From contig JAZSGY010000015.1 of NCBI GenBank assembly GCA_045532985.1, positions 7,743-71,742 on the forward strand: 64,000 nucleotides of DNA, in the 5' to 3' direction. Shown in pieces: positions 1-64,000 of the stretch. The stretch is from Eubacteriales bacterium. Its GTDB lineage: Bacteria > Bacillota > Clostridia > Oscillospirales > CAG-272. The notes beneath the pieces were generated by a model. That model saw only the letters and a program-made list of their open reading frames with translations, was not told the origin of the DNA and made no database searches. The translations under genes were made by a program, and so were the position numbers. The first letter of the stretch is position 1. The number at the start of each line of letters is the position of its first letter.

Positions 1-1
1 T

Positions 2-622
2 GATGGGACGCTATATGATCTGCACACGCCGCACGGCGAGCTGTGTGCATTACAGATTCCCTCTTACGGAGCGCATACGGCACTCTCCGCCGCCTTTGCG
101 GTCGCATACGGAATGGAAGTGGGGGTCCCTGAGGAAGCGATCCGAAGGGGGCTGATGGAATTCAGCCCGCCGCCGATGCGGCAGGAGCTGATACGCACCG
201 ATCCCGGATTTTTTCTGATCCTCGACTGCTATAACGCATCTCCATCCGCAACCTGTACGAGCATTACGCTTTCGGTGCAAATAGCGGGAAGCGAGGGGCG
301 CGAGGCCGCAGCACTGCTTGGCACGATCGGGGAGCTTGGAGAATCCGCAAAGAAGGCACATTATACAGTCGGAAAGGAAGCGGCGCGCGCGGGGATCGGG
401 TATCTTTTCGTCTTTGGAGAGTATTGCGAGGACTATGCAAAAGGAGCAATTGAAGCAGGAATGCCAAAGGATCGCATCCTGCAATTTGAAGCACCCGATG
501 CTGCGTGTGCCGAAGCCGTAATGACGCGGATGCACGAGGGGGACTTCTTGCTGATCAAAGCATCGCGTGCGGAAAGGGCGGAGCGCATTCTGCCGTTTTT
601 CTTGAAGAATCGGGAACTATGA
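2..622 (+). CDS. murF: UDP-N-acetylmuramoyl-tripeptide--D-alanyl-D-alanine ligase (MurF), C-terminal part; the 5' end lies outside the window
   Basis: Frame 2 is open from the window edge to the stop at 620-622. The translation (LILDCYNASPSAT...GELGESAKKAHY...FLLIKASRAERAERI) resembles a Mur-ligase C-terminal domain. It sits directly upstream of mraY, as in dcw clusters. Confidence 0.8.
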   Translation, partial: DGTLYDLHTPHGELCALQIPSYGAHTALSAAFAVAYGMEVGVPEEAIRRGLMEFSPPPMRQELIRTDPGFFLILDCYNASPSATCTSITLSVQIAGSEGREAAALLGTIGELGESAKKAHYTVGKEAARAGIGYLFVFGEYCEDYAKGAIEAGMPKDRILQFEAPDAACAEAVMTRMHEGDFLLIKASRAERAERILPFFLKNREL

Positions 623-635
623 AGGAGGTGCAAAA

Positions 636-1622
636 ATGTCGTCCTTCGTTTCTTATATTCTGATCTCCGTACTTAGCTTTTTCTCAACGGTTTTGTTGAC
701 AAAGGCTCTGATTCCTTATCTACGATATAAAAAAATGGGGCAAAGGATCCTTGAGATCGGCCCACGATGGCACAAAAACAAGGAAGGCACGCCAACGATG
801 GGCGGGCTCGGCTTTCTGATCCCGATCCTTTTACTTTCGCTTTTATTCGGTTTTCTTTTATTGAAGGGTGTCCAAAAAGGCGAGCTCCGTTTCTTGATCC
901 TGACTCTGCTATATGCGCTCTCGAACGCTGCCGTCGGCTTTCTTGACGATCTGACCAAGTTTAAAAAGAAGCAAAACGAGGGGCTTACTCCAAGGCAGAA
1001 GGTTTTGCTGCAAACGGTATTCTCAATCTCTTACCTTGCACTTTTAAGAATCTTCGGTTTTGTCTCGAGCAGTATGCCGCTCCCCTTTTTGAACATCTGG
1101 ATCGACTTCGGACTCGGGTTTTATTTTTTTGCGGCGATCCTTCTCGTCGGTGTGGTCAACTGTGCCAATCTGACCGACGGGATCGACGGTCTTGCGACGA
1201 CGACGGCATTCATCATCGGAGCATTCTTCGGTGTTATGGGAATCCTGCGCGGCGAGACCTCCGTGATCATTCTCGGCGGAGCTACGCTTGGGAGCTGTCT
1301 TGGCTTTCTGATCTATAACTTTCACCCTGCCAGAATATTTATGGGTGATACGGGCTCTTTGTTTTTGGGGGCGCTTTTGGCGGGCTGTGCCTTTCAACTC
1401 GGCTCTCCTTTGCTCATTCTTTTGGTTGGCGTTTTGTATATCCTTGAGGGCGTCTCGGTTATTTTACAGGTCACCGTCTTCCGTTTGACGGGTAAACGTC
1501 TTTTTCGAATGGCGCCGCTTCACCACCATTTTGAAAAATGCGGCTGGAGTGAGGTCAAAATACTCGGCATTTTTTCGATTTTGACCTTGATCGGTTGCGT
1601 GGGCGCTTATTTTGCGCTTTAG
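636..1622 (+). CDS. mraY: phospho-N-acetylmuramoyl-pentapeptide transferase (MraY)
   Basis: 328 aa polytopic membrane protein with the MraY signatures NCANLTDGIDGLA, FMGDTGSLFLGA and HHHFE. An RBS (gaaggagg) precedes the ATG. Confidence 0.95.
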   Translation: MSSFVSYILISVLSFFSTVLLTKALIPYLRYKKMGQRILEIGPRWHKNKEGTPTMGGLGFLIPILLLSLLFGFLLLKGVQKGELRFLILTLLYALSNAAVGFLDDLTKFKKKQNEGLTPRQKVLLQTVFSISYLALLRIFGFVSSSMPLPFLNIWIDFGLGFYFFAAILLVGVVNCANLTDGIDGLATTTAFIIGAFFGVMGILRGETSVIILGGATLGSCLGFLIYNFHPARIFMGDTGSLFLGALLAGCAFQLGSPLLILLVGVLYILEGVSVILQVTVFRLTGKRLFRMAPLHHHFEKCGWSEVKILGIFSILTLIGCVGAYFAL

Positions 1623-1630
1623 GAGGTCAT

Positions 1631-2803
1631 ATGTCATTGATTGAAAGAAAAAAGCCTCTCTTTTTCAAAAAACACACGCAAGACGCTCAAAAAAAGAACA
1701 GGTGTGACCCGTCCCTGCTTATTCTGATCCTTATCCTTTCGGCATTTGGCTCACTGATGGTCTTTAGTGCAAGCTACGCCTATGCCGAGCGACGTTACGG
1801 TGACAGCTTTTATTTTATAAAACGGCAGATCCTTTGGCTGTTCGTCGGGCTTGTCGCTATGTTTTTGACCTCGCGGCTCTCAATTGCCACACTGAAAAAA
1901 GCCGCCCCCTTTGCCTACCTTTTCACCGTCGTTTCCCTGATCCTTGTTCCGATCATTGGAACGACGGCGGGCGGCGCCCGACGCTGGATCTCAATCGGCG
2001 GTCTTAGCTTTCAGCCGTCGGAGTTTGCCAAAATGACCTTGATCCTGATGCTTGCGTATTATTTTGAGCGAAAGCGCGAGAAGATCCTCGCTTACGACAA
2101 GCCGCGGGAAAGCATTACATACGGAGCCCTGATCCCCTTTGCATTGATCGGAGCCGTATGCGGTCTCGTTATGCTGCAAAAGCATCTTTCGGGGTTGATC
2201 ATACTCGGTGCCATCGGTATACTCGTCATGTTTCTCGCCGGAACGAATCCAAAGATCCTCGGGTCGTTGGCTCTAATGGGCGTTGCTGCAGTCAGCGCGC
2301 TCGCGCTCTTTACCGACTATACGAAGCGACGCATTCTGATCTGGCTGAATCCCGAGCTTTATCCGCTCGACGGCGGCTGGCAGACGCTTCAGGGGATGAT
2401 GGCGATCGGATCGGGCGGTTTTTTCGGACTCGGCTTTGGAAACAGCAGATTGAAATTCAGTTACGTGTCGGAGCCTCAAAACGATTTCATCTTCACGATC
2501 ACCTGCGAGGAGCTTGGATTTCTCGGCGCACTCTCGGTAATCCTTTTGTTCACACTTTTCGTGGCACGTGCCTCTAAGCTCGCGCTCAACGTAAACGATC
2601 CCTTTGCGAAGATCGTCGGGCTCGGGCTCGGCTGCAAGGTGGCTTTACAGGTTCTTTTAAACATCGCGGTCGTCACGAACACGATCCCGAATACCGGCAT
2701 CTCGCTCCCCTTCTTCAGCTACGGCGGTTCCTCCTTGGTGATGCTCTTTACAGAGATGGGCATCCTCCTTGCAATTTCGAAAATTTCAAATACCGGAAGG
2801 TGA
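1631..2803 (+). CDS. ftsW: SEDS-family cell division / peptidoglycan polymerase protein (FtsW/SpoVE type)
   Basis: Multi-TM protein with FQPSEFAKM and a C-terminal PFFSYGGSS motif typical of FtsW/RodA/SpoVE. I chose the ATG at 1631 (aggagg RBS at 1621-1626) rather than the track start at 1595, which overlaps the end of mraY. Confidence 0.9.
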   Translation: MSLIERKKPLFFKKHTQDAQKKNRCDPSLLILILILSAFGSLMVFSASYAYAERRYGDSFYFIKRQILWLFVGLVAMFLTSRLSIATLKKAAPFAYLFTVVSLILVPIIGTTAGGARRWISIGGLSFQPSEFAKMTLILMLAYYFERKREKILAYDKPRESITYGALIPFALIGAVCGLVMLQKHLSGLIILGAIGILVMFLAGTNPKILGSLALMGVAAVSALALFTDYTKRRILIWLNPELYPLDGGWQTLQGMMAIGSGGFFGLGFGNSRLKFSYVSEPQNDFIFTITCEELGFLGALSVILLFTLFVARASKLALNVNDPFAKIVGLGLGCKVALQVLLNIAVVTNTIPNTGISLPFFSYGGSSLVMLFTEMGILLAISKISNTGR

Positions 2804-2807
2804 TTTT

Positions 2808-3920
2808 TTGAAAATTCTTTTAACGGGTGGCGGCACGGCGGGACATATCAATCCCGCGATTGCCATCGCAGAGCTTTTGAAACGGAATCTACCAAACGTA
2901 AAGATCGCTTATGCGGGCACGCCAAACGGTCTTGAGCGGGATCTGACGGCGGTTCTTTCGTGTCCGTATTACGCCATTCGTTCCTACGGCTTTTCGCGCC
3001 GTCCTACCATCAAAAATGCCGTCGCCGCCGTGCGGGCCGTTCTCTCTCCGATCGAGGCGCGACGCATCATCCGCGATTTTCGCCCCGACCTTGCCGTTGG
3101 GACGGGGGGCTACGTTTGTTGGCCGATTCTGCGTGCCGCCGCGCACGAGGGCGTGCCCGTTGCGATCCATGAATCAAACGCACTCCCGGGACTTGCCGTA
3201 AGACGACTTGAAAGGCATGCAGACCTAGTTATGCTGAATTTCAAGGAGAGCGCCGCCCTTTTAAAGCATCCCGAAAAAACGTTGCAAACGGGAATTCCCT
3301 TACGCGCAAGCTTTGGAATGCATTCGTATAAGGAAGCAAGAAAAAGGTTGGGCGTCCCGAAGGATGCTTTCTATGTTCTATCCTTTGGAGGAAGCCTCGG
3401 AGCTGAGACGGTCAACCGTACGGTAGTGGAATGGATGGCAAGATACGGCGAGAAAAAGCAAAATCTCTACCATCTGCACGCCGCGGGAAGCTACCGTAGC
3501 AATTTCGTGGAATGCTATCTGCACTATACGCGACTCGTTAACAGTAAGGAGCGTTTGCAGATCATCAAATATATCGACGATATGCATTTGCAAATGGCGG
3601 CCGCCGACCTCGTGATCTGCCGCTGCGGTGCGGTCACTCTCGCAGAGCTTTCCGCACTTTCAAAGCCGTCGATCCTGATCCCGTCGCCAAACGTGGCGGA
3701 CGATCACCAGAAGAAAAACGCACTGCTCTTTGCAAACGAAAAAGCCGCGACTCTGCTTGAGGAGCGCGAGCTTTCCGCGGCGACGCTCGAGGATGCGATC
3801 CTCCCCTACTATGAAGCACCCGAGCTCCGCCGTACCGCGGGGGCTGCCGCGCACCGTTTTTTCGTACCGAAAAGCGATCGCATCATTTTCAATTCCTTGA
3901 TGGAATTGCTTGGGTGTTGA
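2808..3920 (+). CDS. murG: UDP-N-acetylglucosamine--N-acetylmuramyl-(pentapeptide) pyrophosphoryl-undecaprenol GlcNAc transferase (MurG)
   Basis: The N-terminus KILLTGGGTAGHINPAIAIA is the MurG G-loop. The likely start is TTG at 2808, after ggaagg. The track start ATG 2769 lies inside ftsW and would add 13 aa. Confidence 0.9.
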   Translation: MKILLTGGGTAGHINPAIAIAELLKRNLPNVKIAYAGTPNGLERDLTAVLSCPYYAIRSYGFSRRPTIKNAVAAVRAVLSPIEARRIIRDFRPDLAVGTGGYVCWPILRAAAHEGVPVAIHESNALPGLAVRRLERHADLVMLNFKESAALLKHPEKTLQTGIPLRASFGMHSYKEARKRLGVPKDAFYVLSFGGSLGAETVNRTVVEWMARYGEKKQNLYHLHAAGSYRSNFVECYLHYTRLVNSKERLQIIKYIDDMHLQMAAADLVICRCGAVTLAELSALSKPSILIPSPNVADDHQKKNALLFANEKAATLLEERELSAATLEDAILPYYEAPELRRTAGAAAHRFFVPKSDRIIFNSLMELLGC

Positions 3921-4015
3921 ATGTTCTGCCCTGAATTATTGATCGGTTTTTGTCATTCAAAACATTTTGAAGTGCTAAAAAATTGTTAACAATCTATGAA
4001 TTTTAAAATTACCTA

Positions 4016-4044
4016 TTGCAAAAAAAAGAGTTTCAAGTTATTAT
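4016..4044 (+). promoter_or_regulatory. candidate sigma-A promoter upstream of ftsZ
   Basis: TTGCAA (4016-4021), a 17 nt spacer, then TATTAT (4039-4044), inside the AT-rich 223 nt gap before ftsZ. Confidence 0.4.
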
Positions 4045-4143
4045 ATAAGTAGATATTTATATATAATATTTGTCATCCGTTTCTTTGCTTTTCCGAAAGC
4101 GAAGAACAGCGATAGGAATTTTAAAATTACGGAGGTATTTTTT

Positions 4144-5292
4144 ATGCAGTTCGAAGTGGACGATTTGTATAGCAGTGGTGTGAATATCAAGGTCATCGGT
4201 GTCGGCGGTGGCGGCGGAAACGCGGTCAATCGCATGATCTCCACGAACATCCGCGGTGTTGAATTTATCGCGATCAATACGGACAGTATGGCACTGAACA
4301 ACTCCAGCGCATCACAGAAGCTGGTGATCGGTGAGAAGATGACGCGCGGCTTCGGTGCGGGTGCAAACCCCGACATTGGCAAGCGCTCTGCCGAGGAAAG
4401 CATCGATGATATCCGCCGCATTCTCGAGGGCTCTGAGATGGTCTTCGTCACCACGGGTATGGGTGGCGGTACAGGTACCGGTGCTGCGCCCGTCGTAGCA
4501 AAGGCGGCGCATGAAATGGGTATTCTGACCGTCGGTATCGTAACCAAGCCCTTCACCTTTGAGGGGCGTAAGAGAATGAAGCACGCCGAGGAAGGTATTG
4601 AGGAGCTGAAGCAGTACGTTGACTCCCTGATCGTAATTCCGAACGAAAGACTGAAGCAGGTATCCGATACGCCGATCACGCTCGCAAACGCATTTGAGAT
4701 CGCCGACGACGTTCTGCGCCGCGGTGTTCAGAGTGTTGCGGAGCTGATCAACGTTCATCAGTTTGTAAACCTCGACTTTGCCGACGTGACCTCGGTCATG
4801 AAGGACGCAGGATATGCACATATGGGCGTCGGCTCCGCAAAGGGTCCCGATAAGGCGCATCTTGCCGCAATGCAGGCGATCTCCTCTCCTCTGCTTGAGA
4901 CCTCGATCGCAGGCGCGACCGGTATTCTTATCAGTATCGTCGGATCGCCCGACATCGGGCTTGAGGACGTAGAGCTTGCCTCGACTATGATCACCGAGGA
5001 GGCGCATCCCGATGCAAATATCATTTGGGGTGCCGCATTTGATCCCGAAATGGAGGATGAGATGCGCGTCGTGATCATTGCAACGGGCTTTGATTCGGGC
5101 AAGAAGCCGCAGGCAGTTGAAAGCACGGTCACGCAGCCCGTGGCGACCCCGATCACGGAGGCTACCGATCCCGTTGTTCCCGACGTCGTAACGCCCCAGG
5201 CACCCAAGAAAGCCGAGAACACCCAGATCTCCGACGGCGATTTTGAGGATATTATGGAGATCCTCAACCGTTCGAGAAACAAAAACTTCTGA
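4144..5292 (+). CDS. ftsZ: cell division GTPase FtsZ
   Basis: [13 protein letters not shown] and the tubulin signature [13 protein letters not shown], followed by a disordered C-terminal linker. Confidence 0.97.
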
Positions 5293-5306
5293 TTTCTACA
5301 TAAAAA

Positions 5307-5335
5307 AACACAGGACCCTGATCCTGTGTTTTTTT
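5307..5335 (+). terminator. rho-independent terminator of ftsZ
   Basis: A 9 bp stem (aacacagga / tcctgtgtt) with loop ccctga, followed by a T-run to 5335. Confidence 0.8.
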
Positions 5336-5361
5336 AAAAGGGCTGTTTTGCAACAGCCCTT
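5336..5361 (-). terminator. hairpin terminator downstream of citrate synthase
   Basis: Stem gggctgtt / aacagccc around loop ttgc. On the minus strand it is followed by tttt. Confidence 0.6.
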
Positions 5362-5365
5362 CTCT

Positions 5366-6754
5366 TTATCTTTTTCCGATCTCAACGTAGGTTTTGTTTT
5401 TCGCAATGCATTTGTAACCGGGACGGATGATCTTCTTTGCGGTGCAGTATTCCTCCATACGGTGTGCGCACCAGCCCGAAACGCGTGCCATCGCAAACAA
5501 GGGGGTATACATATCCACGGGGATGTCAAGCATACGGTAAACGAGACCCGAATACAGGTCCACGTTCGCACACATGCGGTTGGTGACGCCCTTGTAATTA
5601 CAGAAGATCTCGGGAGTCAGGCGCTCGATCTCCTCAAGCAGCTCGAAATCGTCTCCGTAGCCCTTTTCATATGCAAGCTTACGTGCGCACTCCTTCAAAA
5701 GCACGGCGCGCGGATCCGACTTGGTGTAGATGGCGTGTCCCATACCGTAGATAAGTCCGCTGCCGTCGTACGCTTTTCCGTTCAGGATCTTCAACAGATA
5801 CGAAGCAAGCTCGTCCTCGTTGCGGAAATTATCGACGTTTGCCTTGATATCGTCAAACATCTCCTGCACCTTGATGTTCGCGCCGCCGTGGCGCGGTCCC
5901 TTCAAGGCACCGATCGCCGCGCCGATCGCGCTGTACGTATCGGTTCCCGAGGAAGAAAGCACGCGGCAGGCGAAGGTCGAGTTGTTACCGCCGCCATGCT
6001 CCGCATGGATGATCAGACACGCATCAAGAAGCTTTGCCTCGTCCTCCGTATAGCTCTTGCTGGAGCGCATGATGCGCAAAAAATTCTGCGCGGTTCCGAG
6101 ATTGTCGTGGGGATTGTGCAGATTAAGGCTGCGGTCCTGAAAAACGTTTTTGAAAACCGCATAGGAATGTGCCGCGATCACGGGCAGACGCGCCAAAAGC
6201 TCCATGCTTTGACGAAGCATATTCTCAAGCGAGGTATCGTCGGGGTTTTCATCATACGAATACAGTGCCAGAACACCCTGAGCCATTTTATTCATGATCG
6301 AGCGTGAGGGGGCTTTTAAGAGAACGTCCTCGGTAAAACGCGAGGGCAGGCGACGGTATGCCGCCAAAACCTTATTAAAGGCATCCAACTGCTCCTGCGT
6401 CGGCAAATGTCCGAAAAACAAAAGGTAGGCGCATTCCTCATAGCCGTAGCGATCCTCCTCCGCGCACGCGCGGACAAGGTCACGCACGTCGTAGCCGCGA
6501 TAATGGAGAGCACCCTCATCGGGCATTTTTTCGCCCTCATAAACCACGTAGCCGTGTGCGTTACCGATACGCGTTACACCCGCCATAACGCCGGAGCCGT
6601 CCGCCTCACGCAGACCGCGTTTCACGCGATGGTTGTCAAAAGCGTTCTTCGGAATCGTATACGCCTCCTTTGCCTCTGAGAGCAAAAGATCGAATGCGTC
6701 CGCAATCTCCGAAACGTTATTTAAATTTGCATCATTTCCAATGGGATATTGCAT
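5366..6754 (-). CDS. gltA: citrate synthase (Si-type family)
   Basis: 462 aa with the citrate synthase motifs HAEHGGGNNSTF and GMGHAIYTKSDPRA. Confidence 0.9.
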   Translation of the reverse strand: MQYPIGNDANLNNVSEIADAFDLLLSEAKEAYTIPKNAFDNHRVKRGLREADGSGVMAGVTRIGNAHGYVVYEGEKMPDEGALHYRGYDVRDLVRACAEEDRYGYEECAYLLFFGHLPTQEQLDAFNKVLAAYRRLPSRFTEDVLLKAPSRSIMNKMAQGVLALYSYDENPDDTSLENMLRQSMELLARLPVIAAHSYAVFKNVFQDRSLNLHNPHDNLGTAQNFLRIMRSSKSYTEDEAKLLDACLIIHAEHGGGNNSTFACRVLSSSGTDTYSAIGAAIGALKGPRHGGANIKVQEMFDDIKANVDNFRNEDELASYLLKILNGKAYDGSGLIYGMGHAIYTKSDPRAVLLKECARKLAYEKGYGDDFELLEEIERLTPEIFCNYKGVTNRMCANVDLYSGLVYRMLDIPVDMYTPLFAMARVSGWCAHRMEEYCTAKKIIRPGYKCIAKNKTYVEIGKR

Positions 6755-6855
6755 AGTTCTACCTCATATTTGCATCAATTAATATATATTATAACACTAA
6801 TGGTCTGCAAAATGCAATATGTTTTTCAAAAAAATTCATTTTAGGACAAAAAAGA

Positions 6856-7593
6856 TCATTCGCAGACGGCAATCGTGACCCCGATGACCTCCTTGGCACC
6901 CGCTTTGTAGAGCTGCTTTGCCGCATTCCCGAGAGATGCGCCCGTAGTCGTCACGTCATCTACGAGAAAAATCCGCTTTCCACGCAGTGAGAGGTTCCTT
7001 TTGACAGAGTACGCATCCTTCATATTTTCAAAGCGTGCGTCTCTTTCTTTTTTCTTTTGAACGCCTGCATTTTTCCGACGGATCAAAGTGCTGTAACATC
7101 TGATGGAAAGCAGCTTTGCGATTCTTTTGGCGAGGTACTGACTTTGATCAAAGCCGTATTCCAATTTGCGTGAACGGCTTCGCGGTGCAAAGGTAAGAAC
7201 GTAATCTGGATTTTCAAACGCATCGGGAAGCGAACGCCTGATTGAGGCGACAAGCTCCTGTGCGAGAAAATCCCGACACAGCACGTCGCGCTTCTCTTTC
7301 ATCAAATGTACGATGTGATTGGTCGAATGCTCCGCCTCATCTCTGTCCTCACGCACGTAGCGGAAGAGCTTGAACAGCTTTTTCACGTGAAAATCGCGAA
7401 GCCTTTCCGTAGAGCAATTACAACGCGAAAATCTTTGTCCGCAAGCAGTACAGGGCACGTGCGTTGCCGCAAGATAGATCATTTCACATCGCTCGCAGAA
7501 GATCGAATCGTCATTTCCAAGCAGCTCGTCACAGATCGCACAGCGCGGCGGGAACAAAAGCGAGAGCATTCGTTTCATAAAACCTGATCTCAT
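6856..7593 (-). CDS. comFC: ComF-family protein (phosphoribosyltransferase domain with N-terminal Cys4 finger)
   Basis: N-terminal CAICDE...CERC...CTACGQ Cys clusters and a C-terminal PRTase motif IFLVDDVTTTGASL. The true start may be the ATG at 7578. Confidence 0.75.
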   Translation of the reverse strand: MRSGFMKRMLSLLFPPRCAICDELLGNDDSIFCERCEMIYLAATHVPCTACGQRFSRCNCSTERLRDFHVKKLFKLFRYVREDRDEAEHSTNHIVHLMKEKRDVLCRDFLAQELVASIRRSLPDAFENPDYVLTFAPRSRSRKLEYGFDQSQYLAKRIAKLLSIRCYSTLIRRKNAGVQKKKERDARFENMKDAYSVKRNLSLRGKRIFLVDDVTTTGASLGNAAKQLYKAGAKEVIGVTIAVCE

Positions 7594-7632
7594 AATTTCA
7601 AAGGGTGCCGTAAAGCGGCACCCTTCCTTTCA

Positions 7633-8589
7633 TCAATAGAAGGTGGCAATTTCAGGATCGGGAGCGGTAGCCGCCTCAGCCGAAATGAATTCAAGGATCG
7701 GTCCCTTTCCTCCGTAGAGCTTGTTATAATCCACCACGAATTTTGCCGTCAGAACGAGCCAGTCGCGCGTGCGGTAGGTCTTTCTGTCCTTGGCGCGGCA
7801 AATGACGCCGCGGTATGCCGTATCCGCCTCACAGCAGACCATAATATGGCGTCCGATCACAAACATGGTATCCGGGAGCTTGCCGTCTCTTGCGACGATC
7901 CCCTTGAAGCGAATCGTCTTTCCCACGTATTTACTGAAATCCTCGGTCATATCGCGGTACCAGATGGCGTAATCGGTATCCTTGATCTCGATGATCGGCG
8001 CCTCGATATCGAAGGGGAGCGGATCCTCGATCTCATCGTATTCCACTCTGCCGTCCTCGTATTCGTACGCGATCATTGCCTTGCGCGATACACCGCGCAC
8101 GATCTTGTGGAAGCTTTCGCGATCAGCGTTCTCAGGGCGGTTGAAAATAACCATTTCGCAGCTCTGGAGCTTATCAACGACAAGACTGCGCATATTTGCG
8201 TTATAGCTTTGGAAGGTTGCGGAATCGGCAAAAAACAGCTCCTGATAAACGAACCACCCCTCAGGCAGTGCGTTGTAAAAGGAATCGAGCGTCCACATAC
8301 CGTTGTATTCGACCATAAGACGCTGCATTTGATGCTTCGCCTGCAGATCCTTCAAAAATGACGGTGTCAGCTCTGCGACGTCCTCAACGCGCACGATCTC
8401 AACGGTCCCCTTCGGAAAATCGTAGGGATCGTATTCCTCTATCCCCTCTTCGCAAAGCAGTAAGAGCGTCTTTTCGCCCGCATTGAACTCGGGATCGCTG
8501 AGCGTGTTGCGAATGACGGTCGTCTTTCCTGCCTCCAAAAATCCCGTGAAGAGATAAACGGGCATTTCTACTTGCGGTTGATTGTTCAT
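7633..8589 (-). CDS. G3E/CobW-like P-loop protein with a C-terminal CCxAD domain
   Basis: Walker A GFLEAGKTTV at the N-terminus. The C-terminal FVIGRHIMVCCEADTAYRG resembles, from memory, the CC-x-AD motif of DUF1980/TIGR03943 proteins. The start is coupled to the upstream G3E gene (overlap at 8586-8589). Confidence 0.65.
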   Translation of the reverse strand: MNNQPQVEMPVYLFTGFLEAGKTTVIRNTLSDPEFNAGEKTLLLLCEEGIEEYDPYDFPKGTVEIVRVEDVAELTPSFLKDLQAKHQMQRLMVEYNGMWTLDSFYNALPEGWFVYQELFFADSATFQSYNANMRSLVVDKLQSCEMVIFNRPENADRESFHKIVRGVSRKAMIAYEYEDGRVEYDEIEDPLPFDIEAPIIEIKDTDYAIWYRDMTEDFSKYVGKTIRFKGIVARDGKLPDTMFVIGRHIMVCCEADTAYRGVICRAKDRKTYRTRDWLVLTAKFVVDYNKLYGGKGPILEFISAEAATAPDPEIATFY

Positions 8590-9638
8590 TTTACCATAAA
8601 CAGCACGGACAGTGCTTCCTTATCAATTTTAGAGCCGATCACGCAAAGTCTGCCCGTAATATCGGCAGCACCGCGACGGATATCCGACTCACCCGGAATG
8701 TAGTCGAAATGGATCCATTCGCCATCAGCGGCAGGGAGAATTCCCTTGGCACGCAGGATCATACCGAAGGAGTCGTCCTCGTCAAAGCGATCGAGGATCG
8801 TACGGATCTCATCCTCCGTAAAGCTGCGCGCGGTCTCGCATCCCCAGCTGGTGAACACCTCGTCCGCATGATGGTGATGATGACCGTGGCATCCGCAATC
8901 ACAATCCTCATCGTGGTCGTGGTGGTGATGCTTGTGATCGTGGTCGTGGCATCCGCAGTCGCAATCCTCGTCGTGGTCGTGATGATGATGCTTATGATGA
9001 TGGTGATGCTCCTGCTCCATCTGTTCAAGCTCTGCGTGCAGCGTATTTTTCTGCTCGATCGCAGCAAGGAGCTGTGCGCCCGTGAGCTTATCAAGCGGTG
9101 TTGTGACGATCGTAGCCTTCGGATTGCGTTCGCGCAAAAGCGCGACCGCCTCGTCGATCTTAGCCGCGGAAGCGCGTTCCGTGTGGCTGAGGATGACGGT
9201 CTTTGCGTGCTCGATCTGATCGTTGAAGAATTCACCGAAATTCTTCATATACATTTTGCATTTATTGGCATCGACCACCGTCGTGAGGCCAACGGCGGAA
9301 GCCCCCTCACCGATCGCGCCGTGTACCGCGCGCATAACGTCGCTCAGCTTGCCAACGCCCGGGGGCTCGATCAGGATTCGGTCGGGGGAATACTCTGCCA
9401 GAACCTTTTGAAGCGCCTCGGAAAAATCGCCGACGAGCGAGCAGCAGATACAGCCCGAGTTCATCTCGGTGATCTCGATCCCCGCCTCCTTCAGAAATCC
9501 GCCGTCAATGCCGATCTCGCCGAATTCGTTTTCGATCAGAACGACCTTTTCACCGGCGTACGCCCCACTCAGCAGCTTTTTGATCAGCGTGGTCTTTCCC
9601 GCACCGAGAAATCCCGAAAAAATATCAATTTTCGTCAT
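8586..9638 (-). CDS. CobW/G3E-family metallochaperone GTPase with a His/Asp/Cys-rich insert
   Basis: Walker A GFLGAGKTTL, the CxCC motif NSGCICCSL, and a His-rich stretch HHHHHKHHHHDHDEDCDCGCHDHDHKHHHHDHDEDCDCGCHGHHHHH. The start is taken as ATG 9638 (RBS aaggaag), because the longer track ORF reads through the tRNA-Lys gene. Confidence 0.85.
   Translation of the reverse strand: MTKIDIFSGFLGAGKTTLIKKLLSGAYAGEKVVLIENEFGEIGIDGGFLKEAGIEITEMNSGCICCSLVGDFSEALQKVLAEYSPDRILIEPPGVGKLSDVMRAVHGAIGEGASAVGLTTVVDANKCKMYMKNFGEFFNDQIEHAKTVILSHTERASAAKIDEAVALLRERNPKATIVTTPLDKLTGAQLLAAIEQKNTLHAELEQMEQEHHHHHKHHHHDHDEDCDCGCHDHDHKHHHHDHDEDCDCGCHGHHHHHADEVFTSWGCETARSFTEDEIRTILDRFDEDDSFGMILRAKGILPAADGEWIHFDYIPGESDIRRGAADITGRLCVIGSKIDKEALSVLFMVK
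8881..9000. repeat. 2 x 60 nt in-frame tandem repeat inside the CobW-like gene
   Basis: Hand alignment of 8881-8940 against 8941-9000 gives 50/60 identical positions. Each copy encodes one KHHHHDHDEDCDCGCH-type cassette. Confidence 0.85.
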
Positions 9639-9663
9639 TTTTTCTTCCTTTCGTCTTACGTAC

Positions 9664-9699
9664 TCAAAAAAACAAAAGACACCCTGTGCGGGTGTCTTT
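9664..9699 (-). terminator. rho-independent terminator after tRNA-Lys
   Basis: A 10 bp stem (aaagacaccc / gggtgtcttt) with a 5 nt loop. On the minus strand it is followed by ttgttttttt. Confidence 0.8.
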
Positions 9700-9703
9700 C
9701 GGT

Positions 9704-9779
9704 TGGTGCTCCTGCGGAGACTCGAACTCCGGACACCTTGATTAAAAGTCAAGTGCTCTACCGTCTGAGCTACAGGGGC
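9704..9779 (-). tRNA. tRNA-Lys (anticodon UUU)
   Basis: The reverse complement reads GCCCCTGTAGCTCAGACGGTAGAGCACTTGACTTTTAATCAAGGTGTCCGGAGTTCGAGTCTCCGCAGGAGCACCA. It has D and T arms, anticodon loop CTTTTAA and an encoded CCA. One C-A mismatch sits in the acceptor stem. Confidence 0.9.
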
Positions 9780-9796
9780 ATTTACAGCACCCTTAT

Positions 9797-9825
9797 ATAT
9801 TATCACACGGCAGGATGTTTGTCAA
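9797..9825 (-). promoter_or_regulatory. sigma-A promoter for tRNA-Lys
   Basis: On the minus strand: TTGACA (9825-9820), a 17 nt spacer, then TAATAT (9802-9797). Confidence 0.65.
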
Positions 9826-9851
9826 GCATTATTTTGGAATTTTTTATTTTT

Positions 9852-11111
9852 TTAGCCGTATACCGATGCCGCTCCAAGTGCCGCCTCGATCTTTAAAAGC
9901 CGATTGTATTTCGCCACTCGCTCACTTCGACAAGGTGCCCCCGTTTTGATAAACCCAGAGGACGTACCGATTGCAAGATCGGCGATCGTGGTATCGTCCG
10001 TCTCGCCCGAGCGGTGTGAAACGATAAACTCGTATCCCGTGTGAACCGCAAGTGCAATGACGTCGAGCGTCTCGCTCAGCGTACCGATCTGGTTCGGCTT
10101 GATCAGGATCGCGTTGCCGGCACTCTGCCGTGCCCCCTCGATGAGTCTTTCCGTATTGGTAACGAACAGATCGTCGCCGACGAGCATTACGCGATCTCCG
10201 ATCTCCTGATTCAATACGCGCCAATGCTCAAAATCGTTTTCGGAAAGTCCGTCCTCGATCGAAATGATCGGATACGCCGCACACAGCTCCTTCCAATAAG
10301 AGATCAACCCTTCAGCGGTGTATTCTGTTTTTGCCTTCGGTAGCTTGTAGCCTTCCCCGCTTTGCCATTCACTTGCCGCTGCATCAAGTGCAAGCTTCAC
10401 GGTGCTTTCGTCGTATCCTGCCTTACGGATGGCGGAAAGGATCAGCTCGATCGCCTCCTCTGCCCCCGAAAGGTCGGGCGCAAAGCCGCCTTCATCCCCG
10501 ACCGTTGTAGCGTACCCCTTTTCCCGTAAAATACGACCAAGCGCGTGATAAACGCCGCTACCGATCTCCATTGCCTCAGCAAAGGACTCCGCCCCTACGG
10601 GGAGGATCATAAACTCCTGGATATCCAGATTGTTTGCCGCGTGCGCGCCACCGTTGAGAATATTCATCATAGGGATCGGCAGACGCGTTGCACCGACTCC
10701 GCCAATATACCTGAAAAGCGGGATCTCAAGTGAATTTGCGGCGGCACGCGCCGCGGCAAGGGATACACCAAGGATCGCGTTGGCACCGAGACGGCTTTTG
10801 TTTTTCGTACCGTCGAGCTTTATCATCGTGCTGTCGATCTCGTACTGCTCGAATGCGCTGATCCCCGATATTGCCGGGGAAATAAGCTTATTCACGTTGT
10901 AAACCGCCTGGGTGACAGCCTTCCCACCGTAGTGCGCAGCATCCTTATCTCTCAGCTCATGCGCCTCGTAGCTTCCCGTTGACGCACCCGATGGAACCCC
11001 TGCGATCCCCACCGTTCCGTCGCTCAGAGTTACCGTTGCCTCAACGGTAGGATTTCCGCGCGAATCAAGGATCTGTCGCGCGGCGGCTTTTACAATTTGT
11101 ATTTTTCGCAT
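9852..11111 (-). CDS. eno: enolase (phosphopyruvate hydratase)
   Basis: The N-terminus ARQILDSRGNPTVEA...SGASTGSYEAHELRD and the C-terminal IKTGAPCRSERVAKYNRLLKIE are classic enolase blocks. Confidence 0.95.
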   Translation of the reverse strand: MRKIQIVKAAARQILDSRGNPTVEATVTLSDGTVGIAGVPSGASTGSYEAHELRDKDAAHYGGKAVTQAVYNVNKLISPAISGISAFEQYEIDSTMIKLDGTKNKSRLGANAILGVSLAAARAAANSLEIPLFRYIGGVGATRLPIPMMNILNGGAHAANNLDIQEFMILPVGAESFAEAMEIGSGVYHALGRILREKGYATTVGDEGGFAPDLSGAEEAIELILSAIRKAGYDESTVKLALDAAASEWQSGEGYKLPKAKTEYTAEGLISYWKELCAAYPIISIEDGLSENDFEHWRVLNQEIGDRVMLVGDDLFVTNTERLIEGARQSAGNAILIKPNQIGTLSETLDVIALAVHTGYEFIVSHRSGETDDTTIADLAIGTSSGFIKTGAPCRSERVAKYNRLLKIEAALGAASVYG

Positions 11112-11242
11112 TGCTACACCTCCATGCTTGTTTCCTTGGTATTATTCTCAATCCTCTCACATATCATACTTTTTGTTTCTTTCAAAAAGCGTGAAGGATA
11201 CATATAATGAAAAAGAAATGACTACGTAAAGGAAGCATAGTA

Positions 11243-12421
11243 ATGATCTTATATCACGTAAAAAGCGGTGATTCCATTTTCAGAATTGCCCGCACGTTTG
11301 GCGTTTCCGCCGTCAAGCTGATGGAGGACAACCGCATTCTGACCCCTGAGCATCTTGCAGAGGGCGACTGTATTCTTATCTCACAGCCAACGCAGATCTA
11401 TACGGTGGGTGGCGGCGACACGCTTGCACGCATCGCCGCAAGATTTGGAGTAAGTCTTGGAAGCCTTTTGCGCAACAACCCCTCACTTGTCGGAAAAACG
11501 AAGCTTTATCCCGGGCAGAACCTATCAATACGGCTACAATCGCCAAGGGGTGGCACGCTTTTGACGCACGCCTATGCAACGGGTGGCGAGTCCGATGACG
11601 AGCTTTGTTCTCTCTTACCTTATTTATCCAACCTATGTTATCTCGGTGCTTTTATATCACCCGAGCGCGGACTTACGATCCCACAGCGTGCGGAAAGAAT
11701 ACGGTCACTTTGCAAGGAATACGGCGTGCATGAGTTTATAAGGCTTCCCTACGATGCGTTGGTTCCGTTAACTGCGGAAACGCTTTCGGTGATCGTACGG
11801 GACGGATGGCACGGTCTTGAGGTATCCGTCCCGCCGTCGGGCGACGTCGACAGTGCCGCCATCAAGCGCTTACGCGAGGATCTGAGAAGCTTTAACAGGG
11901 CTCTCTTTTTACACGTAAATGCCGGTTTTGAAAACGCTCCCGCAGTCATTGCCGAACTGACGAAGTATGCCGATGCAGTCGTCTGGGAGACGCCTCCTTC
12001 TCCATCGATCTCCCTTGAGGAAGAGTGTCTGCTCCTTGAACGCATAAGCGAAGCTTGTGATTCCGACAAGATCATCCCACTTCTTACTGCGTGCGGCGTT
12101 GACACTGCAGCCGAGAGAGTCACACGAATCCCGCTTTCAAAGGTCGCAATGCTTGCCGCACAAAAAAATGCCGCCATATCCTACGACGTGGATCTGGCGA
12201 CATCAGGTTTTTATTATAAAATACATCACGGTGGTAAAAGCATTGAGCATCACGTTGAGTGTATGCTGACGGACGGTTTTTCGTCAAGGATACACAGAAT
12301 GGACGCATTCGGCTTTCGCGGGATCGGCATCACGGAAGCGCTTCCGTTTTACGCACCGCTTTGGCTGATGCTTCAATCCGACTTCCGAATTCTTAAGGGC
12401 GTTTTTGGAAGGCTGTGCTGA
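11243..12421 (+). CDS. LysM-LysM protein with a C-terminal TIM-barrel-like (GH18/YaaH-like) region
   Basis: Two LysM repeats (YHVKSGDSIFRIARTFGVS... and YTVGGGDTLARIAARFGVS...) followed by about 280 aa. The C-terminal assignment is tentative. Confidence 0.7.
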   Translation: MILYHVKSGDSIFRIARTFGVSAVKLMEDNRILTPEHLAEGDCILISQPTQIYTVGGGDTLARIAARFGVSLGSLLRNNPSLVGKTKLYPGQNLSIRLQSPRGGTLLTHAYATGGESDDELCSLLPYLSNLCYLGAFISPERGLTIPQRAERIRSLCKEYGVHEFIRLPYDALVPLTAETLSVIVRDGWHGLEVSVPPSGDVDSAAIKRLREDLRSFNRALFLHVNAGFENAPAVIAELTKYADAVVWETPPSPSISLEEECLLLERISEACDSDKIIPLLTACGVDTAAERVTRIPLSKVAMLAAQKNAAISYDVDLATSGFYYKIHHGGKSIEHHVECMLTDGFSSRIHRMDAFGFRGIGITEALPFYAPLWLMLQSDFRILKGVFGRLC

Positions 12422-13207
12422 TCAGAGCCCGAAGATGCGTTTTGCGTTGTCCGAGGTGATCGCCGCGACCTCCTCGACCGAGATCTCCCAAAGCACCGCA
12501 AGCGCCTCTGCCGTATAGCGAAGATATCCCGAATGGTTCAAGCGACCGCGATAAGGATGCGGCGCAAGGTAAGGGGCATCGGTTTCGATCAGCACGGATT
12601 CACGCGGTAAGGCGCGTGCAACCTCTGCAACCTTCGCCGCATTTTTGAAGCTCACGGTTCCCGAAAAGGAAATGTAATAACCGCGGCGGATCAGATCCTT
12701 TGCCATTTCATAGCTACCGCTGTAGCTATGAAACACACCCGTCACACCGGGATGACGCAAAACGGCTGTATGAATATCGCCGTGCGCTTCCCTGTCGTGG
12801 ATCAACACGGGCATTGACGTTTCGCGGGCAAGCGTAAGCTGTGCCTCAAAATACCGCATCTGATGCTCCCGCGGCACGTCGTCCCAGTGGTAATCGAGTC
12901 CGATCTCGCCGAGTGCGACGATCTTGTTCGCATCCTTTTCCCGGATCAACGACTCAATTTCCGCCACGGCGGCATCGGGATCGCCCGAAAGCTCGCCCGA
13001 ATCCGAGGGATGAATGCCGACTGCGGCATAAAGTTTTGGGAAAGCCCTCGCCTGCGCAATGGCAAGGCGCGAGGTACTCGGTGACGTACCGACGTTGACC
13101 GCGCCCAAAAGCCCGTCTGCAAACAGATCGGCAAGCAGGGGGGCGGCACCGCCGATCTCCTCATCAAAGCGGCTGTCCCAATAATGGGCGTGTGAATCAA
13201 AAAACAT
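12422..13207 (-). CDS. tatD: TatD-family metal-dependent hydrolase
   Basis: FDSHAHY at the N-terminus, plus EIGLDYHW, FHSYSGS and ETDAPYL blocks. The ATG overlaps the metG stop by 1 nt (TGATG). Confidence 0.9.
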   Translation of the reverse strand: MFFDSHAHYWDSRFDEEIGGAAPLLADLFADGLLGAVNVGTSPSTSRLAIAQARAFPKLYAAVGIHPSDSGELSGDPDAAVAEIESLIREKDANKIVALGEIGLDYHWDDVPREHQMRYFEAQLTLARETSMPVLIHDREAHGDIHTAVLRHPGVTGVFHSYSGSYEMAKDLIRRGYYISFSGTVSFKNAAKVAEVARALPRESVLIETDAPYLAPHPYRGRLNHSGYLRYTAEALAVLWEISVEEVAAITSDNAKRIFGL

Positions 13208-15147
13208 CAGTGGATGCGCTCGCCAAGAGGCGTTTCGGGGTCAAGGAAGATCACACGGACCTGTTCCTCACCCGATGCGAGAAGCATACCGAAGCTCTCG
13301 ACACCGCAAAGCTTGGCGGGTGCGAGGTTTGCAACGATCGCGATCTTTTTGCCGATCAGCTGATCGGGCGTGTAGAATTTAGCAATTCCCGAAACGATCT
13401 GACGCTTTTCGTATCCAAGGTCGACCTGAAGCTTCAGAAGCTTCTTTGCCTTCGGCACGGGCTCGCAAGCAATGATCTGCGCGGTGCGCAGCTCTACCTT
13501 TGCAAAGCTGTCAATGCCGATCTCTTCCTCACGGTCAGAAGGAGCCTCTGCCGCACGTGCCGCCTTCTCTGCCGCTTCCTTCTTCGCCTGTTGCTCAGCC
13601 AAGAACTTCGCCTCGTCAATTCGCGCAAAGAGCGTGAACGCCTCGCCAAGCTTTTCGCCCGATTTCAGCGCGCCGAAAGTGGCAAGACTGTCGTAGGAAA
13701 CGACGTCGGTTGCGATCTGCTTCTGAATGTTTTCTGCAGTCGTAGGGATAAAGGGCGTAAGAAGAACCGATGCGATACGGATCGTCTCCAGAAGATTGTA
13801 AAGAACGGTGCCGAGGCGCTCCTTCTGTGCAGGATCCTTTGCAAGCGCCCAAGGTGTCGTTTCGTCAATGTATTTGTTCGCACGGCGCAGCATCGTGAAG
13901 ATCGATTCAAGCGCGTCCGCGATATGATAATCCTCCATCAGCCGACGGGAATCGGCAATTGCCGCGCGAGTCGATGCGATCAGCTCCTCATCAAGCGCCG
14001 CCGACGCCGTCGGTGCGGGGATCACGCCGTCAAAATACTTGACCGTCATCGCGTGAGTACGGCTGACAAGGTTACCGAGATTGTTGGCAAGATCCGTATT
14101 GTAACGGTTGATCACGTTCTCGTAGGTAATGCTTCCGTCGTTGACGTAGGGCATCTCGGAAAGTGCATAATAACGCACACCGTCGACCGAAAAAGCCTCC
14201 GCAAGCTCGTCCGCATACACGACGTTGCCCTTGGATTTCGACATCTTGTCCACGCCGAAATTGAACCACGGGTGACCGAACACCTTCTTCGGGAGCGGAA
14301 GCTCGTGCGCCGTCAGAATGATCGGCCAATAGATCGTGTGGAAGCGCAGAATATCCTTACCGATAATGTGTACGTCGGCAGGCCAATAATGCTTGAACTT
14401 CTCGGGTTGCTCCGCCAATTCGGGATCGTAGCCGAGTGCCGTGATATAGTTCGACAGCGCGTCGATCCAGACGTAGATCACGTGCTTATCGTCAAAGGTA
14501 ACGGGCACGCCCCATTTGAAGGAGGAACGCGAAACGCAAAGGTCCTGCAGGCCCGCCTTCAGGAAGTTGTTGACCATTTCCTTCTTGCGTGCCTCGGGCT
14601 CAATGAATTCGGGGTGATCCTCAATATACTTGATCAGGCGGTCGGCATACTTGCTCATCGCAAAGAAATACGCCTCCTCCTTTGCCCTTTGAACGGGTCT
14701 GCCGCAGTCGGGGCAAACGCCGCCCTCAGCCTGCGTGTCGGTGAAAAAGGACTCGCAGGGAGTGCAGTACCATCCCTCGTATTCGCTCTTGTAAATATCA
14801 CCCTTGTCGTACAGCTTTTTGAAGATGTGCTGTACGGAGCGCACGTGCTCCTCGTCGGTCGTACGGATGAAGTGGTCGTAGCTTGCGCCCATCAGATCCC
14901 AGATCTTGCGGATCTCACCCGAAACGCCGTCAACGTACTCCTGCGGAGAGATCCCCGCCTCGTTTGCAAGCGTCTCGATCTTTTGTCCGTGCTCGTCCGT
15001 GCCCGTGCAGAAAAACACGTCGTGGCCGAGCTGTCGCTGAAAGCGTGCGATCGCATCGGTCAGAATGATCTCGTATGTATTGCCGAAATGCGGCTTGCGC
15101 GAGCTGTACGCGATCGCGCTCGTGATATAAAACTTTTTCTTCTCCAT
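13207..15147 (-). CDS. metG: methionine--tRNA ligase with a C-terminal tRNA-binding domain
   Basis: The HFGN (HIGH-type) and KMSKSKGN (KMSKS) class I motifs, a CPDCG zinc knuckle, and a C-terminal Trbp111-like domain (LRTAQIIACEPVPKAKKLLKLQVDLG). Confidence 0.95.
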   Translation of the reverse strand: MEKKKFYITSAIAYSSRKPHFGNTYEIILTDAIARFQRQLGHDVFFCTGTDEHGQKIETLANEAGISPQEYVDGVSGEIRKIWDLMGASYDHFIRTTDEEHVRSVQHIFKKLYDKGDIYKSEYEGWYCTPCESFFTDTQAEGGVCPDCGRPVQRAKEEAYFFAMSKYADRLIKYIEDHPEFIEPEARKKEMVNNFLKAGLQDLCVSRSSFKWGVPVTFDDKHVIYVWIDALSNYITALGYDPELAEQPEKFKHYWPADVHIIGKDILRFHTIYWPIILTAHELPLPKKVFGHPWFNFGVDKMSKSKGNVVYADELAEAFSVDGVRYYALSEMPYVNDGSITYENVINRYNTDLANNLGNLVSRTHAMTVKYFDGVIPAPTASAALDEELIASTRAAIADSRRLMEDYHIADALESIFTMLRRANKYIDETTPWALAKDPAQKERLGTVLYNLLETIRIASVLLTPFIPTTAENIQKQIATDVVSYDSLATFGALKSGEKLGEAFTLFARIDEAKFLAEQQAKKEAAEKAARAAEAPSDREEEIGIDSFAKVELRTAQIIACEPVPKAKKLLKLQVDLGYEKRQIVSGIAKFYTPDQLIGKKIAIVANLAPAKLCGVESFGMLLASGEEQVRVIFLDPETPLGERIH

Positions 15148-15171
15148 AACCTGAAACCTCCGAAAATAATA

Positions 15172-16065
15172 TCATTTATGCTCGGGCAAGCCCGATACGA
15201 AAACGGATGCGTAAAGGGCATGCGCCATTAAAAACTTAGGAATACCGTAAAGCACGGCGTAAAGACCGAGGGTAAAAAACGAAAGAACGACCCCCGGCAA
15301 GCGTCCGATATAAAACCGCAGAAGCTCCCATCTGTGTCCATACACGGCGTCGCGGCTTTTACGGAAGCAAGCCGACGTGCATACGCCGTGATCGCACAGC
15401 AAACGGTAGGCGATCGAAATATGAGTATCCACGGAAAAAAGGACAAACAGTAAAAGAAGCGAAAGGGACAGCAAAACAGCGGAGCCGTACACGAGAGATG
15501 CTGCCGCAATATTTCCGTAGGAAAGCAACAGATCTGCCGCTAAACTTGCGATGATCGCCGTGGCGCAGATCGATATAGCAAGACAGAGCGTACGCCGTAC
15601 GGAACGCAAAAACGACCGCAAAGCAAAGCGACGAAGCCATTTTTTTGAAAAGGGGTAAAAGATGCTCTGCTCGGGATACTCTGCCCCGCGCGCGACCGCA
15701 AACGAATAGGCGTAAAGCCCGTAAAGCAACGGGATGACGGTAAACATCGCGAATGAAAGAGACAGAAGCGAAGCGAGGGGAAACGAAAGGTACGGTGCGA
15801 CCCGCGACAAAAGCGAAAAAAGACCGCTATGGTACACCAACGCATAGGAAAGATAAGTCGCGCCCGCAGTGGCAAGCAAAAGCAGTCCCACACCGCCGCG
15901 AAGCGTGCGGAGAACGTCCTTATCCCTCAGGATCCATCGCGCTTCACGTAAAAGGAGCGCACGGCGCACCGCGGGTTTTGTGATATCGGGCGTTTGATCC
16001 TGCTTCTTTGAGCTTTTCATGTTTTTCTCCTTGACAGATACGATTTCTGTATCCATATTTGCCAT
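15172..16065 (-). CDS. polytopic membrane protein of unknown function
   Basis: 297 aa ORF with several long hydrophobic segments. It lies 24 nt upstream of metG on the same strand. No motif recognised, and the start codon is uncertain. Confidence 0.55.
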   Translation of the reverse strand: MANMDTEIVSVKEKNMKSSKKQDQTPDITKPAVRRALLLREARWILRDKDVLRTLRGGVGLLLLATAGATYLSYALVYHSGLFSLLSRVAPYLSFPLASLLSLSFAMFTVIPLLYGLYAYSFAVARGAEYPEQSIFYPFSKKWLRRFALRSFLRSVRRTLCLAISICATAIIASLAADLLLSYGNIAAASLVYGSAVLLSLSLLLLFVLFSVDTHISIAYRLLCDHGVCTSACFRKSRDAVYGHRWELLRFYIGRLPGVVLSFFTLGLYAVLYGIPKFLMAHALYASVFVSGLPEHK

Positions 16066-16193
16066 AAAACGGAAGCTTTATGCAGTCAAAGAGACAACAT
16101 TCCTGATTTTATATTATAACACATAAAAAGTAGGATTACAAGATAATTTTGACTGAAAAAGTTAATATTTCTCCTCTTTTATTTAAAAATTAT

Positions 16194-16222
16194 TTGACAT
16201 CACCCATTAAGTTTGATATAAT
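16194..16222 (+). promoter_or_regulatory. sigma-A promoter for the holB-ricT operon
   Basis: TTGACA (16194-16199), a 17 nt spacer, then TATAAT (16217-16222). Confidence 0.7.
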
Positions 16223-16252
16223 GTAATTGTATTATCTCATTGGGGGTTCGGC

Positions 16253-17275
16253 ATGCAAGAATGGTTTTCCGAATTATACGGAAATGACGCGCAAAAAAAG
16301 CGCATCGGTGCGGCGATCCGCGACCGAAAGCTACCCCATGCCTTGATTCTTGAAGGAGCAGACGGAAGCGGAAAAATGTTTTTTGCAAGACAGATCGCCG
16401 CCGCGCTCTCTTGCAAGAGCGAGGGAGCACGCCCCTGTGGGCAATGCCCTTCTTGTCAGAAGATCCAAAGCGGAATCTCCCCCGACGTTACCGTGATCGA
16501 CCGCGGCGACCGTGCGACCGTCGGCGTTGACGCCGTGCGTGAGGCACGCTCGGATATGTATTTGTCTGCGACCGAAGAGGAGCACAAGGTCTATATCTTC
16601 AACGACGCACATACGATGAACGATGCTGCTCAAAATGCGTTGCTCATCGTGCTGGAGGAGCCGCCACCGCAGGTTCACATCCTTCTTTTGGCGGAAAATG
16701 CAGAGCGTCTTTTACAAACGGTACGTAGCCGTGCCATGACCTTCCGTATGAATCTGTTCACACCGCAACAGATCGCAGACTACCTTCTTAAAAACGATCC
16801 GCGTGCCGAGCGACTTTACAGCACCGACCGACAGAAGTTTGATGCCGCGATCTACGGTGCGGGTGGCTGCATCGGTTCGGCGATCGAGGCGCTTGATCCT
16901 ACGCGTGCCGAGGAGCTTGCCGAACGGCGAACGATCATTCACCGGATCATACGCGCCATCGCGTCACGCATGGATTACCCGTCGGTCTTTCAGGCGTTTT
17001 CGGAACTTCCCCAACAAAAGCGGCAGGAGCTTTGCGACATCTTGCTTGAGCTGACCGAAGCGATCCGCGATCTGATCGCGATCAAGCGCGCCCCCGACGT
17101 TCCCCTTCTCTATTTTGCAGACAGAGCCGTGGCAGAGGAGCTTTCCGACTCGCTTGGTATCGTGCGCCTGTTCCGTTTATACGAGCGGATCGACGCTGCA
17201 ATATCCGCACTTTCCCGCAACGCCAATATCAACGCGGTGATGACGCTTTTGATCACCGACGTGCAAAACTTATAA
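16253..17275 (+). CDS. holB: DNA polymerase III delta-prime subunit
   Basis: The clamp-loader AAA+ fold signature LPHALILEGADGSGK, a Zn module CGQCPSCQK, and the SRA(M) sensor motif (TVRSRAMTF). Confidence 0.9.
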   Translation: MQEWFSELYGNDAQKKRIGAAIRDRKLPHALILEGADGSGKMFFARQIAAALSCKSEGARPCGQCPSCQKIQSGISPDVTVIDRGDRATVGVDAVREARSDMYLSATEEEHKVYIFNDAHTMNDAAQNALLIVLEEPPPQVHILLLAENAERLLQTVRSRAMTFRMNLFTPQQIADYLLKNDPRAERLYSTDRQKFDAAIYGAGGCIGSAIEALDPTRAEELAERRTIIHRIIRAIASRMDYPSVFQAFSELPQQKRQELCDILLELTEAIRDLIAIKRAPDVPLLYFADRAVAEELSDSLGIVRLFRLYERIDAAISALSRNANINAVMTLLITDVQNL

Positions 17276-17293
17276 ATCGCAAAGGAAAACCGT

Positions 17294-18223
17294 ATGGAAA
17301 AAGAAAACAAAAGAAAAAGCCGCTCCGAGGAGCTGAATCTTGAAAATCTGCCCGATGAGATAGAGGTGATCGGCGTCAGCTTCCGCAGCTCGAGCAAGGT
17401 ATATTATTTTTCGCCGAAGGGGCTCATCGTAAAGGCGGGCGCCGCCGTGATCGTCGAGACCGCGCGCGGTCTTGAATACGGGCGCGTGACGATGTCAAAC
17501 AAAACCGTGAAAAAGAGCGAGATCATTCCGCCTCTGCGCACCATCATCCGAATTGCCAACAGCGAGGATGCGGAGCGCAACGAGGCAAACCGCCGTCTTG
17601 AGGAAGAGGCAATGCGGATCTGCAAGAAAAAGGTTGCAGAGCATAAGCTTGAGATGAATATGGTCGACGTTGAATACACGTTTGACAATCAAAAGCTACT
17701 CTTCTATTTCACCTCCGAGGGGCGCGTTGATTTCCGTGATCTCGTAAAGGATCTTGCAGGCGTTTTTAAAACTCGCATCGAGCTTCGTCAGATCGGTATC
17801 CGCGACGAGGCAAAGATGCTCGGCGGTCTCGGCATCTGCGGCAGACCCTTTTGCTGCTCCAGCTTTCTTCCCGATTTCGTGCAGGTCACGATCAAAATGG
17901 CAAAGGAGCAGAACTTCTCCCTGAATTCCGCAAAGGTATCGGGAGCGTGCGGCAGACTGATGTGCTGTCTGCGCTACGAGCATGAGACCTACGAGGCGGC
18001 GATCAAGACCACACCGTCGGTCGGCTCGATCGTCAGCACGGCAAACGGTCAGGGCGTTGTGATCGAGACAAGACCCCTTGAGCAATCGATCCGCGTCCGC
18101 CTCGATGACAAGCAGGAGTCGCCTAAGCTGTACGCCTGTGCTGACGTCAAGGTTTTGAAGGGCGGCAAACAGAATCAGGTGCCCGTAGAACCGCAAAACA
18201 CCGATAAAAAACAAGGAAATTAA
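17294..18223 (+). CDS. ricT: PSP1 domain protein (RicT/YaaT, stage 0 sporulation family)
   Basis: A PSP1 C-terminal domain with the Cys-rich GICGRPFCCSSFL...CGRLMCCLRYEH block. The conserved holB-yaaT gene order is present. Confidence 0.9.
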   Translation: MEKENKRKSRSEELNLENLPDEIEVIGVSFRSSSKVYYFSPKGLIVKAGAAVIVETARGLEYGRVTMSNKTVKKSEIIPPLRTIIRIANSEDAERNEANRRLEEEAMRICKKKVAEHKLEMNMVDVEYTFDNQKLLFYFTSEGRVDFRDLVKDLAGVFKTRIELRQIGIRDEAKMLGGLGICGRPFCCSSFLPDFVQVTIKMAKEQNFSLNSAKVSGACGRLMCCLRYEHETYEAAIKTTPSVGSIVSTANGQGVVIETRPLEQSIRVRLDDKQESPKLYACADVKVLKGGKQNQVPVEPQNTDKKQGN

Positions 18224-18326
18224 TTCTTTTTACATCAAATTCTATATTTTTTCAAAAAACACTTGATTTTTTTGTATGATGTGATACAATATTCTTGTAA
18301 TCTCAAGTTTTATGGAGGTATTAGAA

Positions 18327-18500
18327 ATGGCTTACAAAATTACCGATGAGTGCATCGCTTGCGGCGCTTGCGAGGGCGGTTGCCCCGTAGAGTGCATCAC
18401 CGAGGGCGACGGAAAGTACGAAATCAATGCAGAAGAGTGCATTGAGTGCGGCGCTTGCGCAGACGCTTGTCCTGTTGGCGCGCCTGTAAAGGACGAATAA
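18327..18500 (+). CDS. 2x[4Fe-4S] ferredoxin
   Basis: Two CxxCxxCxxxCP motifs (CIACGACEGGCP and CIECGACADACP). The ATG at 18327 follows a ggagg RBS. Confidence 0.9.
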   Translation: MAYKITDECIACGACEGGCPVECITEGDGKYEINAEECIECGACADACPVGAPVKDE

Positions 18501-18533
18501 TCCAAAAAGGAATACATAAAATTCCGAAAACGG

Positions 18534-18568
18534 AAACGGAGCGCGTAGATCCCTACCGCTCCGTTTTT
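18534..18568 (+). terminator. rho-independent terminator of the ferredoxin gene
   Basis: Stem aaacggagcg / cgctccgttt with a 13 nt loop, then a T-run. Confidence 0.7.
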
Positions 18569-18586
18569 ACTTAATTCGTAAAGGAA

Positions 18587-19366
18587 ATGCGTATGAAGGA
18601 AGAAGTGCTTTGCCGCCCCGATGAACGGTGTGACGCGGTGAATGAAAACCTGTTTTTGATCCAGCGTAAGGAAGGACTCACCTTCGGGACTGACGCTCTT
18701 TTGCTTGCCGCCTTCATCCGTGCGCAAAAGGGAGCGATCGCCGCCGAGCTTGGCTCCGGCACCGGTATTATTTCGATGCTGCTCGCTACACGCGAAAAAT
18801 TCGAGCATATTACAGCGGCGGAAATCCAGCCCATCTACGCCGAACTGACCGCACGCAACGTGGCGCTCAATCATTTAGAGGAACGCATCCGCGCCGTAGA
18901 GGCCGACGTAAGAGCTCCGCTCTCCATCGGGCCTTTGGGCTCCTTTGACGCGATATTTACCAATCCCCCCTATATGAAAACGACATCCGGCTATGCCAAC
19001 ACAGCCTCTGAAAAGAATGCGGCACGGCACGAGGTGAACGGTGATATCGGTGATTTTTGCTCCGCCGCGGCAAAGCTTTTGAAATACGGCGGTCGCTTCT
19101 ATACCGTATACAGAACCGACAGGATCGCAGATCTTTTATCCGCGATGCGAAAGGAAAGGCTTGAGCCGAAGCGAATGACCTTCGTCCACGCACACGTCGG
19201 TGCTCCGCCCTCAATGGTGCTGACCGAGGCACGCCTCGGAGCAGGGGTCGGCTTACGCATCACGCGCCCGCTGTTTCTGCACCGCGATCGGCAAGCGCGC
19301 ATCGCGACCGACGATATGGAAACAGTGTACGAAACGGGACTTCTCTTTCCCGAGGAGGATATCTAA
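18587..19366 (+). CDS. SAM-dependent N6-adenine methyltransferase (tRNA1(Val) m6A37 / YabB-like)
   Basis: The SAM-binding motif ELGSGTGII and the catalytic motif FTNPPYM. Confidence 0.8.
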   Translation: MRMKEEVLCRPDERCDAVNENLFLIQRKEGLTFGTDALLLAAFIRAQKGAIAAELGSGTGIISMLLATREKFEHITAAEIQPIYAELTARNVALNHLEERIRAVEADVRAPLSIGPLGSFDAIFTNPPYMKTTSGYANTASEKNAARHEVNGDIGDFCSAAAKLLKYGGRFYTVYRTDRIADLLSAMRKERLEPKRMTFVHAHVGAPPSMVLTEARLGAGVGLRITRPLFLHRDRQARIATDDMETVYETGLLFPEEDI

Positions 19367-20235
19367 TGCTTCAAGAAGAAAAAAACAGGATCATACCAAA
19401 AACGCTGTATCTGGTGGCGACACCGATCGGTAATCTGTCGGATCTTTCCGAGCGCGCCTTAAAGGTACTGCGCGAGGTCGATTTTATAGCCGCCGAGGAC
19501 ACACGTAACACGTTGCGGCTTTTGACGCATTTCGGCATCAGAAAAGAGCTGTTCAGCTACTTTGAACACAATAAGAACGAGCACGGGAAAATCATTCTTG
19601 CACGCCTGATAAACGGTGAGTCCTGTGCGCTGGTAACCGATGCGGGGATGCCCGCGATCAGCGACCCCGGCGAGGATCTCGTCCGCTTGTGTGCCGAAAA
19701 CGACGTTACCGTAACCTGCATTCCAGGCGCATCTGCCGTGGTAACGGCATTGGCTCTTTCGGCACTTTCGACCCGACGTTTCGTCTTTGAGGGCTTTTTG
19801 CCCACGCAGAAAAGCGAACGGCTCGCACGCCTTGACGAGGTCAAGGGGGAACGCCGTACCATCGTTTTTTACGAAGCACCACACAAGCTTCGCGCAACCT
19901 TAAGGGATCTGTACGATCGTCTTGGGGATCGCAAAATCTCATTCTGCCGCGAATTAACTAAGCTAAATGAAGATGTTTTTCGTACAACGCTCTCAGATGC
20001 CATTGTCTTCTACGAAGAAAAGGAGCCGCGCGGCGAGTACGTTCTCGTCATCGAGGGTGCTGAGGAAGCAGGCGTCGCGGAGGAATCCACGCCCTTACCG
20101 CTTCTCTCTCCCGATGCATCGGTCGCCCTTTTTATGGAGAAGGGTCTCTCGCGCATGGATGCGATCAAGGCGGCGGCAAAGGAACGAAAAATGGCAAAAA
20201 GCGAATTCTATAAGCTACTGACACACGAGGACTAA
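19366..20235 (+). CDS. rsmI: 16S rRNA (cytidine1402-2'-O)-methyltransferase
   Basis: The tetrapyrrole-methylase fold with LYLVATPIGNLSDLS, AAEDTR and SDPG motifs typical of RsmI. Confidence 0.9.
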   Translation: MLQEEKNRIIPKTLYLVATPIGNLSDLSERALKVLREVDFIAAEDTRNTLRLLTHFGIRKELFSYFEHNKNEHGKIILARLINGESCALVTDAGMPAISDPGEDLVRLCAENDVTVTCIPGASAVVTALALSALSTRRFVFEGFLPTQKSERLARLDEVKGERRTIVFYEAPHKLRATLRDLYDRLGDRKISFCRELTKLNEDVFRTTLSDAIVFYEEKEPRGEYVLVIEGAEEAGVAEESTPLPLLSPDASVALFMEKGLSRMDAIKAAAKERKMAKSEFYKLLTHED

Positions 20236-20266
20236 AAAAGCCTGCGGACCTATCCGCAGGCTTTTT
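20235..20266. terminator. bidirectional hairpin terminator between rsmI and the HPr-like gene
   Basis: Perfect stem aaaaagcctgcgga / tccgcaggcttttt with a 4 nt loop. It has A-runs and T-runs on both sides. Confidence 0.85.
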
Positions 20267-20279
20267 ATACCTTTTAATC

Positions 20280-20519
20280 TCAGACTTCTACGATGAACTT
20301 TGAAAGCTTCTCAAAGAGCTGCTTTGCCTCATCGCCCTCGCAATGCGCGGTGAGCTTGATCGGTGAGAGCAGATCGAGACTGAAAATACCCATAATGGAT
20401 TTTGCATCTACAACGTATCTGCCGCTCGACAGATCGATCTCAACGTCGGTCAAGCTGACGATCTCAACGAAGCTACGGACGTCCTGAATAGTGGAAAGAC
20501 GAATGTATGTAGTCGACAT
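20280..20519 (-). CDS. HPr-like small protein lacking the phosphorylatable His15 motif
   Basis: 79 aa. VVDAKSIMGIFSL...GDEAKQLFEKL aligns by eye with the HPr core (NxKSIMGVMSL...G.DE). The GIHARPA region is replaced by IQDVRSF. Confidence 0.6.
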   Translation of the reverse strand: MSTTYIRLSTIQDVRSFVEIVSLTDVEIDLSSGRYVVDAKSIMGIFSLDLLSPIKLTAHCEGDEAKQLFEKLSKFIVEV

Positions 20520-20625
20520 ATCTTTTACCTCTCTTTATTTTACTGTAATAATTATATCGAATCTGTGCTCGTTTGTCAAGATATCCGTCAAAGTTAATTT
20601 TAAAAAAGTGCGACAAAAAGAGCGA

Positions 20626-21477
20626 TTATCCGATAATGCTCTTCAGATGACGGTATGCCTTCTCGATGTCTGCGACAGGGTTTTCGCCGACCTCACGCTC
20701 GATCGTCAGGTAACCGCGGTAGCCGATATCGTCAAGCGCGGCAAGATAGCGGTCAAACGGAACGCTTCCCTCGCCGAGAGCGACCTCTTTAAAATATCTG
20801 ACGCCCTTCACTTCCTCGGGAATCGGATGTACAACGCGATAAATGTACTCGGGATTGCCGTCCTGCAGCTTGATACCGTCCTTTGCGTGGGTGTGAACGA
20901 TATAATCCTTCAGCGTATAAACGGCGGCAACGGGATCGTCGCCCGTAACCATCACGAGGTTGGCGGGGTCCAGATTGACACCGACACCGTGTGAGCCAAG
21001 CGAATCAAGGAACGCTTTCAGCTCCTTTGCGCGCTCAGGACCGGTTTCGACCGCGAAGTGAGCGTCGATGGAGTCGGCATATTCAGCGAGTGCAAAGCAC
21101 GCCTCCTGCATGATCTTATAGCGGTCGTGCGTAGGATCTGCGGGCACGACACCAATATGCGTGGTTACGATATTGGTCTCCATCTCCTTTGCAAGATCCA
21201 TAATGCGCTTCGACTTTTCAACCAGCTGCGGGTTCTTTTCGGGATTGCCAAAGCCCTGACCGAGGTCGCCGCAGATCGCCGAGAAGCAAAGCCCCTCCGA
21301 TTTTACGAAGTCCAAAAGCTCGCGGCGTGCGGTCGCACTGAAATTCTCGGGCGCGTGTTCGCCGTTCGTGCAGTACATCTGCAGACCGTTGATCCCCATT
21401 TTTGCCGCCATTTTTACAGCCGTATAGGTATCCTGGCGGAAGGATTCAAGAATTGCACCAATCGGAAAAGAATACAT
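20626..21477 (-). CDS. sugar phosphate isomerase/epimerase (xylose-isomerase-like TIM barrel)
   Basis: 283 aa with the pattern typical of this family (ICGDLG, HIGV, FAVETGPE, NLDPANL, HAKD...EV.LGEG.V). Confidence 0.75.
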   Translation of the reverse strand: MYSFPIGAILESFRQDTYTAVKMAAKMGINGLQMYCTNGEHAPENFSATARRELLDFVKSEGLCFSAICGDLGQGFGNPEKNPQLVEKSKRIMDLAKEMETNIVTTHIGVVPADPTHDRYKIMQEACFALAEYADSIDAHFAVETGPERAKELKAFLDSLGSHGVGVNLDPANLVMVTGDDPVAAVYTLKDYIVHTHAKDGIKLQDGNPEYIYRVVHPIPEEVKGVRYFKEVALGEGSVPFDRYLAALDDIGYRGYLTIEREVGENPVADIEKAYRHLKSIIG

Positions 21478-21574
21478 AATGAAAACCTCTCTTTGTTGTA
21501 TTTAATTAAATTATATAGCAAAAACCCATAGAATGCAATGAAAAAAAATTGTTAAATTCTTTCAAAAAATTGAC

Positions 21575-21895
21575 TTACAAGTACAAAAAGGCAACACCTT
21601 CGGTCCTTTTCATAAAATCTGCATCCGCTTCAAGCGCGGGCAGCTTATTCAAGAGATACTGCGTAGCACCGTCGTCGCTTGCTATCTTCTCGCCGAGGAT
21701 GGAGCATAGAATCCTCCCCTCCTTCTGACAGCGGCGCAAGGCCTTTTGCAGCTCGTTTTTCATACAGAGCGGAAACCCGATCTTGATCGCTCTGTATCCG
21801 CGCGCCCGCGCGGACGCCAGCGAGAATTCAAATTCACGGCAAAACGCGTTTTTCTCCTCCGCACAGAGCGTCGTGCTTTCAATCAACTCTGCCAT
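21575..21895 (-). CDS. small hypothetical protein (about 106 aa)
   Basis: The ATG at 21895 is preceded by GGAGG, which overlaps the stop of the upstream dehydrogenase. No family recognised; a weak resemblance to Smr-type small domains is not supported further. Confidence 0.45.
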   Translation of the reverse strand: MAELIESTTLCAEEKNAFCREFEFSLASARARGYRAIKIGFPLCMKNELQKALRRCQKEGRILCSILGEKIASDDGATQYLLNKLPALEADADFMKRTEGVAFLYL

Positions 21896-21896
21896 A

Positions 21897-22850
21897 TCAA
21901 CCTCCATCCACGCGGTTACGCCGTTGCCCATCCAGAAAGGCGCGGATATTTTCAACAGACTCCCCGAGGCAACGCACGCGTGCCTCGTATGCGCCCCACG
22001 CCATATGGGGCGTCAGGCAGACGTTTTTATACCCGATCAGCGTTTGATAGGGGTGTGTCAACGGCATCGGCTCGGTGCTGTAAACGTCAACGCCGAGTGC
22101 GCCGATCTTTCCGCTTTTCACAGCCTCTGCAACCGCGCCCTCATCCGTGACGGCACCGCGCGCCACGTTGATGAGAATGACGCCGTCCTTCATTTTCGAA
22201 ATGGCGGTGGCATCGATCAAATGATGCGTCCGATCACTGAGCGGTGTATGCAGGGAGATCACGTCGGACTCCTTCAAAAGGCGCTCGAGAGAAACGGTTC
22301 CGTCCCCCTCGGTCGGGTGTTGACGGCACGCCAACACGCGGCAGCCAAGCGCCCGCGCAACCTCTGCAACCCTTTTTCCGATATTTCCGTAACCGATCAC
22401 ACCCCAGCATTTTCCCGCAAGCTCTCTGTAAACGGGTGTCAGGCGGTTCTGCACGCCGCTTGCGGTATATGAGCCGTCAATTACAAAATCGCGGTATTCA
22501 CGTAGGTGTGTCGCAAGAGACAGCGCCATAGAAAGTGTGACCTGTGCCACGCTGTCCGTAGAATATCCGCGCACGTTACACACGGCAACGCCGCGTGCCG
22601 CACACGCGGCCGTATCAACGTTGTCATAGCCCGTTGCAAAAATGCAGATCAAACGCAGCTTCGGTGCTGCAGCAAGTGCCTCTTCCCCGATCTTCACCTT
22701 GTTGAGCAGAATGATCTCTGCATCCCGTAGCCGCGAAGGAAGCTCGGACGCCTCGGTATTTGGATAAACCGTCAGCTCTCCGAATTCAGCCAACGGCGAA
22801 AGGTCGAGATCTTTGCCGAGCGTATCGGCATCCAACACCTTTACGGTCAT
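21897..22850 (-). CDS. D-isomer-specific 2-hydroxyacid dehydrogenase (glycerate dehydrogenase-like)
   Basis: The NAD-binding motif GVIGYGNIGKRVA and the catalytic-region pattern NVARG...D...L, P H (TPHMAWG). Confidence 0.85.
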   Translation of the reverse strand: MTVKVLDADTLGKDLDLSPLAEFGELTVYPNTEASELPSRLRDAEIILLNKVKIGEEALAAAPKLRLICIFATGYDNVDTAACAARGVAVCNVRGYSTDSVAQVTLSMALSLATHLREYRDFVIDGSYTASGVQNRLTPVYRELAGKCWGVIGYGNIGKRVAEVARALGCRVLACRQHPTEGDGTVSLERLLKESDVISLHTPLSDRTHHLIDATAISKMKDGVILINVARGAVTDEGAVAEAVKSGKIGALGVDVYSTEPMPLTHPYQTLIGYKNVCLTPHMAWGAYEARVRCLGESVENIRAFLDGQRRNRVDGG

Positions 22851-23437
22851 TTTGCGGCATCTCCTTCAAGGAAATAGGTCGCTTCCATATCCGCGGTCGA
22901 AAGTGCAAACGCCAAGGGAAACATTTCAAAAGCACTTCCGACGTTGCGAGGATCCTCCGTGCCCGAAAAGCCCATGTGGTAACGGATGGCGAATGCCTCC
23001 TCCCGCGTGAGCTTCATATATCCCGAAATAATGTAGACCGATTTTTCTCCGTGTCCGTAGGGCATCTTATCATCAAACTCATAGGTCGGAACAGTCTGCC
23101 ATTTTCCGTTTTCATCCTTCACGTTTCGCGTACCGGGCTTGTAGCAGTTCACCTTACAAAGATCGTGCAAGAGAGCAACGATCGCAATGCTTTCGGGGTC
23201 AACCGTCAGCTTGTAGGTATCGCGCACGCGTTCGCGCTCCAGATAATTCAAAAGGCAGTCGTAAACGTTCAGGCTATGCCGCACAAGCCCGCCCTCATAC
23301 GCACTGTGATAGCGCGCGCTTGCGGGTGCTGTAAAAAAATCAGACGCGCGGGATTCGAGAAAATCAAGGAGCTTATCTGCCCCATCACGCTTGATGAATT
23401 GCTTATATATCTTTATAAAACGTTCTCTTTCGTTCAT
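22847..23437 (-). CDS. HD-domain phosphohydrolase
   Basis: YH...GGLVRHSL and LLHDLCK provide the H...HD metal ligands. The ATG at 23437 follows ggagg. It overlaps the downstream dehydrogenase by 4 nt. Confidence 0.75.
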   Translation of the reverse strand: MNERERFIKIYKQFIKRDGADKLLDFLESRASDFFTAPASARYHSAYEGGLVRHSLNVYDCLLNYLERERVRDTYKLTVDPESIAIVALLHDLCKVNCYKPGTRNVKDENGKWQTVPTYEFDDKMPYGHGEKSVYIISGYMKLTREEAFAIRYHMGFSGTEDPRNVGSAFEMFPLAFALSTADMEATYFLEGDAAK

Positions 23438-23506
23438 AAAGCCTCCAAAAAACATCGTTGACATTTACATTGTAACACATTTTTGTTGGGCTGTCTACCT
23501 TTTTAA

Positions 23507-23537
23507 AGGAAAAATGCACGGGATCCGTGCATTTTTT
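23507..23537 (-). terminator. hairpin terminator after the HAD hydrolase gene
   Basis: Palindrome aaaatgcacgg-gat-ccgtgcatttt flanked by A-runs and T-runs. Confidence 0.75.
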
Positions 23538-23546
23538 CGCTCAAAT

Positions 23547-24365
23547 TTACGAATGGCTGCGAAGGATCTCAAGGATCGTTCCGCAATCGTCCATAATCAG
23601 CGTGGGGCGTACGTCAGAGGCGGCAAGGATCCTTTCGTCGGTTTCACCGCTCATCACAAGCACGCTGACTGCCCCTGCATTGTTACCGCATTTCACGTCG
23701 GTATATATACGGTCACCCACGACCATCGTGCATTCAGGGGTCACGCCCTTGATCTGCATTGCAAGCCTCGGCATTAATGCCTCGGGCTTTCCGATTACGA
23801 GCGGACGCTTCCCCGTTGCGTGAAAGATCATTTCACAAACCGCACCGCAGTCGGGAACGCTTCCGTATTCGGTAGGGCAAACGAGGTCGGGATGCGTCGC
23901 AACGTAACGCACCGCACGCGTGCAAAGGATCTTGGACACGTCCTCAAGCTTTTTAAAATTCAGCTCGGTGTCAAAGCCCATCACGATACACTCAACCTTG
24001 TCGATGTCGTCGGTCAGCTTAAGACCCGCCTTTTCCATTTCAAGGCGGAGCGATGCAGTTCCCTCGACGTAGATCAGCTCGTCGGGGCAGGTGTTCAGCA
24101 AATAGTGAATGGTGGCTTGCGATGAGGTAATAAAATCTTCTGCCTCTGATTTAATTCCGAGTTTATCAAGTTTTTTGACGTAATCTTCAACCGATTTGGA
24201 AGAATTGTTGGTCATAAACATATAGTTTCGACCGCTTTTGCGTATGGCTGCAAGCAGCTCCTTCGTAAACGGAAAAAGCTGATTTCCAAGATAGAGCGTG
24301 CCGTCCATATCGAACAAAAACAGCCGCGAATTCAGAACCTTATCGATCGTTTCCTGTGGTAGCAT
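23547..24365 (-). CDS. HAD-IIA family hydrolase (NagD-like sugar phosphatase)
   Basis: Motif I FLFDMDGTLY, motif II MTNNS and motif IV VGDRIYTD. Confidence 0.85.
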   Translation of the reverse strand: MLPQETIDKVLNSRLFLFDMDGTLYLGNQLFPFTKELLAAIRKSGRNYMFMTNNSSKSVEDYVKKLDKLGIKSEAEDFITSSQATIHYLLNTCPDELIYVEGTASLRLEMEKAGLKLTDDIDKVECIVMGFDTELNFKKLEDVSKILCTRAVRYVATHPDLVCPTEYGSVPDCGAVCEMIFHATGKRPLVIGKPEALMPRLAMQIKGVTPECTMVVGDRIYTDVKCGNNAGAVSVLVMSGETDERILAASDVRPTLIMDDCGTILEILRSHS

Positions 24366-24411
24366 TTTCTCCTCCTCTATTCAAGACTGTTATCTGTTAA
24401 AATTCTAACAC

Positions 24412-24441
24412 AAAAACGGGGATCTGTCAATCCCCGTTTTT
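24412..24441 (-). terminator. rho-independent terminator of the five-gene redox operon
   Basis: Stem aaacgggga / tccccgttt with an 8 nt loop. On the minus strand it is followed by ttttt. Confidence 0.8.
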
Positions 24442-24445
24442 ATGT

Positions 24446-25432
24446 TTATGCCATTGTTTTGAGCATTGGAAGCGTGACCTCATAAAGCGGCGCTTCAGCT
24501 TTTTCAAAGCGTTCCGCCTCCTCGATCATATACTGCGCCATACGCTGGACCTCAAGACCGCTACTCCCTGCGGAATGCGGTGTGAGGATCACGTTCGGCA
24601 GCGTATAAAACAGGCTTCCCTCACGCGGTGGCTCGGGGTCGGTCACGTCAAGGATCGCCGTCAGCGTCGGATCGCTTTGAAGTGCCGCGATCAGATCCGA
24701 CTCGACGACCTGTGCCCCGCGCCCCGTATTGATAAAGGTGCTATATGGCTTCATACGACCGAACAGATCACCGTGAAGCATTCCAACCGTTTCGGGAACG
24801 TTCGCAAGATGGTTGGAGATCACGGGGCAAAGGTCGAATATCTCCTCAAGACTCGCGGCGGTCACGCCAAGCTCTCTTGCGCGAGCTTCATCGACCTCGG
24901 GCGAAAACACGTACAGATCAACGTCGTGCCGCTTCAGCTCGTGAAGCACGCGCATACCGATCGCGCCCGTCCCGAGAATGCCAACCCTTGCACGGAAGTT
25001 CCCCGTAAAGCGTTCGATTTCGGAGTGTGCGGCGGCATAGTTGTTCTTCGTGCCGCGGGCAAGGTAGAAAAAGCCCTTGTTCGCGAGCAGGATCATCGCG
25101 ACGCTACACTCAACGACGGGGACGGCATTGGCGTGCCAAGCACTGAAGATCCGCACGCCACAGCGAAGGAAGGGCTCCGCAAAGCCTTTCACCGATCCTG
25201 CGGCATAAAAGATCGCCTTCAGCTTCGGCAGATACTTTTTGATTTCTTCCTCTGTCAACGAAGGCATTCCCCACGTAGAAAAGATGTATTCAGCGTCACG
25301 GATCCGTCCGATATCATCTCTTGTGTAGGCGGTAGAAACGACGCCGTATCGCTCTGCAAGCAAAGCCTTCTGTTCTGCCCCGAAAACACGGTCGCATCCG
25401 TCGGGACGGTTATTGAAAAATACAGCCTTCAT
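24446..25432 (-). CDS. 2-hydroxyacid dehydrogenase-family NAD-binding protein
   Basis: NAD motif GILGTGAIGMRV, a NTGRG...D block, and PH(SAG) near the C-terminus. Confidence 0.8.
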   Translation of the reverse strand: MKAVFFNNRPDGCDRVFGAEQKALLAERYGVVSTAYTRDDIGRIRDAEYIFSTWGMPSLTEEEIKKYLPKLKAIFYAAGSVKGFAEPFLRCGVRIFSAWHANAVPVVECSVAMILLANKGFFYLARGTKNNYAAAHSEIERFTGNFRARVGILGTGAIGMRVLHELKRHDVDLYVFSPEVDEARARELGVTAASLEEIFDLCPVISNHLANVPETVGMLHGDLFGRMKPYSTFINTGRGAQVVESDLIAALQSDPTLTAILDVTDPEPPREGSLFYTLPNVILTPHSAGSSGLEVQRMAQYMIEEAERFEKAEAPLYEVTLPMLKTMA

Positions 25433-27291
25433 TGTTTTTTCCTCTTATTCCAGACCTTTTCAAACCAAAGCTCTCTGTCGTACGGGATCGGGCGAACGGG
25501 ACGCTCGGAGCTTTTGACACATCCGTCAGTATACTGCGTCAGGATCTTGCGGCTCTGATACCCGACGTCCTCGGGGATCGCTTCACCCTCCGCCGTCAGT
25601 ACCAACGCACCGCCGCGTGAGCCTGCGTGCATTGCGGCGTAGATCATTCCGTCGGCATAGGATAGCTGCGTGCAAAGCGTGTCGCGCACCTTGAAGAAGG
25701 TCGGTAACTCACTCTGCTCCTTCCATTTGCAAAGGGACGGAAAGCTCTTCCACAGGGTCTCGATCTCCTCATACGCTCGCTTCATCTGAATGGGATCGCG
25801 CAAAAAGGCAAAATGCTTACTCATCGTAGCCGCAGCCTTTTCGTATACGGCAGCACAGGTGGAGCGATCGCCCCTGCTCCCTTCAATTATAAAACGAAGC
25901 TCGTCCGCCTCTTTTTCGGGATCGCACGGAATCGGTATGCGATCTTCAAGACTTTCAATATGCCGTGCGATACGGATACCGGAGACCTGCGTGGAATTCA
26001 GTGCCGATCCGCCCGGGCGGGTCACGCCGTGCGTGCTTGCCGCTTCCCCCGCAACGTAAAGACCGTCGATATTCGTCTGCCAATTCACGTCAACGTCGGC
26101 ACCGCCGTTGTTGTGCTGGGCACAGACCGCGATCCTCAGCGGTTCGCGTGCCAGGTCGATGCCATTTGCAAGATAGAGCTCGTAAGCACCGCGATTCATT
26201 TTCAAAAGCCGTGAAAGCGGCGTTTCGATCAGCGCATCGGAATTGGAGAGATAGGTGCGTGCCTCATCGGAGAGAATCGCAAAACCGCCGTCGGCAAGTG
26301 CTGACGGCTCCTCTCTGAAATCGAGATAAACGCGCCGACCGAGCACGACGGACTCACGGTACACGCAAAGATCGATCTTAGAGGAAGCATCTTTTTTTGC
26401 GGCGTGGAAGGGCCATTCATATCCCTTCAGAAATACGTCACGCAGTGCATCCTTCGGATCGTCATAATAGTCGTAAAGGAATTCGCGCGTGTTTCCTTGC
26501 TGATCCACGGAGATATAACGAGGCAGAACCTGCTGATAGGTTCCCGACAGATTCCAACGAAAGTCGGTCGAGGCAATACCGTACTGCCACTCCGCGACGT
26601 TCGAAAAGCAAACGCCTGCCTCAAGCAACAGCGAAGAAAATCCCGTATGGGAAACAGGATATACACGATCGTTGTAGATCCCCGCAGGGCCGCCCGTCGC
26701 CACAACGACGTAACGGCAGGGGTAGAAAACAAGGCCGTAATCATCATCGGTGCGCGCCGTGTTCATTGCAAGGACACCGCAGACCTTCCCCGCCCGCGTG
26801 ACGATACGAAGCGCAAGAATTCCGTCAAGGACGGGAACGCCGTAGCGCTCCGCGCGCGCCTCCAGCACCTCAGTCATTCTTTTCGAGGTGTAGGGGCCGA
26901 CTGAGCTTGCGCGCGGACGGCTGTCGTGGTCGGTTCTGTACCCCACGAACTCGCCGTATTCATTTTGCGGAAATTCGACGCCGAGCGAGACCAGGCGGTA
27001 AAAGGCGCGGACGGAGGACGCCGCCTCGCAAAGCGCAACGTCGCCGTCAACGGCACCGCCGTCAAAAAGCGTCCTTGCCATCTCGATTGCCGAATCGGGC
27101 ACGTCGTCTGCGGTCGAGACCTTGAAATAGGTCTGCTTATCGCTTCCCGTATTTCGAGAGGTGCCGCACAGCTTTCCCTCGCTCAGTATCGCAATATTTT
27201 TGATCCCATCCTCGTAAAGACAGCCCGCGGCGTTATAGCCTGCACAGCCCGTTCCGATCACGATGGCAGTAAACGGTGCTTCGATCCTCAT
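25429..27291 (-). CDS. FAD-dependent oxidoreductase of the fumarate reductase / aspartate oxidase / ketosteroid dehydrogenase superfamily
   Basis: N-terminal dinucleotide fold AIVIGTGCAGYNAA and the C-terminal FAD clamp GLYVAGEAAS..GVTRPGGSALNS. The ATG at 27291 follows ggagg, 1 nt after the SDR stop. Confidence 0.8.
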   Translation of the reverse strand: MRIEAPFTAIVIGTGCAGYNAAGCLYEDGIKNIAILSEGKLCGTSRNTGSDKQTYFKVSTADDVPDSAIEMARTLFDGGAVDGDVALCEAASSVRAFYRLVSLGVEFPQNEYGEFVGYRTDHDSRPRASSVGPYTSKRMTEVLEARAERYGVPVLDGILALRIVTRAGKVCGVLAMNTARTDDDYGLVFYPCRYVVVATGGPAGIYNDRVYPVSHTGFSSLLLEAGVCFSNVAEWQYGIASTDFRWNLSGTYQQVLPRYISVDQQGNTREFLYDYYDDPKDALRDVFLKGYEWPFHAAKKDASSKIDLCVYRESVVLGRRVYLDFREEPSALADGGFAILSDEARTYLSNSDALIETPLSRLLKMNRGAYELYLANGIDLAREPLRIAVCAQHNNGGADVDVNWQTNIDGLYVAGEAASTHGVTRPGGSALNSTQVSGIRIARHIESLEDRIPIPCDPEKEADELRFIIEGSRGDRSTCAAVYEKAAATMSKHFAFLRDPIQMKRAYEEIETLWKSFPSLCKWKEQSELPTFFKVRDTLCTQLSYADGMIYAAMHAGSRGGALVLTAEGEAIPEDVGYQSRKILTQYTDGCVKSSERPVRPIPYDRELWFEKVWNKRKKQ

Positions 27292-27292
27292 A

Positions 27293-28033
27293 TCAAAGCC
27301 TCCGCAGGTGGAATCCACCGTCGGCATTCAGGACGGTTCCCGTTCCGAAATCGAGCAATCCCGACGCGGCGGCAAGCACGCAGTCCGCAACGTCTTCGGG
27401 CTCGCCCCATCTTTTGATCGGCGTCACGCCGTCCGCGATCAGCGCATCGTATTTTTCGGTCACGCAAGCAGTCATAGCGGTATGAATGATACCCGGGCGC
27501 ACCTCGAAAACGGGAATTCCGTAATCGGCAAGACGAGCGGCAAAGAGCTGGGTGATCATCGAGACTCCCGCCTTCGAAATGCAGTATTCGCCGCGCGACA
27601 CGCTTGCGGTATACGCCGAGATCGAGCCGATATTGACAATGCGGGGGGTGTATCCGTCGGTCGCCTTTGCCTTTTGCGCGATCATGTGATTGGCAAAGGT
27701 CTGACACATAAAGAAGGTTCCCTTCGTGTTGACGTTTATCAAGCGTTCAAAGCTCTCCTCAGTCGTTTCCAGGATGTCAAGACGCTGCTTGCAGGCAACG
27801 CCCGCACAGTTAACGAGCAGATCGAGTCTGCCGAAATCCGCCTCCACCGACTTCAAAAGCGCTTCGATTTGCTCCACTTTGGAAATATCGCAAAAACGGC
27901 TTTCAAAACCGTCGGGCGTATCCTCTCCGTTAGGGCAGGTGATCATCACGCGGTAGCCCTCCTTTTGCAGTGCCTTGGCGATCCCAAGACCGATGCCGCG
28001 CGTTCCTCCGCTTACAAGTGCTGTTTTTTGCAT
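27293..28033 (-). CDS. short-chain dehydrogenase/reductase (SDR)
   Basis: The cofactor motif ALVSGGTRGIGLGIA and the catalytic YCISKAG (YxxxK). Confidence 0.9.
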   Translation of the reverse strand: MQKTALVSGGTRGIGLGIAKALQKEGYRVMITCPNGEDTPDGFESRFCDISKVEQIEALLKSVEADFGRLDLLVNCAGVACKQRLDILETTEESFERLINVNTKGTFFMCQTFANHMIAQKAKATDGYTPRIVNIGSISAYTASVSRGEYCISKAGVSMITQLFAARLADYGIPVFEVRPGIIHTAMTACVTEKYDALIADGVTPIKRWGEPEDVADCVLAAASGLLDFGTGTVLNADGGFHLRRL

Positions 28034-29226
28034 GTTACATTCTCCTTATAAAGATTTCGATAGGGTTCATCCATAATCGCGCAGCCCGCATAGCAGCCCG
28101 CACGCATCAGCTCGGTACAGCGCGAGCAGGTCAGGCAGAGCTTCTTCGGATCGATCCCGCCTGCAAGATGGTCGCGATAAAAGGTGGGATAGGCGAGGAT
28201 CTGTCTGCCGAAGCCGACGAAATCGCAGATCCCCTCGCTGAGTGCTTCGTTTGCCTTCGCCATCATATCCTTACCGTAGTAGGTAAAGCCTGAGCCAACG
28301 ATGGGAAGCGTCGGATTTGCCGCACGCACCACTGCCGTCAGATCGTGGAAGCGTGAAAGACCGACGTCGGGCGTTTCGGGCGGAATATACGCACCCTTTT
28401 TATAGGGGCGATTGACGTGCGGATTGTAATAGGGGTTACCGACGGTAATATTGAGAAGCTCGATTCCCCGCTTCCGCATCTGCTCGATCAGGCGCAGGGT
28501 CTCGGTAAGATCCGCATTCCCGTTTTCATCGGTTGCAAAGCCGTTCGGATATGCCACCATATCCGAAAGACCGAAGCGGCTCGCGAGGATAACGTTTCCC
28601 GACACGGCAGATTTTGCCGCCTCAATACAGCCGAGAAACAAACGCGTTCGGTTTTCAAAGCTACCGCCGTACCGTCCCTCACGCTTGAAGGCGGATAGCG
28701 ATTCCGACATCAGATAGCCGTGACACGCCTTTACGTCAACGCCGTCAAAGCCAACCTTCTCCGCAAGGCGGGCGGATGCCTCGAATTTTTCGGGAAGTGC
28801 GTCAAGATACGCGTCAGCAAGGATCTCACCACCGCGACCGCGTGCCTCATACACCTCGTTTTTATACATCACAGTCGGGTGATAGCTCTGTCGCCCCGAG
28901 TGCGTCAGCTGCAAAAACAGCTTCGGCGCATAGCCGCAGCTTTTCACCGCCGTCTCTCTTACCTGCTCGAGCAAGCGACGGAAAACGTCGGCATTCTCCT
29001 TTGTCAGATACATCTGCCGTAAATTGGTACGTCCTTCCTCGCAGACGGCGTTTGCCTCAAACCACAAAATAGCGGCGCCGCCCTCTGCAAGACGCAAATA
29101 CTTTCGTACCGTATAGCTGTCGGGCTCACCGTTTTGCTTACAGTCAAAGCCCTCCATCGGCTGAAAGACAATGCGATTAGCAATTCTCTGACCGCAAAGT
29201 GTAAATTCTTTATTTACCATTGTCAT
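28012..29226 (-). CDS. Old-Yellow-Enzyme-family flavin oxidoreductase with a Cys-rich C-terminal tail
   Basis: The OYE blocks QPMEG, LQLTHSGRQ and GFDGVDVKACHGYLMSE. The tail CLTCSRCTELMRAGCYAGC looks like an Fe-S ligand set. The start at ATG 29226 forms an ATGA overlap with the upstream stop. Confidence 0.8.
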   Translation of the reverse strand: MTMVNKEFTLCGQRIANRIVFQPMEGFDCKQNGEPDSYTVRKYLRLAEGGAAILWFEANAVCEEGRTNLRQMYLTKENADVFRRLLEQVRETAVKSCGYAPKLFLQLTHSGRQSYHPTVMYKNEVYEARGRGGEILADAYLDALPEKFEASARLAEKVGFDGVDVKACHGYLMSESLSAFKREGRYGGSFENRTRLFLGCIEAAKSAVSGNVILASRFGLSDMVAYPNGFATDENGNADLTETLRLIEQMRKRGIELLNITVGNPYYNPHVNRPYKKGAYIPPETPDVGLSRFHDLTAVVRAANPTLPIVGSGFTYYGKDMMAKANEALSEGICDFVGFGRQILAYPTFYRDHLAGGIDPKKLCLTCSRCTELMRAGCYAGCAIMDEPYRNLYKENVTCKKQHL

Positions 29227-29978
29227 TCTCCTACCAATTCGTGTAGCGTTTTTGCGTCCTGCAGGAAATTCTCCGGAAGATCGTCCTTTGCAAATTCCAA
29301 AACGTACGGCCGCGCGCCGATCAGGGCGATGTAAGCCTGCCAATCCCGTAGATTTTCGGAGAGCATTTTCCGCACGGTCCTCTCTCCGTATATCCAGTTG
29401 TAAACGTGAACGTTTTCAATGTGCGAAGCGAGCCTTTTGATATCCTCAAGGTTTCTTTCGTAAGGGTGGATCGGTTGCCAATAGGTTCTGAGGTTTTGCG
29501 CCCCCACCGCATTCAGAAGGCGCAAGGAGCTTTCAGCCGTATCGTTATAGGTGCCGTTATGAAATTCGATCCCGATACGAATACCGTAGCCGCTTGCCAT
29601 TGCGGCATATTCCTTCAGTGCAGAAGCGTCGGTCAAAAAAACATCCTCCGTACAGTCGGCAGACGGCGTTTTCCTTGCCCAGATCCGCACGACGGGCGCA
29701 CCGAGTGCCGCCGCCGTTTCAAGGACCGTTTGAAAATATTCCGCGCCGTGTCCATTCTCACCGAGCGTGAAGTAGCTGCCATAGGACAATACCGAAAGCC
29801 CTGCCGCAGAGGTCTTCTCACGCGTGTTGCTTGCCGTTTCAAGCTCACCCGGCGGGACGTGAATATCGCCGCCCCATTCGATCCCATCAAGCCCCGCTTT
29901 CTTTGCCAGGGCAATAACGTCATCAACGCCAAGCGAACGGAAGGTAACCGATGTAAGTGCAAGCGTATGCTGTTTCAT
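29223..29978 (-). CDS. sugar phosphate isomerase/epimerase-like TIM-barrel protein
   Basis: 251 aa. GLDGIEWGGDIHV, VVRIW and IGIEFHNGT fit the xylose-isomerase-like barrel family. It is the first gene of the operon. Confidence 0.7.
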   Translation of the reverse strand: MKQHTLALTSVTFRSLGVDDVIALAKKAGLDGIEWGGDIHVPPGELETASNTREKTSAAGLSVLSYGSYFTLGENGHGAEYFQTVLETAAALGAPVVRIWARKTPSADCTEDVFLTDASALKEYAAMASGYGIRIGIEFHNGTYNDTAESSLRLLNAVGAQNLRTYWQPIHPYERNLEDIKRLASHIENVHVYNWIYGERTVRKMLSENLRDWQAYIALIGARPYVLEFAKDDLPENFLQDAKTLHELVGE

Positions 29979-30061
29979 ACTTCATTTCCTCCTTGTATCC
30001 CCATTTTATCAAAGATTTTGGAAATATACAATTTCCATTCTCACGAAATACATTTCCAATC

Positions 30062-30090
30062 TTGCATTTTTTGCAGACTTATGGTATAAT
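30062..30090 (+). promoter_or_regulatory. sigma-A promoter of the AraC-family regulator
   Basis: TTGCAT (30062-30067), a 17 nt spacer, then TATAAT (30085-30090). It lies in the divergent region shared with the redox operon. Confidence 0.6.
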
Positions 30091-30115
30091 CAAAATTCAA
30101 GGAAGGAGAGTCATT

Positions 30116-30934
30116 ATGAAACTGTCTGAAAGCATAAACGCATATATTTCGGATACGACCCTTACGGTAGGAAACGTATACGAGAAGCATTGCCATACGG
30201 AATACGAGCTGATCTATCTGTTGAACGGTAGCGTACTGATCAATCTTGAGGGTGAAAAGATCCTGCTGACCGAAAAGGATGCGATCCTGATCTCTCCTTT
30301 GTCCTATCACATCGTAAGCGGCCGCGGCACGGCATACCGCCGTCTGATCATGAGGTTTTCTGTCGAGGACGTTCCCGCCGAGATCCGTCCGCTCTTAGAA
30401 AAGGGAGCAAAGGCCTCCCCTGTCAACCGTGACGCGCAGCTCTCAAAGCTCCTCGCAAGACTTGCGGATGTGCTTGAAAACGGGGACGAAATCTACCGTC
30501 CGCTGGCGTACGCTTGGCTCACCGAATCGCTCTACTTCTTCATTCATCCCGATCACGCGAAACAAAGAAACGAACCAAAAAGCACGGGAATGATCAAGGA
30601 AACGATCGCCTATATCGACGCGCACCTTGACCGTAACGTCACCGTGCGTGAGCTTGCAAGCCTTCTTTACTGCTCGGAATCCACCTTAAACCACGTCTTC
30701 AAAAAGGAAATGAATATCCCGATCAAGCAGTACGTGATCGATAAGAGGATCGCTTATGCAAAGGCAAAACTTGAAAACGGCATCCCACCGCTCGAATGCG
30801 CTACGCTCTGCGGTTATCGAAATTATCCTGCCTTTTATAAGATCTTTGTTAAAAATACGGGACTCTCTCCCTCAGGCTACGCAACAAAATCCCAAAAAGA
30901 CCTTGACAACGTCGCGGATGATGTGATAATATAA
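30116..30934 (+). CDS. AraC-family transcriptional regulator (cupin sensor plus HTH)
   Basis: An N-terminal cupin-like HCHTEYELIYLLNG and a C-terminal AraC HTH (LASLLYCSESTLNHVFKKEM...CGYRNYPAFYKIFVKNTGLSP). The ATG at 30116 follows ggaaggag. Confidence 0.9.
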   Translation: MKLSESINAYISDTTLTVGNVYEKHCHTEYELIYLLNGSVLINLEGEKILLTEKDAILISPLSYHIVSGRGTAYRRLIMRFSVEDVPAEIRPLLEKGAKASPVNRDAQLSKLLARLADVLENGDEIYRPLAYAWLTESLYFFIHPDHAKQRNEPKSTGMIKETIAYIDAHLDRNVTVRELASLLYCSESTLNHVFKKEMNIPIKQYVIDKRIAYAKAKLENGIPPLECATLCGYRNYPAFYKIFVKNTGLSPSGYATKSQKDLDNVADDVII

Positions 30935-30940
30935 TTACGT

Positions 30941-31026
30941 ATAAGGGAGTAATCGGCGCTTTGCGTAACAGGGCCAACACACGGGGATCTCCTCTGGCTT
31001 TGTTTCAAATGATGAGACTTATTCGC
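30941..31026 (+). ncRNA. probable yybP-ykoY (Mn2+) riboswitch aptamer
   Basis: GGGAGTA (30945-30951), GGCTTTGTT (30996-31004) and GAGAC (31014-31018) match my memory of the conserved yybP-ykoY blocks. P1 pairs ataag (30941-30945) with cttat (31018-31022), and the 3' P1 strand overlaps the terminator stem. A P-type ATPase lies downstream. Confidence 0.6.
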
Positions 31027-31049
31027 TAAACGGCGAATAAGTCTTTTTT
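31015..31049 (+). terminator. intrinsic terminator (riboswitch expression platform; also ends the AraC gene)
   Basis: A perfect 12 bp stem agacttattcgc (31015-31026) / gcgaataagtct (31033-31044), loop taaacg, then a T-run to 31049. Confidence 0.85.
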
Positions 31050-31080
31050 GATGACTCCCCCATCTTCAAAGGAGAATGCT

Positions 31081-33729
31081 ATGAAAGAGTATCTCAAAAG
31101 CACCGACGAGGTATTGCGGGAATACAACGCAACGCCCGAAGGTCTCAACCCCGAGGAGGCGGAGGCACGCCTCGCCGCAAACGGAAAGAACAAGCTGAAG
31201 GAGGGAAAAAGCGAATCACTTCTACACCGCTTTTTTAAGCAGCTGATCGAACCGATGACGATCATCCTGATCGTTGCCGCTATTATTTCCGGGATTCTTG
31301 CAATCAGGGAAAGTGAATTTCCGTCCGACGTAATCATTATTATGGCGGTCGTTGTGATCAACGCCGTGCTCGGCGTCGTACAGGAGAGCAAGGCGGAAAA
31401 AGCGATCGCCGCCCTGCAGAAGATCGCAGGCGCGACCTCGAAGGTCATTCGTGGCGGTGCGCAGATCACCGTCCCCAGTGAGGATCTGGTTGTCGGCGAT
31501 ATCATTGTGCTCGAGGCGGGCGACGCAGTTCCGGCTGATGCACGCATCATTGAATGTGCCTCGATGAAGGTTGAGGAGGCTGCCCTGACGGGTGAATCCG
31601 TCCCTGTCAACAAGACCGCGGAGACCCTGGAAGCAGATGCAGGTAAGGACGTCCCGCTCGGTGACCGCAAGAATATGGTCTTTATGGGCAGTACCGTCGT
31701 ATACGGCCGCGGCCGTGCCGTCGTCGTAGCGACGGGTATGGACGCTGAGATGGGTAAGATCGCCGACGCGCTTACGATGGCTGAGGAGGGAAAAACGCCT
31801 CTGCAGCGCAAGCTCGGACAGCTCAGCAAGGTGCTGACCTTCCTCGTGATCGGCATCTGCGTCGTGATCTTCGGTATCAATATGATCCGTGCCCTCATTG
31901 ACCCCGTAGCCTCTATCAACACGGTATTTCTGCTTGACACCTTTATGATCGCCGTTTCACTGGCGGTTGCCGCAATTCCCGAGGGACTTGCGACCGTCGT
32001 GACCATCGTTCTTTCGATCGGCGTTACCAATATGTCGAAGCGCAACGCGATCATCCGCAAAATGACCGCCGTTGAAACGCTCGGCTGTACGCAGATCATA
32101 TGCTCGGATAAGACCGGAACGCTGACGCAGAACAAAATGACCGTCGTTGAGCATTTTGCGAAGGACGAAAACCTGCTTGCCACCGCAATGTCTCTTTGCT
32201 CCGACGCACAGATCGACGGCGACACGAAGCAAGCGATCGGCGAGCCGACCGAATGCGCGCTTGTCAACTACGCTTTTGCTTTAGGGCTTGACAAACGCGA
32301 TCAGTCCCGCGAATACGTACGTATCGGCGAGGTTCCCTTCGATTCGGGCCGTAAAATGATGACGACCGTCCATAAAACCGCAGACGGACGTATTCTGCAG
32401 TTCACGAAGGGTGCGCCCGACGAGATCTTAAAGCGCTGCACCACGATCCTCGTAGACGGCAACGTCCTGCCGCTTGACGACAAAAAGCGTGGGGAGATCC
32501 TTGACGCCAACAAGAATATGGCAGACCGCGCTCTGCGCGTGCTTGCCGCATCGCAAAAGCCGCTTGACGCAGCTCCCTCGGAATACACGGTAGACCTTGA
32601 AAACGAGCTTTGCTTCGTCGGGCTCGTCGGTATGATCGACCCCGTCCGTCCCGAGGTAAAGCCCGCGATCGACGAGTGCCGCAGTGCCGGGATCCGTCCG
32701 ATCATGATCACAGGCGACCACAAGGATACCGCAGTCGCGATCGCGATCCAGCTCGGCATCATTCAGAATGCTGACGAAGCGATCACGGGTGCTGAGCTTG
32801 ACGAGATCTCCGATGAGGAATTTGAAAACACCGTCGAGAAGTATTCGGTCTATGCAAGAGTTCAGCCCGAGCATAAAACGCGCATCGTCAACGCATGGCG
32901 CAAAAAGGGAATGATCACGGCAATGACGGGCGACGGTGTCAACGACGCCCCCGCGATCAAAAACGCCGACATCGGCGTCGGTATGGGTATCACGGGCACC
33001 GACGTTACCAAAAACGTTGCCGATATGATCCTGACCGACGACAATTTCGCGACCATCGTCGCGGCGGCAGGTGAAGGTCGCCGTATCTACGATAACATCC
33101 GCAAATCCATTCAGTTTTTGCTTGCGTCGAACCTATCCGAGGTTTTGTCGATCTTTATCGCAACGCTGCTCGGCTTCACGATCTTCCAGCCCGTGCATCT
33201 TCTGTGGATCAACCTGATCACCGACTGCTTCCCTGCATTGGCGCTCGGTATGGAAAAGGCGGAAAAGGACGTTATGAAGCGTCCTCCGAGAGATTCGAAG
33301 GAAGGCATTTTCGCAGGCGGTCTCGGCTTCGCCGTTGTTTATCAAGGGCTTCTCGTCTCCCTCATCACGCTTGCCTCTTATCTGATCGGCCGCTACGTGC
33401 TTGCCGACGACTTTGCAAGTCTTGGTAGCTCGATGGCATTTCTGACGCTCTCGATGGCTGAGATCTTCCATTCCTTCAATATGCGCTCCCTGCACGGCTC
33501 GATCTTTACAATGAAGAAGCAGAACCTCTGGCTATGGGGCGCGGGACTTCTCTCCTTCCTGATGACGACTCTGGTCGTTGAGATCACTCCGCTCGCAAAC
33601 ATCTTTTCTCTCACGCACCTCGGCTTTACGGAATACGGCATCGCATTTGCGCTCGCCGTTTCGATCATCCCGATCGTTGAGTTTACGAAGCTGATCTACC
33701 GTCTCATTCACAAAACCAAAAAAGCATAA
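31081..33729 (+). CDS. P-type (P2A/PMCA-SERCA-like) cation-transporting ATPase, likely Ca2+/Mn2+ exporter
   Basis: The phosphorylation motif CSDKTGTLTQN plus TGES, MITGDH and TGDGVNDAPA, with 10 predicted TM segments. The ATG at 31081 follows aaggag. Confidence 0.9.
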   Translation: MKEYLKSTDEVLREYNATPEGLNPEEAEARLAANGKNKLKEGKSESLLHRFFKQLIEPMTIILIVAAIISGILAIRESEFPSDVIIIMAVVVINAVLGVVQESKAEKAIAALQKIAGATSKVIRGGAQITVPSEDLVVGDIIVLEAGDAVPADARIIECASMKVEEAALTGESVPVNKTAETLEADAGKDVPLGDRKNMVFMGSTVVYGRGRAVVVATGMDAEMGKIADALTMAEEGKTPLQRKLGQLSKVLTFLVIGICVVIFGINMIRALIDPVASINTVFLLDTFMIAVSLAVAAIPEGLATVVTIVLSIGVTNMSKRNAIIRKMTAVETLGCTQIICSDKTGTLTQNKMTVVEHFAKDENLLATAMSLCSDAQIDGDTKQAIGEPTECALVNYAFALGLDKRDQSREYVRIGEVPFDSGRKMMTTVHKTADGRILQFTKGAPDEILKRCTTILVDGNVLPLDDKKRGEILDANKNMADRALRVLAASQKPLDAAPSEYTVDLENELCFVGLVGMIDPVRPEVKPAIDECRSAGIRPIMITGDHKDTAVAIAIQLGIIQNADEAITGAELDEISDEEFENTVEKYSVYARVQPEHKTRIVNAWRKKGMITAMTGDGVNDAPAIKNADIGVGMGITGTDVTKNVADMILTDDNFATIVAAAGEGRRIYDNIRKSIQFLLASNLSEVLSIFIATLLGFTIFQPVHLLWINLITDCFPALALGMEKAEKDVMKRPPRDSKEGIFAGGLGFAVVYQGLLVSLITLASYLIGRYVLADDFASLGSSMAFLTLSMAEIFHSFNMRSLHGSIFTMKKQNLWLWGAGLLSFLMTTLVVEITPLANIFSLTHLGFTEYGIAFALAVSIIPIVEFTKLIYRLIHKTKKA

Positions 33730-33736
33730 CGAAAAA

Positions 33737-33766
33737 GGCACAGGAAATATCCTGTGCCCTTTTTTA
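33737..33766. terminator. bidirectional terminator between the ATPase and manC-like genes
   Basis: Stem ggcacagga / tcctgtgcc with loop aata, A-rich on the 5' side and T-rich on the 3' side. Confidence 0.8.
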
Positions 33767-34807
33767 CAAAAGATGCGAATAGCCGTCTTGTCGCAAGCCT
33801 TCAGTCAGCTTTCCGATCTGCTGTGCCCGATTTTTCGTCGTTACCAGCACGGCGTCGGGCGTGTCGATCACAATAAGCCCCTCGACCCCAAAGGCAACGA
33901 GCGTTCTTTTTTGCGTCAGAAGAATATTGTTGCGGCTTGAATAGACGGCACAGTCTCCGATCCTTACGTTCCCTGCGGCGTCAGCCTTATGAAATACGCC
34001 GAGCATATCAAGGCTTCCGACGTCATTCCAGGAAAAATCCGCAGGAATCATTTGAATGCGGTCACTTTTTTCAAGCACCGCGTAATCGATCGAGGTGGCA
34101 GGGAGTGCGCCGTAAAGCGCAAAAAGCTCCGCATCCGACGTATTCTTCATCCCCATAAGTCCCGTGTAAAGACTCGGCAGATGACGCCTGATCTCCGATA
34201 GCAGTACGGACGCCCGTGCGACGAGGATGCCGCTATTCCAGAAATAGCGCCCTTCCTTCAAATAAGTCTCTGCGATCTTTTCCGTCGGCTTCTCACAAAA
34301 GGAACGCACGCGAAATGCCACGCCATCGCGCTCCCCCGCTTCGATATATCCGTATCCCGTTGCGGGAAAGCTCGGCGGAATGCCGATCACCGTCAATCGA
34401 TCCCCGCAGTCGTCGATCGCGCGTCTCAGCGTTTTTTGGAAGCCCTCGGTCGGATGAATATATGCATCCGACGGCAGGAGCAGTAAAACACAGTCCCCCG
34501 ACTCGACGAATCGACGCATCGCGAAATAACCGATCGCCGCCGCTGTTCCACGTGCTGACGGCTCCGCCACGATCTGCGTCTTTTCAAGAATTTCCGAAAG
34601 TGCTGCTTGCGTTTGTATCTTTAGCCCCCGCGCAGTCAAGACGTATAAATTTTCTTTTGGAACGACCCCGAAAAGACGCGCCACGGTTTCCCGCAGCAAA
34701 AGATCGTTCCCCGACAAATTCAAAAATTGCTTGGGTCTGTCTTTTCTCGACAAGGGCCAGAAGCGCGTGCCGCCGCCACCTGCAAGAATGCCACCGAATA
34801 CGTCCAT
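33764..34807 (-). CDS. mannose-1-phosphate guanylyltransferase-like nucleotidyltransferase
   Basis: The N-terminal motif GGILAGGGGTRFWPLSR. The length and order fit ManC/CpsB-type NTP transferases without the isomerase domain. The ATG at 34807 follows aaggag. Confidence 0.8.
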   Translation of the reverse strand: MDVFGGILAGGGGTRFWPLSRKDRPKQFLNLSGNDLLLRETVARLFGVVPKENLYVLTARGLKIQTQAALSEILEKTQIVAEPSARGTAAAIGYFAMRRFVESGDCVLLLLPSDAYIHPTEGFQKTLRRAIDDCGDRLTVIGIPPSFPATGYGYIEAGERDGVAFRVRSFCEKPTEKIAETYLKEGRYFWNSGILVARASVLLSEIRRHLPSLYTGLMGMKNTSDAELFALYGALPATSIDYAVLEKSDRIQMIPADFSWNDVGSLDMLGVFHKADAAGNVRIGDCAVYSSRNNILLTQKRTLVAFGVEGLIVIDTPDAVLVTTKNRAQQIGKLTEGLRQDGYSHLL

Positions 34808-34857
34808 CTCATTCTCCTTTTGGGATTTTGAGTTAGTTTGTATCGGTGGCATTCAAT

Positions 34858-36069
34858 TTATCCGTTCGTTTCCATTCTCGAAAAATATCCGATATACGGA
34901 ACGGCGGGCGCATCGGGATAATAGTGCTGATACAGATCCACGAAATAATCGTCGGTCATGCTTGCGATAAAATCAATGGCGATCTGTCGGGGATCGCTTT
35001 CCTCATACGGCATCGCCGTAGGATAGGTGCTTGCGGCAACCAGCTCTACATGATGACGGTAAACGGGCGAATCCTTGCGTTTTTCTCTCAGGTCCTCAAG
35101 AATACGCGCGTAAAGCTTTTCAAACATAGGATAAACCCACATTTTCATCTTCTGGTCGATCTCCTCGTGGCGGTATATGTACTCGTAATTCAGCCGTTTC
35201 GCTTCTGCCAACGCATCAAAATGCTCACTGCTGAGTGCGATATACGGCCGCCCATAGCTGTTTTCAATGATGCTGACGGTCAGATTGTTGATCATCTCGG
35301 CATTGATACTGCCGATCGCCCCCGCACCGTACACCTCGTCACTTTCAAGCAAATGTGCGCGGCGCGCGTCCTGTCGATCCTTCCCGAGATATGCAATCAG
35401 GTCGGAGATCCGCACCACGCACCCCTCAAGCGTTGAAGGAAGAATGCGACGGTTTTCCTCCGCATCCATCAGACAACGGTCAACTGCGGCGTCAAGCGCA
35501 TCGAAGTCCTTCATCGGCTGTGGCTCGTAGATCGGAAGCTCGGTCTCACCGTTATGCGCAAGAATTCCGTTAAGAGTCTGTAGCGTGAGGTTGTGTGAAA
35601 AAATACGGTCAAGCACGCGCACGCTGTGTACGTTGTGGCAAAAGTAAACGCCAAGCTCCCCCTTTGAGATCTCGGAGAGATATTTCTCCCCCGCATGACC
35701 GAAGGGTGTATGACCGATATCGTGTCCCAGCGCGATCGCCTCGATCAGGTCGAGGTTAAGGTGCAAAACGCCACCGATCGTGCGCGCGATCCGCGATACC
35801 AGCTGAACGTGTAGAGCGCGGCGCGTGATATCATCGTGTCGGTAGAAGGAAAAGACCTGGGTTTTATCCGAATAGCGGTTATAAAAGGGACTGTGCAGGA
35901 TCTTATCCACGTCACGAACGAAGGTAGGACGCCAGATTGAGGCGCGGTCGCGCGAGGGATCACGACGGATCGCATCCTCGTCACGAAATGCAAGCGCCTG
36001 ATAGGAATGCGCGCGATTCTCCTCCTCCATTCGACGAACCAATTCAATTGACAGTTTATCGTATTTCAT
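34858..36069 (-). CDS. dGTPase-family HD-domain triphosphohydrolase-like protein
   Basis: FRRDRDRILHS-type N-terminus (FVRDVDKILHSPFYNRYSDKTQV), the HD motif LGHDIGHTPFGH, and a C-terminal DFIASMTDDY. Confidence 0.85.
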   Translation of the reverse strand: MKYDKLSIELVRRMEEENRAHSYQALAFRDEDAIRRDPSRDRASIWRPTFVRDVDKILHSPFYNRYSDKTQVFSFYRHDDITRRALHVQLVSRIARTIGGVLHLNLDLIEAIALGHDIGHTPFGHAGEKYLSEISKGELGVYFCHNVHSVRVLDRIFSHNLTLQTLNGILAHNGETELPIYEPQPMKDFDALDAAVDRCLMDAEENRRILPSTLEGCVVRISDLIAYLGKDRQDARRAHLLESDEVYGAGAIGSINAEMINNLTVSIIENSYGRPYIALSSEHFDALAEAKRLNYEYIYRHEEIDQKMKMWVYPMFEKLYARILEDLREKRKDSPVYRHHVELVAASTYPTAMPYEESDPRQIAIDFIASMTDDYFVDLYQHYYPDAPAVPYIGYFSRMETNG

Positions 36070-36084
36070 TCGTCATCCTTTGAA

Positions 36085-36133
36085 AAAGGCGTCGCATCAC
36101 TACCGTTTGGGTAGCCGAGCGACGCCGTTTTTA
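36085..36133 (-). terminator. terminator of fba
   Basis: GC stem ggcgtcgc / gcgacgcc enclosing a smaller hairpin. On the minus strand it is followed by ttttt. Confidence 0.6.
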
Positions 36134-36139
36134 TAAAGC

Positions 36140-37003
36140 TTACGCCTTGCCGATCGAGCCGAAGAGCTCCATCTTTTCCTTGACGGTAGCCTTGATCGCT
36201 TCCACACCGGGAGCGAGCAGCTTTCTCGGGTCAAAGCCCTTGCCCTCAAGGTCCTTGCCTGCCTCAACGTACTTGCGCGTTGCTGCGGCAAACGCCAGCT
36301 GGCACTCGGTATTCACGTTGATCTTAGCAACGCCGAGCGAGATCGCCTTCCGGATCATCTCAGCGGGGATACCCGTACCGCCGTGCAGAACGAGGGGCAT
36401 CACGCCGGTCTTCTGCTGGATCTTATCAAGCGTATCAAAGGAAAGACCTGCCCAGTTTGCGGGATACTTACCGTGGATATTACCGATACCTGCCGCAAGC
36501 ATCGTAACACCGAGATCGGCGATCATCTTGCACTCGTCGGGATCTGCGCATTCGCCCATACCGACAACGCCATCCTCTTCACCGCCGATAGAGCCAACCT
36601 CTGCCTCGAGAGAAAGCCCCTTCTCAGCACAAACGTTTACAAGCTCCTTGGTCTTCTCTACGTTCTCCTCAATCGGATAGTGCGAGCCGTCGAACATAAC
36701 CGACGAGAAGCCTGCCTCGATGCACTTGTAGCAAGCCTCGTAGGAGCCGTGGTCAAGATGCAGTGCAACGGGAACCGTGATCTTCAGCTCGTCGATCATC
36801 GCGGAAACCATATTTGCAACCGTCTTGAAGCCGCACATATACTTACCTGCGCCCTCGGATACACCGAGAATGACGGGAGAGTTCAGCTCCTGCGCGGTTT
36901 GCAGGATCGCCTTCGTCCATTCCAGATTGTTGATGTTGAACTGACCGACAGCATATTTGCCGGCCTTTGCTTTTTCAAGCATTTCCTTAGCAGATACTAA
37001 CAT
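36140..37003 (-). CDS. fba: class II fructose-1,6-bisphosphate aldolase
   Basis: MLVSAKEMLEKAKAGKYAVGQFNINNLEW, then LHLDHG and LVLHGGTGIP. The start at ATG 37003 (aaggagaataaaatg) replaces a 93 aa Arg-rich extension in the track ORF. Confidence 0.93.
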   Translation of the reverse strand: MLVSAKEMLEKAKAGKYAVGQFNINNLEWTKAILQTAQELNSPVILGVSEGAGKYMCGFKTVANMVSAMIDELKITVPVALHLDHGSYEACYKCIEAGFSSVMFDGSHYPIEENVEKTKELVNVCAEKGLSLEAEVGSIGGEEDGVVGMGECADPDECKMIADLGVTMLAAGIGNIHGKYPANWAGLSFDTLDKIQQKTGVMPLVLHGGTGIPAEMIRKAISLGVAKINVNTECQLAFAAATRKYVEAGKDLEGKGFDPRKLLAPGVEAIKATVKEKMELFGSIGKA

Positions 37004-37089
37004 TTTATTCTCCTTAAAACTTATTTCAAATTGAATTACGCTATTATTATACAACGAATTTTTCAAAAAGGAAAGACCTTTTGCAATTT

Positions 37090-38007
37090 TTATTTCAAAA
37101 ATCCGTTGACGATCGCTTCCTCTGCCTCTTTTTCGGTAAGTCCCAGGGTCATCAGCTTGATCAACTGCTCCCCTGCGATCTTTCCGATCGCCGCCTCGTG
37201 AATCAGTGAGGCGTCTACGTGATTGGCGAGGATCTCGGGAACCGCGATCACGGATGCGTGATCCATGATGATCGCGTCGCATTCGGTATGACCGCTGCAG
37301 CGGTTGTTCCCGCGGATGTTGGACAGGAATTTCTGCCTTGAATGATCTCTTGCGACGGATCTTGAAACCACGTGCGTGCCCGAGTTTTCACCGTCAAGAT
37401 CGATCTCAAACTCGGTTTCAGCAAACTGCTCGCCGTGCGTCATAAGCTTTTCGTGGACGATGAGCGTTGCATTCCTTTGAAGACGTGCGGTCGTCTTTCT
37501 GCGGGTGGAATCCACCCCCTTGATCTGTGCGGTCTGCATTTCCATATAACCGCCCTCGTCGATCTCAACGACGGTTTGGGGATTCATAATGTTTTTGCCG
37601 TTGCCGTCTCCCTCGCCGTAATGCTTTTCGATATACTTTACGCGGGCGTTCTTACCGACGAAGAAGCTGTGAATGCCGCTATGCTCCGCATCCCCGTCAC
37701 CGCCGTTGTGAATACCGCATCCCGCAACGATGGTCACGTCCGCCCCCTCACCGATGTGAAAGTCGTTATATACCAGCTCTTTCAAGCCGGTTTTGGAAAG
37801 CAGCACGGGAATGTGTACGCTTTCGTTTTTCGTACCCGGCTTGATAATAATATTAATTCCCGGCTTGTCGTCCTTTTTGACGATCTCAATATTCTCTGAG
37901 GATTGCTTGCCGTAAAGTGCGCCGTCAATGCGTAAGGAATACGCCCCCTCCGGAACCTCGTGCAGATCGGCGACCTGCTCAAGAAGTGCGAGTTGTATCT
38001 TATCCAT
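37090..38007 (-). CDS. SufB/SufD-family Fe-S cluster assembly protein
   Basis: 305 aa. The C-terminus ASLIHEAAIGKIAGEQLIKLMTLGLTEKEAEEAIVNGFL is the characteristic SufB/D end. Confidence 0.8.
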   Translation of the reverse strand: MDKIQLALLEQVADLHEVPEGAYSLRIDGALYGKQSSENIEIVKKDDKPGINIIIKPGTKNESVHIPVLLSKTGLKELVYNDFHIGEGADVTIVAGCGIHNGGDGDAEHSGIHSFFVGKNARVKYIEKHYGEGDGNGKNIMNPQTVVEIDEGGYMEMQTAQIKGVDSTRRKTTARLQRNATLIVHEKLMTHGEQFAETEFEIDLDGENSGTHVVSRSVARDHSRQKFLSNIRGNNRCSGHTECDAIIMDHASVIAVPEILANHVDASLIHEAAIGKIAGEQLIKLMTLGLTEKEAEEAIVNGFLK

Positions 38008-38012
38008 TCAGC

Positions 38013-38720
38013 TCACTCTCCCTTCGTGAATCGGCAGCCGGCGTTCACGTTCAAAAGCCCCGGCAAGACCTTTTCCTTCGTATCGTAGGTATCAACGCGG
38101 CCGTCCACAAGCACGATCACCTTATCCGCAATATCAAGGATGCGCTCCTGATGCGAGATGATCAGGATCGTACCGTGCGTTCTCTCATGCATTTTCTCAA
38201 ACACGCGGATGAGATTGTTGAAGCTCCAAAGGTCAATGCCCGCCTCAGGCTCGTCGAAGATCGAAAGCTTGGTTCCGCGCGCGTTGATCATTGCGATCTC
38301 GATGCGCTTCAGCTCACCGCCCGAGAGAGATGCGTTGATCTCACGGTTGATATAATCCTTTGCGCAGAGTCCGACCTCGGAAAGATAGGTGCAGGCGGTC
38401 GAAATCGAGAGCTTTTCGCCCGCCGCCATAGAGACCATATCCTTTACGGTCAAGCCCTTGAACCGAACCGGCTGTTGAAAGGCAAAGCTGACACCCATAT
38501 TCGCACGCTCGGTAATCGAAAGGTTCGTAATATCCTCGCCGTCAAGCAAGATCTGCCCCGACGTAGGAACGAAAATGCCTGCGATCACCTTTGCAAGCGT
38601 GGACTTTCCGCTTCCGTTCGGTCCTGTAATGGCAACGAAGCGGTCGTCTATTTTCAAATTGACATCCTTCAGGATCTCGGTATTTTCGACCCGATAGGAT
38701 ACGTTTCTTAATTCCAGCAT
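38013..38720 (-). CDS. sufC: Fe-S cluster assembly ATPase SufC
   Basis: Walker A GPNGSGKST, the ABC signature LSGGELKR, Walker B LSIFDEPEAGID, and a D-loop/H-switch ISH. Confidence 0.9.
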   Translation of the reverse strand: MLELRNVSYRVENTEILKDVNLKIDDRFVAITGPNGSGKSTLAKVIAGIFVPTSGQILLDGEDITNLSITERANMGVSFAFQQPVRFKGLTVKDMVSMAAGEKLSISTACTYLSEVGLCAKDYINREINASLSGGELKRIEIAMINARGTKLSIFDEPEAGIDLWSFNNLIRVFEKMHERTHGTILIISHQERILDIADKVIVLVDGRVDTYDTKEKVLPGLLNVNAGCRFTKGE

Positions 38721-38763
38721 CGTTTTTTATCCTTAGTTTGTTGTTACTCTTTATACCGTTAAA

Positions 38764-38792
38764 ATTATAACATATTTTTTAACAAATTGCAA
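38764..38792 (-). promoter_or_regulatory. sigma-A promoter of the sufC operon
   Basis: On the minus strand: TTGCAA (38792-38787), a 17 nt spacer, then TATAAT (38769-38764). Confidence 0.65.
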
Positions 38793-38809
38793 CAGATTTC
38801 CGTCTTTTC

Positions 38810-39472
38810 TTATGAAAACCACTGTGAAAAATCATAAGCGGAAAATACGCCTTCTTCGGGAAAATGCACAAATTCCATTCTTTCACCCGTTTTCGGATGC
38901 AAAAACGCCAAGCGGAATGCGTAAAGCGCGAGAAACGGCTCCTTTTTCCGTGACCCATAGCGTGCGTCTCCGACGAGAGGACATCCGCGTGAGGCAAGCT
39001 GAACACGGATCTGATGGGTGCGTCCCGTTTCAAGACGGATATGCAGAAGCGGACAACCGTCGCCATCGGCAAGGGTGCGGTAAGTAAGAGCAGCTTCCTT
39101 CACCCCCTTGCGCATACGGTCAACGACGAAGGTCTTGTTACCGCTGCGAGAGTGAAACAAGAGGTCGGTGAGCCTTCCCTCCCGTTCGGGAAGTCCCCCT
39201 TCACATACTGCCAGATATTCTTTACAGAAATCCTTTTTTTCTTGCACCTGCGCGCACAAAAGCGCGGCTGTTTTCTTATCCTTAGCATAAACGACGACGC
39301 CACCCGTCCCCTTATCAAGTCGGTGAACGGTATACAGCGGTGCGCCGCCCCCTGCAAGCAGAGTCGGCATCCCCGGAGCGTCGACAGCATCCTCTGACAG
39401 GATCATCGGCGGCTTCACAGCGACGGTAAGACAGGCATCCTCATAAAGAATCTGAATATCCACAATACACCT
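38810..39472 (-). CDS. RluA-family pseudouridine synthase
   Basis: The catalytic motif HRLDKGTGGVVVYAK and the C-terminal RTHQIRVQLA. A GTG start at 39472 follows aagagg. The track ORF extends to 39568. Confidence 0.8.
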   Translation of the reverse strand, partial: RCIVDIQILYEDACLTVAVKPPMILSEDAVDAPGMPTLLAGGGAPLYTVHRLDKGTGGVVVYAKDKKTAALLCAQVQEKKDFCKEYLAVCEGGLPEREGRLTDLLFHSRSGNKTFVVDRMRKGVKEAALTYRTLADGDGCPLLHIRLETGRTHQIRVQLASRGCPLVGDARYGSRKKEPFLALYAFRLAFLHPKTGERMEFVHFPEEGVFSAYDFSQWFS

Positions 39473-39606
39473 CTTGGATCTTTTTTCAAAACCATTATAA
39501 ATGCATCCGCTGAAATTGTCAAGTTGCTTTCTCCTATCAAGGATTAGCGAAAGACGGCGACGTTGCATATGATGAAAGGGAAACGATAGGAAAGAAGGTA
39601 ATATCT

Positions 39607-40695
39607 ATGCCGATTCAGGAAAAGGCTCAACTTCCCGAGCGCGCTTTTTTCGCCGCGGCGAACGGCTATGACGGCTTTCGAAGTGAGTACGCTGAGCTCT
39701 TCCCCTCGCGTGCATTCGATGCCGTTTTTACACTGAAGGGCGGACCGGGAACCGGCAAAAGCAGCTTGATGCGTGCTTGTGCCAAGATCCTGCTTCCGCT
39801 TGGATTTGACGCGGAATACTTTTACTGCTCCTCAGATCCTGCGTCGCTGGATGCCGTCATACTGACGAAGGGACGACACCGCGCAGTTATCCTTGACGGT
39901 ACGGCACCGCATACGCGTTGTGCGGACGTTCCCGGGATCATTGACGAGATCGTGAATCTCGGAGACTATTGGGATGCCGACACGCTGAAAGCGGACAAAA
40001 CCGAGATCCTTCGTCATATGGAGGAAAAGGCACACGCTTTTTCGCTGGGATACGCCTATCTCAAAGTCGCGGGGACGGCAGATGCGGCGCTTATGAGCGA
40101 AGTGGAATACGGATTGAACCGCGCAAAGCTGCGCGGTGCCGTTGAACGGTTTGTGCGTCGCTTTGGAACGGGGAGATCGCGTCGGGAATCCCACCGCATC
40201 ATCACGTCGGTCGGTATGCGCGGGATCGTTCAGCTGAAGACGCCTTTGCTTTATGCCGACGACATTTCGGTCGTCAACGACCCGTTTGGCGTTGCCCGAC
40301 ATTTTTACAGGCTGCTGCTGTGCGAGCTTTCGCAACGCAAAATACCGTATATCGAGCTGGTCTCCCCCTTCTCACCAAACGTCGCCGAGGGTGTTATCCT
40401 GCCCGAGCACCGATACGCCATCGTAAACGGTAGCGAAGCAGTCAAAGACGGGAAATACATCAATATGAACCGCTTCCTCTGCAAGGAGGTCCTGCGTTTC
40501 CAAAGAAAGGATCTGCGCCGCCTTTCGAAGATGCAAAAGGAGGCAACCGACGCCGCCCTTGATGCATTTGCCAAGGCGGGCGAGCATCACTTCGCACTCG
40601 AGTCCTATTATACACCCGCAATGGATTTCGGAAAAAAGGAGATCAGAACCGCCGAGATCTGCGAAAAAATTGCGGATATCTGTACTTTGAGTTGA
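39607..40695 (+). CDS. P-loop NTPase of unknown function
   Basis: Walker A GGPGTGKSSL and a Walker-B-like AVILDGTAPH. No further family recognised. Confidence 0.7.
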   Translation: MPIQEKAQLPERAFFAAANGYDGFRSEYAELFPSRAFDAVFTLKGGPGTGKSSLMRACAKILLPLGFDAEYFYCSSDPASLDAVILTKGRHRAVILDGTAPHTRCADVPGIIDEIVNLGDYWDADTLKADKTEILRHMEEKAHAFSLGYAYLKVAGTADAALMSEVEYGLNRAKLRGAVERFVRRFGTGRSRRESHRIITSVGMRGIVQLKTPLLYADDISVVNDPFGVARHFYRLLLCELSQRKIPYIELVSPFSPNVAEGVILPEHRYAIVNGSEAVKDGKYINMNRFLCKEVLRFQRKDLRRLSKMQKEATDAALDAFAKAGEHHFALESYYTPAMDFGKKEIRTAEICEKIADICTLS

Positions 40696-40748
40696 CAACG
40701 GCAGGAAATTGTGCTATAATCCTATATTGTATTTTACTGCGGTTTGCA

Positions 40749-40779
40749 AAAAAAGAGCAACCCTGCGGTTGCTCTTTTT
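40749..40779. terminator. bidirectional terminator between the P-loop gene and ackA
   Basis: Stem aaagagcaacc / ggttgctcttt with loop ctgc, flanked by an A-run and a T-run. Confidence 0.85.
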
Positions 40780-40782
40780 GAA

Positions 40783-41988
40783 TTACATAGCGGAAACGAT
40801 CTCTGCCGTATCCTTCGCGATCATCAGCTCCTCGTTGGTCGGGATCAGATAGACCTTGACGGGTGCATCCTTTTTCGACAAAAGCGTCGTACCGATCGGG
40901 CGCGGAACGTTTGCGTTGACCTCCTCATCCAGCTCAACACCGAGGAACTCAAGTCCCTTACAAGCGAGCGAGCGGATCTGGTGCGTATTCTCGCCGATGC
41001 CGGCAGTAAATACGATTCCGTCGAGTCCGCCCATTGCGGCGGCATACGAACCGATGTACTTTTTGATCTGATAGCCAAGGATCTTGAATGCCAGCGCGGC
41101 GCGGTGATTTCCCGCCTCCATTGCGGCAGTGATATCACGGCAGTCGGACGAAACTCCCGAAACGCCCAGGAATCCACACTTCTTGTTCAGAAAATCGTTC
41201 ATCTGGGCCGGCGTCATGTTTTCCTTTTCCATCAGGAAGGATACGATCGCGGGGTCGATGGTACCGCAACGCGTTCCCATCTCAACACCGTCAAGCGGTG
41301 TGAAGCCCATCGTGGTGTCGATGACCTTGCCGCCCTTCACTGCAGAAATGGAAGAACCGTTTCCAAGGTGGCAGGTAACGATCTTCGTTTCCTCTGCGGG
41401 CTTATCAAGCAGCTTCAGCATCTCGCCCGTGACGTAACGATGCGACGTACCGTGGAAGCCGTAACGGCGAATGTGATACTTTTCATAATATTCGTACGCG
41501 ATCGGATAGAAGTATGCCTCCTCGGGCATCGTTTGATGGAATGCCGTATCAAATACGAGAACCTGAGGTGTGCTCGGCATAGCGTCGGTACAGCCCTTGA
41601 TACCCATCAGACTCGGACCCGTGTGCAGGGGCGCAAGATCACGGCAAAGCTCGAGCTTTTCGATCACGTCGTCGTTGACGAGCACAGAGCCCGAGAAATA
41701 GGGACCGCCGTGAACCACGCGATGACCGACAGCGCCGATCTCACTCATATCCGAAATACAGCCAAGCTCCTTATCCGTCAACGTCTGAACGAGGATCTTA
41801 GTTGCATCGGAATGATTTTTCATTTCCAGATCCGCAACGTAATCCTCTTTACCGGGAACCTTGTGAATGATGCGTCCACCGATTCCGATGCGCTCACAAA
41901 GTCCCTTCGCCTTTACCTGTCCGGAAGCAGTATCAAACAGCTGATATTTGAGAGAGCTGCTACCCGCGTTTACAACCAAAACGTTCAT
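40783..41988 (-). CDS. ackA: acetate kinase
   Basis: VLVVNAGSSSLKYQLF at the N-terminus, plus HRVVHGG, FHGTSH and the C-terminal TNEELMIA. Confidence 0.95.
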   Translation of the reverse strand: MNVLVVNAGSSSLKYQLFDTASGQVKAKGLCERIGIGGRIIHKVPGKEDYVADLEMKNHSDATKILVQTLTDKELGCISDMSEIGAVGHRVVHGGPYFSGSVLVNDDVIEKLELCRDLAPLHTGPSLMGIKGCTDAMPSTPQVLVFDTAFHQTMPEEAYFYPIAYEYYEKYHIRRYGFHGTSHRYVTGEMLKLLDKPAEETKIVTCHLGNGSSISAVKGGKVIDTTMGFTPLDGVEMGTRCGTIDPAIVSFLMEKENMTPAQMNDFLNKKCGFLGVSGVSSDCRDITAAMEAGNHRAALAFKILGYQIKKYIGSYAAAMGGLDGIVFTAGIGENTHQIRSLACKGLEFLGVELDEEVNANVPRPIGTTLLSKKDAPVKVYLIPTNEELMIAKDTAEIVSAM

Positions 41989-42105
41989 TCAAAAATCCTC
42001 CATAATAGATAAATGTCTAACCTTCTCTATTATAAACCTTTTCTTTGTCAATTACAAGAATCTTTTTCGTAATTTTGAAATTTTTCCCGTAAAATGGAGC
42101 GCAAG

Positions 42106-43332
42106 ATGAAAAATGTCGCAATCGTAAGCGAATACAACCCCTTTCATCGCGGACACGCCTACCAGATCAAGCGCATCCGTGAGGAATTCGGAGCCGACAC
42201 ACGCATCATTGCCATCATGGGGGGAAACGTCACGCAACGCGGTGAGCCTGCGGTCGCGGACAAGTATCTGCGCGCCCGTGCGGCGGTGGATGCGGGCGTC
42301 TCTCTCGTCCTTGAGCTTCCCTTCCCGTTTTGCGCCGCATCCGCCGACGTATTTGCGCGGGCGGCGGTATCGATCGCAGACAGTCTTTCGGGAATCGATA
42401 TTCTTTCCTTCGGCAGTGAGTGCGGTGACATTATGTTGCTTTCAAAGGCAGCACGCCGTATGGAATCAGCGGAATTCAAGGATGCGTTTGCATCCGTGTC
42501 TCTGAAGGAAAGCTATGCGCGTGCACTTGAGCAGACCTACGCCGAGCTATACGGTGATGACGCAAGTCTTTTGCGTTCGCCCAATAACATTTTAGCGATC
42601 GCTTATCTGCGTGCGCTCCACCGACTCAACAGTCGGATCATACCGCACACCGTCAAGCGAGAAGGAGATTATGCGGATCTTTCCGTCACGACGGAGTATC
42701 CGAGTGCCGCGGCGATCCGTAATACACTTCGAGACGGCGATTTCGACAGCATCCGTTCGGCGTTGCCGACGGAAACGCACGACATATGGAAGGATGCGTT
42801 TCAACGTCGGCTTTTTCCCACTGACCCCTCACGTCTTTCAAATGCCTTTTTAGCATTTTTAAGAATATACAAACCAAACGGCCTCTCCATTGCGGAGAGC
42901 TCCGGCGGCCTTGCGGAGCGGCTTTGCAGCCTTTCCCTGACTGTCGGAACTATGGTGCAGCTGTATGAGGCTGCCGCCACAAAGCGCTATACCAACGCCA
43001 GGATCAGGCGTGCCGTATGGAATCTCTTCCTTGAAGTTACCTCCTTTGAGGAAAGTCAGCTTCCCTGCTACACTCAGCTTCTGGCGATGGATTCCGACGG
43101 ACGGAGCTTTCTATCGGAAATACGCAAGCAAAAAAGGATCGAGATACTGACGAAGCCTGCCGATTATACCTCGCTTTCCGATCAAGCGAGGGTACAGGCA
43201 GAAAAAAGTGTTCGTGCCGATTCGATCTTTTCTCTTGCAATTCCGTCGAGTCCGCCCGCGGATGCCTTTTTACGATGTACCCCCTACTACAAAAACGGCG
43301 AATTTGCTCGACAACTTCATCCCGACGCATAA
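42106..43332 (+). CDS. tmcAL: tRNA(Met) cytidine acetate ligase (TmcAL/YlbM, UPF0348 nucleotidyltransferase)
   Basis: The N-terminus AIVSEYNPFHRGHAYQI and the SPNNILAIAYLRAL block. The ATG at 42106 is preferred over 42094. Confidence 0.8.
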   Translation: MKNVAIVSEYNPFHRGHAYQIKRIREEFGADTRIIAIMGGNVTQRGEPAVADKYLRARAAVDAGVSLVLELPFPFCAASADVFARAAVSIADSLSGIDILSFGSECGDIMLLSKAARRMESAEFKDAFASVSLKESYARALEQTYAELYGDDASLLRSPNNILAIAYLRALHRLNSRIIPHTVKREGDYADLSVTTEYPSAAAIRNTLRDGDFDSIRSALPTETHDIWKDAFQRRLFPTDPSRLSNAFLAFLRIYKPNGLSIAESSGGLAERLCSLSLTVGTMVQLYEAAATKRYTNARIRRAVWNLFLEVTSFEESQLPCYTQLLAMDSDGRSFLSEIRKQKRIEILTKPADYTSLSDQARVQAEKSVRADSIFSLAIPSSPPADAFLRCTPYYKNGEFARQLHPDA

Positions 43333-43422
43333 CGTAATTCGACGCATTCAGCACAAAGCTTGCGGTATGATGAAATTGCGCGGCAAAACCAATTCGCAAA
43401 AAAATCGGAAAGGAGTCGTATA

Positions 43423-43713
43423 ATGATCAAAGCAAACAACATTGAAGGAAAATACCTGGAATACAAGGGTCAGCCGCTGGTTCGTCAGGACAACGAGCTT
43501 TATTATGGCGATATGGCGCAGGATTACTATCTGTTTTTGATGATCATGAGCTATAAGGAAGAGCCAAAGCTGAAGGTTCAGATCCCCGATATGGTAATGA
43601 TCCAGATCGTTAACAAGGAATCAGGGCTTCCCGAAAAGCAAGGAAGCGCGAAGGGTCTTTACGCCGCGTTTGATCTCGGAACCGCTTGGCTCGAACGCTA
43701 TAACAGAGCTTAA
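43423..43713 (+). CDS. small hypothetical protein (96 aa)
   Basis: The ATG at 43423 is preceded by ggaaaggag. The composition looks coding. No family recognised. Confidence 0.5.
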   Translation: MIKANNIEGKYLEYKGQPLVRQDNELYYGDMAQDYYLFLMIMSYKEEPKLKVQIPDMVMIQIVNKESGLPEKQGSAKGLYAAFDLGTAWLERYNRA

Positions 43714-43766
43714 CGGTCGCCGAATTTCATTTGCAGGGGCATATTCGCCCCGGGAGGTATGCAAGA

Positions 43767-44939
43767 ATGAAAAAAACGCGAACCAAACATAAAGCACGCA
43801 GTCGTGTGCGTACGGTTTGTATTACCCTGCTTACCGTCGCCACGGCTGCCGGTTTATTTGGATGCAGTCCAAGATCCATGATCCCCGGCGGCTATGCCGG
43901 AATCAACGTTTCCTCAAGGGACGAATCCGTTGTCCCTTCCTCAACGAAGCCGAAGGAGCCGAATGCATCGTCCTCCTCGTCGCTTCCCGACGCACCGCCT
44001 GAGGTCCCGACCTATCTTGATTTTCTGACGGGGCTTCAAACGACAGACAGCTCCTATGAAAACGCACGTCCGATCTCGATCGTGATCGACAACCGAGACA
44101 GTTCCCTGATCCAGTGCGGGATCTCCGCTTCTCCGCTTTGGGTAGAGGCACCGATCGAAAGCGGCGCTACGCGCATTATGCTTTTCTATTCCAATGCAAA
44201 AAGCATTCCGACCGTTGCGTCGGTTGCGTCCACGCGCTCCTATTTTGTGAAGCTGTCAAGCGCCTTCGGCGCCGTTTCCGCATATGCGGGCACGACGGAC
44301 CGTATCGGAGAGGCCTCGGTCTCCTTCAGTGGTGCTGACACGCTCGATTACATTTTGCAGAATCTGTCGTCGGTCTTTTTTCGTGATACCGCGATCGCCT
44401 CGCCGTACAGTCTTCTGACGGATGGGGTGCGTATCACCAACGGTATTCTGAACTGCCGTTATTCCGCCACACGAAAAAGCGAACAAGTGCTTCCGTGGTC
44501 GTTTTCCGACGAGGATCAACTGATCCCCACTGCCGGAGAACGCGCCAACACTATCGACCTTCGTTTTTCGGAGCATCAGGCGGTTTCCTTCCTCTACGAT
44601 TCGGGAAGCGGATCATACGTGCGTATGCAAAACGGGGCACCGCATACCGAGACGCAGAGCGACGCGCAGATCTCCTTCCGCAACCTACTTCTTCTCACCT
44701 GCGATTCAATCGTTTTCGAGCAGGAAAACGGAACGAGTCTTGATTTTGATCTGGAAAACGGCGGCAACGGATATGCCGTTTTCGGCGGTGTGGCAACGAG
44801 AATCGTATGGAAGCTTGATGAAAGCGGGCTTTTAAAGATCAGCGATCAGGGCGGAAAGCAGTTAACGCTTCCCGCAGGAAAAACCTACGTTGGACTTCTG
44901 AAATCGTCCTCCTTGAATGCAATCGTGCTATCCGAATAA
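43767..44939 (+). CDS. lipoprotein, DUF3048/YerB-like
   Basis: A signal peptide with the lipobox LFGC (VATAAGLFGCSP), a Ser/Pro-rich linker, then a region with ISIVIDN...GISASPLWVEAPIE. The family assignment is from memory. Confidence 0.65.
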   Translation: MKKTRTKHKARSRVRTVCITLLTVATAAGLFGCSPRSMIPGGYAGINVSSRDESVVPSSTKPKEPNASSSSSLPDAPPEVPTYLDFLTGLQTTDSSYENARPISIVIDNRDSSLIQCGISASPLWVEAPIESGATRIMLFYSNAKSIPTVASVASTRSYFVKLSSAFGAVSAYAGTTDRIGEASVSFSGADTLDYILQNLSSVFFRDTAIASPYSLLTDGVRITNGILNCRYSATRKSEQVLPWSFSDEDQLIPTAGERANTIDLRFSEHQAVSFLYDSGSGSYVRMQNGAPHTETQSDAQISFRNLLLLTCDSIVFEQENGTSLDFDLENGGNGYAVFGGVATRIVWKLDESGLLKISDQGGKQLTLPAGKTYVGLLKSSSLNAIVLSE

Positions 44940-44944
44940 AAAAT

Positions 44945-44984
44945 GAGGCTGTCTCAAATATAATTTGAGATAGCCTCTTGTTTG
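44945..44984 (+). terminator. rho-independent terminator
   Basis: A 15 bp stem gaggctgtctcaaat / atttgagatagcctc (one G-U pair), loop ata, followed by ttgtttg. Confidence 0.8.
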
Positions 44985-45215
44985 ATAAAGGGCTAGGCAG
45001 ATTTAGAGGAAAATTCGTCGTTCTTCGCCCCGAAGGCGTATTTACATACGTCGAGAGGGCGAAAACGGCGAAAGAAAATGGCAAACAAATGGGTTGGAGA
45101 AATTCGTAGAATTTCAACCTTACAGCTTTTCAAGTGCGCAACGAAGCGTAGTCGTGCCGCTTATTGTCTTAACTCTTCCATTTTCGTTTTTGCCTAAGTG
45201 TGACAGCCCCTTTTT

Positions 45216-46196
45216 TTAAGAAACGATATCCTCTCCGACAGACCGCATTAAAAAATCGTGGCTAAAGGAAGGACGGTTGATCGAAATCCACAGCTTCATA
45301 TATGCCGCCACGGGAGCGATTGCGGGAAGCACCTTGATTCCCAGCTTTGTATAAACGTCCATACTTTCGTATTGAAGGTCACTGCAAACGCCCGAAACGA
45401 AGATCGGACGGTCGCACGAGCGCGCAAGCGCGAGAAAATCCAAAAACTCGCCGCTCGCCGTCGGCAATGTCCCCGAATGATAGGATTGCAGTAAAACCGC
45501 ATCACAGCCGTCAAGAGAACGCGGATAAGCGACACCGACACTCGGTGAAAGGTGAAAAACGCGCCGTGAAAGATCCGTGACAGAGCCCGTTACCGCACCG
45601 TCGGGAAGCGCGCGGTAGGCATCGTTTTTCATGATCCGATTGCCGTCGTAGATCGCGTAGGGTTCGCCGAGGGAAGAAACGGCATCCGAGAATGCGGGTT
45701 GTATCAAAGTGCGCGTAGCACGCAAAATTTCCGTATGCTCGCCGAGATTGCGATAGGAAACGAAAGCGCCGCGATGTGCCGTCTCATCCTCGATCAGGGC
45801 AACTGCCGCCGCAAGATTATCTACTCCGTTTGCATCGGGCTCGCCAACGGGCGCCCGTGAGGAGACCAGAACGATCGGCTTCACGGAATCGGAAAACAGA
45901 TATCCAAGATATGCCGCGGTGAAAGCAAGCGTATCGGTACCGTGCGTGACGATAACACCGTCGGCCTCTTTACACGCTTTTCTCACTGCGTCGGAAAGCA
46001 TCAGAAGCTGCGATGCTTCCATATTCTCGCTCAATACGAAAAAGGGAGAATCACAAAGGAAATCCCGCTCCCCATACCGTTTCATATACTCGCAAAGCAG
46101 GAGGTAGCGTTGACCGTCAGATAAGCGACGGCTTCCCGCCGTGCTGATACAACCGATCGTACCGCCCGTAAAAAAAACAGCGATCTTCTTTTTCAT
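45216..46196 (-). CDS. L-asparaginase (type I family)
   Basis: IAVFFTGGTIGC (catalytic Thr motif) and VTHGTDTL. The ATG at 46196 is preferred over the track start. Confidence 0.85.
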   Translation of the reverse strand: MKKKIAVFFTGGTIGCISTAGSRRLSDGQRYLLLCEYMKRYGERDFLCDSPFFVLSENMEASQLLMLSDAVRKACKEADGVIVTHGTDTLAFTAAYLGYLFSDSVKPIVLVSSRAPVGEPDANGVDNLAAAVALIEDETAHRGAFVSYRNLGEHTEILRATRTLIQPAFSDAVSSLGEPYAIYDGNRIMKNDAYRALPDGAVTGSVTDLSRRVFHLSPSVGVAYPRSLDGCDAVLLQSYHSGTLPTASGEFLDFLALARSCDRPIFVSGVCSDLQYESMDVYTKLGIKVLPAIAPVAAYMKLWISINRPSFSHDFLMRSVGEDIVS

Positions 46197-46244
46197 ACGC
46201 CTAAAATAAGGTGCCTTGCTGCTGCAAGGCACCTATCCTTTTCA

Positions 46245-46661
46245 TTATTCCTCGTCGCAATCGCCGTCGCACTCGTCACAGCAGCCGCTGCAGGTGCAAT
46301 CGAAGCTCTCGCCGCAAGCAGGACACGTAATGTCCTCAGGATCTACGCTCTCGTCAAAGCAGACCGTTTCGCCGCAGGAGGGGCATACGACCTCGTAGAA
46401 CGCGTCCTCATCGTCCTCGTCGTCATCCTCATCATCCTCGTCGGCATAAAGGTCTTCTTCAACCATACCGAGATCATCGTCGATTTCCTCGATATACTCG
46501 CGAAGCTCCTTATTCTCTTCCTCAAGATCGACAACGGCATCTGCCAGATCACCGATCGCCTTGACAAGCTCACCGATCAGTTTATTCTCGGGCTTTGAGG
46601 TGTCAAGATCCATCCCTTCAAGCATTCCCTTCAGAAATGCGGCCTTTTCACTTACTGTCAT
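46245..46661 (-). CDS. acidic coiled-coil / Cys-rich zinc-ribbon protein
   Basis: The ATG at 46661 follows ggaaaggaaaaag. The N-terminal helical half is followed by a poly-Asp/Glu run and CPSCG...CPACG...CTCSGCCDECDGDC. Confidence 0.65.
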   Translation of the reverse strand: MTVSEKAAFLKGMLEGMDLDTSKPENKLIGELVKAIGDLADAVVDLEEENKELREYIEEIDDDLGMVEEDLYADEDDEDDDEDDEDAFYEVVCPSCGETVCFDESVDPEDITCPACGESFDCTCSGCCDECDGDCDEE

Positions 46662-46685
46662 TGTTCTTTTTCCTTTCCACACGGA

Positions 46686-47249
46686 TTATGCGCGTTCCAG
46701 ATACTCACCGGTTCTGGTATCAACGCGGATCATATCGCCCTCGTTGATGAAGATCGGAACCTTGATGACCGCGCCGGTCTCAAGCGTTGCACTCTTCTGA
46801 ACGTTCGTCGCGGTGTTGCCCTTTACGCCGGGCTCGGTCTCGGTGATCTGCAGCTCAACGAACAGCGGAGGCTCAACCGAAATAACGTCACCCTTCCAGG
46901 AAACGATCTTGCACATCGTCTCTTCCTTCACAAACTTGAAGTTGTCACCGAGCTTGTTCTGCGCGAGCGGGATCTGGTCATAGGTCTCCATATCCATGAA
47001 GTAGTAGAGATCACCGTCGTTGTAAACGTACTGCATCTCCTTGCGCTCGATGTATGCACTCTCAAACTTTGCGGTGGGGTTGAAGGAGGTCTCGGTCACG
47101 GAGCCTGTGATGAGGTTCTTCATCTTGGTTCTGACGAACGCCGCACCCTTACCGGGCTTTACGTGCTGAAACTCGACGACCTGCATGAGGTTGCCGTCGT
47201 AATCAAAGGTTACACCGTTTCTGAAATCGCCTGCTGTAATTGTAGCCAT
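46686..47249 (-). CDS. efp: elongation factor P
   Basis: [12 protein letters not shown]...[21 protein letters not shown] is the EF-P KOW/loop region with the modified-Lys motif. The ATG at 47249 follows aggtga. Confidence 0.95.
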
Positions 47250-47363
47250 ATTTTTCACCTGTCTTGCAGCGGTAATGAATATTGTCGAAAGAGTTCCCCC
47301 GTTACCCGCTGTGTAATCGGCTCTCTCATCCCTACGCTTTTCAGCGTACAGTAATCACAAGAC
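47250..47363 (-). promoter_or_regulatory. structured 5' leader of efp (unassigned)
   Basis: A closing helix pairs 47261-47266 with 47358-47363. An inner helix pairs 47267-47275 with 47302-47311. A hairpin occupies 47333-47348. The SD (47255-47260) abuts the closing helix. An extended -10 (TGgTATAAA) lies at 47367-47375. Confidence 0.4.
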
Positions 47364-47431
47364 TATTTTATACCAAAATCTCTGTAATTTCAAGTCATTC
47401 TGTAAAAAAAGTTATAAAATATTGAAGAATT

Positions 47432-48496
47432 TTAGAAAATTTCGATCAATTCCTTAGGGCTTTGCGTAAAATTACGGATCCCATCCTTGGTTACCGCGAT
47501 CATATCCTCGATCCGACAGCCGTATTTCCCCTCAAGATAGATCCCCGGCTCTACGGTGACGACGTCGCCAAGGGTCAGCTTGCGTTCCCCTGCACGCGCA
47601 GAAAGGCGCGGAGATTCGTGTATATCAAGCCCCACCCCGTGACCGAGGCTGTGCCCGAAGCATCCCTTATACCCTGCCGCATCGATCAGATCGCGAGCGA
47701 CCTTATCCATCGCGGCACACGATACGCCCAAGGCGGCAAGCTCAAGCGCGGCCTCTTGCGCGGCAAGGACCGTGCCGTACAAGCGGCGCATTTCCGCGTC
47801 TGCACGCCCGACTACGACTGTGCGCGTCATATCCGAGCAGTAGCCCTCATAAACGGCACCGAAATCCATCGTCAGGAATCCCTTTCTGAGCGGAATGGGT
47901 CGGGGATGCCCGTGCGGCAATGCGCTGGCATCCCCCGAGACGGCGATCGTCTCAAACGCGATGCCGTCGGCACCGTTGCGACGCATAAAGTATTCAAGCT
48001 CAAGCGCGACCTCGATCTCCGTGATCTGCGGTGTCAGAAGCTTCAGGACATGGGAGAATGCCGCGTCGGTGATCTTCTGTGCCGCGGCGATCTTGGAAAG
48101 CTCGGACTCGCTCTTTGCCTCCCGCGCCGAAAGGATCATATCACCGATCGGACGGAAGGATACGGCGTATTTTTCACTCAGCTCGCGGTACTCCGCACAA
48201 GTGACGGAAAGATCCTCGTAGCCCACGTTTTTCGTGGAAAGACCCGCAAAAACGTCGGCAACGAACGCCGTACGCAGTTCGGGCATTACGACCTCAAAGC
48301 TTGACTTTGCCTTGCGCTTTGCATCCTCAAAATAGCGGAAGTCGGTGACGAGATAGTTCGCCGTCTCCGTGATCACCAAGAAGCCGTCGGTAAAGGAAAA
48401 GCCGCACAGATAACGGATATTCTTCTCGTTCGTGACGAGGATCGCCGAGAGATCTTCTGCCCTCATTTTTTCTTTGATTCTGTCGAGCGCTGTCAT
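47432..48496 (-). CDS. Xaa-Pro aminopeptidase (M24B)
   Basis: The creatinase-like N-domain and the M24 metal ligands in DFGAVYEGYCSDMTRT, HSLGHGVGLDIHE and EPGIY...G.RIED. Confidence 0.9.
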   Translation of the reverse strand: MTALDRIKEKMRAEDLSAILVTNEKNIRYLCGFSFTDGFLVITETANYLVTDFRYFEDAKRKAKSSFEVVMPELRTAFVADVFAGLSTKNVGYEDLSVTCAEYRELSEKYAVSFRPIGDMILSAREAKSESELSKIAAAQKITDAAFSHVLKLLTPQITEIEVALELEYFMRRNGADGIAFETIAVSGDASALPHGHPRPIPLRKGFLTMDFGAVYEGYCSDMTRTVVVGRADAEMRRLYGTVLAAQEAALELAALGVSCAAMDKVARDLIDAAGYKGCFGHSLGHGVGLDIHESPRLSARAGERKLTLGDVVTVEPGIYLEGKYGCRIEDMIAVTKDGIRNFTQSPKELIEIF

Positions 48497-49350
48497 TTCT
48501 TCAAGTATTCCTCATAGCATTTCTTCATCATATACGCATCCTCTGTCTGCGTACCCGCGGACTCGGAGATCAGCGTCGGTGTCAGCCCGTCGCGCGCGAT
48601 CGCCTCCATCAGCGGCTCAAAATCGGGACCGTAAACCGTATCGGCGAAGGTCAGATGTCTTTTCTCCCCCGCACCCGTCCATTCGATCTTTGAAAAGTGG
48701 CAGTGCAGATTACGTGCCACGGGATCGGACAACCGCGTGCCGATCGCATCGAAAACGCGGCGGTAATCGTCGGCGGTCTTGAAAACGCCGCCGCAATCAC
48801 GCGCGTTCATATGCCCGAAATCAACGACGGGAACAAGTCGCGTATCCATTTCACAGAGCCTGATCACCTCGTCAAGTGTGCCGAGCTGATTGACCTTCCC
48901 CATCGTTTCGAGTCCGATGCTGATGCCCGTATCTTCGACCTCCTCAAGCGTCTTGTATAGCGTGTCGGCGGCAAGACGCATCGCCTCCTCGCGCGTGATC
49001 TTTGCGGCGCTCCCCGTATGCACGACGACCGTATGCGCACCGAGCAGGGCGGCGGCACGCAGGCTTTGCTTGATATACCCGATGCTCTTCAGGCGCTTCT
49101 CGGTCTCAACGCCCGAGAGTGATATAAAATAGGGTGTGTGATAGGACATACTGATGCCGTGGAGTGCCGCCTGCTCTCCGATCGCCGCAAGCGTTGCCTC
49201 ACCCGCCGTGAGTCCGTTTCCCGCTTCAAATTCATAGGCGTCAAGCCCGATCGATGCAAGAAAGGCGGGTGCCTCCTTCGTGCTTTTTTTGCCCGCGGCA
49301 TAGAAGGATTCGCTGTTTCCGCCGGGACCAAACAGAGCTTTTTCTCTCAT
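48493..49350 (-). CDS. TIM-barrel protein of the AP-endonuclease-2 / sugar phosphate isomerase superfamily
   Basis: 285 aa. The blocks YEFE, VVVHTGS, GLETMG, DFGHMNA and HCHFS fit the endonuclease IV-like barrel pattern. Confidence 0.65.
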   Translation of the reverse strand: MREKALFGPGGNSESFYAAGKKSTKEAPAFLASIGLDAYEFEAGNGLTAGEATLAAIGEQAALHGISMSYHTPYFISLSGVETEKRLKSIGYIKQSLRAAALLGAHTVVVHTGSAAKITREEAMRLAADTLYKTLEEVEDTGISIGLETMGKVNQLGTLDEVIRLCEMDTRLVPVVDFGHMNARDCGGVFKTADDYRRVFDAIGTRLSDPVARNLHCHFSKIEWTGAGEKRHLTFADTVYGPDFEPLMEAIARDGLTPTLISESAGTQTEDAYMMKKCYEEYLKK

Positions 49351-49862
49351 CCTTCAAACTCCTCCTTGTGCTTTTTGCGGTAGGCACGCATAATTGGTTT
49401 TTCAAGCAGACGCTTGGTTCTGAAAAAGAGCGTGCGCTTGTCCTTGATCGGGGGGACGATATAAGCACGCATCCCGAGCCGCTTCCCCGCCCACACGTCG
49501 GTAAAGATCTGGTCGCCGACGACGGCGGTATTCTCAACCGTTGAATGCATCGCCTCCATTGCCAGACGCAGATTTTTTCCGCACGGCTTTTTACTGTCTG
49601 CAAAGACGAAAAGCCCGAGGTTGCGGTTAAAAAGCTCCGCACGTGGGGCGTGGTTGTTGGAAACAAAGGACGCACGGATCCCCGCCGCCCTCAGATCGGC
49701 AAACCAAGAAAGCGCGCGCTCGTCGGGCTCCGCCACCTCGTACGGTGCGATCGTATTATCAATATCAAGGATCAGCGCCTCGATCCCCTCCGCCTTCAGA
49801 AAGTCGACGGTGATAGCGTCATAGGTGGGAAAAAGCCGATCCGGCATCCATACACGAAACAT
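49347..49862 (-). CDS. yqeG: YqeG-family HAD-IIIA phosphatase
   Basis: LILDIDNTIAPY, FVSNN and VGDQIFTD. Confidence 0.85.
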   Translation of the reverse strand: MFRVWMPDRLFPTYDAITVDFLKAEGIEALILDIDNTIAPYEVAEPDERALSWFADLRAAGIRASFVSNNHAPRAELFNRNLGLFVFADSKKPCGKNLRLAMEAMHSTVENTAVVGDQIFTDVWAGKRLGMRAYIVPPIKDKRTLFFRTKRLLEKPIMRAYRKKHKEEFEG

Positions 49863-49962
49863 ATAGACCTCGCTTTAAAACTGTATTTTCATTGTCTTCT
49901 ATTGTATCATATTTTTAAGGATTTGGCAACCAAAACTTTTTTGCTTTTTTTGAAAAAAGGTA

Positions 49963-49991
49963 TTGACAAAAAGAAAGTTATGTGTTATCAT
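49963..49991 (+). promoter_or_regulatory. sigma-A promoter of the tRNA-Gly/tRNA-Arg pair
   Basis: TTGACA (49963-49968), a 17 nt spacer, then TATCAT (49986-49991). Confidence 0.6.
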
Positions 49992-50017
49992 AAACAGGTC
50001 CGAGCGAGATGAACCCT

Positions 50018-50091
<74 letters not shown>

Positions 50092-50095
50092 AAAT

Positions 50096-50171
50096 GCGCT
50101 TGTAGCTCAGTGGATAGAGTGCCCGGCTACGAACCGGTAGGTCATAGGTTCGAATCCTATCAGGCGCGCCA
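50096..50171 (+). tRNA. tRNA-Arg (anticodon ACG)
   Basis: GCGCTTGTAGCTCAGTGGATAGAGTGCCCGGCTACGAACCGGTAGGTCATAGGTTCGAATCCTATCAGGCGCGCCA. The anticodon loop is CTACGAA and CCA is encoded. Confidence 0.9.
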
Positions 50172-50173
50172 TC

Positions 50174-50201
50174 AAACGACATGTTTTACATGTCGTTTTT
50201 T
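50174..50201 (+). terminator. terminator of the tRNA pair
   Basis: A 10 bp stem aaacgacatg / catgtcgttt, loop tttta, then a T-run. Confidence 0.85.
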
Positions 50202-50212
50202 GTTTTATAACG

Positions 50213-50246
50213 AACAGGCGTAACCGTTTTCGGTTACGCCTGTTTT
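50213..50246. terminator. second, 14 bp hairpin directly after the SPFH gene stop
   Basis: aacaggcgtaaccg / cggttacgcctgtt with loop tttt. It is placed between convergent transcription units. Confidence 0.7.
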
Positions 50247-50247
50247 A

Positions 50248-51525
50248 TTAGCTTTTCTTACCGCATTCGGGGCAGAATTTGAAGGGCTCGTCGGACTGAT
50301 ATCCGCAGGAGCAGGTATAGCCCTCAGGCTTCCTCTCCCCGCACTCGGAACAGAATTTGCCCGTGCAGGATGCACCGCACTTGGGGCAGGTCCAGCTGCC
50401 GTTATCGGATGCCTGCGTGCCGCATTCGGGGCAGAATTTTCCCTCAAACGCCGTACCGCAGGAGTGACAGACGTTCCCCTGCTTCTTTTCGGTCTTTTTC
50501 TTTTCCGCAAGCTCGTTTGCCGATTGGATAAGGCCGCCCTGCGCTGCGGCACCGCCCGTTGCGTTTGCCGCCATACCGAAGCCCATAAAGCCCGTCATTG
50601 CACCGCCGCTGTTCTTTGCGGCGTTTTGCATCGCCTCCATCTGCGCGTAGGCAAGCCCGCCCGTCATCGCCGAAGGATCGCTGTGCATCACGTTGGTGTC
50701 AAATTTTTCAATGCGCTCACGGCTCTTATCGTCGGGCGTGACCTTCGTCAGCGCGACCGATGCGATCTCCATACCGCGGCGCTGACGCCATTCGCCGTCG
50801 AGCGTCTCGCTCATATAACCTGCAAGCTCTCTTTGCTTCAAGGGAAGCTGGCTGAATTTGAAGCCCTCAGTCGAGCACATAGCAAGCGCCGTGTCGAGTG
50901 CCGTCATAAATTCGTCGGTGCAGATGCCACGCAGCTGCTCTCTCGTATAGACGTCGCTGACGTTGCCCGAAATATGGCTGTAAAAGAGGATGGGGTCGGT
51001 GATTTTGAAGGAATACTGACCGAAATAACGGATATAAAGCGCCGTTTTGTAATAAGGGTCGTCGTACGGCATCGGCGTTTGCGTGCCGAATTTGTTGTCA
51101 ACGATCTCCTTGACGTTCACGTAATAAACGCGCTGATTTGAGCCCGTGTTCCCTGCAAAGGTGAAGCGCGAGCCGATCGTTTTGAAGGACTCGATCATCC
51201 CCTTGAAGAATTCTCCCGCCAGCATCGACGGCTCCGTCGAGCTATCCCAACGGAATTTACCCGGCACCGCGCAGAATTCCACGATCTTGCCGTTGTCAAC
51301 GATCAGGGCAACTTGTCCTTCGTTTACGGCAATGACCGAGCCGTTGGTGATCAGATCGTCGGATGCCTTATTGGAGGAGCGACCGAAAAGTCCGCGCTTT
51401 TCTGCGTGGAATTTTCCCTTCGCAATCAGAACGTCGTTCGAGAGCGAATCGCAATAAAAATACTCCCGCCACTGGTCGGCAAGTACACCGCCCGTAGCAT
51501 TCGCCAAAGCACTGATAAGTCCCAT
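50248..51525 (-). CDS. SPFH/Band-7 (YdjI-like) protein with three C-terminal zinc-ribbon units
   Basis: The N-terminus MGLISALANATGGVLADQWREYFYCD and a long SPFH-like body. The C-terminus has CHSCG...CPECG, CPKCG...CSECG and CSCG...CPECG. Confidence 0.75.
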   Translation of the reverse strand: MGLISALANATGGVLADQWREYFYCDSLSNDVLIAKGKFHAEKRGLFGRSSNKASDDLITNGSVIAVNEGQVALIVDNGKIVEFCAVPGKFRWDSSTEPSMLAGEFFKGMIESFKTIGSRFTFAGNTGSNQRVYYVNVKEIVDNKFGTQTPMPYDDPYYKTALYIRYFGQYSFKITDPILFYSHISGNVSDVYTREQLRGICTDEFMTALDTALAMCSTEGFKFSQLPLKQRELAGYMSETLDGEWRQRRGMEIASVALTKVTPDDKSRERIEKFDTNVMHSDPSAMTGGLAYAQMEAMQNAAKNSGGAMTGFMGFGMAANATGGAAAQGGLIQSANELAEKKKTEKKQGNVCHSCGTAFEGKFCPECGTQASDNGSWTCPKCGASCTGKFCSECGERKPEGYTCSCGYQSDEPFKFCPECGKKS

Positions 51526-51793
51526 TTATGTATCTCCTTTTCTAACAAAAAACCCGCCATAGCCGTGTAGAGCGAAATATGACCCTGCCAGTGCAGGTAG
51601 GTGTCCGCTCCCGTACATTGTGCTCCCAGCGTCCGATGCGTTCGGTAAATACGGAACGGTCGGGAGGTCTGCATACCCGAAACGGGAATAAAGACTCCAA
51701 TATCATGTTTGTAGGTCCAATTATCACTCTATCACGAACCAGGCAGGCTGATCTTCTCTTTTATCTTATGACGGAGCGCGTGAGATTATACGG

Positions 51794-52096
51794 TCATTTA
51801 CGGTCGTAATCCACTTCGTCAAAAAACAGGTCGTTGAAAAAATCGTCTACCTTGTCGAATTCGTCGTCGTCATCTACCGTTTCAAACTCGGCGTCGCCCG
51901 CGTCATTCGTCTGCACGCGCAGATATACCATTTGGCTGACGTCCTGCTCACGTACGGGAAGCACGGCGTAGTAGAGGGCGCCGTCGACGGTTCCCTCGGC
52001 AAGGAGCTCGTAGTCCTCCTCCCGTCCCTTTTCGTCAACCAGGGTCAGGATCGGGCTTTCCTCCTGCGCGTCTGTTCTTTCAACCTTCTCTGCCAT
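51794..52096 (-). CDS. DUF1292-family small acidic protein
   Basis: ILTLVDEKGREEDYELLAEGTVDGALYYAVLP...DDDEF fits my memory of the DUF1292 pattern. The ATG at 52096 follows gaggagag. Confidence 0.7.
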   Translation of the reverse strand: MAEKVERTDAQEESPILTLVDEKGREEDYELLAEGTVDGALYYAVLPVREQDVSQMVYLRVQTNDAGDAEFETVDDDDEFDKVDDFFNDLFFDEVDYDRK

Positions 52097-52164
52097 GATT
52101 CTCTCCTCTGTCATTTCTATTCTTATTGTATCAAAAAAGACGCTTAAAGTCAAGTGGGGAACGC

Positions 52165-53289
52165 TTACAAAATATCGGCAAGGATCGCATTCTCGATATA
52201 CATACCCGCATCGCTTAAAAAAACGCGTCCGTTCTCTCTTTTTACGTATCCCGCATCTGCGTATTTTTGTAAAGACGCCCGATGCGTTTGCCAGAAGTCG
52301 GCGCCAAAGCGGCGGCGATAATCCGACTCCCCGATCCCCTCTGCAAGGCGTAACGCCAGCATCACGTACTCGAACCGCAGATCCGCATCGGAGAGTGTTT
52401 CACTCACCTTCGGTGCAAAAACTCCGTTTTTTAAATAGGTTAGGAGATCCTGTCCGTTTCCGTACCGCACGCCGCCGAAATAGGAGTGCGCGGCGATCCC
52501 AAAGCCCATATATTCCTGCGCCCGCCAATAGCGCAGATTGTGCTGACATTCTTCCCCGCGCTTTGCGTAATTACTGATCTCATAATGCGAAAAACCGCGT
52601 GCCGAAAGGATCTCTGCCGCACGCAGGTACATCGCGTACTCGGTCTCCTCATCGGGAAGTGTCAGGTGCGCGCGCCTCTGATAGAGGGGCGTCCCCTCCT
52701 CAAGGATCAGTCCGTAAAGCGAAAGATGCGTAACGCCCGTATCAAGCGTGCGCAGAAGCGTACGCTCAAAGCTCTCGGCGGTCTGCTCGGGGATGCCGTA
52801 CATCAGATCTGCCGAGACGCGCGGAAAATTCCGCACGGCAAGCGTCAGCGTTTCGATCGCCTCCTCTGCCGTATGAAGGCGACCAAGCGCCAAAAGCTCC
52901 GAATCGCACAGTGACTGCACGCCGATGCTGATACGGTTAAAGCCGATCTGTCGGAGTTCCGCCATATGCTCGGCATCAACGGTCTTCGGATTTGCCTCGA
53001 GTGTGATCTCTGCCGCGGGCGATAGCGTAAAGCTCTGCCCGATTTGTGAAAGGATGCGTGAAAGCTCTGCCGTCGGCATCAGGGTCGGTGTACCACCGCC
53101 GAAATAGACCGACGTAACGGTACAGTCCCGCGCGCGCTCGGCATACTGCCGGATCTCGCGAATGACTGCATCCGCATATTCGGAGCGTAGCCCACCGTCC
53201 TGCCCTGCATAAGAGCAGAAATCGCAGTACAGACACTTGCGAAGGCAAAACGGGATGTGCACGTATAAACCGAGGGTTCGGTTACTCAT
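52165..53289 (-). CDS. hemW: radical SAM heme chaperone HemW (HemN-like)
   Basis: [19 protein letters not shown] (CxxxCxxC) and a HemN C-terminal domain. The ATG at 53289 overlaps the lepA stop (ATGAGTAA). The 73 aa Arg-rich track extension is rejected. Confidence 0.9.
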
Positions 53290-55096
53290 CGTCGTCGAGC
53301 TTAAGCACTGCCATAAATGCCTCGGGCGAGACCTCAACACTACCGAGACGGCGCATCTTCTTCTTGCCCTCTTTTTGCTTTTCAAGCAGCTTCTTTTTAC
53401 GCGTGATATCACCGCCGTAGCACTTTGCCAAAACGTCCTTACGCATTGCCTTGACCGTCTCACGCGCAATGACCTTATTGCCGATCGCCGCCTGGATCGG
53501 GATCTCAAAAAGCTGACGCGGAATGTTCGCCTTCAGCTTCTCCGCTATGCGGCGCGCACGCGAATACGCCTTTTCCTCGTGCACGATAAAGGAAAGCGCG
53601 TCCACCATTTCCCCATTAAGAAGGAAATCGAGCTTCACGAGCTTTGACGGACGGTATTCCGAAAATTCATAGTCGAGCGAGGCGTAACCCTTACTGCGGC
53701 TCTTGAGAGCATCAAAAAAGTCGTAAACAATCTCGTTGAGCGGCAAAAGATAGTGCAGCTCAGCACGCTCGGTGTCAAGGTATTTCATATCCACGAAGAT
53801 ACCGCGGCGATCCTGGCAAAGATCCATAATGCCGCCAATGTATTCCGTCGGTGTGATCAGATTTGCTTTTACGACGGGCTCTGCCGCCTCCTCGATCTCA
53901 TCGGGGTTCGGGTAATTCGAGGGGTTGTCGATCATCACGGTCTCGCCGCCACGCTTTTTGATGCGATAAATAACGCTCGGCGCGGTCGTGATCAGATCAA
54001 GATTGAATTCGCGCTCCAGCCGTTCCTCGATGATCTCCATATGCAAAAGCCCAAGGAATCCGCAACGGAAGCCGAAGCCGAGCGCGATCGACGTTTCGGG
54101 CTCGTAGATGAGGGCGGCGTCATTGAGCTGCAGCTTTTCAAGCGCGTCGCGCAGATCGCCGTAGCGTGCGCCGTCCGCGGGATAAATGCCCGCATATACC
54201 ATCGGCCGCACCTGACGGAAGCCCGGAAGCGGCTCTGCGGCACCGTTCTCTGCCGTTGTGATGGTATCACCCACGCGGGTCTCACCGACGGTCTTGATGC
54301 TGGCGGTAATATAACCGACCTCACCTGCCGTAAGCTCGCCGCATTTGCGCAGACCGAAGGGCTCCATCGTTCCGACGTCAACTACGTCGAATTCCGCCCC
54401 CGTGCTCATCAGACGGATGCGATCACCCGTGCGGAGCTTGCCGTCCAGAACGCGGATGTATACGACGACGCCAAGATAACTGTCGTAGTGCGAGTCGAAG
54501 ATCAACGCCTTCAGGGGAGCATCCTCATCACCGCGCGGCGCGGGAATGTCGCGCACGACCTTCTCCAGCACGTCCTCGATGTTAATACCCGCCTTTGCGG
54601 AGACCGCAGGACAGTCCTCGGCAGGAATACCGATCACGTCCTCGATCTCACGGCGCGTTCTGTCAACGTCGGCGGAGGCAAGGTCGATCTTGTTGATGAC
54701 GGGCAGGATCTCAAGATCGTTGTCGATCGCGAGATATGCGTTGGCAAGCGTCTGCGCCTCAACGCCCTGCGTTGCATCAACGACAAGAAGCGCTCCCTCG
54801 CACGCGTTGAGCGAACGGGAGACCTCATATCCGAAGTCCACGTGACCGGGAGTGTCGATCAGGTTAAAATGATAAAGCTCCCCGTCGCAGGCAGTATAAT
54901 TAAGATGGATCGCGCGCGCCTTGATCGTAATACCGCGCTCACGCTCAAGATCCATATCGTCAAGCAGCTGCTCCTCCATATCGCGTGCAGCGACCGTACC
55001 CGTTTTTTCAAGGATGCGGTCGGCAAGCGTTGATTTACCGTGATCAATATGAGCAATGATTGAAAAATTCCTGATGTGCTTTTGTTTTTCTGTCAC
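53282..55096 (-). CDS. lepA: translation elongation factor 4 (LepA)
   Basis: [28 protein letters not shown] and NKIDL GTPase motifs, plus the LepA-specific C-terminal domain. Confidence 0.97.
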
Positions 55097-55122
55097 AGCT
55101 TTTTCCCTTTTTGCTTTTTATT

Positions 55123-56853
55123 TTATTCTGCAAAGCACTTGGCGTCCGCAACGGCGTCGGCAAGCGTTTTTTTCAACTGTTCGGGGTCTTCTCCGTGGAA
55201 AAGGAAGTAGATCTTGATCTTCGGCTCGGTGCCCGAGGGGCGAATGATCACCTTGTTTCCGCTTTCGAGCGTGTAATAAAGCACGTCACTGCTGATAAGG
55301 CCCGTCGGGGTGATAGCACCCGTTAAAAGATCAGTCACACTTCCCTTTGCGTAGTCGCCGATCTTTACGACCGCACTGCCGCCGATCAAGGCAGGCGGTG
55401 CTTCTCTCAGACGTTCCATTACACGGCGACGACGCTCAATGCCGTCAAGACCTTCCATATAGATGTCGAGCATTTCTTCTTTGTAATAGCCGTATTTGCG
55501 ATACAGCGCCTCCAGCGCATCGCATAGCGTCATACCGCGTGCGCGGTAATGCGCCGTCATCTCGCAGATCATCAGGGCAGCGCCCACGGCGTCCTTGTCA
55601 CGCGCGTAGCTACCGAACAGATAGCCGTAGCTCTCCTCAAAGCCGAGCAAGAAGCTACCGTCCTTTCCGCTATTCTCGTAGTCCTTAATGACACCGCCGA
55701 TGAACTTGAAGCCCGTCAGCACGTCGTGCAGGCAGATCCCCTGCACGCTTGCGATGCGATAAGCGAGGTCGGTTGAAACGATCGATTTGACGGCATAATC
55801 GTTTTTACCGAGCGTGCCCGTGGCACGCCGTGCCTCGATAACGTAATCCAGCAAAAGCGCACCCATCTGATTTCCCGTGATCGTGACGAACTTTCCGTCC
55901 TTATCACGGCTCATCACGCCGATTCGGTCCGCATCGGGGTCGGTTGCGATCACAAGGTCGCTTCCAACCTTCTCTGCGATCTCAATTCCAAGCGAAAAAA
56001 CGTCGGCGTATTCGGGATTCGGCTTCTTTACCGTCGGGAAGTTTCCGTCGGCAACCATTTGCTCGGGCACCGTATGGATATGCTTCAGCCCGAGCCGCTT
56101 GAAGATCTCAGGAACCAGCACGCGCCCTGCTCCGTGCAGAGGCGAATACACGATCTTGAGATCATCCGCAATCGCCGCGACCGCATTCGGTTGAATGGCG
56201 GTTTTTAAGACGGCGGAAAGATACCGCTCGTCAAATTCACGGTCAAGCACCGTGACGATCCCCTCGCTGATGGCGGCGTCAAAATCCTTACGAGGTGCCC
56301 CCGTCAGGACGTCGGTTTTTGAGATCGCGGCGCTGACGGTCTTCGCCTGCTCGGGCGAGATCTGTGCGCCGTCCTCCCAATAGGCTTTATATCCGTTATA
56401 CTCCTTCGGGTTGTGCGAAGCGGTGATATTGATGCCCGCAAGGCAGTGCAGCTCGCGAACCGCAAAGGAAAGCTCGGGCGTCGGACGTATGTCGTCAAAA
56501 ATATAGACACGGATCCCCTTTGCTGCCAGAACCTCTGCCGCGGTGCGGGCAAATAAAGCAGAGTTGTTGCGGCTGTCGCAAGCGATCACAGCGCCGCGCG
56601 CCGCACCGTTTTCCGACAGAATCAGATCGGCGATCCCCGCCGTTGCCTGCGCGACGGTATAGGTGTTCATACACCCGATGCCGAGCTTCATCACCGAGCG
56701 CAAGCCCGCCGTTCCAAAGGACATCGGTGCGCCGAAGCGTAGAGCAAGCTCCTCCTCATCCTCACGGAGCTTTAGAAGCTCATCACGCTCGTTTTCGGTC
56801 AGTACTCCGCTATTCAACCAGCGCTCATATTCTTTTCTGTATTCTGTCATCAA
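55123..56853 (-). CDS. phosphoglucomutase/phosphomannomutase-family phosphohexomutase
   Basis: The active-site TASHNPKEYNGYK, the metal loop TDPDADR, and the sugar-binding GFEESYG. Confidence 0.9.
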   Translation of the reverse strand: MMTEYRKEYERWLNSGVLTENERDELLKLREDEEELALRFGAPMSFGTAGLRSVMKLGIGCMNTYTVAQATAGIADLILSENGAARGAVIACDSRNNSALFARTAAEVLAAKGIRVYIFDDIRPTPELSFAVRELHCLAGINITASHNPKEYNGYKAYWEDGAQISPEQAKTVSAAISKTDVLTGAPRKDFDAAISEGIVTVLDREFDERYLSAVLKTAIQPNAVAAIADDLKIVYSPLHGAGRVLVPEIFKRLGLKHIHTVPEQMVADGNFPTVKKPNPEYADVFSLGIEIAEKVGSDLVIATDPDADRIGVMSRDKDGKFVTITGNQMGALLLDYVIEARRATGTLGKNDYAVKSIVSTDLAYRIASVQGICLHDVLTGFKFIGGVIKDYENSGKDGSFLLGFEESYGYLFGSYARDKDAVGAALMICEMTAHYRARGMTLCDALEALYRKYGYYKEEMLDIYMEGLDGIERRRRVMERLREAPPALIGGSAVVKIGDYAKGSVTDLLTGAITPTGLISSDVLYYTLESGNKVIIRPSGTEPKIKIYFLFHGEDPEQLKKTLADAVADAKCFAE

Positions 56854-56876
56854 CGTAATCCTCCAAATAAAATATA

Positions 56877-57140
56877 TCAGTTCTCAGTCTGTGCCAAGCA
56901 GGCCTCAATCGCCTGTGCCAATTGATCGGGGCAGGACGTACTGCGCGGACCGCAGCGAATGCCCTTCATTCTCTTGATCGCCTCTGCCGCCGTCATACCG
57001 ACGACCAGAGCGGAAATGCCGTTCGTATTGCCCGAGCATCCGCCGTCAAAGGTGACGTTTTGGATGATCCCGTCCTCGATCTCCACGTAGATCAATCTCG
57101 AACAGGTTCCGCGTGTTTTATAAGTAATCTCTTGTCTCAC
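56877..57140 (-). CDS. TSCPD-domain small protein (TIGR03905-like)
   Basis: 87 aa. GTCSRLIYVEIEDGIIQNVTFDGGCSGNTNGIS...GIRCGPRSTSCPDQLA. The GTG start at 57140 overlaps the upstream stop (GTGA). Confidence 0.75.
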   Translation of the reverse strand: MRQEITYKTRGTCSRLIYVEIEDGIIQNVTFDGGCSGNTNGISALVVGMTAAEAIKRMKGIRCGPRSTSCPDQLAQAIEACLAQTEN

Positions 57141-58039
57141 TGCTTTTCTCTCTTTTCCTCGTAATATCCAAGTGCCTGAAAGCCGTCGTAAAACAGCAAT
57201 AAATACAGCAAAAGTGCCGAAGCGTCCCCGCCCTTTACGGATACGCTCAAAAGAGAATGCCACCCGTAGGCGCTCTTCTCGGAATACAGATCGGAAAGAG
57301 TCAGTCCGTATGCCGAAACTGCCTGCAAAATATCGGACAGGCGCTCGGGCGACGCTGTTTCGATCCGTAAAAGAAGGATCGGGTCGCGATACACCTTCTC
57401 GACGATCCCGCGTGACAAAAGCGCGTAGCGCGTCACGCTTCCTTCCTCCCCTGCGGGAAGATCGACCGTTTCGCAAATACGAAGCTCATACTGAAGCATC
57501 AAGGAAAACGGAACGCGCAAGCGGCCGTCCTCCTCATTGTAGATCGGCAAAATACAGTAATCGCTGTATCCACCCGATACCTCCTCACACACGTCGCGCA
57601 AGCTGTGGCTCGCCACCACGCGAGGAGACGCAAAGCCCTTTGCAAACAGGTCGAAGGCAAGGTCGGAGTAGCGATTCCGCACGAGCGAAATACGCTCGGC
57701 GTGCTCGGTCGGCTCTGCCATATCCAAAAGGCTGAAGCCCGACGGCGAGCAGATCTTCTCCTGCGTCAACCGACGCGCGACCTCACCCGCAAACGCGATC
57801 GTATCGTAAAGCGAAAGGATCTGCCGAAGCAACGTGTCATCGTTTCGCTCACGCTCGCGAAGCGGACAGCTCTCTGCCAAAACGGCGTCGGTAAGCGCGA
57901 GTCCGCCCTTTACCGATCGGATCACCTCATCTGCAAAGGCGTGCGCTAAGGCGTGTGCGTAAAGCGTTCGGCGCTCCGACTCACGCGCCATTACCCCGTC
58001 GCTGAAGGCGAGGTTTTCGATCCAAGCCTGCCCGCTCAT
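57137..58039 (-). CDS. divergent prephenate-dehydratase-like (PDT plus ACT-like) protein
   Basis: DYCILPIYNEEDGRL and VTRYALLSR align by eye with the PDT blocks DYGVVPIENS.EG and TRF.v.s. An ACT-like tail follows. The GPxGTFS substrate motif is not conserved. The ATG overlaps the htpG stop by 1 nt. Confidence 0.55.
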   Translation of the reverse strand: MSGQAWIENLAFSDGVMARESERRTLYAHALAHAFADEVIRSVKGGLALTDAVLAESCPLRERERNDDTLLRQILSLYDTIAFAGEVARRLTQEKICSPSGFSLLDMAEPTEHAERISLVRNRYSDLAFDLFAKGFASPRVVASHSLRDVCEEVSGGYSDYCILPIYNEEDGRLRVPFSLMLQYELRICETVDLPAGEEGSVTRYALLSRGIVEKVYRDPILLLRIETASPERLSDILQAVSAYGLTLSDLYSEKSAYGWHSLLSVSVKGGDASALLLYLLLFYDGFQALGYYEEKREKQ

Positions 58040-59889
58040 CAGGAAAGCATAGAGAGAAGCTCGTAGCTGTCCTTTAAGAAGTGCTTCATCTCATCGGCGG
58101 AAAGCGGGCGCTGAGATACCAGTGCCAACGAATAGATCTGCTTTGCCACCGCATCTGCCTTCTCGCCGTATCCGCCGTCGGACAGGCGCTTCACGATCGG
58201 GTTTTGAGTGTTGACGATCAACGTTGCCTCACTCGGCATCGGAGACGGACTGTCGGGCATATACATCTTCATCATTTCCTCCATACGGCGTGCGTCTTCG
58301 GAAATATTCAGAATTGCGGGAACCGTTTCGTCGGCCAAGACCTCGGCACGCACGGAGAGCTTCACACCGTCGCCTGCAACCTTTTCGAAGAAGGTCGCGA
58401 TCGCCTCGGCATTCTCTGCCTCACCGTCGCCCTTGAGCGCATCAGTCTCGGCGTCGACGCGAACAAATTTTACGCCGTCGGTATAATGCTCGACCGACTC
58501 GGCAAAACGCGTGTCAAGGATCGAATCAAAGAGAACGACCTTGATGCCCTTTGCCTCATACATTGCAATATACTGAGCCTGCAGCTTTTCGTCGGTTGCG
58601 TAGTATACTTTGCCCTCGTGCTTTTCCTTTGCGTCGGTAAGATATTCCTCCTTGGTCATAAATCCGCCGCCAACCAAAGCAAACAGCAGAGATTTTTCAA
58701 CGCGATCGTAGAATTTGCGGTCACACATACAGCCGTATTCCACGAAGGTACGGATATCCTTCCAGATCTCCTCAAAGCGTTCGCGCTGCTGATTGAACAG
58801 CGAGTTCAGCTTATCGGCAACCTTTTTGATGATGTGCGCGGAGATCTTGCTGACGTATCCGCTATTCTGAAGATAGCTTCTCGATACGTTGAGGGGCAGC
58901 TCGGGGCAATCCAGAACGCCTCGGAGCATTAAAAGATATTCGGGAATGACCTCCTTGATGTTGTCAGCCACGAAGACCTGATTGTAGTAGAGCTTCACCT
59001 TGCCTTCGAGGCTTTCGTACTGATCGCGGATGCGGGGAAAATAAAGGATCCCTTTGAAATTCAGTGGATAGTCCGCGTTGATATGCATATAGAAAAGCGG
59101 TTCCTTGTAGTCGTTGAAGACCTTCTGATAGAACGCCTTGTATTCCTCGTCCGTACAGTCCGAGGGGTTCTTCTGCCAAAGCGGATGGGTGTCGTTGATC
59201 GGCTTTTCTTCTTCAGCCTCGCCCTCCTTCTTCGGCTCTTCCTCCTTCTCCTCGTCAATGAGATAGATCTCGGTCGGCATAAAGGAGCAGTAGCGGTCAA
59301 GGATCTCGCGCAGCTTATACTCACTCAGGTATTCCTCTCCGTCAGCACTGACGTGCATTACGATCGAGGTGCCGTGGGTATCGCGGTCCCCTGCTTCAAT
59401 TTCATAGTTTCCTTCCTCGGTGCAGGTCCAGAAGACCGCGGGGGCGTCGGTGTAGGATTTCGTCAGAATGTCAACGCGATCGGCGACCATAAACGAGGAA
59501 TAGAAGCCCAGACCGAAGTGACCGATGATACCGTCGCCCGATTCCTGCTCGCCCTCGTATTTCTGAATGAATTCGACAGCACCCGAAAGAGCCATATTGC
59601 AAATATAACGCTCGACCTCATCCGCCGTCATACCGATACCGTTGTCGGTCACGGTGATCGTCTTATCACTCTTGTTGAAGCTGACGGTAATGCGGTATGC
59701 ATCCGTATCCGCCTCGTACTGGCCGAGCGAGGAAAGTCGGCGCAGCTTTGTGACAGCGTCGGATGCGTTTGATACGAGCTCACGCAGAAAGATCTCCTTT
59801 TCGGAATAGAGCCATTTTTTTATGATCGGGAAGATATGCTCGGTCTCAACCGAGATGCCTCCGTTTTTCTTCATATTTTCGTCTGCCAT
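58039..59889 (-). CDS. htpG: molecular chaperone HtpG (Hsp90)
   Basis: The GHKL ATPase N-domain FLRELVSNASDA...DNGIGM...GHFGLGFYS and the full-length Hsp90 architecture (616 aa). Confidence 0.95.
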   Translation of the reverse strand: MADENMKKNGGISVETEHIFPIIKKWLYSEKEIFLRELVSNASDAVTKLRRLSSLGQYEADTDAYRITVSFNKSDKTITVTDNGIGMTADEVERYICNMALSGAVEFIQKYEGEQESGDGIIGHFGLGFYSSFMVADRVDILTKSYTDAPAVFWTCTEEGNYEIEAGDRDTHGTSIVMHVSADGEEYLSEYKLREILDRYCSFMPTEIYLIDEEKEEEPKKEGEAEEEKPINDTHPLWQKNPSDCTDEEYKAFYQKVFNDYKEPLFYMHINADYPLNFKGILYFPRIRDQYESLEGKVKLYYNQVFVADNIKEVIPEYLLMLRGVLDCPELPLNVSRSYLQNSGYVSKISAHIIKKVADKLNSLFNQQRERFEEIWKDIRTFVEYGCMCDRKFYDRVEKSLLFALVGGGFMTKEEYLTDAKEKHEGKVYYATDEKLQAQYIAMYEAKGIKVVLFDSILDTRFAESVEHYTDGVKFVRVDAETDALKGDGEAENAEAIATFFEKVAGDGVKLSVRAEVLADETVPAILNISEDARRMEEMMKMYMPDSPSPMPSEATLIVNTQNPIVKRLSDGGYGEKADAVAKQIYSLALVSQRPLSADEMKHFLKDSYELLSMLS

Positions 59890-59926
59890 ATTGAACCTCC
59901 GAAGTTAATATAATAATTCAAGTTAT

Positions 59927-59955
59927 ATTATACTATATATTCGGCGTCAGTGCAA
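59927..59955 (-). promoter_or_regulatory. sigma-A promoter of the htpG operon
   Basis: On the minus strand: TTGCAC (59955-59950), a 17 nt spacer, then TATAAT (59932-59927). Confidence 0.65.
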
Positions 59956-59983
59956 TTATTTTTTTGATTTTTTTAAAGATTTT

Positions 59984-60016
59984 TCAGAAAAAAGAGAGCC
60001 GTCCCGCAGGACGGCC
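59984..60016 (-). terminator. rho-independent terminator of feoAB
   Basis: Stem gccgtcc / ggacggc with loop cgca. On the minus strand it is followed by tctcttttttct. Confidence 0.8.
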
Positions 60017-60019
60017 CCT

Positions 60020-61945
60020 TCAAAACAAAATCTGATATACGGCGTTGATAGCCATACAGCAAAGAATGCCGACGAGAGTTGGCAGAATCGCGGCGAACGC
60101 CGTCCACCGCCAGCTTGCCGTTTCGCGCCGCACGGTCAAAAGCGTCGTAGAGCACGGAAAATGAAAAAGACAAAAAATTGCGGTACAGATCGCCGTGATC
60201 GGCGTCCAACCGTTTTCGAGAAGGAGTGACTTGAGCGTTCCAAGCTCCCCGACTTCAACGAGCGATCCTGTCGATAAATACGCCATCAGAATGATCGGCA
60301 GAAGGATCTCATTGGCGGGAAAGGCGAGGACGAAGGCGATGAGGATCACGCCGTCAAGCCCCATCAGTCGCGCAAAGGGATCGAGAAAATCTGCTGCGTG
60401 CGACAGAAGGCTTTCTCCCCCGAGTGTCAGATTGGCAAACAGCCAGATCAGAAGCCCCGCGGGGGCTGCCACTGCAACCGCCCGTAAGAGGACGAAAAGC
60501 GTGCGCTCCCTGACTGAGGTCACGAGAATGTGGAAAACGCGCGGACGTCGGTAGGGCGGCAATTCAAGCGTAAAGGCGGACGGAGTGCCGCGCAAAAGCG
60601 TTGCGGAAAGAAGTCGCGTCACCAAGAAGGTCATCCCAACCGCCAAAACGATGAGAAGAAGCAAAAGAAACGCCGACAGAACCGAGGAGAAAAAGCCCCC
60701 GACCGCTCCGACGAAGAAAAGAGTGATGAGCGTAATCAGCGTCGGGAAGCGGCCGTTACACGGAACGAAGGCGTTGGTCAGGATCGCAAGCATCCGTTCC
60801 CGCGGTGAGTCGATGATCCGGCATCCGACGACCCCCGCCGCATTGCATCCGAAACCCATACACATCGTGAGTGCCTGCTTGCCACAGGCATTGCATTTTT
60901 GAAAGGGGCGATCCAGATTGTAGGCAACGCGCGGAAGATATCCAACGTCCTCCAAGAGGGTGAAAAGCGGAAAGAAGATCGCCATTGGTGGCAGCATGAC
61001 CGCAACCACCCAGGAAAGCACGCGATACACACCGTCGAGCAGTGCGCTACGCAAAATATCCGGAATTTCAAGGATATAAAACAAAGCAGATAGTTTTTGA
61101 TAGATCCATTCAAACCCGCTCGAAAGCAACGTAGACGGATAATTTGCCCCGTAGATCGAGATCCAGAAAACCAAAGCGAGCAACAAGAGCATCATAGGAT
61201 ACCCCCACAGCCGCCCCGTCAGAATACGGTCGATTTTGCGATCGCGGTCGTCGCGAGCTGCTCCGTCGCTTTTTACAACGCCGTCGCAGATCTCCTCTGC
61301 CGCTTTATAAAGCGCCGCGACGCGCTCCTCCTCCGTCCCATCCTCCTCTGGATAACGCACTTGATAGGGGTGCTGTTCTTCGTTCTCAAAGGAGCGGTCA
61401 AGTGCTCTCAGGATCTGCTGTACACTTCTCTTTTCGTGTGCCACACATCCAACTACGGGAACGCCGAGGCGCTTTGAAAGCAGATCAAGATCGATGCGAA
61501 TATGCTTTCGCTTTGCCTCGTCAAGCAGATTGACGCAGATCACGGTGCGTCTTGAAATTTCAAGCGTTTGCAGTACCAGATTCATATTCCGAGCAAGGCA
61601 GGTTGCATCGCAAACCACGACGACGGCATCGGGCACCTCCGAGCAAAGAAAATCGCGTGCGACCTCCTCCTCTGCCGAATGAGCGAGCAGCGAGTAGGTT
61701 CCCGGAAGGTCGACGAAAACGTAGCCGTTTCTGTCGCTCTCACAGTGTCCCTGTGCAGTCGCTACCGTTTTGCCCGGCCAATTTCCCGTGTGCTGATTCA
61801 TTCCCGTCAGGGTATTGAAAACACTGCTTTTCCCTACGTTTGGATTGCCTGCAAGGGCGATCACCTTATCGGTTTCCTTCTCCTTCAGAATTTTCGGTCC
61901 GCTGTCAAACGCACCGCGTCCGACGGCACGATTGGTAAGCCCCAT
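60020..61945 (-). CDS. feoB: ferrous iron transporter FeoB
   Basis: The N-terminal G-domain ALAGNPNVGKSSVFN and DLPGTYSL, followed by a polytopic membrane domain. Confidence 0.95.
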   Translation of the reverse strand: MGLTNRAVGRGAFDSGPKILKEKETDKVIALAGNPNVGKSSVFNTLTGMNQHTGNWPGKTVATAQGHCESDRNGYVFVDLPGTYSLLAHSAEEEVARDFLCSEVPDAVVVVCDATCLARNMNLVLQTLEISRRTVICVNLLDEAKRKHIRIDLDLLSKRLGVPVVGCVAHEKRSVQQILRALDRSFENEEQHPYQVRYPEEDGTEEERVAALYKAAEEICDGVVKSDGAARDDRDRKIDRILTGRLWGYPMMLLLLALVFWISIYGANYPSTLLSSGFEWIYQKLSALFYILEIPDILRSALLDGVYRVLSWVVAVMLPPMAIFFPLFTLLEDVGYLPRVAYNLDRPFQKCNACGKQALTMCMGFGCNAAGVVGCRIIDSPRERMLAILTNAFVPCNGRFPTLITLITLFFVGAVGGFFSSVLSAFLLLLLIVLAVGMTFLVTRLLSATLLRGTPSAFTLELPPYRRPRVFHILVTSVRERTLFVLLRAVAVAAPAGLLIWLFANLTLGGESLLSHAADFLDPFARLMGLDGVILIAFVLAFPANEILLPIILMAYLSTGSLVEVGELGTLKSLLLENGWTPITAICTAIFCLFHFPCSTTLLTVRRETASWRWTAFAAILPTLVGILCCMAINAVYQILF

Positions 61946-61946
61946 T

Positions 61947-62189
61947 TCAAAGCACCGCCTTCAAAAAGACAGTTTTTGCGTCTTTTTTTCGGATGGCGAT
62001 CACGGCGCCGCGGATCAGGTAGGCTGACGGGTCCCCTCCGGGACTCTCGCCGATGCATTGTACTTCGGTATTTTCTACAAGTCCGATATCGAGAAATCTG
62101 CGACGCATATCGCCGCTTATATGAATTTGATCCACGACTCCGCACTCTCCCGGGCGCAGTTCGCAGAGATACTTGAACGGTCGATTCAA
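61947..62189 (-). CDS. feoA: FeoA-family protein
   Basis: An 80 aa SH3-like FeoA pattern (L.EL..G....V..I......RRFLDIGL..G). A TTG start at 62189 lies 9 nt after GGAGG. Confidence 0.8.
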   Translation of the reverse strand: MNRPFKYLCELRPGECGVVDQIHISGDMRRRFLDIGLVENTEVQCIGESPGGDPSAYLIRGAVIAIRKKDAKTVFLKAVL

Positions 62190-62309
62190 GAGGACTTTCC
62201 TCCATAGGTCAAATTGTAGAATGCTACATTCATAGCATATTCAACGATCTGCTCACCGCCACGTATACAAAAAAACTGCCACCTCCTTCCCCTTTCGACA
62301 GAAAAGCAC

Positions 62310-62338
62310 TTGACTTTTTTTAGAAAATGCTCTATAAT
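62310..62338 (+). promoter_or_regulatory. near-consensus sigma-A promoter in front of the tRNA-Pro-like fragment
   Basis: TTGACT (62310-62315), a 17 nt spacer, then TATAAT (62333-62338). Confidence 0.7.
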
Positions 62339-62351
62339 ACTGTTCGTGCTT

Positions 62352-62416
62352 CGGGATGTAGCGCAGCTGGTAGCGCGCCTGGTTTGGGAGCAGGACACCG
62401 ACTACACTCTCCGAGA
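62352..62416 (+). pseudogene. tRNA-Pro-like fragment lacking a T arm (pseudo-tRNA or integration/duplication remnant)
   Basis: CGGGATGTAGCGCAGCTGGTAGCGCGCCTGGTTTGGGA matches the acceptor 5' strand, D arm and UGG anticodon loop of tRNA-Pro. After about 62390 there is no GTTCGAATC T loop and no acceptor complement (GCAGGACACCGACTACACTCTCCGAG). Confidence 0.65.
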
Positions 62417-62557
62417 AAATAAAAAACGCCGAAAAGCCTTGTAAACACTGACTTTTTCGGCACTCTGCTCTCTCGCAAAAACCTCTATAAAAGTGGTTTG
62501 ACCACATGTTTGACCACTTACGGAAATTGACCTAAAAATTGAATATTTTTCACACAT

Positions 62558-62633
62558 CGGGGTGTGGCGCAGTTGGTAGCGCGCGACGTTTGGGACGTCG
62601 ATGCCGCAGGTTCGAATCCTGTCACTCCGACCA
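62558..62633 (+). tRNA. tRNA-Pro (anticodon UGG)
   Basis: CGGGGTGTGGCGCAGTTGGTAGCGCGCGACGTTTGGGACGTCGATGCCGCAGGTTCGAATCCTGTCACTCCGACCA. It folds as a complete cloverleaf with anticodon loop TTTGGGA and an encoded CCA. Confidence 0.92.
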
Positions 62634-62670
62634 AAAAGCCTTGAAAACATTGTGTTTTCGGGGCTTTTTA
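62634..62670 (+). terminator. composite hairpin after tRNA-Pro
   Basis: aaagcc..gaaaac-attgt-gttttc..ggcttt followed by tta. About 29 nt of it are homologous to 62432-62460, downstream of the tRNA fragment. Confidence 0.55.
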
Positions 62671-62703
62671 CAATATACCAATTTAATTGAGGTGAATATC
62701 AAA

Positions 62704-64000
62704 ATGGCAAAAGAGTTTAAAGTCTTTTTCTCTTGGCAATCTGATTTATCAGCCAACCAAACAAAACTTTTCATCGAAGAAAGCATCGAAATGGCAAAAA
62801 AACTTTTGCCTGATTCGATAACACTTATTCCAGACGAAGCTACACGTAATCGTTTAGGATCACCAGATATAATGAATTCAATTTTTGAAAAAATTGATGA
62901 CTGCGATTTGTTTATCGCAGATGTCAGTATTGTGGGGCAATACTCCCTGCCTGCCGAAGAAGGAGAAGATCCTATAATCAAACATCTCCCCAATCCTAAC
63001 GTTCTTCTTGAATTAGGATATGCTGCAGCGCGCATTTCTTGGGACAGATGTATTTGTTTTGCTAATACTAAATTTGGTTCTGTTTCACAATTGCCTTTCG
63101 ATTTAAATCACAGAAGAATAACCGACATTTCATATGAAAACAGTACTCGTAAGCAGAAAATTTCTGACATCGCAGAGATAATCAAATCAACTGTACTCGC
63201 TTACGCAGATAAACCTATTGCAAAAATCGGATTCGCACACCACATGATAGGCTGTTTTGATTTTAATAGTGGCGACATTGTAGGTGAAATTATTCCTTAT
63301 AACAACGTCACCATGGATGCGTATTGTAGAAAAACTCAAACATTACTCGAAAAAGCCAAAGCAACAGTTATTGAAATTTCAGAAATCAAACTTCCTGCTA
63401 AAACAATTGTTGTGGAAGAAGATTTTGAAGAAAAAAATGGGGACATGACTATCAATGATATTTTAAAAGATCCTGAATTGTCCAAACAATTTTCGTTAAT
63501 AACATCAAATGCCCATGATGTAAAAATTGACAAAGAATATATAACTGCAAATACAAAAAAATACTTTGGCATTGATATTGAAGATAGCTTTTATAATGTA
63601 GGCAATTTACAAGAGTGTTCATCCATTATCCCTCATACCCCTCCTTCTTTAGAAGGATCAGATTTAGAAAAGAAAAAATTTAATTTGATTGAACAATTAG
63701 AGGGTATGTTTGCAAAAATCGAGTTAAGAGAAGTTTTTCGAAAATTATTTGATGATATCCTCATTATTCCACTGTCGATAAAAAATGCGTCAACCAAAAA
63801 TGACGAAAGAATATCGATTAATATTAAAATTAACCAAGGAATGCCTATACGTCCCACATCAAAGTTTTTTGATCCCGATTATGCTGGATTGGAAGGATTG
63901 GTATACGATGAGCATTTGATAAAAGAACTATTGAAACTGCCAGAAAGCAGTCTAATCAAGTACGATTCATCGTTTCCCAGAGAAGCAATATCCCCAGTTG
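62704..64000 (+). CDS. large uncharacterised protein with an N-terminal TIR / nucleoside 2-deoxyribosyltransferase-like domain; 3' end outside the window
   Basis: I translated 62704-64000 by hand and found 432 codons with no stop. An RBS gaggtg lies 9 nt upstream. The N-terminus is KVFFSWQSD...CDLFIADVS...NPNVLLELGYAAA...PFDL. This ORF is absent from the supplied track because it is open-ended. Confidence 0.8.
   Translation, partial: MAKEFKVFFSWQSDLSANQTKLFIEESIEMAKKLLPDSITLIPDEATRNRLGSPDIMNSIFEKIDDCDLFIADVSIVGQYSLPAEEGEDPIIKHLPNPNVLLELGYAAARISWDRCICFANTKFGSVSQLPFDLNHRRITDISYENSTRKQKISDIAEIIKSTVLAYADKPIAKIGFAHHMIGCFDFNSGDIVGEIIPYNNVTMDAYCRKTQTLLEKAKATVIEISEIKLPAKTIVVEEDFEEKNGDMTINDILKDPELSKQFSLITSNAHDVKIDKEYITANTKKYFGIDIEDSFYNVGNLQECSSIIPHTPPSLEGSDLEKKKFNLIEQLEGMFAKIELREVFRKLFDDILIIPLSIKNASTKNDERISINIKINQGMPIRPTSKFFDPDYAGLEGLVYDEHLIKELLKLPESSLIKYDSSFPREAISPV

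Follow-up and report, generated by a model that had tools for sequence, protein, structure and literature searches.

A conserved, so far undescribed OYE-SDR-FAD flavoprotein operon of anaerobic Firmicutes, with a possible role in sugar-acid catabolism

The window, a 64,000-nucleotide stretch of an Eubacteriales genome, carries a tightly coupled operon of five minus-strand genes, divergent from an AraC-family gene. Its core trio, encoding a short OYE-family flavoenzyme (OYE), a short-chain dehydrogenase/reductase (SDR) and an FAD flavoprotein, is conserved, and its function is so far undescribed. No description of the gene set was found in the literature searched, and none of the known pathways matches it, characterised sugar routes included, in line with an earlier note on this DNA that recognised no described operon here. 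Our preferred reading, held tentatively and with less than even confidence, is that the five genes make up a cytoplasmic redox module that anaerobic Firmicutes share and that is so far uncharacterised. It would serve the catabolism of sugar acids, most likely of lyase-derived 4,5-unsaturated/keto-deoxy uronates, and the OYE and the FAD protein would form an electron pair. The features are as follows.

30116-30934, plus strand: AraC-family regulator, AraC_binding (cupin) + HTH_18 (Pfam)
29979-30115, no strand: divergent intergenic region, 137 bp, expected site of both (putative) promoters
29223-29978, minus strand: TIM1, xylose-isomerase-like TIM barrel, AsbF-like, 251 aa, PF01261 AP_endonuc_2
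28012-29226, minus strand: short OYE-family flavoenzyme, 404 aa, PF00724 Oxidored_FMN
28081-28137, minus strand: predicted [4Fe-4S] ligand codons, C364-x2-C367-x2-C370-x11-C382, from cysteine conservation
27293-28033, minus strand: classical SDR, PRK12745 type, 246 aa, adh_short (Pfam)
25429-27291, minus strand: FAD flavoprotein, FrdA/SdhA fold, 620 aa, PF00890 FAD_binding_2
24446-25432, minus strand: HADH1, D-2-hydroxyacid-dehydrogenase-like, 328 aa, PF02826 2-Hacid_dh_C
24412-24441, no strand: hairpin terminator at the operon end, AAAAACGGGGAT-loop-ATCCCCGTTTTT
23547-24365, minus strand: HAD-IIA phosphatase (family assignment)
22847-23464, minus strand: HD protein (family assignment)
21897-22850, minus strand: second 2-hydroxyacid dehydrogenase (family assignment)
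20626-21477, minus strand: second TIM barrel, TIM2 (family assignment)

The layout was re-read from the ORFs and the sequence, and it agreed throughout with the earlier note. ATGA overlaps join TIM1 to the OYE gene (29223-29226) and the FAD gene to HADH1 (25429-25432), the OYE and SDR genes overlap by 22 nt (28012-28033), and a 1-nt gap at 27292 separates the SDR and FAD genes. The terminator hairpin of 12 bp has A5/T5 on its sides and could work on both strands; a promoter-like site for the next gene (TTGACA-17-TAGAAT) overlaps it. GGAGGA precedes the TIM1 ATG. The AraC gene starts with ATG at 30116 behind the ribosome-binding site AGGAAGGAGA, and a TATAAT at ~30084-30089 upstream of it is a putative promoter element. 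From its position, we infer that the AraC protein controls the operon. Pfam upheld the family calls for TIM1, OYE, SDR, FAD protein, HADH1 and AraC.

The operon is flanked by housekeeping genes in the window. As noted earlier, there is no transporter, kinase or CoA gene within 20.6-30.9 kb, and no lyase, transporter or kinase adjoins the operon itself. The downstream genes (20626-24365) may belong to it functionally. Homologues of TIM2 adjoin the FAD gene in one related locus (L037, 50% identity) and lie near the operon in another (L047, 68% identity). The HAD-IIA phosphatase, the HD protein and the second 2-hydroxyacid dehydrogenase showed no linkage to the operon in other loci.

PF00724 was the sole Pfam match of the OYE; Pyr_redox_2, and with it the FAD/NAD(P)H domain, is lacking, which agrees with the short form described earlier. 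The best 120 homologues were all single-domain proteins of ~400 aa. For the identical protein P0121, NCBI places the start two codons later (402 aa). In a fold search with the AF2 model (pLDDT 89.7), NCR and FadH gave the greatest query coverage (TMq 0.77-0.79). The cysteine tail reads as first written, but only C364, C367, C370 and C382 were invariant among 51 homologues, and C378 was not conserved. These four cysteines are predicted to ligate one [4Fe-4S] cluster; their spacing is close to that of the FadH motif. K166, H169 and Y171 were invariant in the homologue alignment, and such a His-Tyr combination (169, 171) is typical of substrate-reducing ene-reductases. The OYE stayed under every NCBIfam cut-off, with 75-79 bits against the 425-825 set for BilR and BaiCD.

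For the FAD protein, a start giving 620 aa was chosen over the maximal ORF of 632 aa because GGAGG lies 9 nt before its ATG. Foldseek (AF2 pLDDT 81.8) assigned it the four-domain FrdA/SdhA/NadB/APS-reductase fold, with FrdA/SdhA, the alpha subunits of APS/PAPS reductases and NadB as best matches. The protein is not KstD-like: KstD was absent from the top 50 fold matches. FrdA residues H355 and R390 have their counterparts in H393 and R425, and H232 is replaced by the invariant Gly238. FAD is probably held non-covalently, as judged from the sequence. Arg46 takes the place of the flavinylated His of FrdA when the sequence is read by eye, outside the computed alignments. Its fold class is that of flavoproteins docking Fe-S subunits. 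The family comprises ~640 clusters at 50% identity (score <= 1e-30). Close homologues that have no OYE partner, in E. coli and Rhizobium, share its invariant residues, and therefore the FAD enzyme is not strictly dependent on OYE.

Only the SDR passed a curated family cut-off among the operon proteins, that of a generic SDR model (NF009386, 298.9 bits, cut-off 250). The SDR of an E. coli island hit the same model with 419 bits. The best PDB match, 4da9, was deposited merely as 'Short-chain dehydrogenase/reductase', with no specific function. The TIM1 family profile matched AsbF (PDB 3dx5, 3-dehydroshikimate dehydratase) at 1.9e-22, followed by IolI at 3.5e-5. AsbF residues Y70, R102, E142, H144 and H198 are kept in TIM1; Gln replaces the metal ligand D172, and neither H175 nor K200, which bind the product, is retained. 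Many members of the TIM1 family carry the JGI annotation 3-dehydroshikimate dehydratase. In HADH1, the PF02826 match covers the NAD-binding domain only, and all NCBIfam scores were under their cut-offs; HADH1 occurs in 12 or more related loci, often adjoining TIM1.

The core trio recurs in ~90 loci of anaerobic gut Firmicutes. Of the 64 loci with enough flank, 56 have the SDR gene immediately upstream of the FAD gene, and OYE is present in 51/55, which confirms the proposed co-conservation. The order OYE-SDR-FAD is kept among loci that share no more than 43-58% identity and stem from termite gut, human gut, fermenters and bioreactors; this arrangement is far beyond chance. The trio also emerged from each of three neighbourhood look-ups that began with the OYE. 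TIM barrels (of several subfamilies), 2-hydroxyacid dehydrogenases and AraC proteins are frequent but variable partners. Four Firmicutes loci (L021, L035, L037, L088) have the FAD gene without SDR or OYE. A natural fusion of an OYE, including the predicted [4Fe-4S] site, with the FAD protein (P0417, 1084 aa) is followed by an SDR; it was the only one among the 150 best family representatives. Other loci showed OYE::SDR (L032) and TIM1::HADH (L034) fusions. In metagenome contigs, misassembly or a frameshift can mimic a fusion.

Among 253 immediate-neighbour ORFs from 71 related loci, AraC (18 ORFs), TIM barrels, 2-Hacid_dh, Gfo/Idh/MocA, PfkB (of the KDG-kinase type), Hepar_II_III_C and KDPG aldolase recurred. 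Lyase genes lie between OYE and SDR in two loci (L047, L098) and after the operon in three (L003, L049, L055); the L098 lyase matched structures of PL33, a family that cleaves GlcA-containing glycans, at 2.4e-85. Depending on the locus, the operon is bordered by GH2, GH3, GH20, GH28, GH43, MFS_2, ABC sugar or TRAP genes. In Virgibacillus, a TIM1-HADH pair adjoins a heparinase II/III gene, with no trio. The neighbourhood check proposed earlier thus linked the trio to sugar-acid and polysaccharide-lyase genes, although a lyase or KDG-kinase gene occurs in a minority of loci only.

The OYE had been read as part of a split enoate reductase. The P0417 fusion agrees with a split architecture, and therefore both flavoproteins probably act as a unit. 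The partner does not fit: enoate and dienoyl-CoA reductases carry Pyr_redox_2, whereas here it is an FrdA/SdhA-type protein with homologues that lack OYE. A nearer precedent are the NADH:fumarate and NADH:acrylate reductases, where an OYE-like domain is the NADH input to an FAD_binding_2 reductase.

The same sugar-acid pathway could instead run through three independent, sequential enzymes with no wire between OYE and FAD protein, a less probable but serious alternative. The OYE would then be an ene-reductase that receives electrons at its cluster from cellular ferredoxin or flavodoxin, in the manner of short BilR and BilS. The FAD protein would act alone as a NadB-like dehydrogenase/reductase and the SDR as a ketoreductase, following the 'enone to ketone to alcohol' logic of equol formation. 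NadB functions without an Fe-S partner, and the catalytic-type H169 and Y171, the FAD genes without OYE in Firmicutes, E. coli and Rhizobium, and candidate donors beside OYE in some loci all suit this scheme. The donors are a hydrogenase-like gene between OYE and SDR (L046), adjoining flavodoxin-Fer4 genes, and a fused Fer4_20 + Pyr_redox_2 (GltD-like, NADPH-type) module (L079). However, most loci, the window included, encode no further electron donor for the cluster, and the strict adjacency of the trio and the OYE::FAD fusion also argue against it.

Different substrates were also weighed. A hydroaromatic or cyclitol carboxylic acid (quinate, shikimate, 3-dehydroshikimate) is unlikely; here the operon would encode the reduction of plant acids as electron sinks, a long-sought route to which the literature searched assigns no genes. 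OYE would act on the dehydroshikimate enone, the FAD protein on the shikimate enoate and the SDR on the ketone, yielding dihydroshikimate and cyclohexane-carboxylate-type products. TIM1 is by far nearest to AsbF and retains its catalytic Glu-x-His, Arg and Tyr, and many TIM1 family members bear the dehydratase label. Trio-bearing loci stem from guts of termites and herbivores, habitats supplied with plant food. In the E. coli island, genes for a TRAP carboxylate transporter, a CoA transferase and a crotonase accompany the FAD and SDR homologues, a set presumably resembling alicyclic-acid beta-oxidation. Yet the recurrent neighbours included no shikimate/quinate dehydrogenase or dehydroquinase, the lyases, GHs, KDG kinase and KDPG aldolase indicate sugars, and D172, H175 and K200 of AsbF are not kept. 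The AsbF likeness is equally compatible with both substrates, because an unsaturated uronate is the ring-oxygen analogue of shikimate. We consider a 3-keto-sugar route (glycoside/C-glycoside oxidation-elimination or an inositol-type pathway) improbable: a Gfo/Idh/MocA protein or HADH would form a keto-sugar, a TIM barrel would turn it into an enone by elimination or dehydration, and the trio would reduce that enone. This would account for the diverse TIM barrels, for the common Gfo/Idh/MocA neighbours with low-score likeness to IolG and levoglucosan dehydrogenase, and for a Rhizobium FAD homologue whose neighbours include an LgdA-like dehydrogenase, a KDG-type kinase and an aldolase; but no known member of these pathways reached its cut-off, and they are not known to require either an OYE or an FrdA-like protein. 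Least probable, and very unlikely, is the originally suggested reduction of hydrophobic conjugated C=C/C=O compounds (bile acids, steroid hormones, flavonoids, cinnamates). The equol pathway and parts of the bai pathway use these three families (OYE, SDR and FAD_binding_2), and substrates of this kind would need no transporter, which the window lacks. However, the Fe-S flavoenzymes characterised so far for steroids and bile acids are without exception long PF00724 + PF07992 proteins; BaiCD, BilR, OsrA/B and IsmB are two-domain enzymes, unlike the short OYE with its low scores. The fold of the FAD protein and the carbohydrate context of the ~90 loci, free of CoA, sterol and flavonoid genes, also speak against it. 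The Osr, IsmB and equol papers bear out their enzyme classes.

The uronate reading draws on the co-conservation, the fusions, the invariant cysteines together with the donor genes beside OYE in some loci and the L079 fusion, which cast the cluster as an electron hub, the FAD fold class, the reductase precedent, the sugar-acid context and the kept H355/R390 pair. Against it stand the OYE-less FAD homologues, the ene-reductase-type H169 and Y171 of the OYE, the lone OYE::FAD fusion, the AsbF likeness, which fits hydroaromatic acids as well, the minority share of loci with lyase or KDG-kinase genes, and a window without lyase, transporter or kinase beside the operon. Under this preferred reading, the OYE, with FMN and one [4Fe-4S], would pair with the FrdA-like protein along an FMN-[4Fe-4S]-FAD path. 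One flavin would take electrons from NAD(P)H. The simplest candidate is the OYE FMN, by analogy with the NADH:fumarate and NADH:acrylate reductases; the NADPH-type fusion in L079 suggests that this FMN may be the substrate site instead. The other flavin, in an FrdA-like pocket with the carboxylate-binding His/Arg pair but without the second-carboxylate His, would reduce a C=C conjugated to the carboxylate or carbonyl of the substrate. The SDR would next reduce, or beforehand oxidise, a neighbouring keto/hydroxyl group. The AsbF-like TIM barrel and the 2-hydroxyacid dehydrogenase would be a dehydratase/isomerase and dehydrogenase pair for the same ring-shaped hydroxy-acid, and the AraC protein would sense the substrate.

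Open reading frame calling bore out the positions of the six genes proposed in the earlier note: on the minus strand, those for a TIM barrel protein (TIM1), the short OYE, the SDR, the FAD protein and a 2-hydroxyacid-dehydrogenase-like protein (HADH1), and the divergent AraC-type regulator gene. The Pfam families agreed with its assignments gene for gene. In minus-strand reading, all junctions were seen as described, with ATGA at 29223-29226, a 22-nt overlap at 28012-28033, one base at 27292 and ATGA at 25429-25432. For the FAD gene, the 620-aa start was favoured over the 632-aa maximal ORF, because a GGAGG lies 9 nt upstream. A good ribosome-binding site precedes the AraC start at 30116, and 137 bp separate this gene from the first one of the operon. 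The terminator was likewise found, as a hairpin (AAAAACGGGGAT...ATCCCCGTTTTT) at 24412-24441, and it is the sole strong terminator-like site beyond the operon. Within this hairpin, at 24402-24430 on the minus strand and just 5' of a HAD-IIA phosphatase gene, lies a near-consensus promoter-like site (TTGACA, 17 nt, TAGAAT, with TG). The genes downstream of the operon may therefore form a separate transcription unit.

A search of 5.8 billion proteins returned at least ~8000 scored homologues each for the FAD protein and the OYE. The FAD family comprised ~640 clusters at <=1e-30 in a profile search of a 50%-identity library. Related loci (L-numbers below) came from a single-sequence scan (6 genome loci), an alignment-based scan (80 metagenome loci) and several look-ups with called genes, and were counted after removal of near-duplicates. 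Because they were collected via the FAD protein, the following counts are conditional on it: the SDR gene lay directly upstream of the FAD gene in 56 of the 64 loci with enough flank, and the OYE was found in 51 of 55 loci, immediately adjacent in 40. L055 is a 57th SDR-FAD locus, missed by the count only because its genes overlap. The full trio of OYE, SDR and FAD protein was also returned by three look-ups from OYE homologues. HADH1 (at least 12 loci), TIM1 (11 loci) and AraC-type regulators were frequent companions, not universal ones. Carriers of the trio included Butyricicoccus pullicaecorum DSM 23266, two Agathobaculum genomes, Subdoligranulum variabile, and Oscillospiraceae and Lachnospiraceae MAGs; the samples came from termite gut, human gut, fermenters and bioreactors. 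The suspicion that this is not a described operon stood: the set is conserved, and no description of it was found in the libraries and literature searched.

The OYE matched PF00724 at 1.1e-22 over residues 13-350. Across 51 homologues, K166, H169 and Y171 were invariant, at the position of the YqjM His-x-x-His-x-Tyr motif. So were C364, C367, C370 and C382, a motif predicted to ligate a [4Fe-4S] cluster. Foldseek matched the AF2 model (pLDDT 89.7) to OYE, FadH and NCR, with the best E-values for classical OYEs. Query coverage, however, was larger for the Fe-S flavoenzymes NCR and FadH (TMq 0.77-0.79) than for classical OYEs (~0.70), which fits the extra Fe-S segment. As the earlier note had stated, Pfam found no Pyr_redox_2 (PF07992, FAD/NAD(P)H domains) on the OYE; the chain stops 22 residues past C382, at 404 aa, and the 120 best homologues are ~400 aa long. 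In FadH, BaiCD, BaiH, OsrA/B, IsmB and long BilR, as here, a four-Cys [4Fe-4S] motif comes after the OYE TIM barrel, but enzymes of the FadH/BaiCD type continue into C-terminal PF07992 domains. The characterised gut Fe-S flavoenzymes OsrA/B and IsmB, and also BaiCD, are such long PF00724 + PF07992 proteins. Both the IsmB phylogeny and a 2020 survey were built from two-domain sequences of 600-800 aa only, so short OYE forms were left uncovered.

In NCBIfam, the OYE fell under every cut-off, with 75-90 bits against 425-1078 for the NamA, BilR, BaiCD and mycofactocin OYE models (BaiCD 75 against 825, bili_reduct_N 79 against 425, NamA 90 against 431). These scores, and the long two-domain layout of OsrA/B and IsmB, ruled out orthology with known steroid, bile-acid or bilirubin reductases. 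PDB sequence searches with the operon proteins returned distant relatives only.

The FAD protein model (AF2, pLDDT 81.8) had FrdA/SdhA and a PAPS reductase alpha subunit as its top 35 Foldseek matches (E down to 3e-27, TM 0.65-0.74). The top 50 comprised FrdA/SdhA, followed by APS/PAPS reductase alpha and NadB. They contained no KstD, so that a KstD-like role of the FAD protein was ruled out by fold. The match to complex II flavoproteins indicates a four-domain fold with a C-terminal helical domain. Despite the common fold (E ~1e-27, TM ~0.7), identity to FrdA/SdhA, NadB and APS/PAPS reductase alpha is only 16-20%. NCBIfam gave 93 bits against 453 for NadB (TIGR00551), and less for every Sdh/Frd model. 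The comparison with BaiCD, OsrA/B and KstD proposed in the earlier note thus yielded no orthology by NCBIfam scores, domain layout or fold.

In a profile alignment to E. coli FrdA, H355 and R390 were kept as H393 and R425, and H232 was aligned with the invariant G238; the FrdA capping domain, home of the proton-shuttle Arg, was unaligned. The family motif GTSRNTGSDKQT holds Arg46, a position taken by Ala in the homologues of E. coli and Rhizobium. We take Arg46, by a match made by eye outside the computed alignment, to be the site of the flavinylated His44 of FrdA. By our reading, the FAD protein would have no His for covalent 8-alpha-FAD attachment. Non-covalent FAD and a lost second-carboxylate His have been described for FAD_binding_2 reductases of mono-carboxylic enoates.

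Flavoproteins of the four-domain class (FrdA/SdhA, APS/PAPS reductase alpha) dock an Fe-S subunit, NadB being the exception. No FrdB/SdhB-type Fe-S subunit gene was found in the window or the related loci, nor does an AprB gene accompany the FAD gene; the sole Fe-S protein of the operon is the OYE. The SDR, of the classical type, was the sole operon protein to pass an NCBIfam cut-off (PRK12745, NF009386; 298.9 against 250), under a generic model name ('3-ketoacyl-ACP reductase') to be read as a label only.

One related protein joins the two flavoproteins. P0417 (1084 aa; L101 8001-11255; NCBI MAG GCA_964351455.1) consists of OYE-[4Fe-4S], a joint of ~16 residues and the FAD protein, and its gene is preceded by a TIM barrel gene and followed by an SDR gene. 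This OYE::FAD fusion is a single case, and metagenomic fusions may be artefacts. Upstream of P0417, L101 encodes a sodium:solute symporter and a DegT-type aminotransferase. Other fusions were OYE::SDR in L032, TIM1::HADH1 in L034 and, at L079 6532-9162, an OYE fused to a Fer4_20 + Pyr_redox_2 (GltD/PreT-like) module. Candidate electron-donor genes also occurred: a [FeFe]-hydrogenase-like gene between OYE and SDR (L046 2345-3571), adjoining flavodoxin-Fer4 genes in some loci, and a flavodoxin + 4Fe-4S protein near the OYE (L056 14021-14806). Given the four fusions and the donor genes, the OYE cluster looks like an electron hub, and a functional OYE-FAD unit is plausible. The L079 fusion suggests that the OYE FMN can itself be a substrate site, fed via the cluster. 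The earlier proposal of a truncated Fe-S OYE in need of a partner holds, and P0417 suggests the FAD protein as that partner.

Homologues of the FAD protein without an OYE were found by tblastn against plasmid records. Those of E. coli and Rhizobium had 35-37% identity over 91-98% of the query, and shared nearly all residues invariant in the Firmicutes family. In E. coli, an island between ytfB and rplI (L092 4895-13818) encodes a TetR regulator, an SDR (PRK12745, 419 bits), a TIM barrel, a crotonase, a CoA transferase, a TRAP transporter and a 693-aa FAD homologue (36% identity over 98% of the query). It occurred in 3153 of 5426 complete genomes (58%), with generic PGAP names throughout. The island resembles the trio in its FAD homologue and PRK12745 SDR; it differs from the operon in having no OYE, a different TIM barrel, and the CoA transferase, crotonase and TRAP transporter genes, and it is also uncharacterised. 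In Rhizobium, the FAD homologue was found with an LgdA-like Gfo/Idh/MocA dehydrogenase, a KDG-type kinase, a class I aldolase and an ABC system. These relatives indicate that the FAD enzyme can work without an OYE and that the SDR-FAD pair is the oldest association. On one reading, the OYE-FeS protein would be a redox partner added by strict anaerobes, while respiring bacteria could dispose of the electrons elsewhere. We also considered the FAD protein as a plain substitute for the missing reductase domain of the OYE, an idea weakened by the OYE-less Proteobacteria homologues and partly revived by the fusion.

Close parallels are Klebsiella FRD (cytoplasmic NADH:fumarate reductase) and Vibrio ARD (NADH:acrylate reductase), in which OYE-like and FAD_binding_2 modules are linked by a one-electron mediator, and in whose FAD_binding_2 pocket the second-carboxylate residues vary. 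Here, the coupling of such modules is indicated by conserved adjacency and the single fusion P0417. The FRD/ARD mediator is a covalent FMN in an FMN_bind domain, whereas here it would be the [4Fe-4S] cluster; Pfam found no PF04205 (FMN_bind) in the OYE, the FAD protein or P0417. Also unlike FRD/ARD, the FAD protein has a complex-II-type C-terminal helical domain, and OYE and FAD are usually separate genes with the SDR gene between them. Of the split enoate reductase proposed in the earlier note, the OYE-FAD pairing is thus backed by the fusion, but the chemistry appears nearer to OYE-like + FAD_binding_2 enoate reductases than to enoate/dienoyl-CoA reductases. Short BilR, likewise a short OYE-FeS protein, reportedly needs a flavodoxin-like redox partner from a gene of its own, BilS; the OYE neighbours in the operon are instead an FrdA-like FAD protein and an SDR, with no flavodoxin.

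From 71 loci, the three genes on either side were taken, and the resulting 253 immediate neighbours were classified with Pfam.

Recurrent families among the 253 immediate neighbours
AraC: 18 neighbour ORFs
Xylose-isomerase-like TIM barrels: 15 neighbour ORFs
2-Hacid_dh_C: 11 neighbour ORFs
Gfo/Idh/MocA: 11 neighbour ORFs
PfkB: at least 4 neighbour ORFs
Hepar_II_III_C: at least 4 neighbour ORFs
KDPG aldolase: at least 3 neighbour ORFs

FGGY kinases, GH3 and ABC sugar components also recurred, and the PfkB kinase was of the KDG-kinase type. A heparinase-like gene lay between OYE and SDR in L047 and L098, and directly 3' of the operon in L003/L004, L049 and L055. The L098 protein matched structures of PL33 lyases at 2.4e-85, a family whose substrates are hyaluronan, heparosan, chondroitin sulfate and gellan; L098 also holds GH20 and a BNR protein. 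In Butyricicoccus and Agathobaculum, the trio is flanked by two Gfo/Idh/MocA genes on one side and by a TRAP transporter and GH28 on the other. L096 additionally holds MFS_2 transporters, GH2, GH43 and a YhcH-family gene. Directly 3' of the FAD gene, a DUF6198 membrane protein gene was seen in L026 (5339-6010) and at the same position in L020, L023 and L066; it may encode the missing transporter of those four operons.

The window is without the lyase, Gfo/Idh/MocA, GH and sugar-transport neighbours of the related loci. Sugar genes were looked for in its flanks, and only housekeeping genes were found (enolase, TatD, holB, rsmI, a P-type ATPase and similar). The following RNA genes were located in the window:

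9704-9779: tRNA-Lys
50018-50171: tRNA-Gly and tRNA-Arg
51547-51752, minus strand: 6S RNA (Rfam RF00013, 50.1 bits)
62558-62633: tRNA-Pro

Beyond the tRNA-Pro gene, up to 64000, the G+C content is ~39% against ~52% elsewhere in the window, and there is no long ORF. The stretch 62558-64000 could be the edge of an integrated element.

TIM1 had no NCBIfam match. A profile of eight homologues matched AsbF (3-dehydroshikimate dehydratase), its closest solved relative, at 1.9e-22, the next best match being at 3.5e-5. The alignment spans profile positions 2-195 of 250. Among the AsbF active-site residues (Y70, R102, E142, H144, D172, H175, H198, K200 and E253; PMC9324987), Y70, R102, E142, H144 and H198 correspond to invariant TIM1 Y69, R98, E138, H140 and H191. 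The metal ligand D172 is replaced by Gln (Q168), and H175 and K200 are lost; E253 may have its counterpart in E228, which lies beyond the aligned stretch. HADH1 matched PF02826 at 3.9e-37 and had no Pfam match to PF00389, while HADH2, the second such gene downstream of the operon, carries both. The trio-associated TIM barrels are not a single family: hhalign probabilities of TIM1 with the E. coli TIM barrel, TIM2 (the second TIM barrel downstream of the operon) and a 262-aa TIM barrel were 7-29%. A TIM2 homologue adjoins the FAD gene in L037 and lies near the operon in L047.

In Virgibacillus halodenitrificans, a TIM1 homologue and a HADH gene stand directly beside a heparinase II/III gene, with no trio. 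The run (L099 3725-10765) comprises Gfo/Idh/MocA, DUF993, a TIM barrel, a 2-hydroxyacid dehydrogenase, the TIM1 homologue and heparinase II/III; also encoded close by are a sulfatase, a glycerate kinase and an ABC system. The run looks like another undescribed lyase-linked route that has the TIM1-HADH pair in common.

The gene context points to uronic-acid/sugar-acid metabolism, and not to the steroids, bile acids or flavonoids suggested in the earlier note. A sugar-acid (uronate) module with an OYE-FeS-FAD electron path is the reading that we tentatively favour. With the known route from KduI/KduD (DhuI/DhuD) to KDG, KdgK and KdgA, the trio shares the association with polysaccharide lyases, a KDG-type kinase and KDPG aldolase. 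The likeness of the operon SDR to KduD (1e-38) is that of SDRs in general, and it scored 119-131 bits against cut-offs of 339-369 in the KduD NCBIfam models. Neither KduI/DhuI nor a GH88 hydrolase was seen in the Pfam-annotated loci or among the recurrent neighbours, and the known route has no role for two flavoproteins and an Fe-S cluster. That the enzymes act independently within the same sugar-acid context is possible but doubtful: the OYE-less relatives and the separate donor genes beside the OYE in some loci allow for it, and the OYE::FAD fusion speaks for a joint unit. Some other keto-sugar route in place of the uronate module we consider very unlikely.

Judged by context, hydroaromatic acids are a serious alternative to uronic or sugar acids, although we rate them quite unlikely as the substrate. 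By our chemical reasoning, shikimate has a ring-oxygen analogue in 4,5-unsaturated uronates, and dehydroshikimate an analogue in their 3-keto forms. Because of this resemblance, the AsbF likeness of TIM1 suits a uronate and a hydroaromatic substrate alike. Many TIM1 family members are named '3-dehydroshikimate dehydratase' at JGI, by automatic transfer. The context of TIM1 is one of lyase and sugar genes, and not of siderophore or quinate genes. Our literature search returned nothing relevant on the E. coli island, a reductive quinate/shikimate pathway, or a link of OYE or FrdA to unsaturated uronates. A steroid or flavonoid substrate appears the least probable of these readings. It has a parallel in the equol pathway, where DZNR, DHDR and THDR, of the OYE-FeS, SDR and FAD_binding_2 superfamilies, act in series on an enone; the parallel with the trio is at the superfamily level only. 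DZNR is a long form, the pathway differs from the trio in context and host taxa, and no CoA, sterol or flavonoid genes were among the 253 neighbours.

Returning to the favoured uronate module, we propose, as a rather unlikely extension, that OYE-[4Fe-4S] and the FrdA-fold protein would form a new Fe-S flavoenzyme class, FMN-[4Fe-4S]-FAD, whose two parts have a gene each or, in some bacteria, a common one. NAD(P)H, H2 or ferredoxin would serve it as reductant for the C4=C5 bond in unsaturated uronates released by lyases, or in shikimate-like enoates. Strict anaerobes would thereby have a reductive route around GH88 and KduI/KduD, with uronic-acid glycans as an electron sink. The trio is widespread, in human-gut butyrate producers (Butyricicoccus, Agathobaculum, Subdoligranulum), termite gut and digesters, and no explanation for it, the FAD family or the E. 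coli island was found in the curated libraries and papers searched. Since cultured carriers exist, direct testing is possible. If true, the proposal would fill a gap in the gut 'Fe-S flavoenzyme' catalogue, as short forms were excluded by design from published surveys, and would bring to light a new wiring of an OYE to a fumarate-reductase-like flavoprotein. It would also reveal an unrecognised step in the use of uronic-acid polysaccharides (glycosaminoglycans, pectin, gums) or plant hydroaromatic acids by Gram-positive anaerobes.

Follow-up and report, generated by a model that had tools for sequence, protein, structure and literature searches.

Towards the right end of the window, by which we mean the whole 64-kb stretch of DNA that was analyzed, a strong promoter is followed by a fragment of a tRNA-Pro gene and, further on, by an intact tRNA-Pro gene, an arrangement that a first-pass annotation had picked out and that stands after the present analysis. 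The features of the locus are given below, named according to the reading for which we argue in the following sections.

62310..62338, + strand: resident (host) tRNA-Pro promoter, TTGACT-17-TATAAT, matching the consensus at 11/12 positions
62352..62382, + strand: orphaned 5′ part of the resident tRNA-Pro, positions 1-31, by direct reading; 82% identical to the tRNA-Pro 5′ part of the closest genome, L001
62381..62389, + strand: crossover region (core) GGTTTGGGA, where host-type similarity (L001) stops and element-type similarity (relatives L207 and L204) starts
62390..62557, + strand: left arm of the integrated element (attL, P′-type arm), 168 nt, 87% identical to the L207 arm, which has an unrelated host flank
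62428..62461, + strand: conserved arm hairpin GCCGAAAAG...CTTTTTCGGC, −10.8 kcal/mol, z = −3.1, found in all arms of the family
62493..62521, + strand: direct-repeat pair GTGGTTTGACCAC-ATG-TTTGACCAC-TTAC, candidate arm-type sites of the integrase; once in the window against 0.03 expected
62510..62539, + strand: weak promoter-like site (predicted), TTGACC-18-AAAAAT, 9/12 in a consensus scan, overlapping the second repeat and preceding the element tRNA
62558..62633, + strand: element-borne complete tRNA-Pro(UGG), the replacement gene, with a cloverleaf fold
62634..62669, + strand: intrinsic terminator after the element tRNA, a 17-bp stem (−20.2 kcal/mol, z = −5.5) and then a U run
62704..64000, + strand: element cargo gene, 5′ 432 codons, running off the window; 33% G+C, weakly TIR-like N-terminus

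The promoter ends 13 nt before position 62352, at the distance first reported. The fragment behind it had been described as a tRNA-Pro through the anticodon loop only, with the rest lost, and this description holds: 62352-62389 reads as tRNA-Pro positions 1-38, with the acceptor 5′ strand, the D arm and the 5′ strand of the anticodon stem (CCTGG) in 62352-62382 and the loop TTTGGGA included. Neither a tRNA finder nor a covariance model recovers a valid tRNA here. ARAGORN makes no call on 62352-62389, and the Rfam tRNA model, which aligns the fragment as tRNA positions 1-43, scores it at 24.6 bits against a gathering score of 29, a value reached only with the T arm deleted.

It could be supposed that the promoter-driven fragment is itself a functional RNA, perhaps as a tRNA lacking the T arm or as a regulatory leader resembling a tRNA, as would suit its strong and conserved promoter, its intact D arm, an anticodon stem that pairs at four of five positions and an acceptor stem that can pair at up to five of seven, and the recurrence of fragment-plus-arm units in many contigs. 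We nevertheless consider this extremely improbable, since its fold is no more stable than those of shuffled sequences (z = +0.6), the two tRNA searches fail as described, orphans at other loci have no tRNA match at E ≤ 1, and the promoter is simply that of the resident tRNA. Moreover, the 5′ half is host DNA and the 3′ side is element DNA (see below), which makes co-evolution of the two impossible. The maintained paired stems and the detection by a tRNA model that would mark a functional T-arm-less tRNA were not found in this fragment.

The second, complete tRNA-Pro(UGG) that had been reported was recovered at 62558-62633 (ARAGORN; Rfam 65.7 bits), starting 168 nt past the loop of the fragment. 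It is the one tRNA-Pro that ARAGORN finds in the 64-kb window, and by ARAGORN and its fold it is self-consistent rather than hybrid. Both units contain the motif GTTTGGGA (62382-62389 and 62588-62595), and the proposed homology between the segments that follow them is real: 62432-62460 and 62634-62661 agree at 24/29 positions, with a local alignment score of 32 against 12 ± 2.2 for shuffled sequences, a score that 0/3000 shuffles reach. This is the homology of the arm hairpin with the terminator after the element tRNA. What did not survive is the suggestion that a degenerate CACTCTCCGAG in the fragment mirrors CACTCCGACC of the intact gene, which lies at chance level, with 565/3000 shuffles scoring equally. 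By the same shuffles, a decayed tRNA 3′ half (anticodon stem plus acceptor strand) in 62390-62417 was rejected as not above chance, the hairpin homology alone being significant. When the missing 3′ half was sought across the 64-kb window, the sole match was the intact gene, with no orphan 3′ half, and directly after the loop Rfam, the arm alignment and the shuffles detected no tRNA 3′ half but an element arm instead.

Host DNA to the left of the junction, mobile DNA to the right

Searches covering 185,579 species genomes and 5.8 billion proteins gave a single close relative, L001 (FeoB 94% identical). It has the same promoter hexamers at the same spacing, followed by a single intact tRNA-Pro(UGG) with no second copy. 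The 120 nt upstream are 83% identical between the window and L001, whereas after the loop the identity is 50%, the random level. The left side of the junction is of host origin, and since it is syntenic with L001, a placement of the element on this side of the window was discarded. The ∼100 nt that follow the L001 tRNA resemble the spacer between tRNA and integrase of the element family, and the L001 contig ends 460 nt on, so that L001 is perhaps not a true empty site.

To the right of the junction lies the arm of a mobile element that recurs in other hosts. In L207, where an ilv/leu operon lies upstream, identity to the window is 54% in the flank, 87% in the arm and 100% in the tRNA, and the same cargo gene and two integrases follow downstream. 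The stretch 62509-64000, which includes the tRNA, is 98.3% identical to L206, which has different flanks, departs from the window to the left of 62509, and continues on the right into the 3′ end of an Int1-like gene. A third host context, L205, has the identical layout. The order of arm, tRNA, hairpin, cargo gene and integrase in L206 and L207-L209 agrees with the window base for base to the window end.

The first-pass annotation had offered two explanations for the locus, of which one was a tandem duplication with internal decay of the first copy. Stated more fully, a unit of tRNA-Pro plus terminator would have been duplicated within the lineage, and the promoter-proximal copy would then have decayed with loss of its T arm. 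The two units do agree at 32/38 positions of the 5′ part, the segments after them are significantly homologous, and Rfam aligns the fragment end to end once the T arm is deleted. We regard a duplication as very improbable, however, because L001 has one tRNA behind the same promoter, because the spacer and the second tRNA are 87-100% identical in unrelated hosts whose orphan halves differ (the tRNA itself 100% in unrelated genomes), and because the post-loop sequence aligns with the element arms of other contigs and not with a tRNA 3′ half. In the complete relative described below, the displaced 3′ half lies 13 kb away. Vertical inheritance of both copies together with their spacer, as a tandem duplicate would have, is not what these comparisons gave.

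The arm, the cargo gene and the wider family

The crossover region is bracketed in the window to 62381-62389 as a whole, and the core GGTTTGGGA takes in the whole anticodon loop, TTTGGGA at 62383-62389, together with two bases of the stem. The 5′ strand of the anticodon stem differs from host to host (CCTGG, CGTGC, CATGG). The arm to its right aligns with 16 other arms, with which it has in common an invariant GC at the junction, the hairpin and GACCAC repeats. The hairpin lacks a + strand U run and so is no terminator on that strand. Against Rfam at a permissive threshold the arm matched no family; apart from the two tRNA hits, the permissive matches were two chance-level sRNA hits over the intact tRNA and terminator (E = 4.3 and 9.5).

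Between the two units the first-pass annotation had noted the palindrome GTGGTTTGACCAC, which is present at 62493-62505, and three TTGACC repeats, of which the number is right but the positions are not: they start at 62498, 62510 and 62527 (the third at 62527-62532), not at 62508, 62521 and 62528. The repeat pair is invariant across arms, about 110-135 nt to the right of the core, and similar pairs lie on the other arm, ∼110-135 nt to the left of the core, in L204 (15406-15429) and L178 (876-899). The TTGACC repeats fit arm-type sites of an integrase, and the TTTGACCAC pair is most likely bound by the integrase's arm-binding domain. By sequence, the N-terminal 70 residues of Int1 matched no solved arm-binding domain.

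Past 62700 the G+C content falls from about 52% to 33%. This AT-rich DNA after the element tRNA is element cargo, a defence-type gene, with two TIR-like matches that are both below the cut-off (PF10137, E = 0.006; PADLOC TIR effector, E = 0.001). In L206, L205 and L207-L209 the corresponding position behind the element tRNA is taken by full-length homologues of 526-548 aa. Next to them come Int1 and Int2 in L207, Int1 with another ORF in L209, and in L206 the 3′ end of the Int1-like gene. Distant homologues (53-57% identical) are found in conjugative elements or beside a serine recombinase, not at tRNA-Pro, and a search through them for more complete copies of the element gave none.

A complete example is present in MT835887.1 (L204). 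Its orphan 5′ half, at 2273-2310 and ending ...CATGGTTCGGGA|GCAAATC, is followed by an element tRNA-Pro at 2466-2542 and then by two Phage_integrase tyrosine integrases (Int1 and Int2) and a MobL relaxase, with no phage genes. The orphan 3′ half, ...TTTTACGGTTCGGGA|CCATG...CACTCCGACCA, lies 13.2 kb downstream at 15537-15583; its stems pair with those of the orphan 5′ half, and the 9-bp direct repeat GGTTCGGGA bounds the element, giving an attL/attR pair. The disrupted tRNA has the anticodon CGG and the element tRNA AGG, so the two are different isoacceptors. The displaced 3′ half, for which a search at the distal end of the island had been proposed, is thus present in this relative; the window itself stops short of the distal end.

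Judged from sequence, the arrangement is that of a recurrent family. About 20 other contigs have one to three orphan 5′ halves and then one intact, self-consistent tRNA-Pro; the orphan halves join at TTYGGGA|GC to an arm of ∼150-170 nt with the hairpin and two TTTGACCAC repeats, and orthologues of Int1 and Int2 (55-63% identical) lie downstream in ten of the ∼20 array loci. Stepwise addition on the 3′ side can be followed from L087 against L082 and from L164 against L095. Joints resembling attP (Z-core-arm) occur in L095 and L178, with repeat pairs flanking the core on both sides. Some other arrays adjoin phage tail and lysis genes. A smaller mobile unit, in which an arm plus a 5′ half would insert in the loop and reuse the host 3′ half, was also considered and rejected, as in every array the 3′ half of the last tRNA pairs with its own 5′ half and not with those of the orphans before it. 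A metagenome scan for the promoter-tRNA pattern returned nothing, as did metagenome and viral scans for the window-specific tRNA-hairpin junction, and a plasmid collection gave tRNA-level matches only. Exact-protein searches with FeoA and FeoB for the continuation of the contig were likewise empty, and no further contig of this genome came up. Neither this recurrence, nor the provision of a whole replacement tRNA instead of rebuilding, nor the fit of TTGACC to arm-type sites had been anticipated in the first-pass annotation.

A model of the integration and its known counterparts

We put at about 85% the probability that the window contains the attL of a tyrosine-integrase element that splits tRNA-Pro in its anticodon loop, leaves the gene unrestored and supplies a tRNA-Pro of its own. 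According to this model, 62352-62389 is the front part of the native tRNA-Pro(UGG) gene of the bacterium, still behind its own strong promoter, and a site-specific integrative element with tyrosine integrases recombined inside the anticodon loop, through a core of about GGTTTGGGA at 62381-62389. Because the element shares just this short core with the host gene, the host tRNA-Pro remains split, with its displaced 3′ half expected outside the window, where the element ends. The DNA between the core and the element tRNA is the attachment-site arm, and the tRNA-Pro(UGG) at 62558-62633, 168 nt inside the left end, would compensate for the split gene and would then be needed by the host. From the host promoter to the element tRNA the + strand is free of terminator-like sites, which points to read-through; the host promoter probably helps to express the replacement tRNA, perhaps with the weak internal promoter. 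Two integrase genes on the opposite strand would be expected just past the window end. As the window ends 1.4 kb past the element tRNA, the integrases and right junction of this copy are taken from relatives only, the integrases lying outside the window in the sister copies L207 (Int1, Int2), L206 (3′ end of an Int1-like gene) and L204 (two Phage_integrase proteins).

The second explanation in the first-pass annotation, an integration or recombination scar at the anticodon loop where both units share GTTTGGGA, marking a hotspot beside the AT-rich island, is supported by the junction within the loop, the presence of the arm in other hosts and the 3′ half in L204. What lies in the window could be a scar in a stricter sense: the body of the element may have been lost or rearranged through recombination between the element-tRNA core and the right junction, or the AT-rich DNA may be a second, different insertion; in either case the arm and tRNA would be the sole remains of a tRNA-replacing element. 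Hybrid or rearranged joints that go beyond simple integration do occur in L178 and on the L173/L178 contig (in L178 a 5′ half with CCGCA is joined to a 3′ half with CCAAG), L210 has the cargo gene behind a tRNA-Pro without an orphan half or integrases, L206 diverges from the window left of 62509, and the hairpin after the tRNA copies the arm hairpin. The loss or replacement of the element body is nonetheless unlikely, given that the window follows the arm-tRNA-hairpin-cargo-integrase order of L206 and L207-L209 base for base and that its element tRNA is not a hybrid. The copy in the window may still be mobile, though it could also be an inactive remnant that has become fixed.

Most islands that target tRNA genes carry a copy of the tRNA 3′ part, by which the gene is rebuilt. 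The element proposed here is like these canonical islands in that a tyrosine integrase splits the tRNA gene, the cargo is AT-rich, integrase genes lie near the tRNA-proximal end and, as seen in L204, a displaced tRNA fragment lies at the far end. It differs from them at the junction: in the Islander definition (PMC4383910) the split gene is made whole there by sequence carried within the island, whereas the junction in the window is a dead fragment, and a separate whole gene is provided.

A closer counterpart is the tRNA-dependent lysogeny of actinobacteriophages, documented experimentally for Fionnbharth and other Subcluster K4 and Cluster L mycobacteriophages, whose tyrosine integrase uses attB-4 inside the host tRNA-Lys-TTT gene, with a common core of about 10 bp flanked by putative arm-type sites (Guerrero-Bustamante and Hatfull 2024, PMC10865867). 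Here too attB overlaps a host tRNA gene (62352-62389, behind a promoter common to L001), no functional tRNA is rebuilt at the junction, because the common core is just ∼10 bp in the mycobacteriophages and 9 bp in L204, and the element carries its own tRNA, the tRNA-Pro(UGG) at 62558-62633 that recurs in the other contexts of L207 and L206. In contrast to the mycobacteriophages, these elements target tRNA-Pro, and their hosts are Bacillota/Clostridia from the guts of animals; in at least one case, the complete copy in L204, the element is mobilizable, with a MobL relaxase and two integrases and without phage genes; the replacement tRNA stands immediately behind the host tRNA promoter, at 150-170 nt from the core; an array can accumulate as many as three orphan 5′ halves; and in L204 the disrupted (CGG) and supplied (AGG) anticodons differ. 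The mechanism fits that of tRNA-dependent lysogeny, even if the word 'lysogeny' may not. The Lj965 prophage of Lactobacillus johnsonii, as cited in PMC10865867, reportedly also leaves the tRNA at the junction unrestored and encodes a cognate one; by that description it resembles the present element in its Bacillota host, in the failure to rebuild and in carrying its own tRNA, and differs in being a prophage with another tRNA target.

Arrays, annotation and persistence

Beyond the single junction, we tentatively propose, at somewhat less than even odds for the proposal as a whole, that the element tRNA serves as a portable attachment site. Newcomers would integrate into the tRNA of their predecessor, so that phages, mobilizable elements and defence cargo would stack at one locus, with a promoter-proximal array of orphan 5′ halves recording successive invasions, and the arm would be a relic of a canonical attP of 'tRNA 3′ half plus terminator' type. 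The terminator-like hairpin stands 42 nt from the core in the arm and 38 nt from it in the real gene. If this is true, the family documents how integration that restores the tRNA gave way to integration that replaces it, a transition left open by Guerrero-Bustamante and Hatfull (PMC10865867).

In annotation, an orphan half of this kind is to be read as an integration junction, neither a pseudogene nor an odd tRNA, and the junction gives the left end of the AT-rich island base-level coordinates. The short core with its arm repeats makes up a compact attP/attB pair that could be tried out as an integration tool for Clostridia. To our knowledge, the destruction of a tRNA gene on integration and its replacement by a copy on the element have so far been demonstrated experimentally only in mycobacteriophages. 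Among uncultured gut Clostridia the mechanism appears to be widespread, both in phages and in mobilizable defence islands. Where the sole working copy of a tRNA belongs to the element, the element would be hard to lose except by precise excision, and such retention would favour its persistence along with that of the defence genes in the cargo slot.

The split tRNA-Pro gene and its two flanks

As the first-pass annotation described, the window carries a promoter, a tRNA-Pro sequence that is recognizable through the anticodon loop and an intact tRNA-Pro, with similar sequences after both units (24/29; local score 32 versus 12 ± 2.2, equalled in 0/3000 shuffles).

Left of the promoter and fragment, − strand: feoA and feoB, the gene neighbours
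62310-62338, + strand: sigma-70-type promoter, TTGACT-17-TATAAT, 11/12 consensus matches
62352-62389, + strand: tRNA-Pro fragment, complete up to the anticodon loop, starting 13 bases past the promoter
62493-62505: palindrome between the units
62558-62633, + strand: intact tRNA-Pro(UGG), called by ARAGORN and Rfam

The fragment comprises the acceptor 5′ strand CGGGATG, the D arm GCGC/GCGC, the anticodon stem 5′ strand CCTGG and the loop TTTGGGA. It is not accepted as a tRNA: ARAGORN makes no call at 62352-62389, and the Rfam tRNA model scores it at 24.6 bits (gathering score 29), in an alignment that needs a T-arm deletion and two acceptor mismatches. Folded with the next 25 nt, the fragment is no more stable than shuffles (z = +0.6), and orphan 5′ halves at other loci had no tRNA matches at E ≤ 1. 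Two details of the first-pass annotation changed: the putative remnant of an acceptor strand, CACTCTCCGAG, does not exceed chance (equalled by 565/3000 shuffles), and the three TTGACC repeats are present at 62498, 62510 and 62527, two of them about ten bases from where they had been placed. G+C falls from ∼52% to 33% past about 62700. Elsewhere in the window, a 6S (SsrS) RNA gene lies at 51547-51752 (−; Rfam 50.1 bits, gathering score 46.4).

Two origins had been proposed for this locus, a tandem duplication with decay of the first copy, and an integration scar in the anticodon loop. The collections searched contained a single close relative, the Clostridia MAG L001 from roe-deer caecum (FeoB 94% identical). 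It has feoB, feoA, the identical promoter (TTGACT, 17 nt, TATAAT) and then immediately one intact tRNA-Pro(UGG), with no second copy behind it. Upstream, 120 nt are 83% identical to L001, and the 5′ part of the tRNA is 82% identical; past the anticodon loop identity is 50%, the random level. The fragment is thus the resident tRNA-Pro gene, intact to that loop.

Loci of the same layout came from a blastn search of phage records (human-gut virome scaffolds), an IMG/VR scan for the double repeat TGACCACNNNTTTGACCAC (further loci) and a look-up of homologues of the island's first gene (several additional contigs). One of these, L207, has an ilv/leu operon as host context; its 60 nt upstream are 54% identical to the window, and the anticodon stem of its orphan 5′ half differs (CGTGC). 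From the loop rightwards, its arm, the element DNA between core and second tRNA, is 87% and its tRNA 100% identical. Next come a member of the same cargo gene family and, on the other strand, two genes for tyrosine integrases. L205 shows the unchanged layout in a third host context, and L206, 98.3% identical to window 62509-64000, continues with the remainder of the cargo gene (548 aa in all), a terminator and an integrase gene 3′ end. This recurrence indicates that the second tRNA, everything right of it and the 168 nt left of it move together between genomes, and the identity profiles place the host/element junction in the anticodon loop. Duplication and decay is therefore wrong, as the relative has a single tRNA-Pro behind the same promoter and the second tRNA is mobile; the integration scar is right, with host identity stopping at the loop and the DNA right of it recurring in other hosts.

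Left of the second TTTGACCAC (window 62509 / L206 65), from which the identity runs rightwards, L206 is unrelated to the window, putting a recombination breakpoint at that repeat, within the arm. The ∼100 nt that follow the tRNA of L001 are similar to the family's spacer between the element tRNA and the integrase Int1. A conserved stretch (CTTTTTCTTTG...AAATTTTGAGGG-hairpin) lies 3′ of the single tRNA-Pro of L001 (360-458, −) and before the Int1 3′ end in elements (L204 2543-2640; L206 1853-1915), so the L001 site may not be naive and could hold a canonical relative or a remnant; the L001 contig stops soon after this stretch.

A complete copy and the family arrays

A complete copy was found in MT835887.1 (L204; 15.9 kb, starting with the host typA/bipA gene).

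2273-2310: orphan tRNA-Pro 5′ half, ending ...CATGGTTCGGGA/GCAAATC, promoter in front
After the 5′ half, 155 nt: arm with hairpin and TCTGACCAC-ATG-TTTGACCACTTAC
2466-2542: complete tRNA-Pro, after the arm
2640-4076 and 4063-5241, − strand: two Phage_integrase genes
After the integrase genes: MobL relaxase and HTH_36 protein
15537-15583: orphan 3′ half, ...TTTTACGGTTCGGGA/CCATGAGGCCATGGGTTCAAATCCCGTCACTCCGACCA

The insert is 13.2 kb, bounded by the 9-bp direct repeat GGTTCGGGA. A displaced 3′ half, of the kind that the first-pass annotation had proposed to seek at the distal end of the window's island, is present in this relative, and its strands CCATG (anticodon stem) and CACTCCG (acceptor) pair with CATGG and CGGGGTG of the 5′ half. 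The disrupted host gene has anticodon CGG and the element tRNA-Pro has AGG (loop TTAGGGA, one base off the core), an anticodon unusual for bacteria and a different isoacceptor.

Across the family (16 IMG/VR loci, the GenBank scaffolds, the contigs found via the cargo gene and the window), each locus has 1-3 units of a tRNA-Pro 5′ half ending TTYGGGA plus a GC... arm of 150-170 nt, with exactly one ARAGORN-accepted tRNA-Pro after each array. Aligned with MAFFT, 17 distinct arms share an invariant junction, the hairpin and GACCAC repeats. We also considered that a small insert might put the host 3′ half to use again; in every array the 3′ half of the last tRNA pairs with its own 5′ half and not with earlier orphans, which excludes this reading. 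Stepwise growth at the 3′ side is shown by L087 and L196 (one unit plus tRNA_B), which share their left flank with L082, where unit 1 is followed by the tRNA_B 5′ half, a new arm and tRNA_C; L164 versus L095 shows likewise. In 10 of the loci, orthologues of both integrases, Int1 and Int2, are encoded downstream on the opposite strand, at 55-63% identity. The tandem genes (∼480 and ∼390 aa, roughly 38-40% mutually identical) are kept across the family (L204 2640-5241; L207 11659-14268; also L127, L135 and L103).

IMG/VR contig 3300045988_182345 includes both L173 and L178, separated by 16.6 kb. At L178 995-1233, an attP-like joint, Z-GTTTGGGA-arm, precedes a hybrid tRNA, 16.6 kb from an array. 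In this hybrid, the 5′ half (CCGCA) and the 3′ half (CCAAG) fail to pair; it scores 42.5 bits with Rfam and is rejected by ARAGORN, and the contig's left and right orphan halves are mismatched. The arrangement points to recombination of the right junction with the core that the element tRNA itself contains. On L095 (reverse strand, 10301-10330), genes for phage tail, amidase and holin-like proteins precede a Z-GGTTTGGGA-GCGTAGACGG arm, an attP-like joint with no tRNA 5′ half to its left that is followed by an array of three orphan halves; because it lies directly behind phage lysis genes, some of the arrays may be part of phage genomes. Arrays may originate by nested integration or by alternative excisions of the L173/L178 type.

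Proposed integration and expression

The best-supported reading is integration with tRNA replacement. A tyrosine-integrase element would have recombined with the resident tRNA-Pro inside its anticodon loop, leaving the host gene unrebuilt because attP and attB would share only a short core; the element's own complete tRNA-Pro(UGG), 168 nt inside the left junction attL, would replace it. The window takes in this left junction, the element tRNA and part of the cargo gene; integrases and a right junction of this copy would lie outside it. Transcription from the host promoter would then read through to the element tRNA. Such read-through is plausible, as a consensus scan of the + strand from host promoter to element tRNA found no terminator-like sites, the arm hairpin (−10.8 kcal/mol) lacks a U run there, and a strong terminator (−20.2 kcal/mol, z = −5.5) occurs only past the element tRNA. 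A weak putative promoter over the second repeat (TTGACC-18-AAAAAT) may add to expression.

In L204 an arm-like repeat pair, CGACCACACCTTTGACCATCTAC, lies ∼110-135 nt left of the right-hand core and mirrors the pair ∼110-135 nt right of the left-hand core, with the same geometry in L178. A heterobivalent tyrosine integrase would be expected to have its arm-type sites in such positions, making the repeats candidate sites; by sequence, the N-terminal 70 residues of Int1 matched no solved domain. The arm hairpin is 42 nt from the core and its significantly homologous terminator 38 nt from the real gene's loop, which hints at an origin of the arm from an attP of the canonical ‘tRNA 3′ half plus terminator’ type; the arm portion corresponding to the tRNA 3′ half has no above-chance similarity in a shuffle test. 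A second double-repeat class, TTTGACCACAATTTTGACCACAAT, directly 3′ of a terminator hairpin in viral contigs L187, L190, L192, L195, L199 and L203, probably marks the termini of elements from a different family that use repeats of this kind.

Cargo slot and relation to known systems

The slot between the element tRNA and Int1 is variable: its defence-type genes differ from copy to copy.

L095 432-2138: retron-type RT-Toprim I-C (PADLOC, 823 bits)
L166 853-2941: PtuA/PtuB-like pair, PDC-M01A/B (604 and 191 bits)
L082 957-2095: DUF4238, in the tRNA-to-Int1 slot
Window 62704-64000 (+), L206 206-1852, L205 10001-11596, L207 10001-11593: cargo gene, 526-548 aa protein

The N-terminus of the latter protein is weakly TIR-like (PF10137, E = 0.006; PADLOC TIR effector, E = 0.001), and no other family matched. 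Its close homologues occupy the same slot behind an element tRNA-Pro, and those at 53-57% identity are in conjugative elements or beside a serine recombinase (L211-L214). Inside the L166 element, an RT-2 RNA (Rfam RF03077, 132 bits; 8534-8766, −) adjoins a reverse transcriptase gene (7340-8524).

In canonical tRNA-targeting islands, as the Islander account describes them, the island sequence restores the split gene (PMC4383910); in contrast, restoration tested at the window junction does not occur. The closest likeness is tRNA-dependent lysogeny, described in 2024 for mycobacteriophages, in which a tyrosine integrase uses an attB in a tRNA gene with a core of ∼10 bp flanked by arm-type sites, the tRNA is not reconstructed and a same-isotype phage tRNA complements the loss (PMC10865867). 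There the authors name Lj965 of Lactobacillus johnsonii as a possible case and state that prevalence beyond Actinobacteria is unknown (PMC10865867). A full-text search for ‘tRNA-dependent lysogeny’ found no report in Clostridia or for tRNA-Pro. By analogy, with four of the defining features present in the window or in sister copies, the window feature appears to work in the same way. Unlike the phage systems, the complete copy L204 is a mobilizable element, so the window element may not be a phage. Beyond the published cases, the replacement tRNA sits directly downstream of the host promoter, orphan 5′ halves form arrays and a slot accommodates defence-gene cargo. The split tRNA-Pro of the window is an ordinary outcome of an integration strategy that was recognised only recently and has rarely been documented so far.
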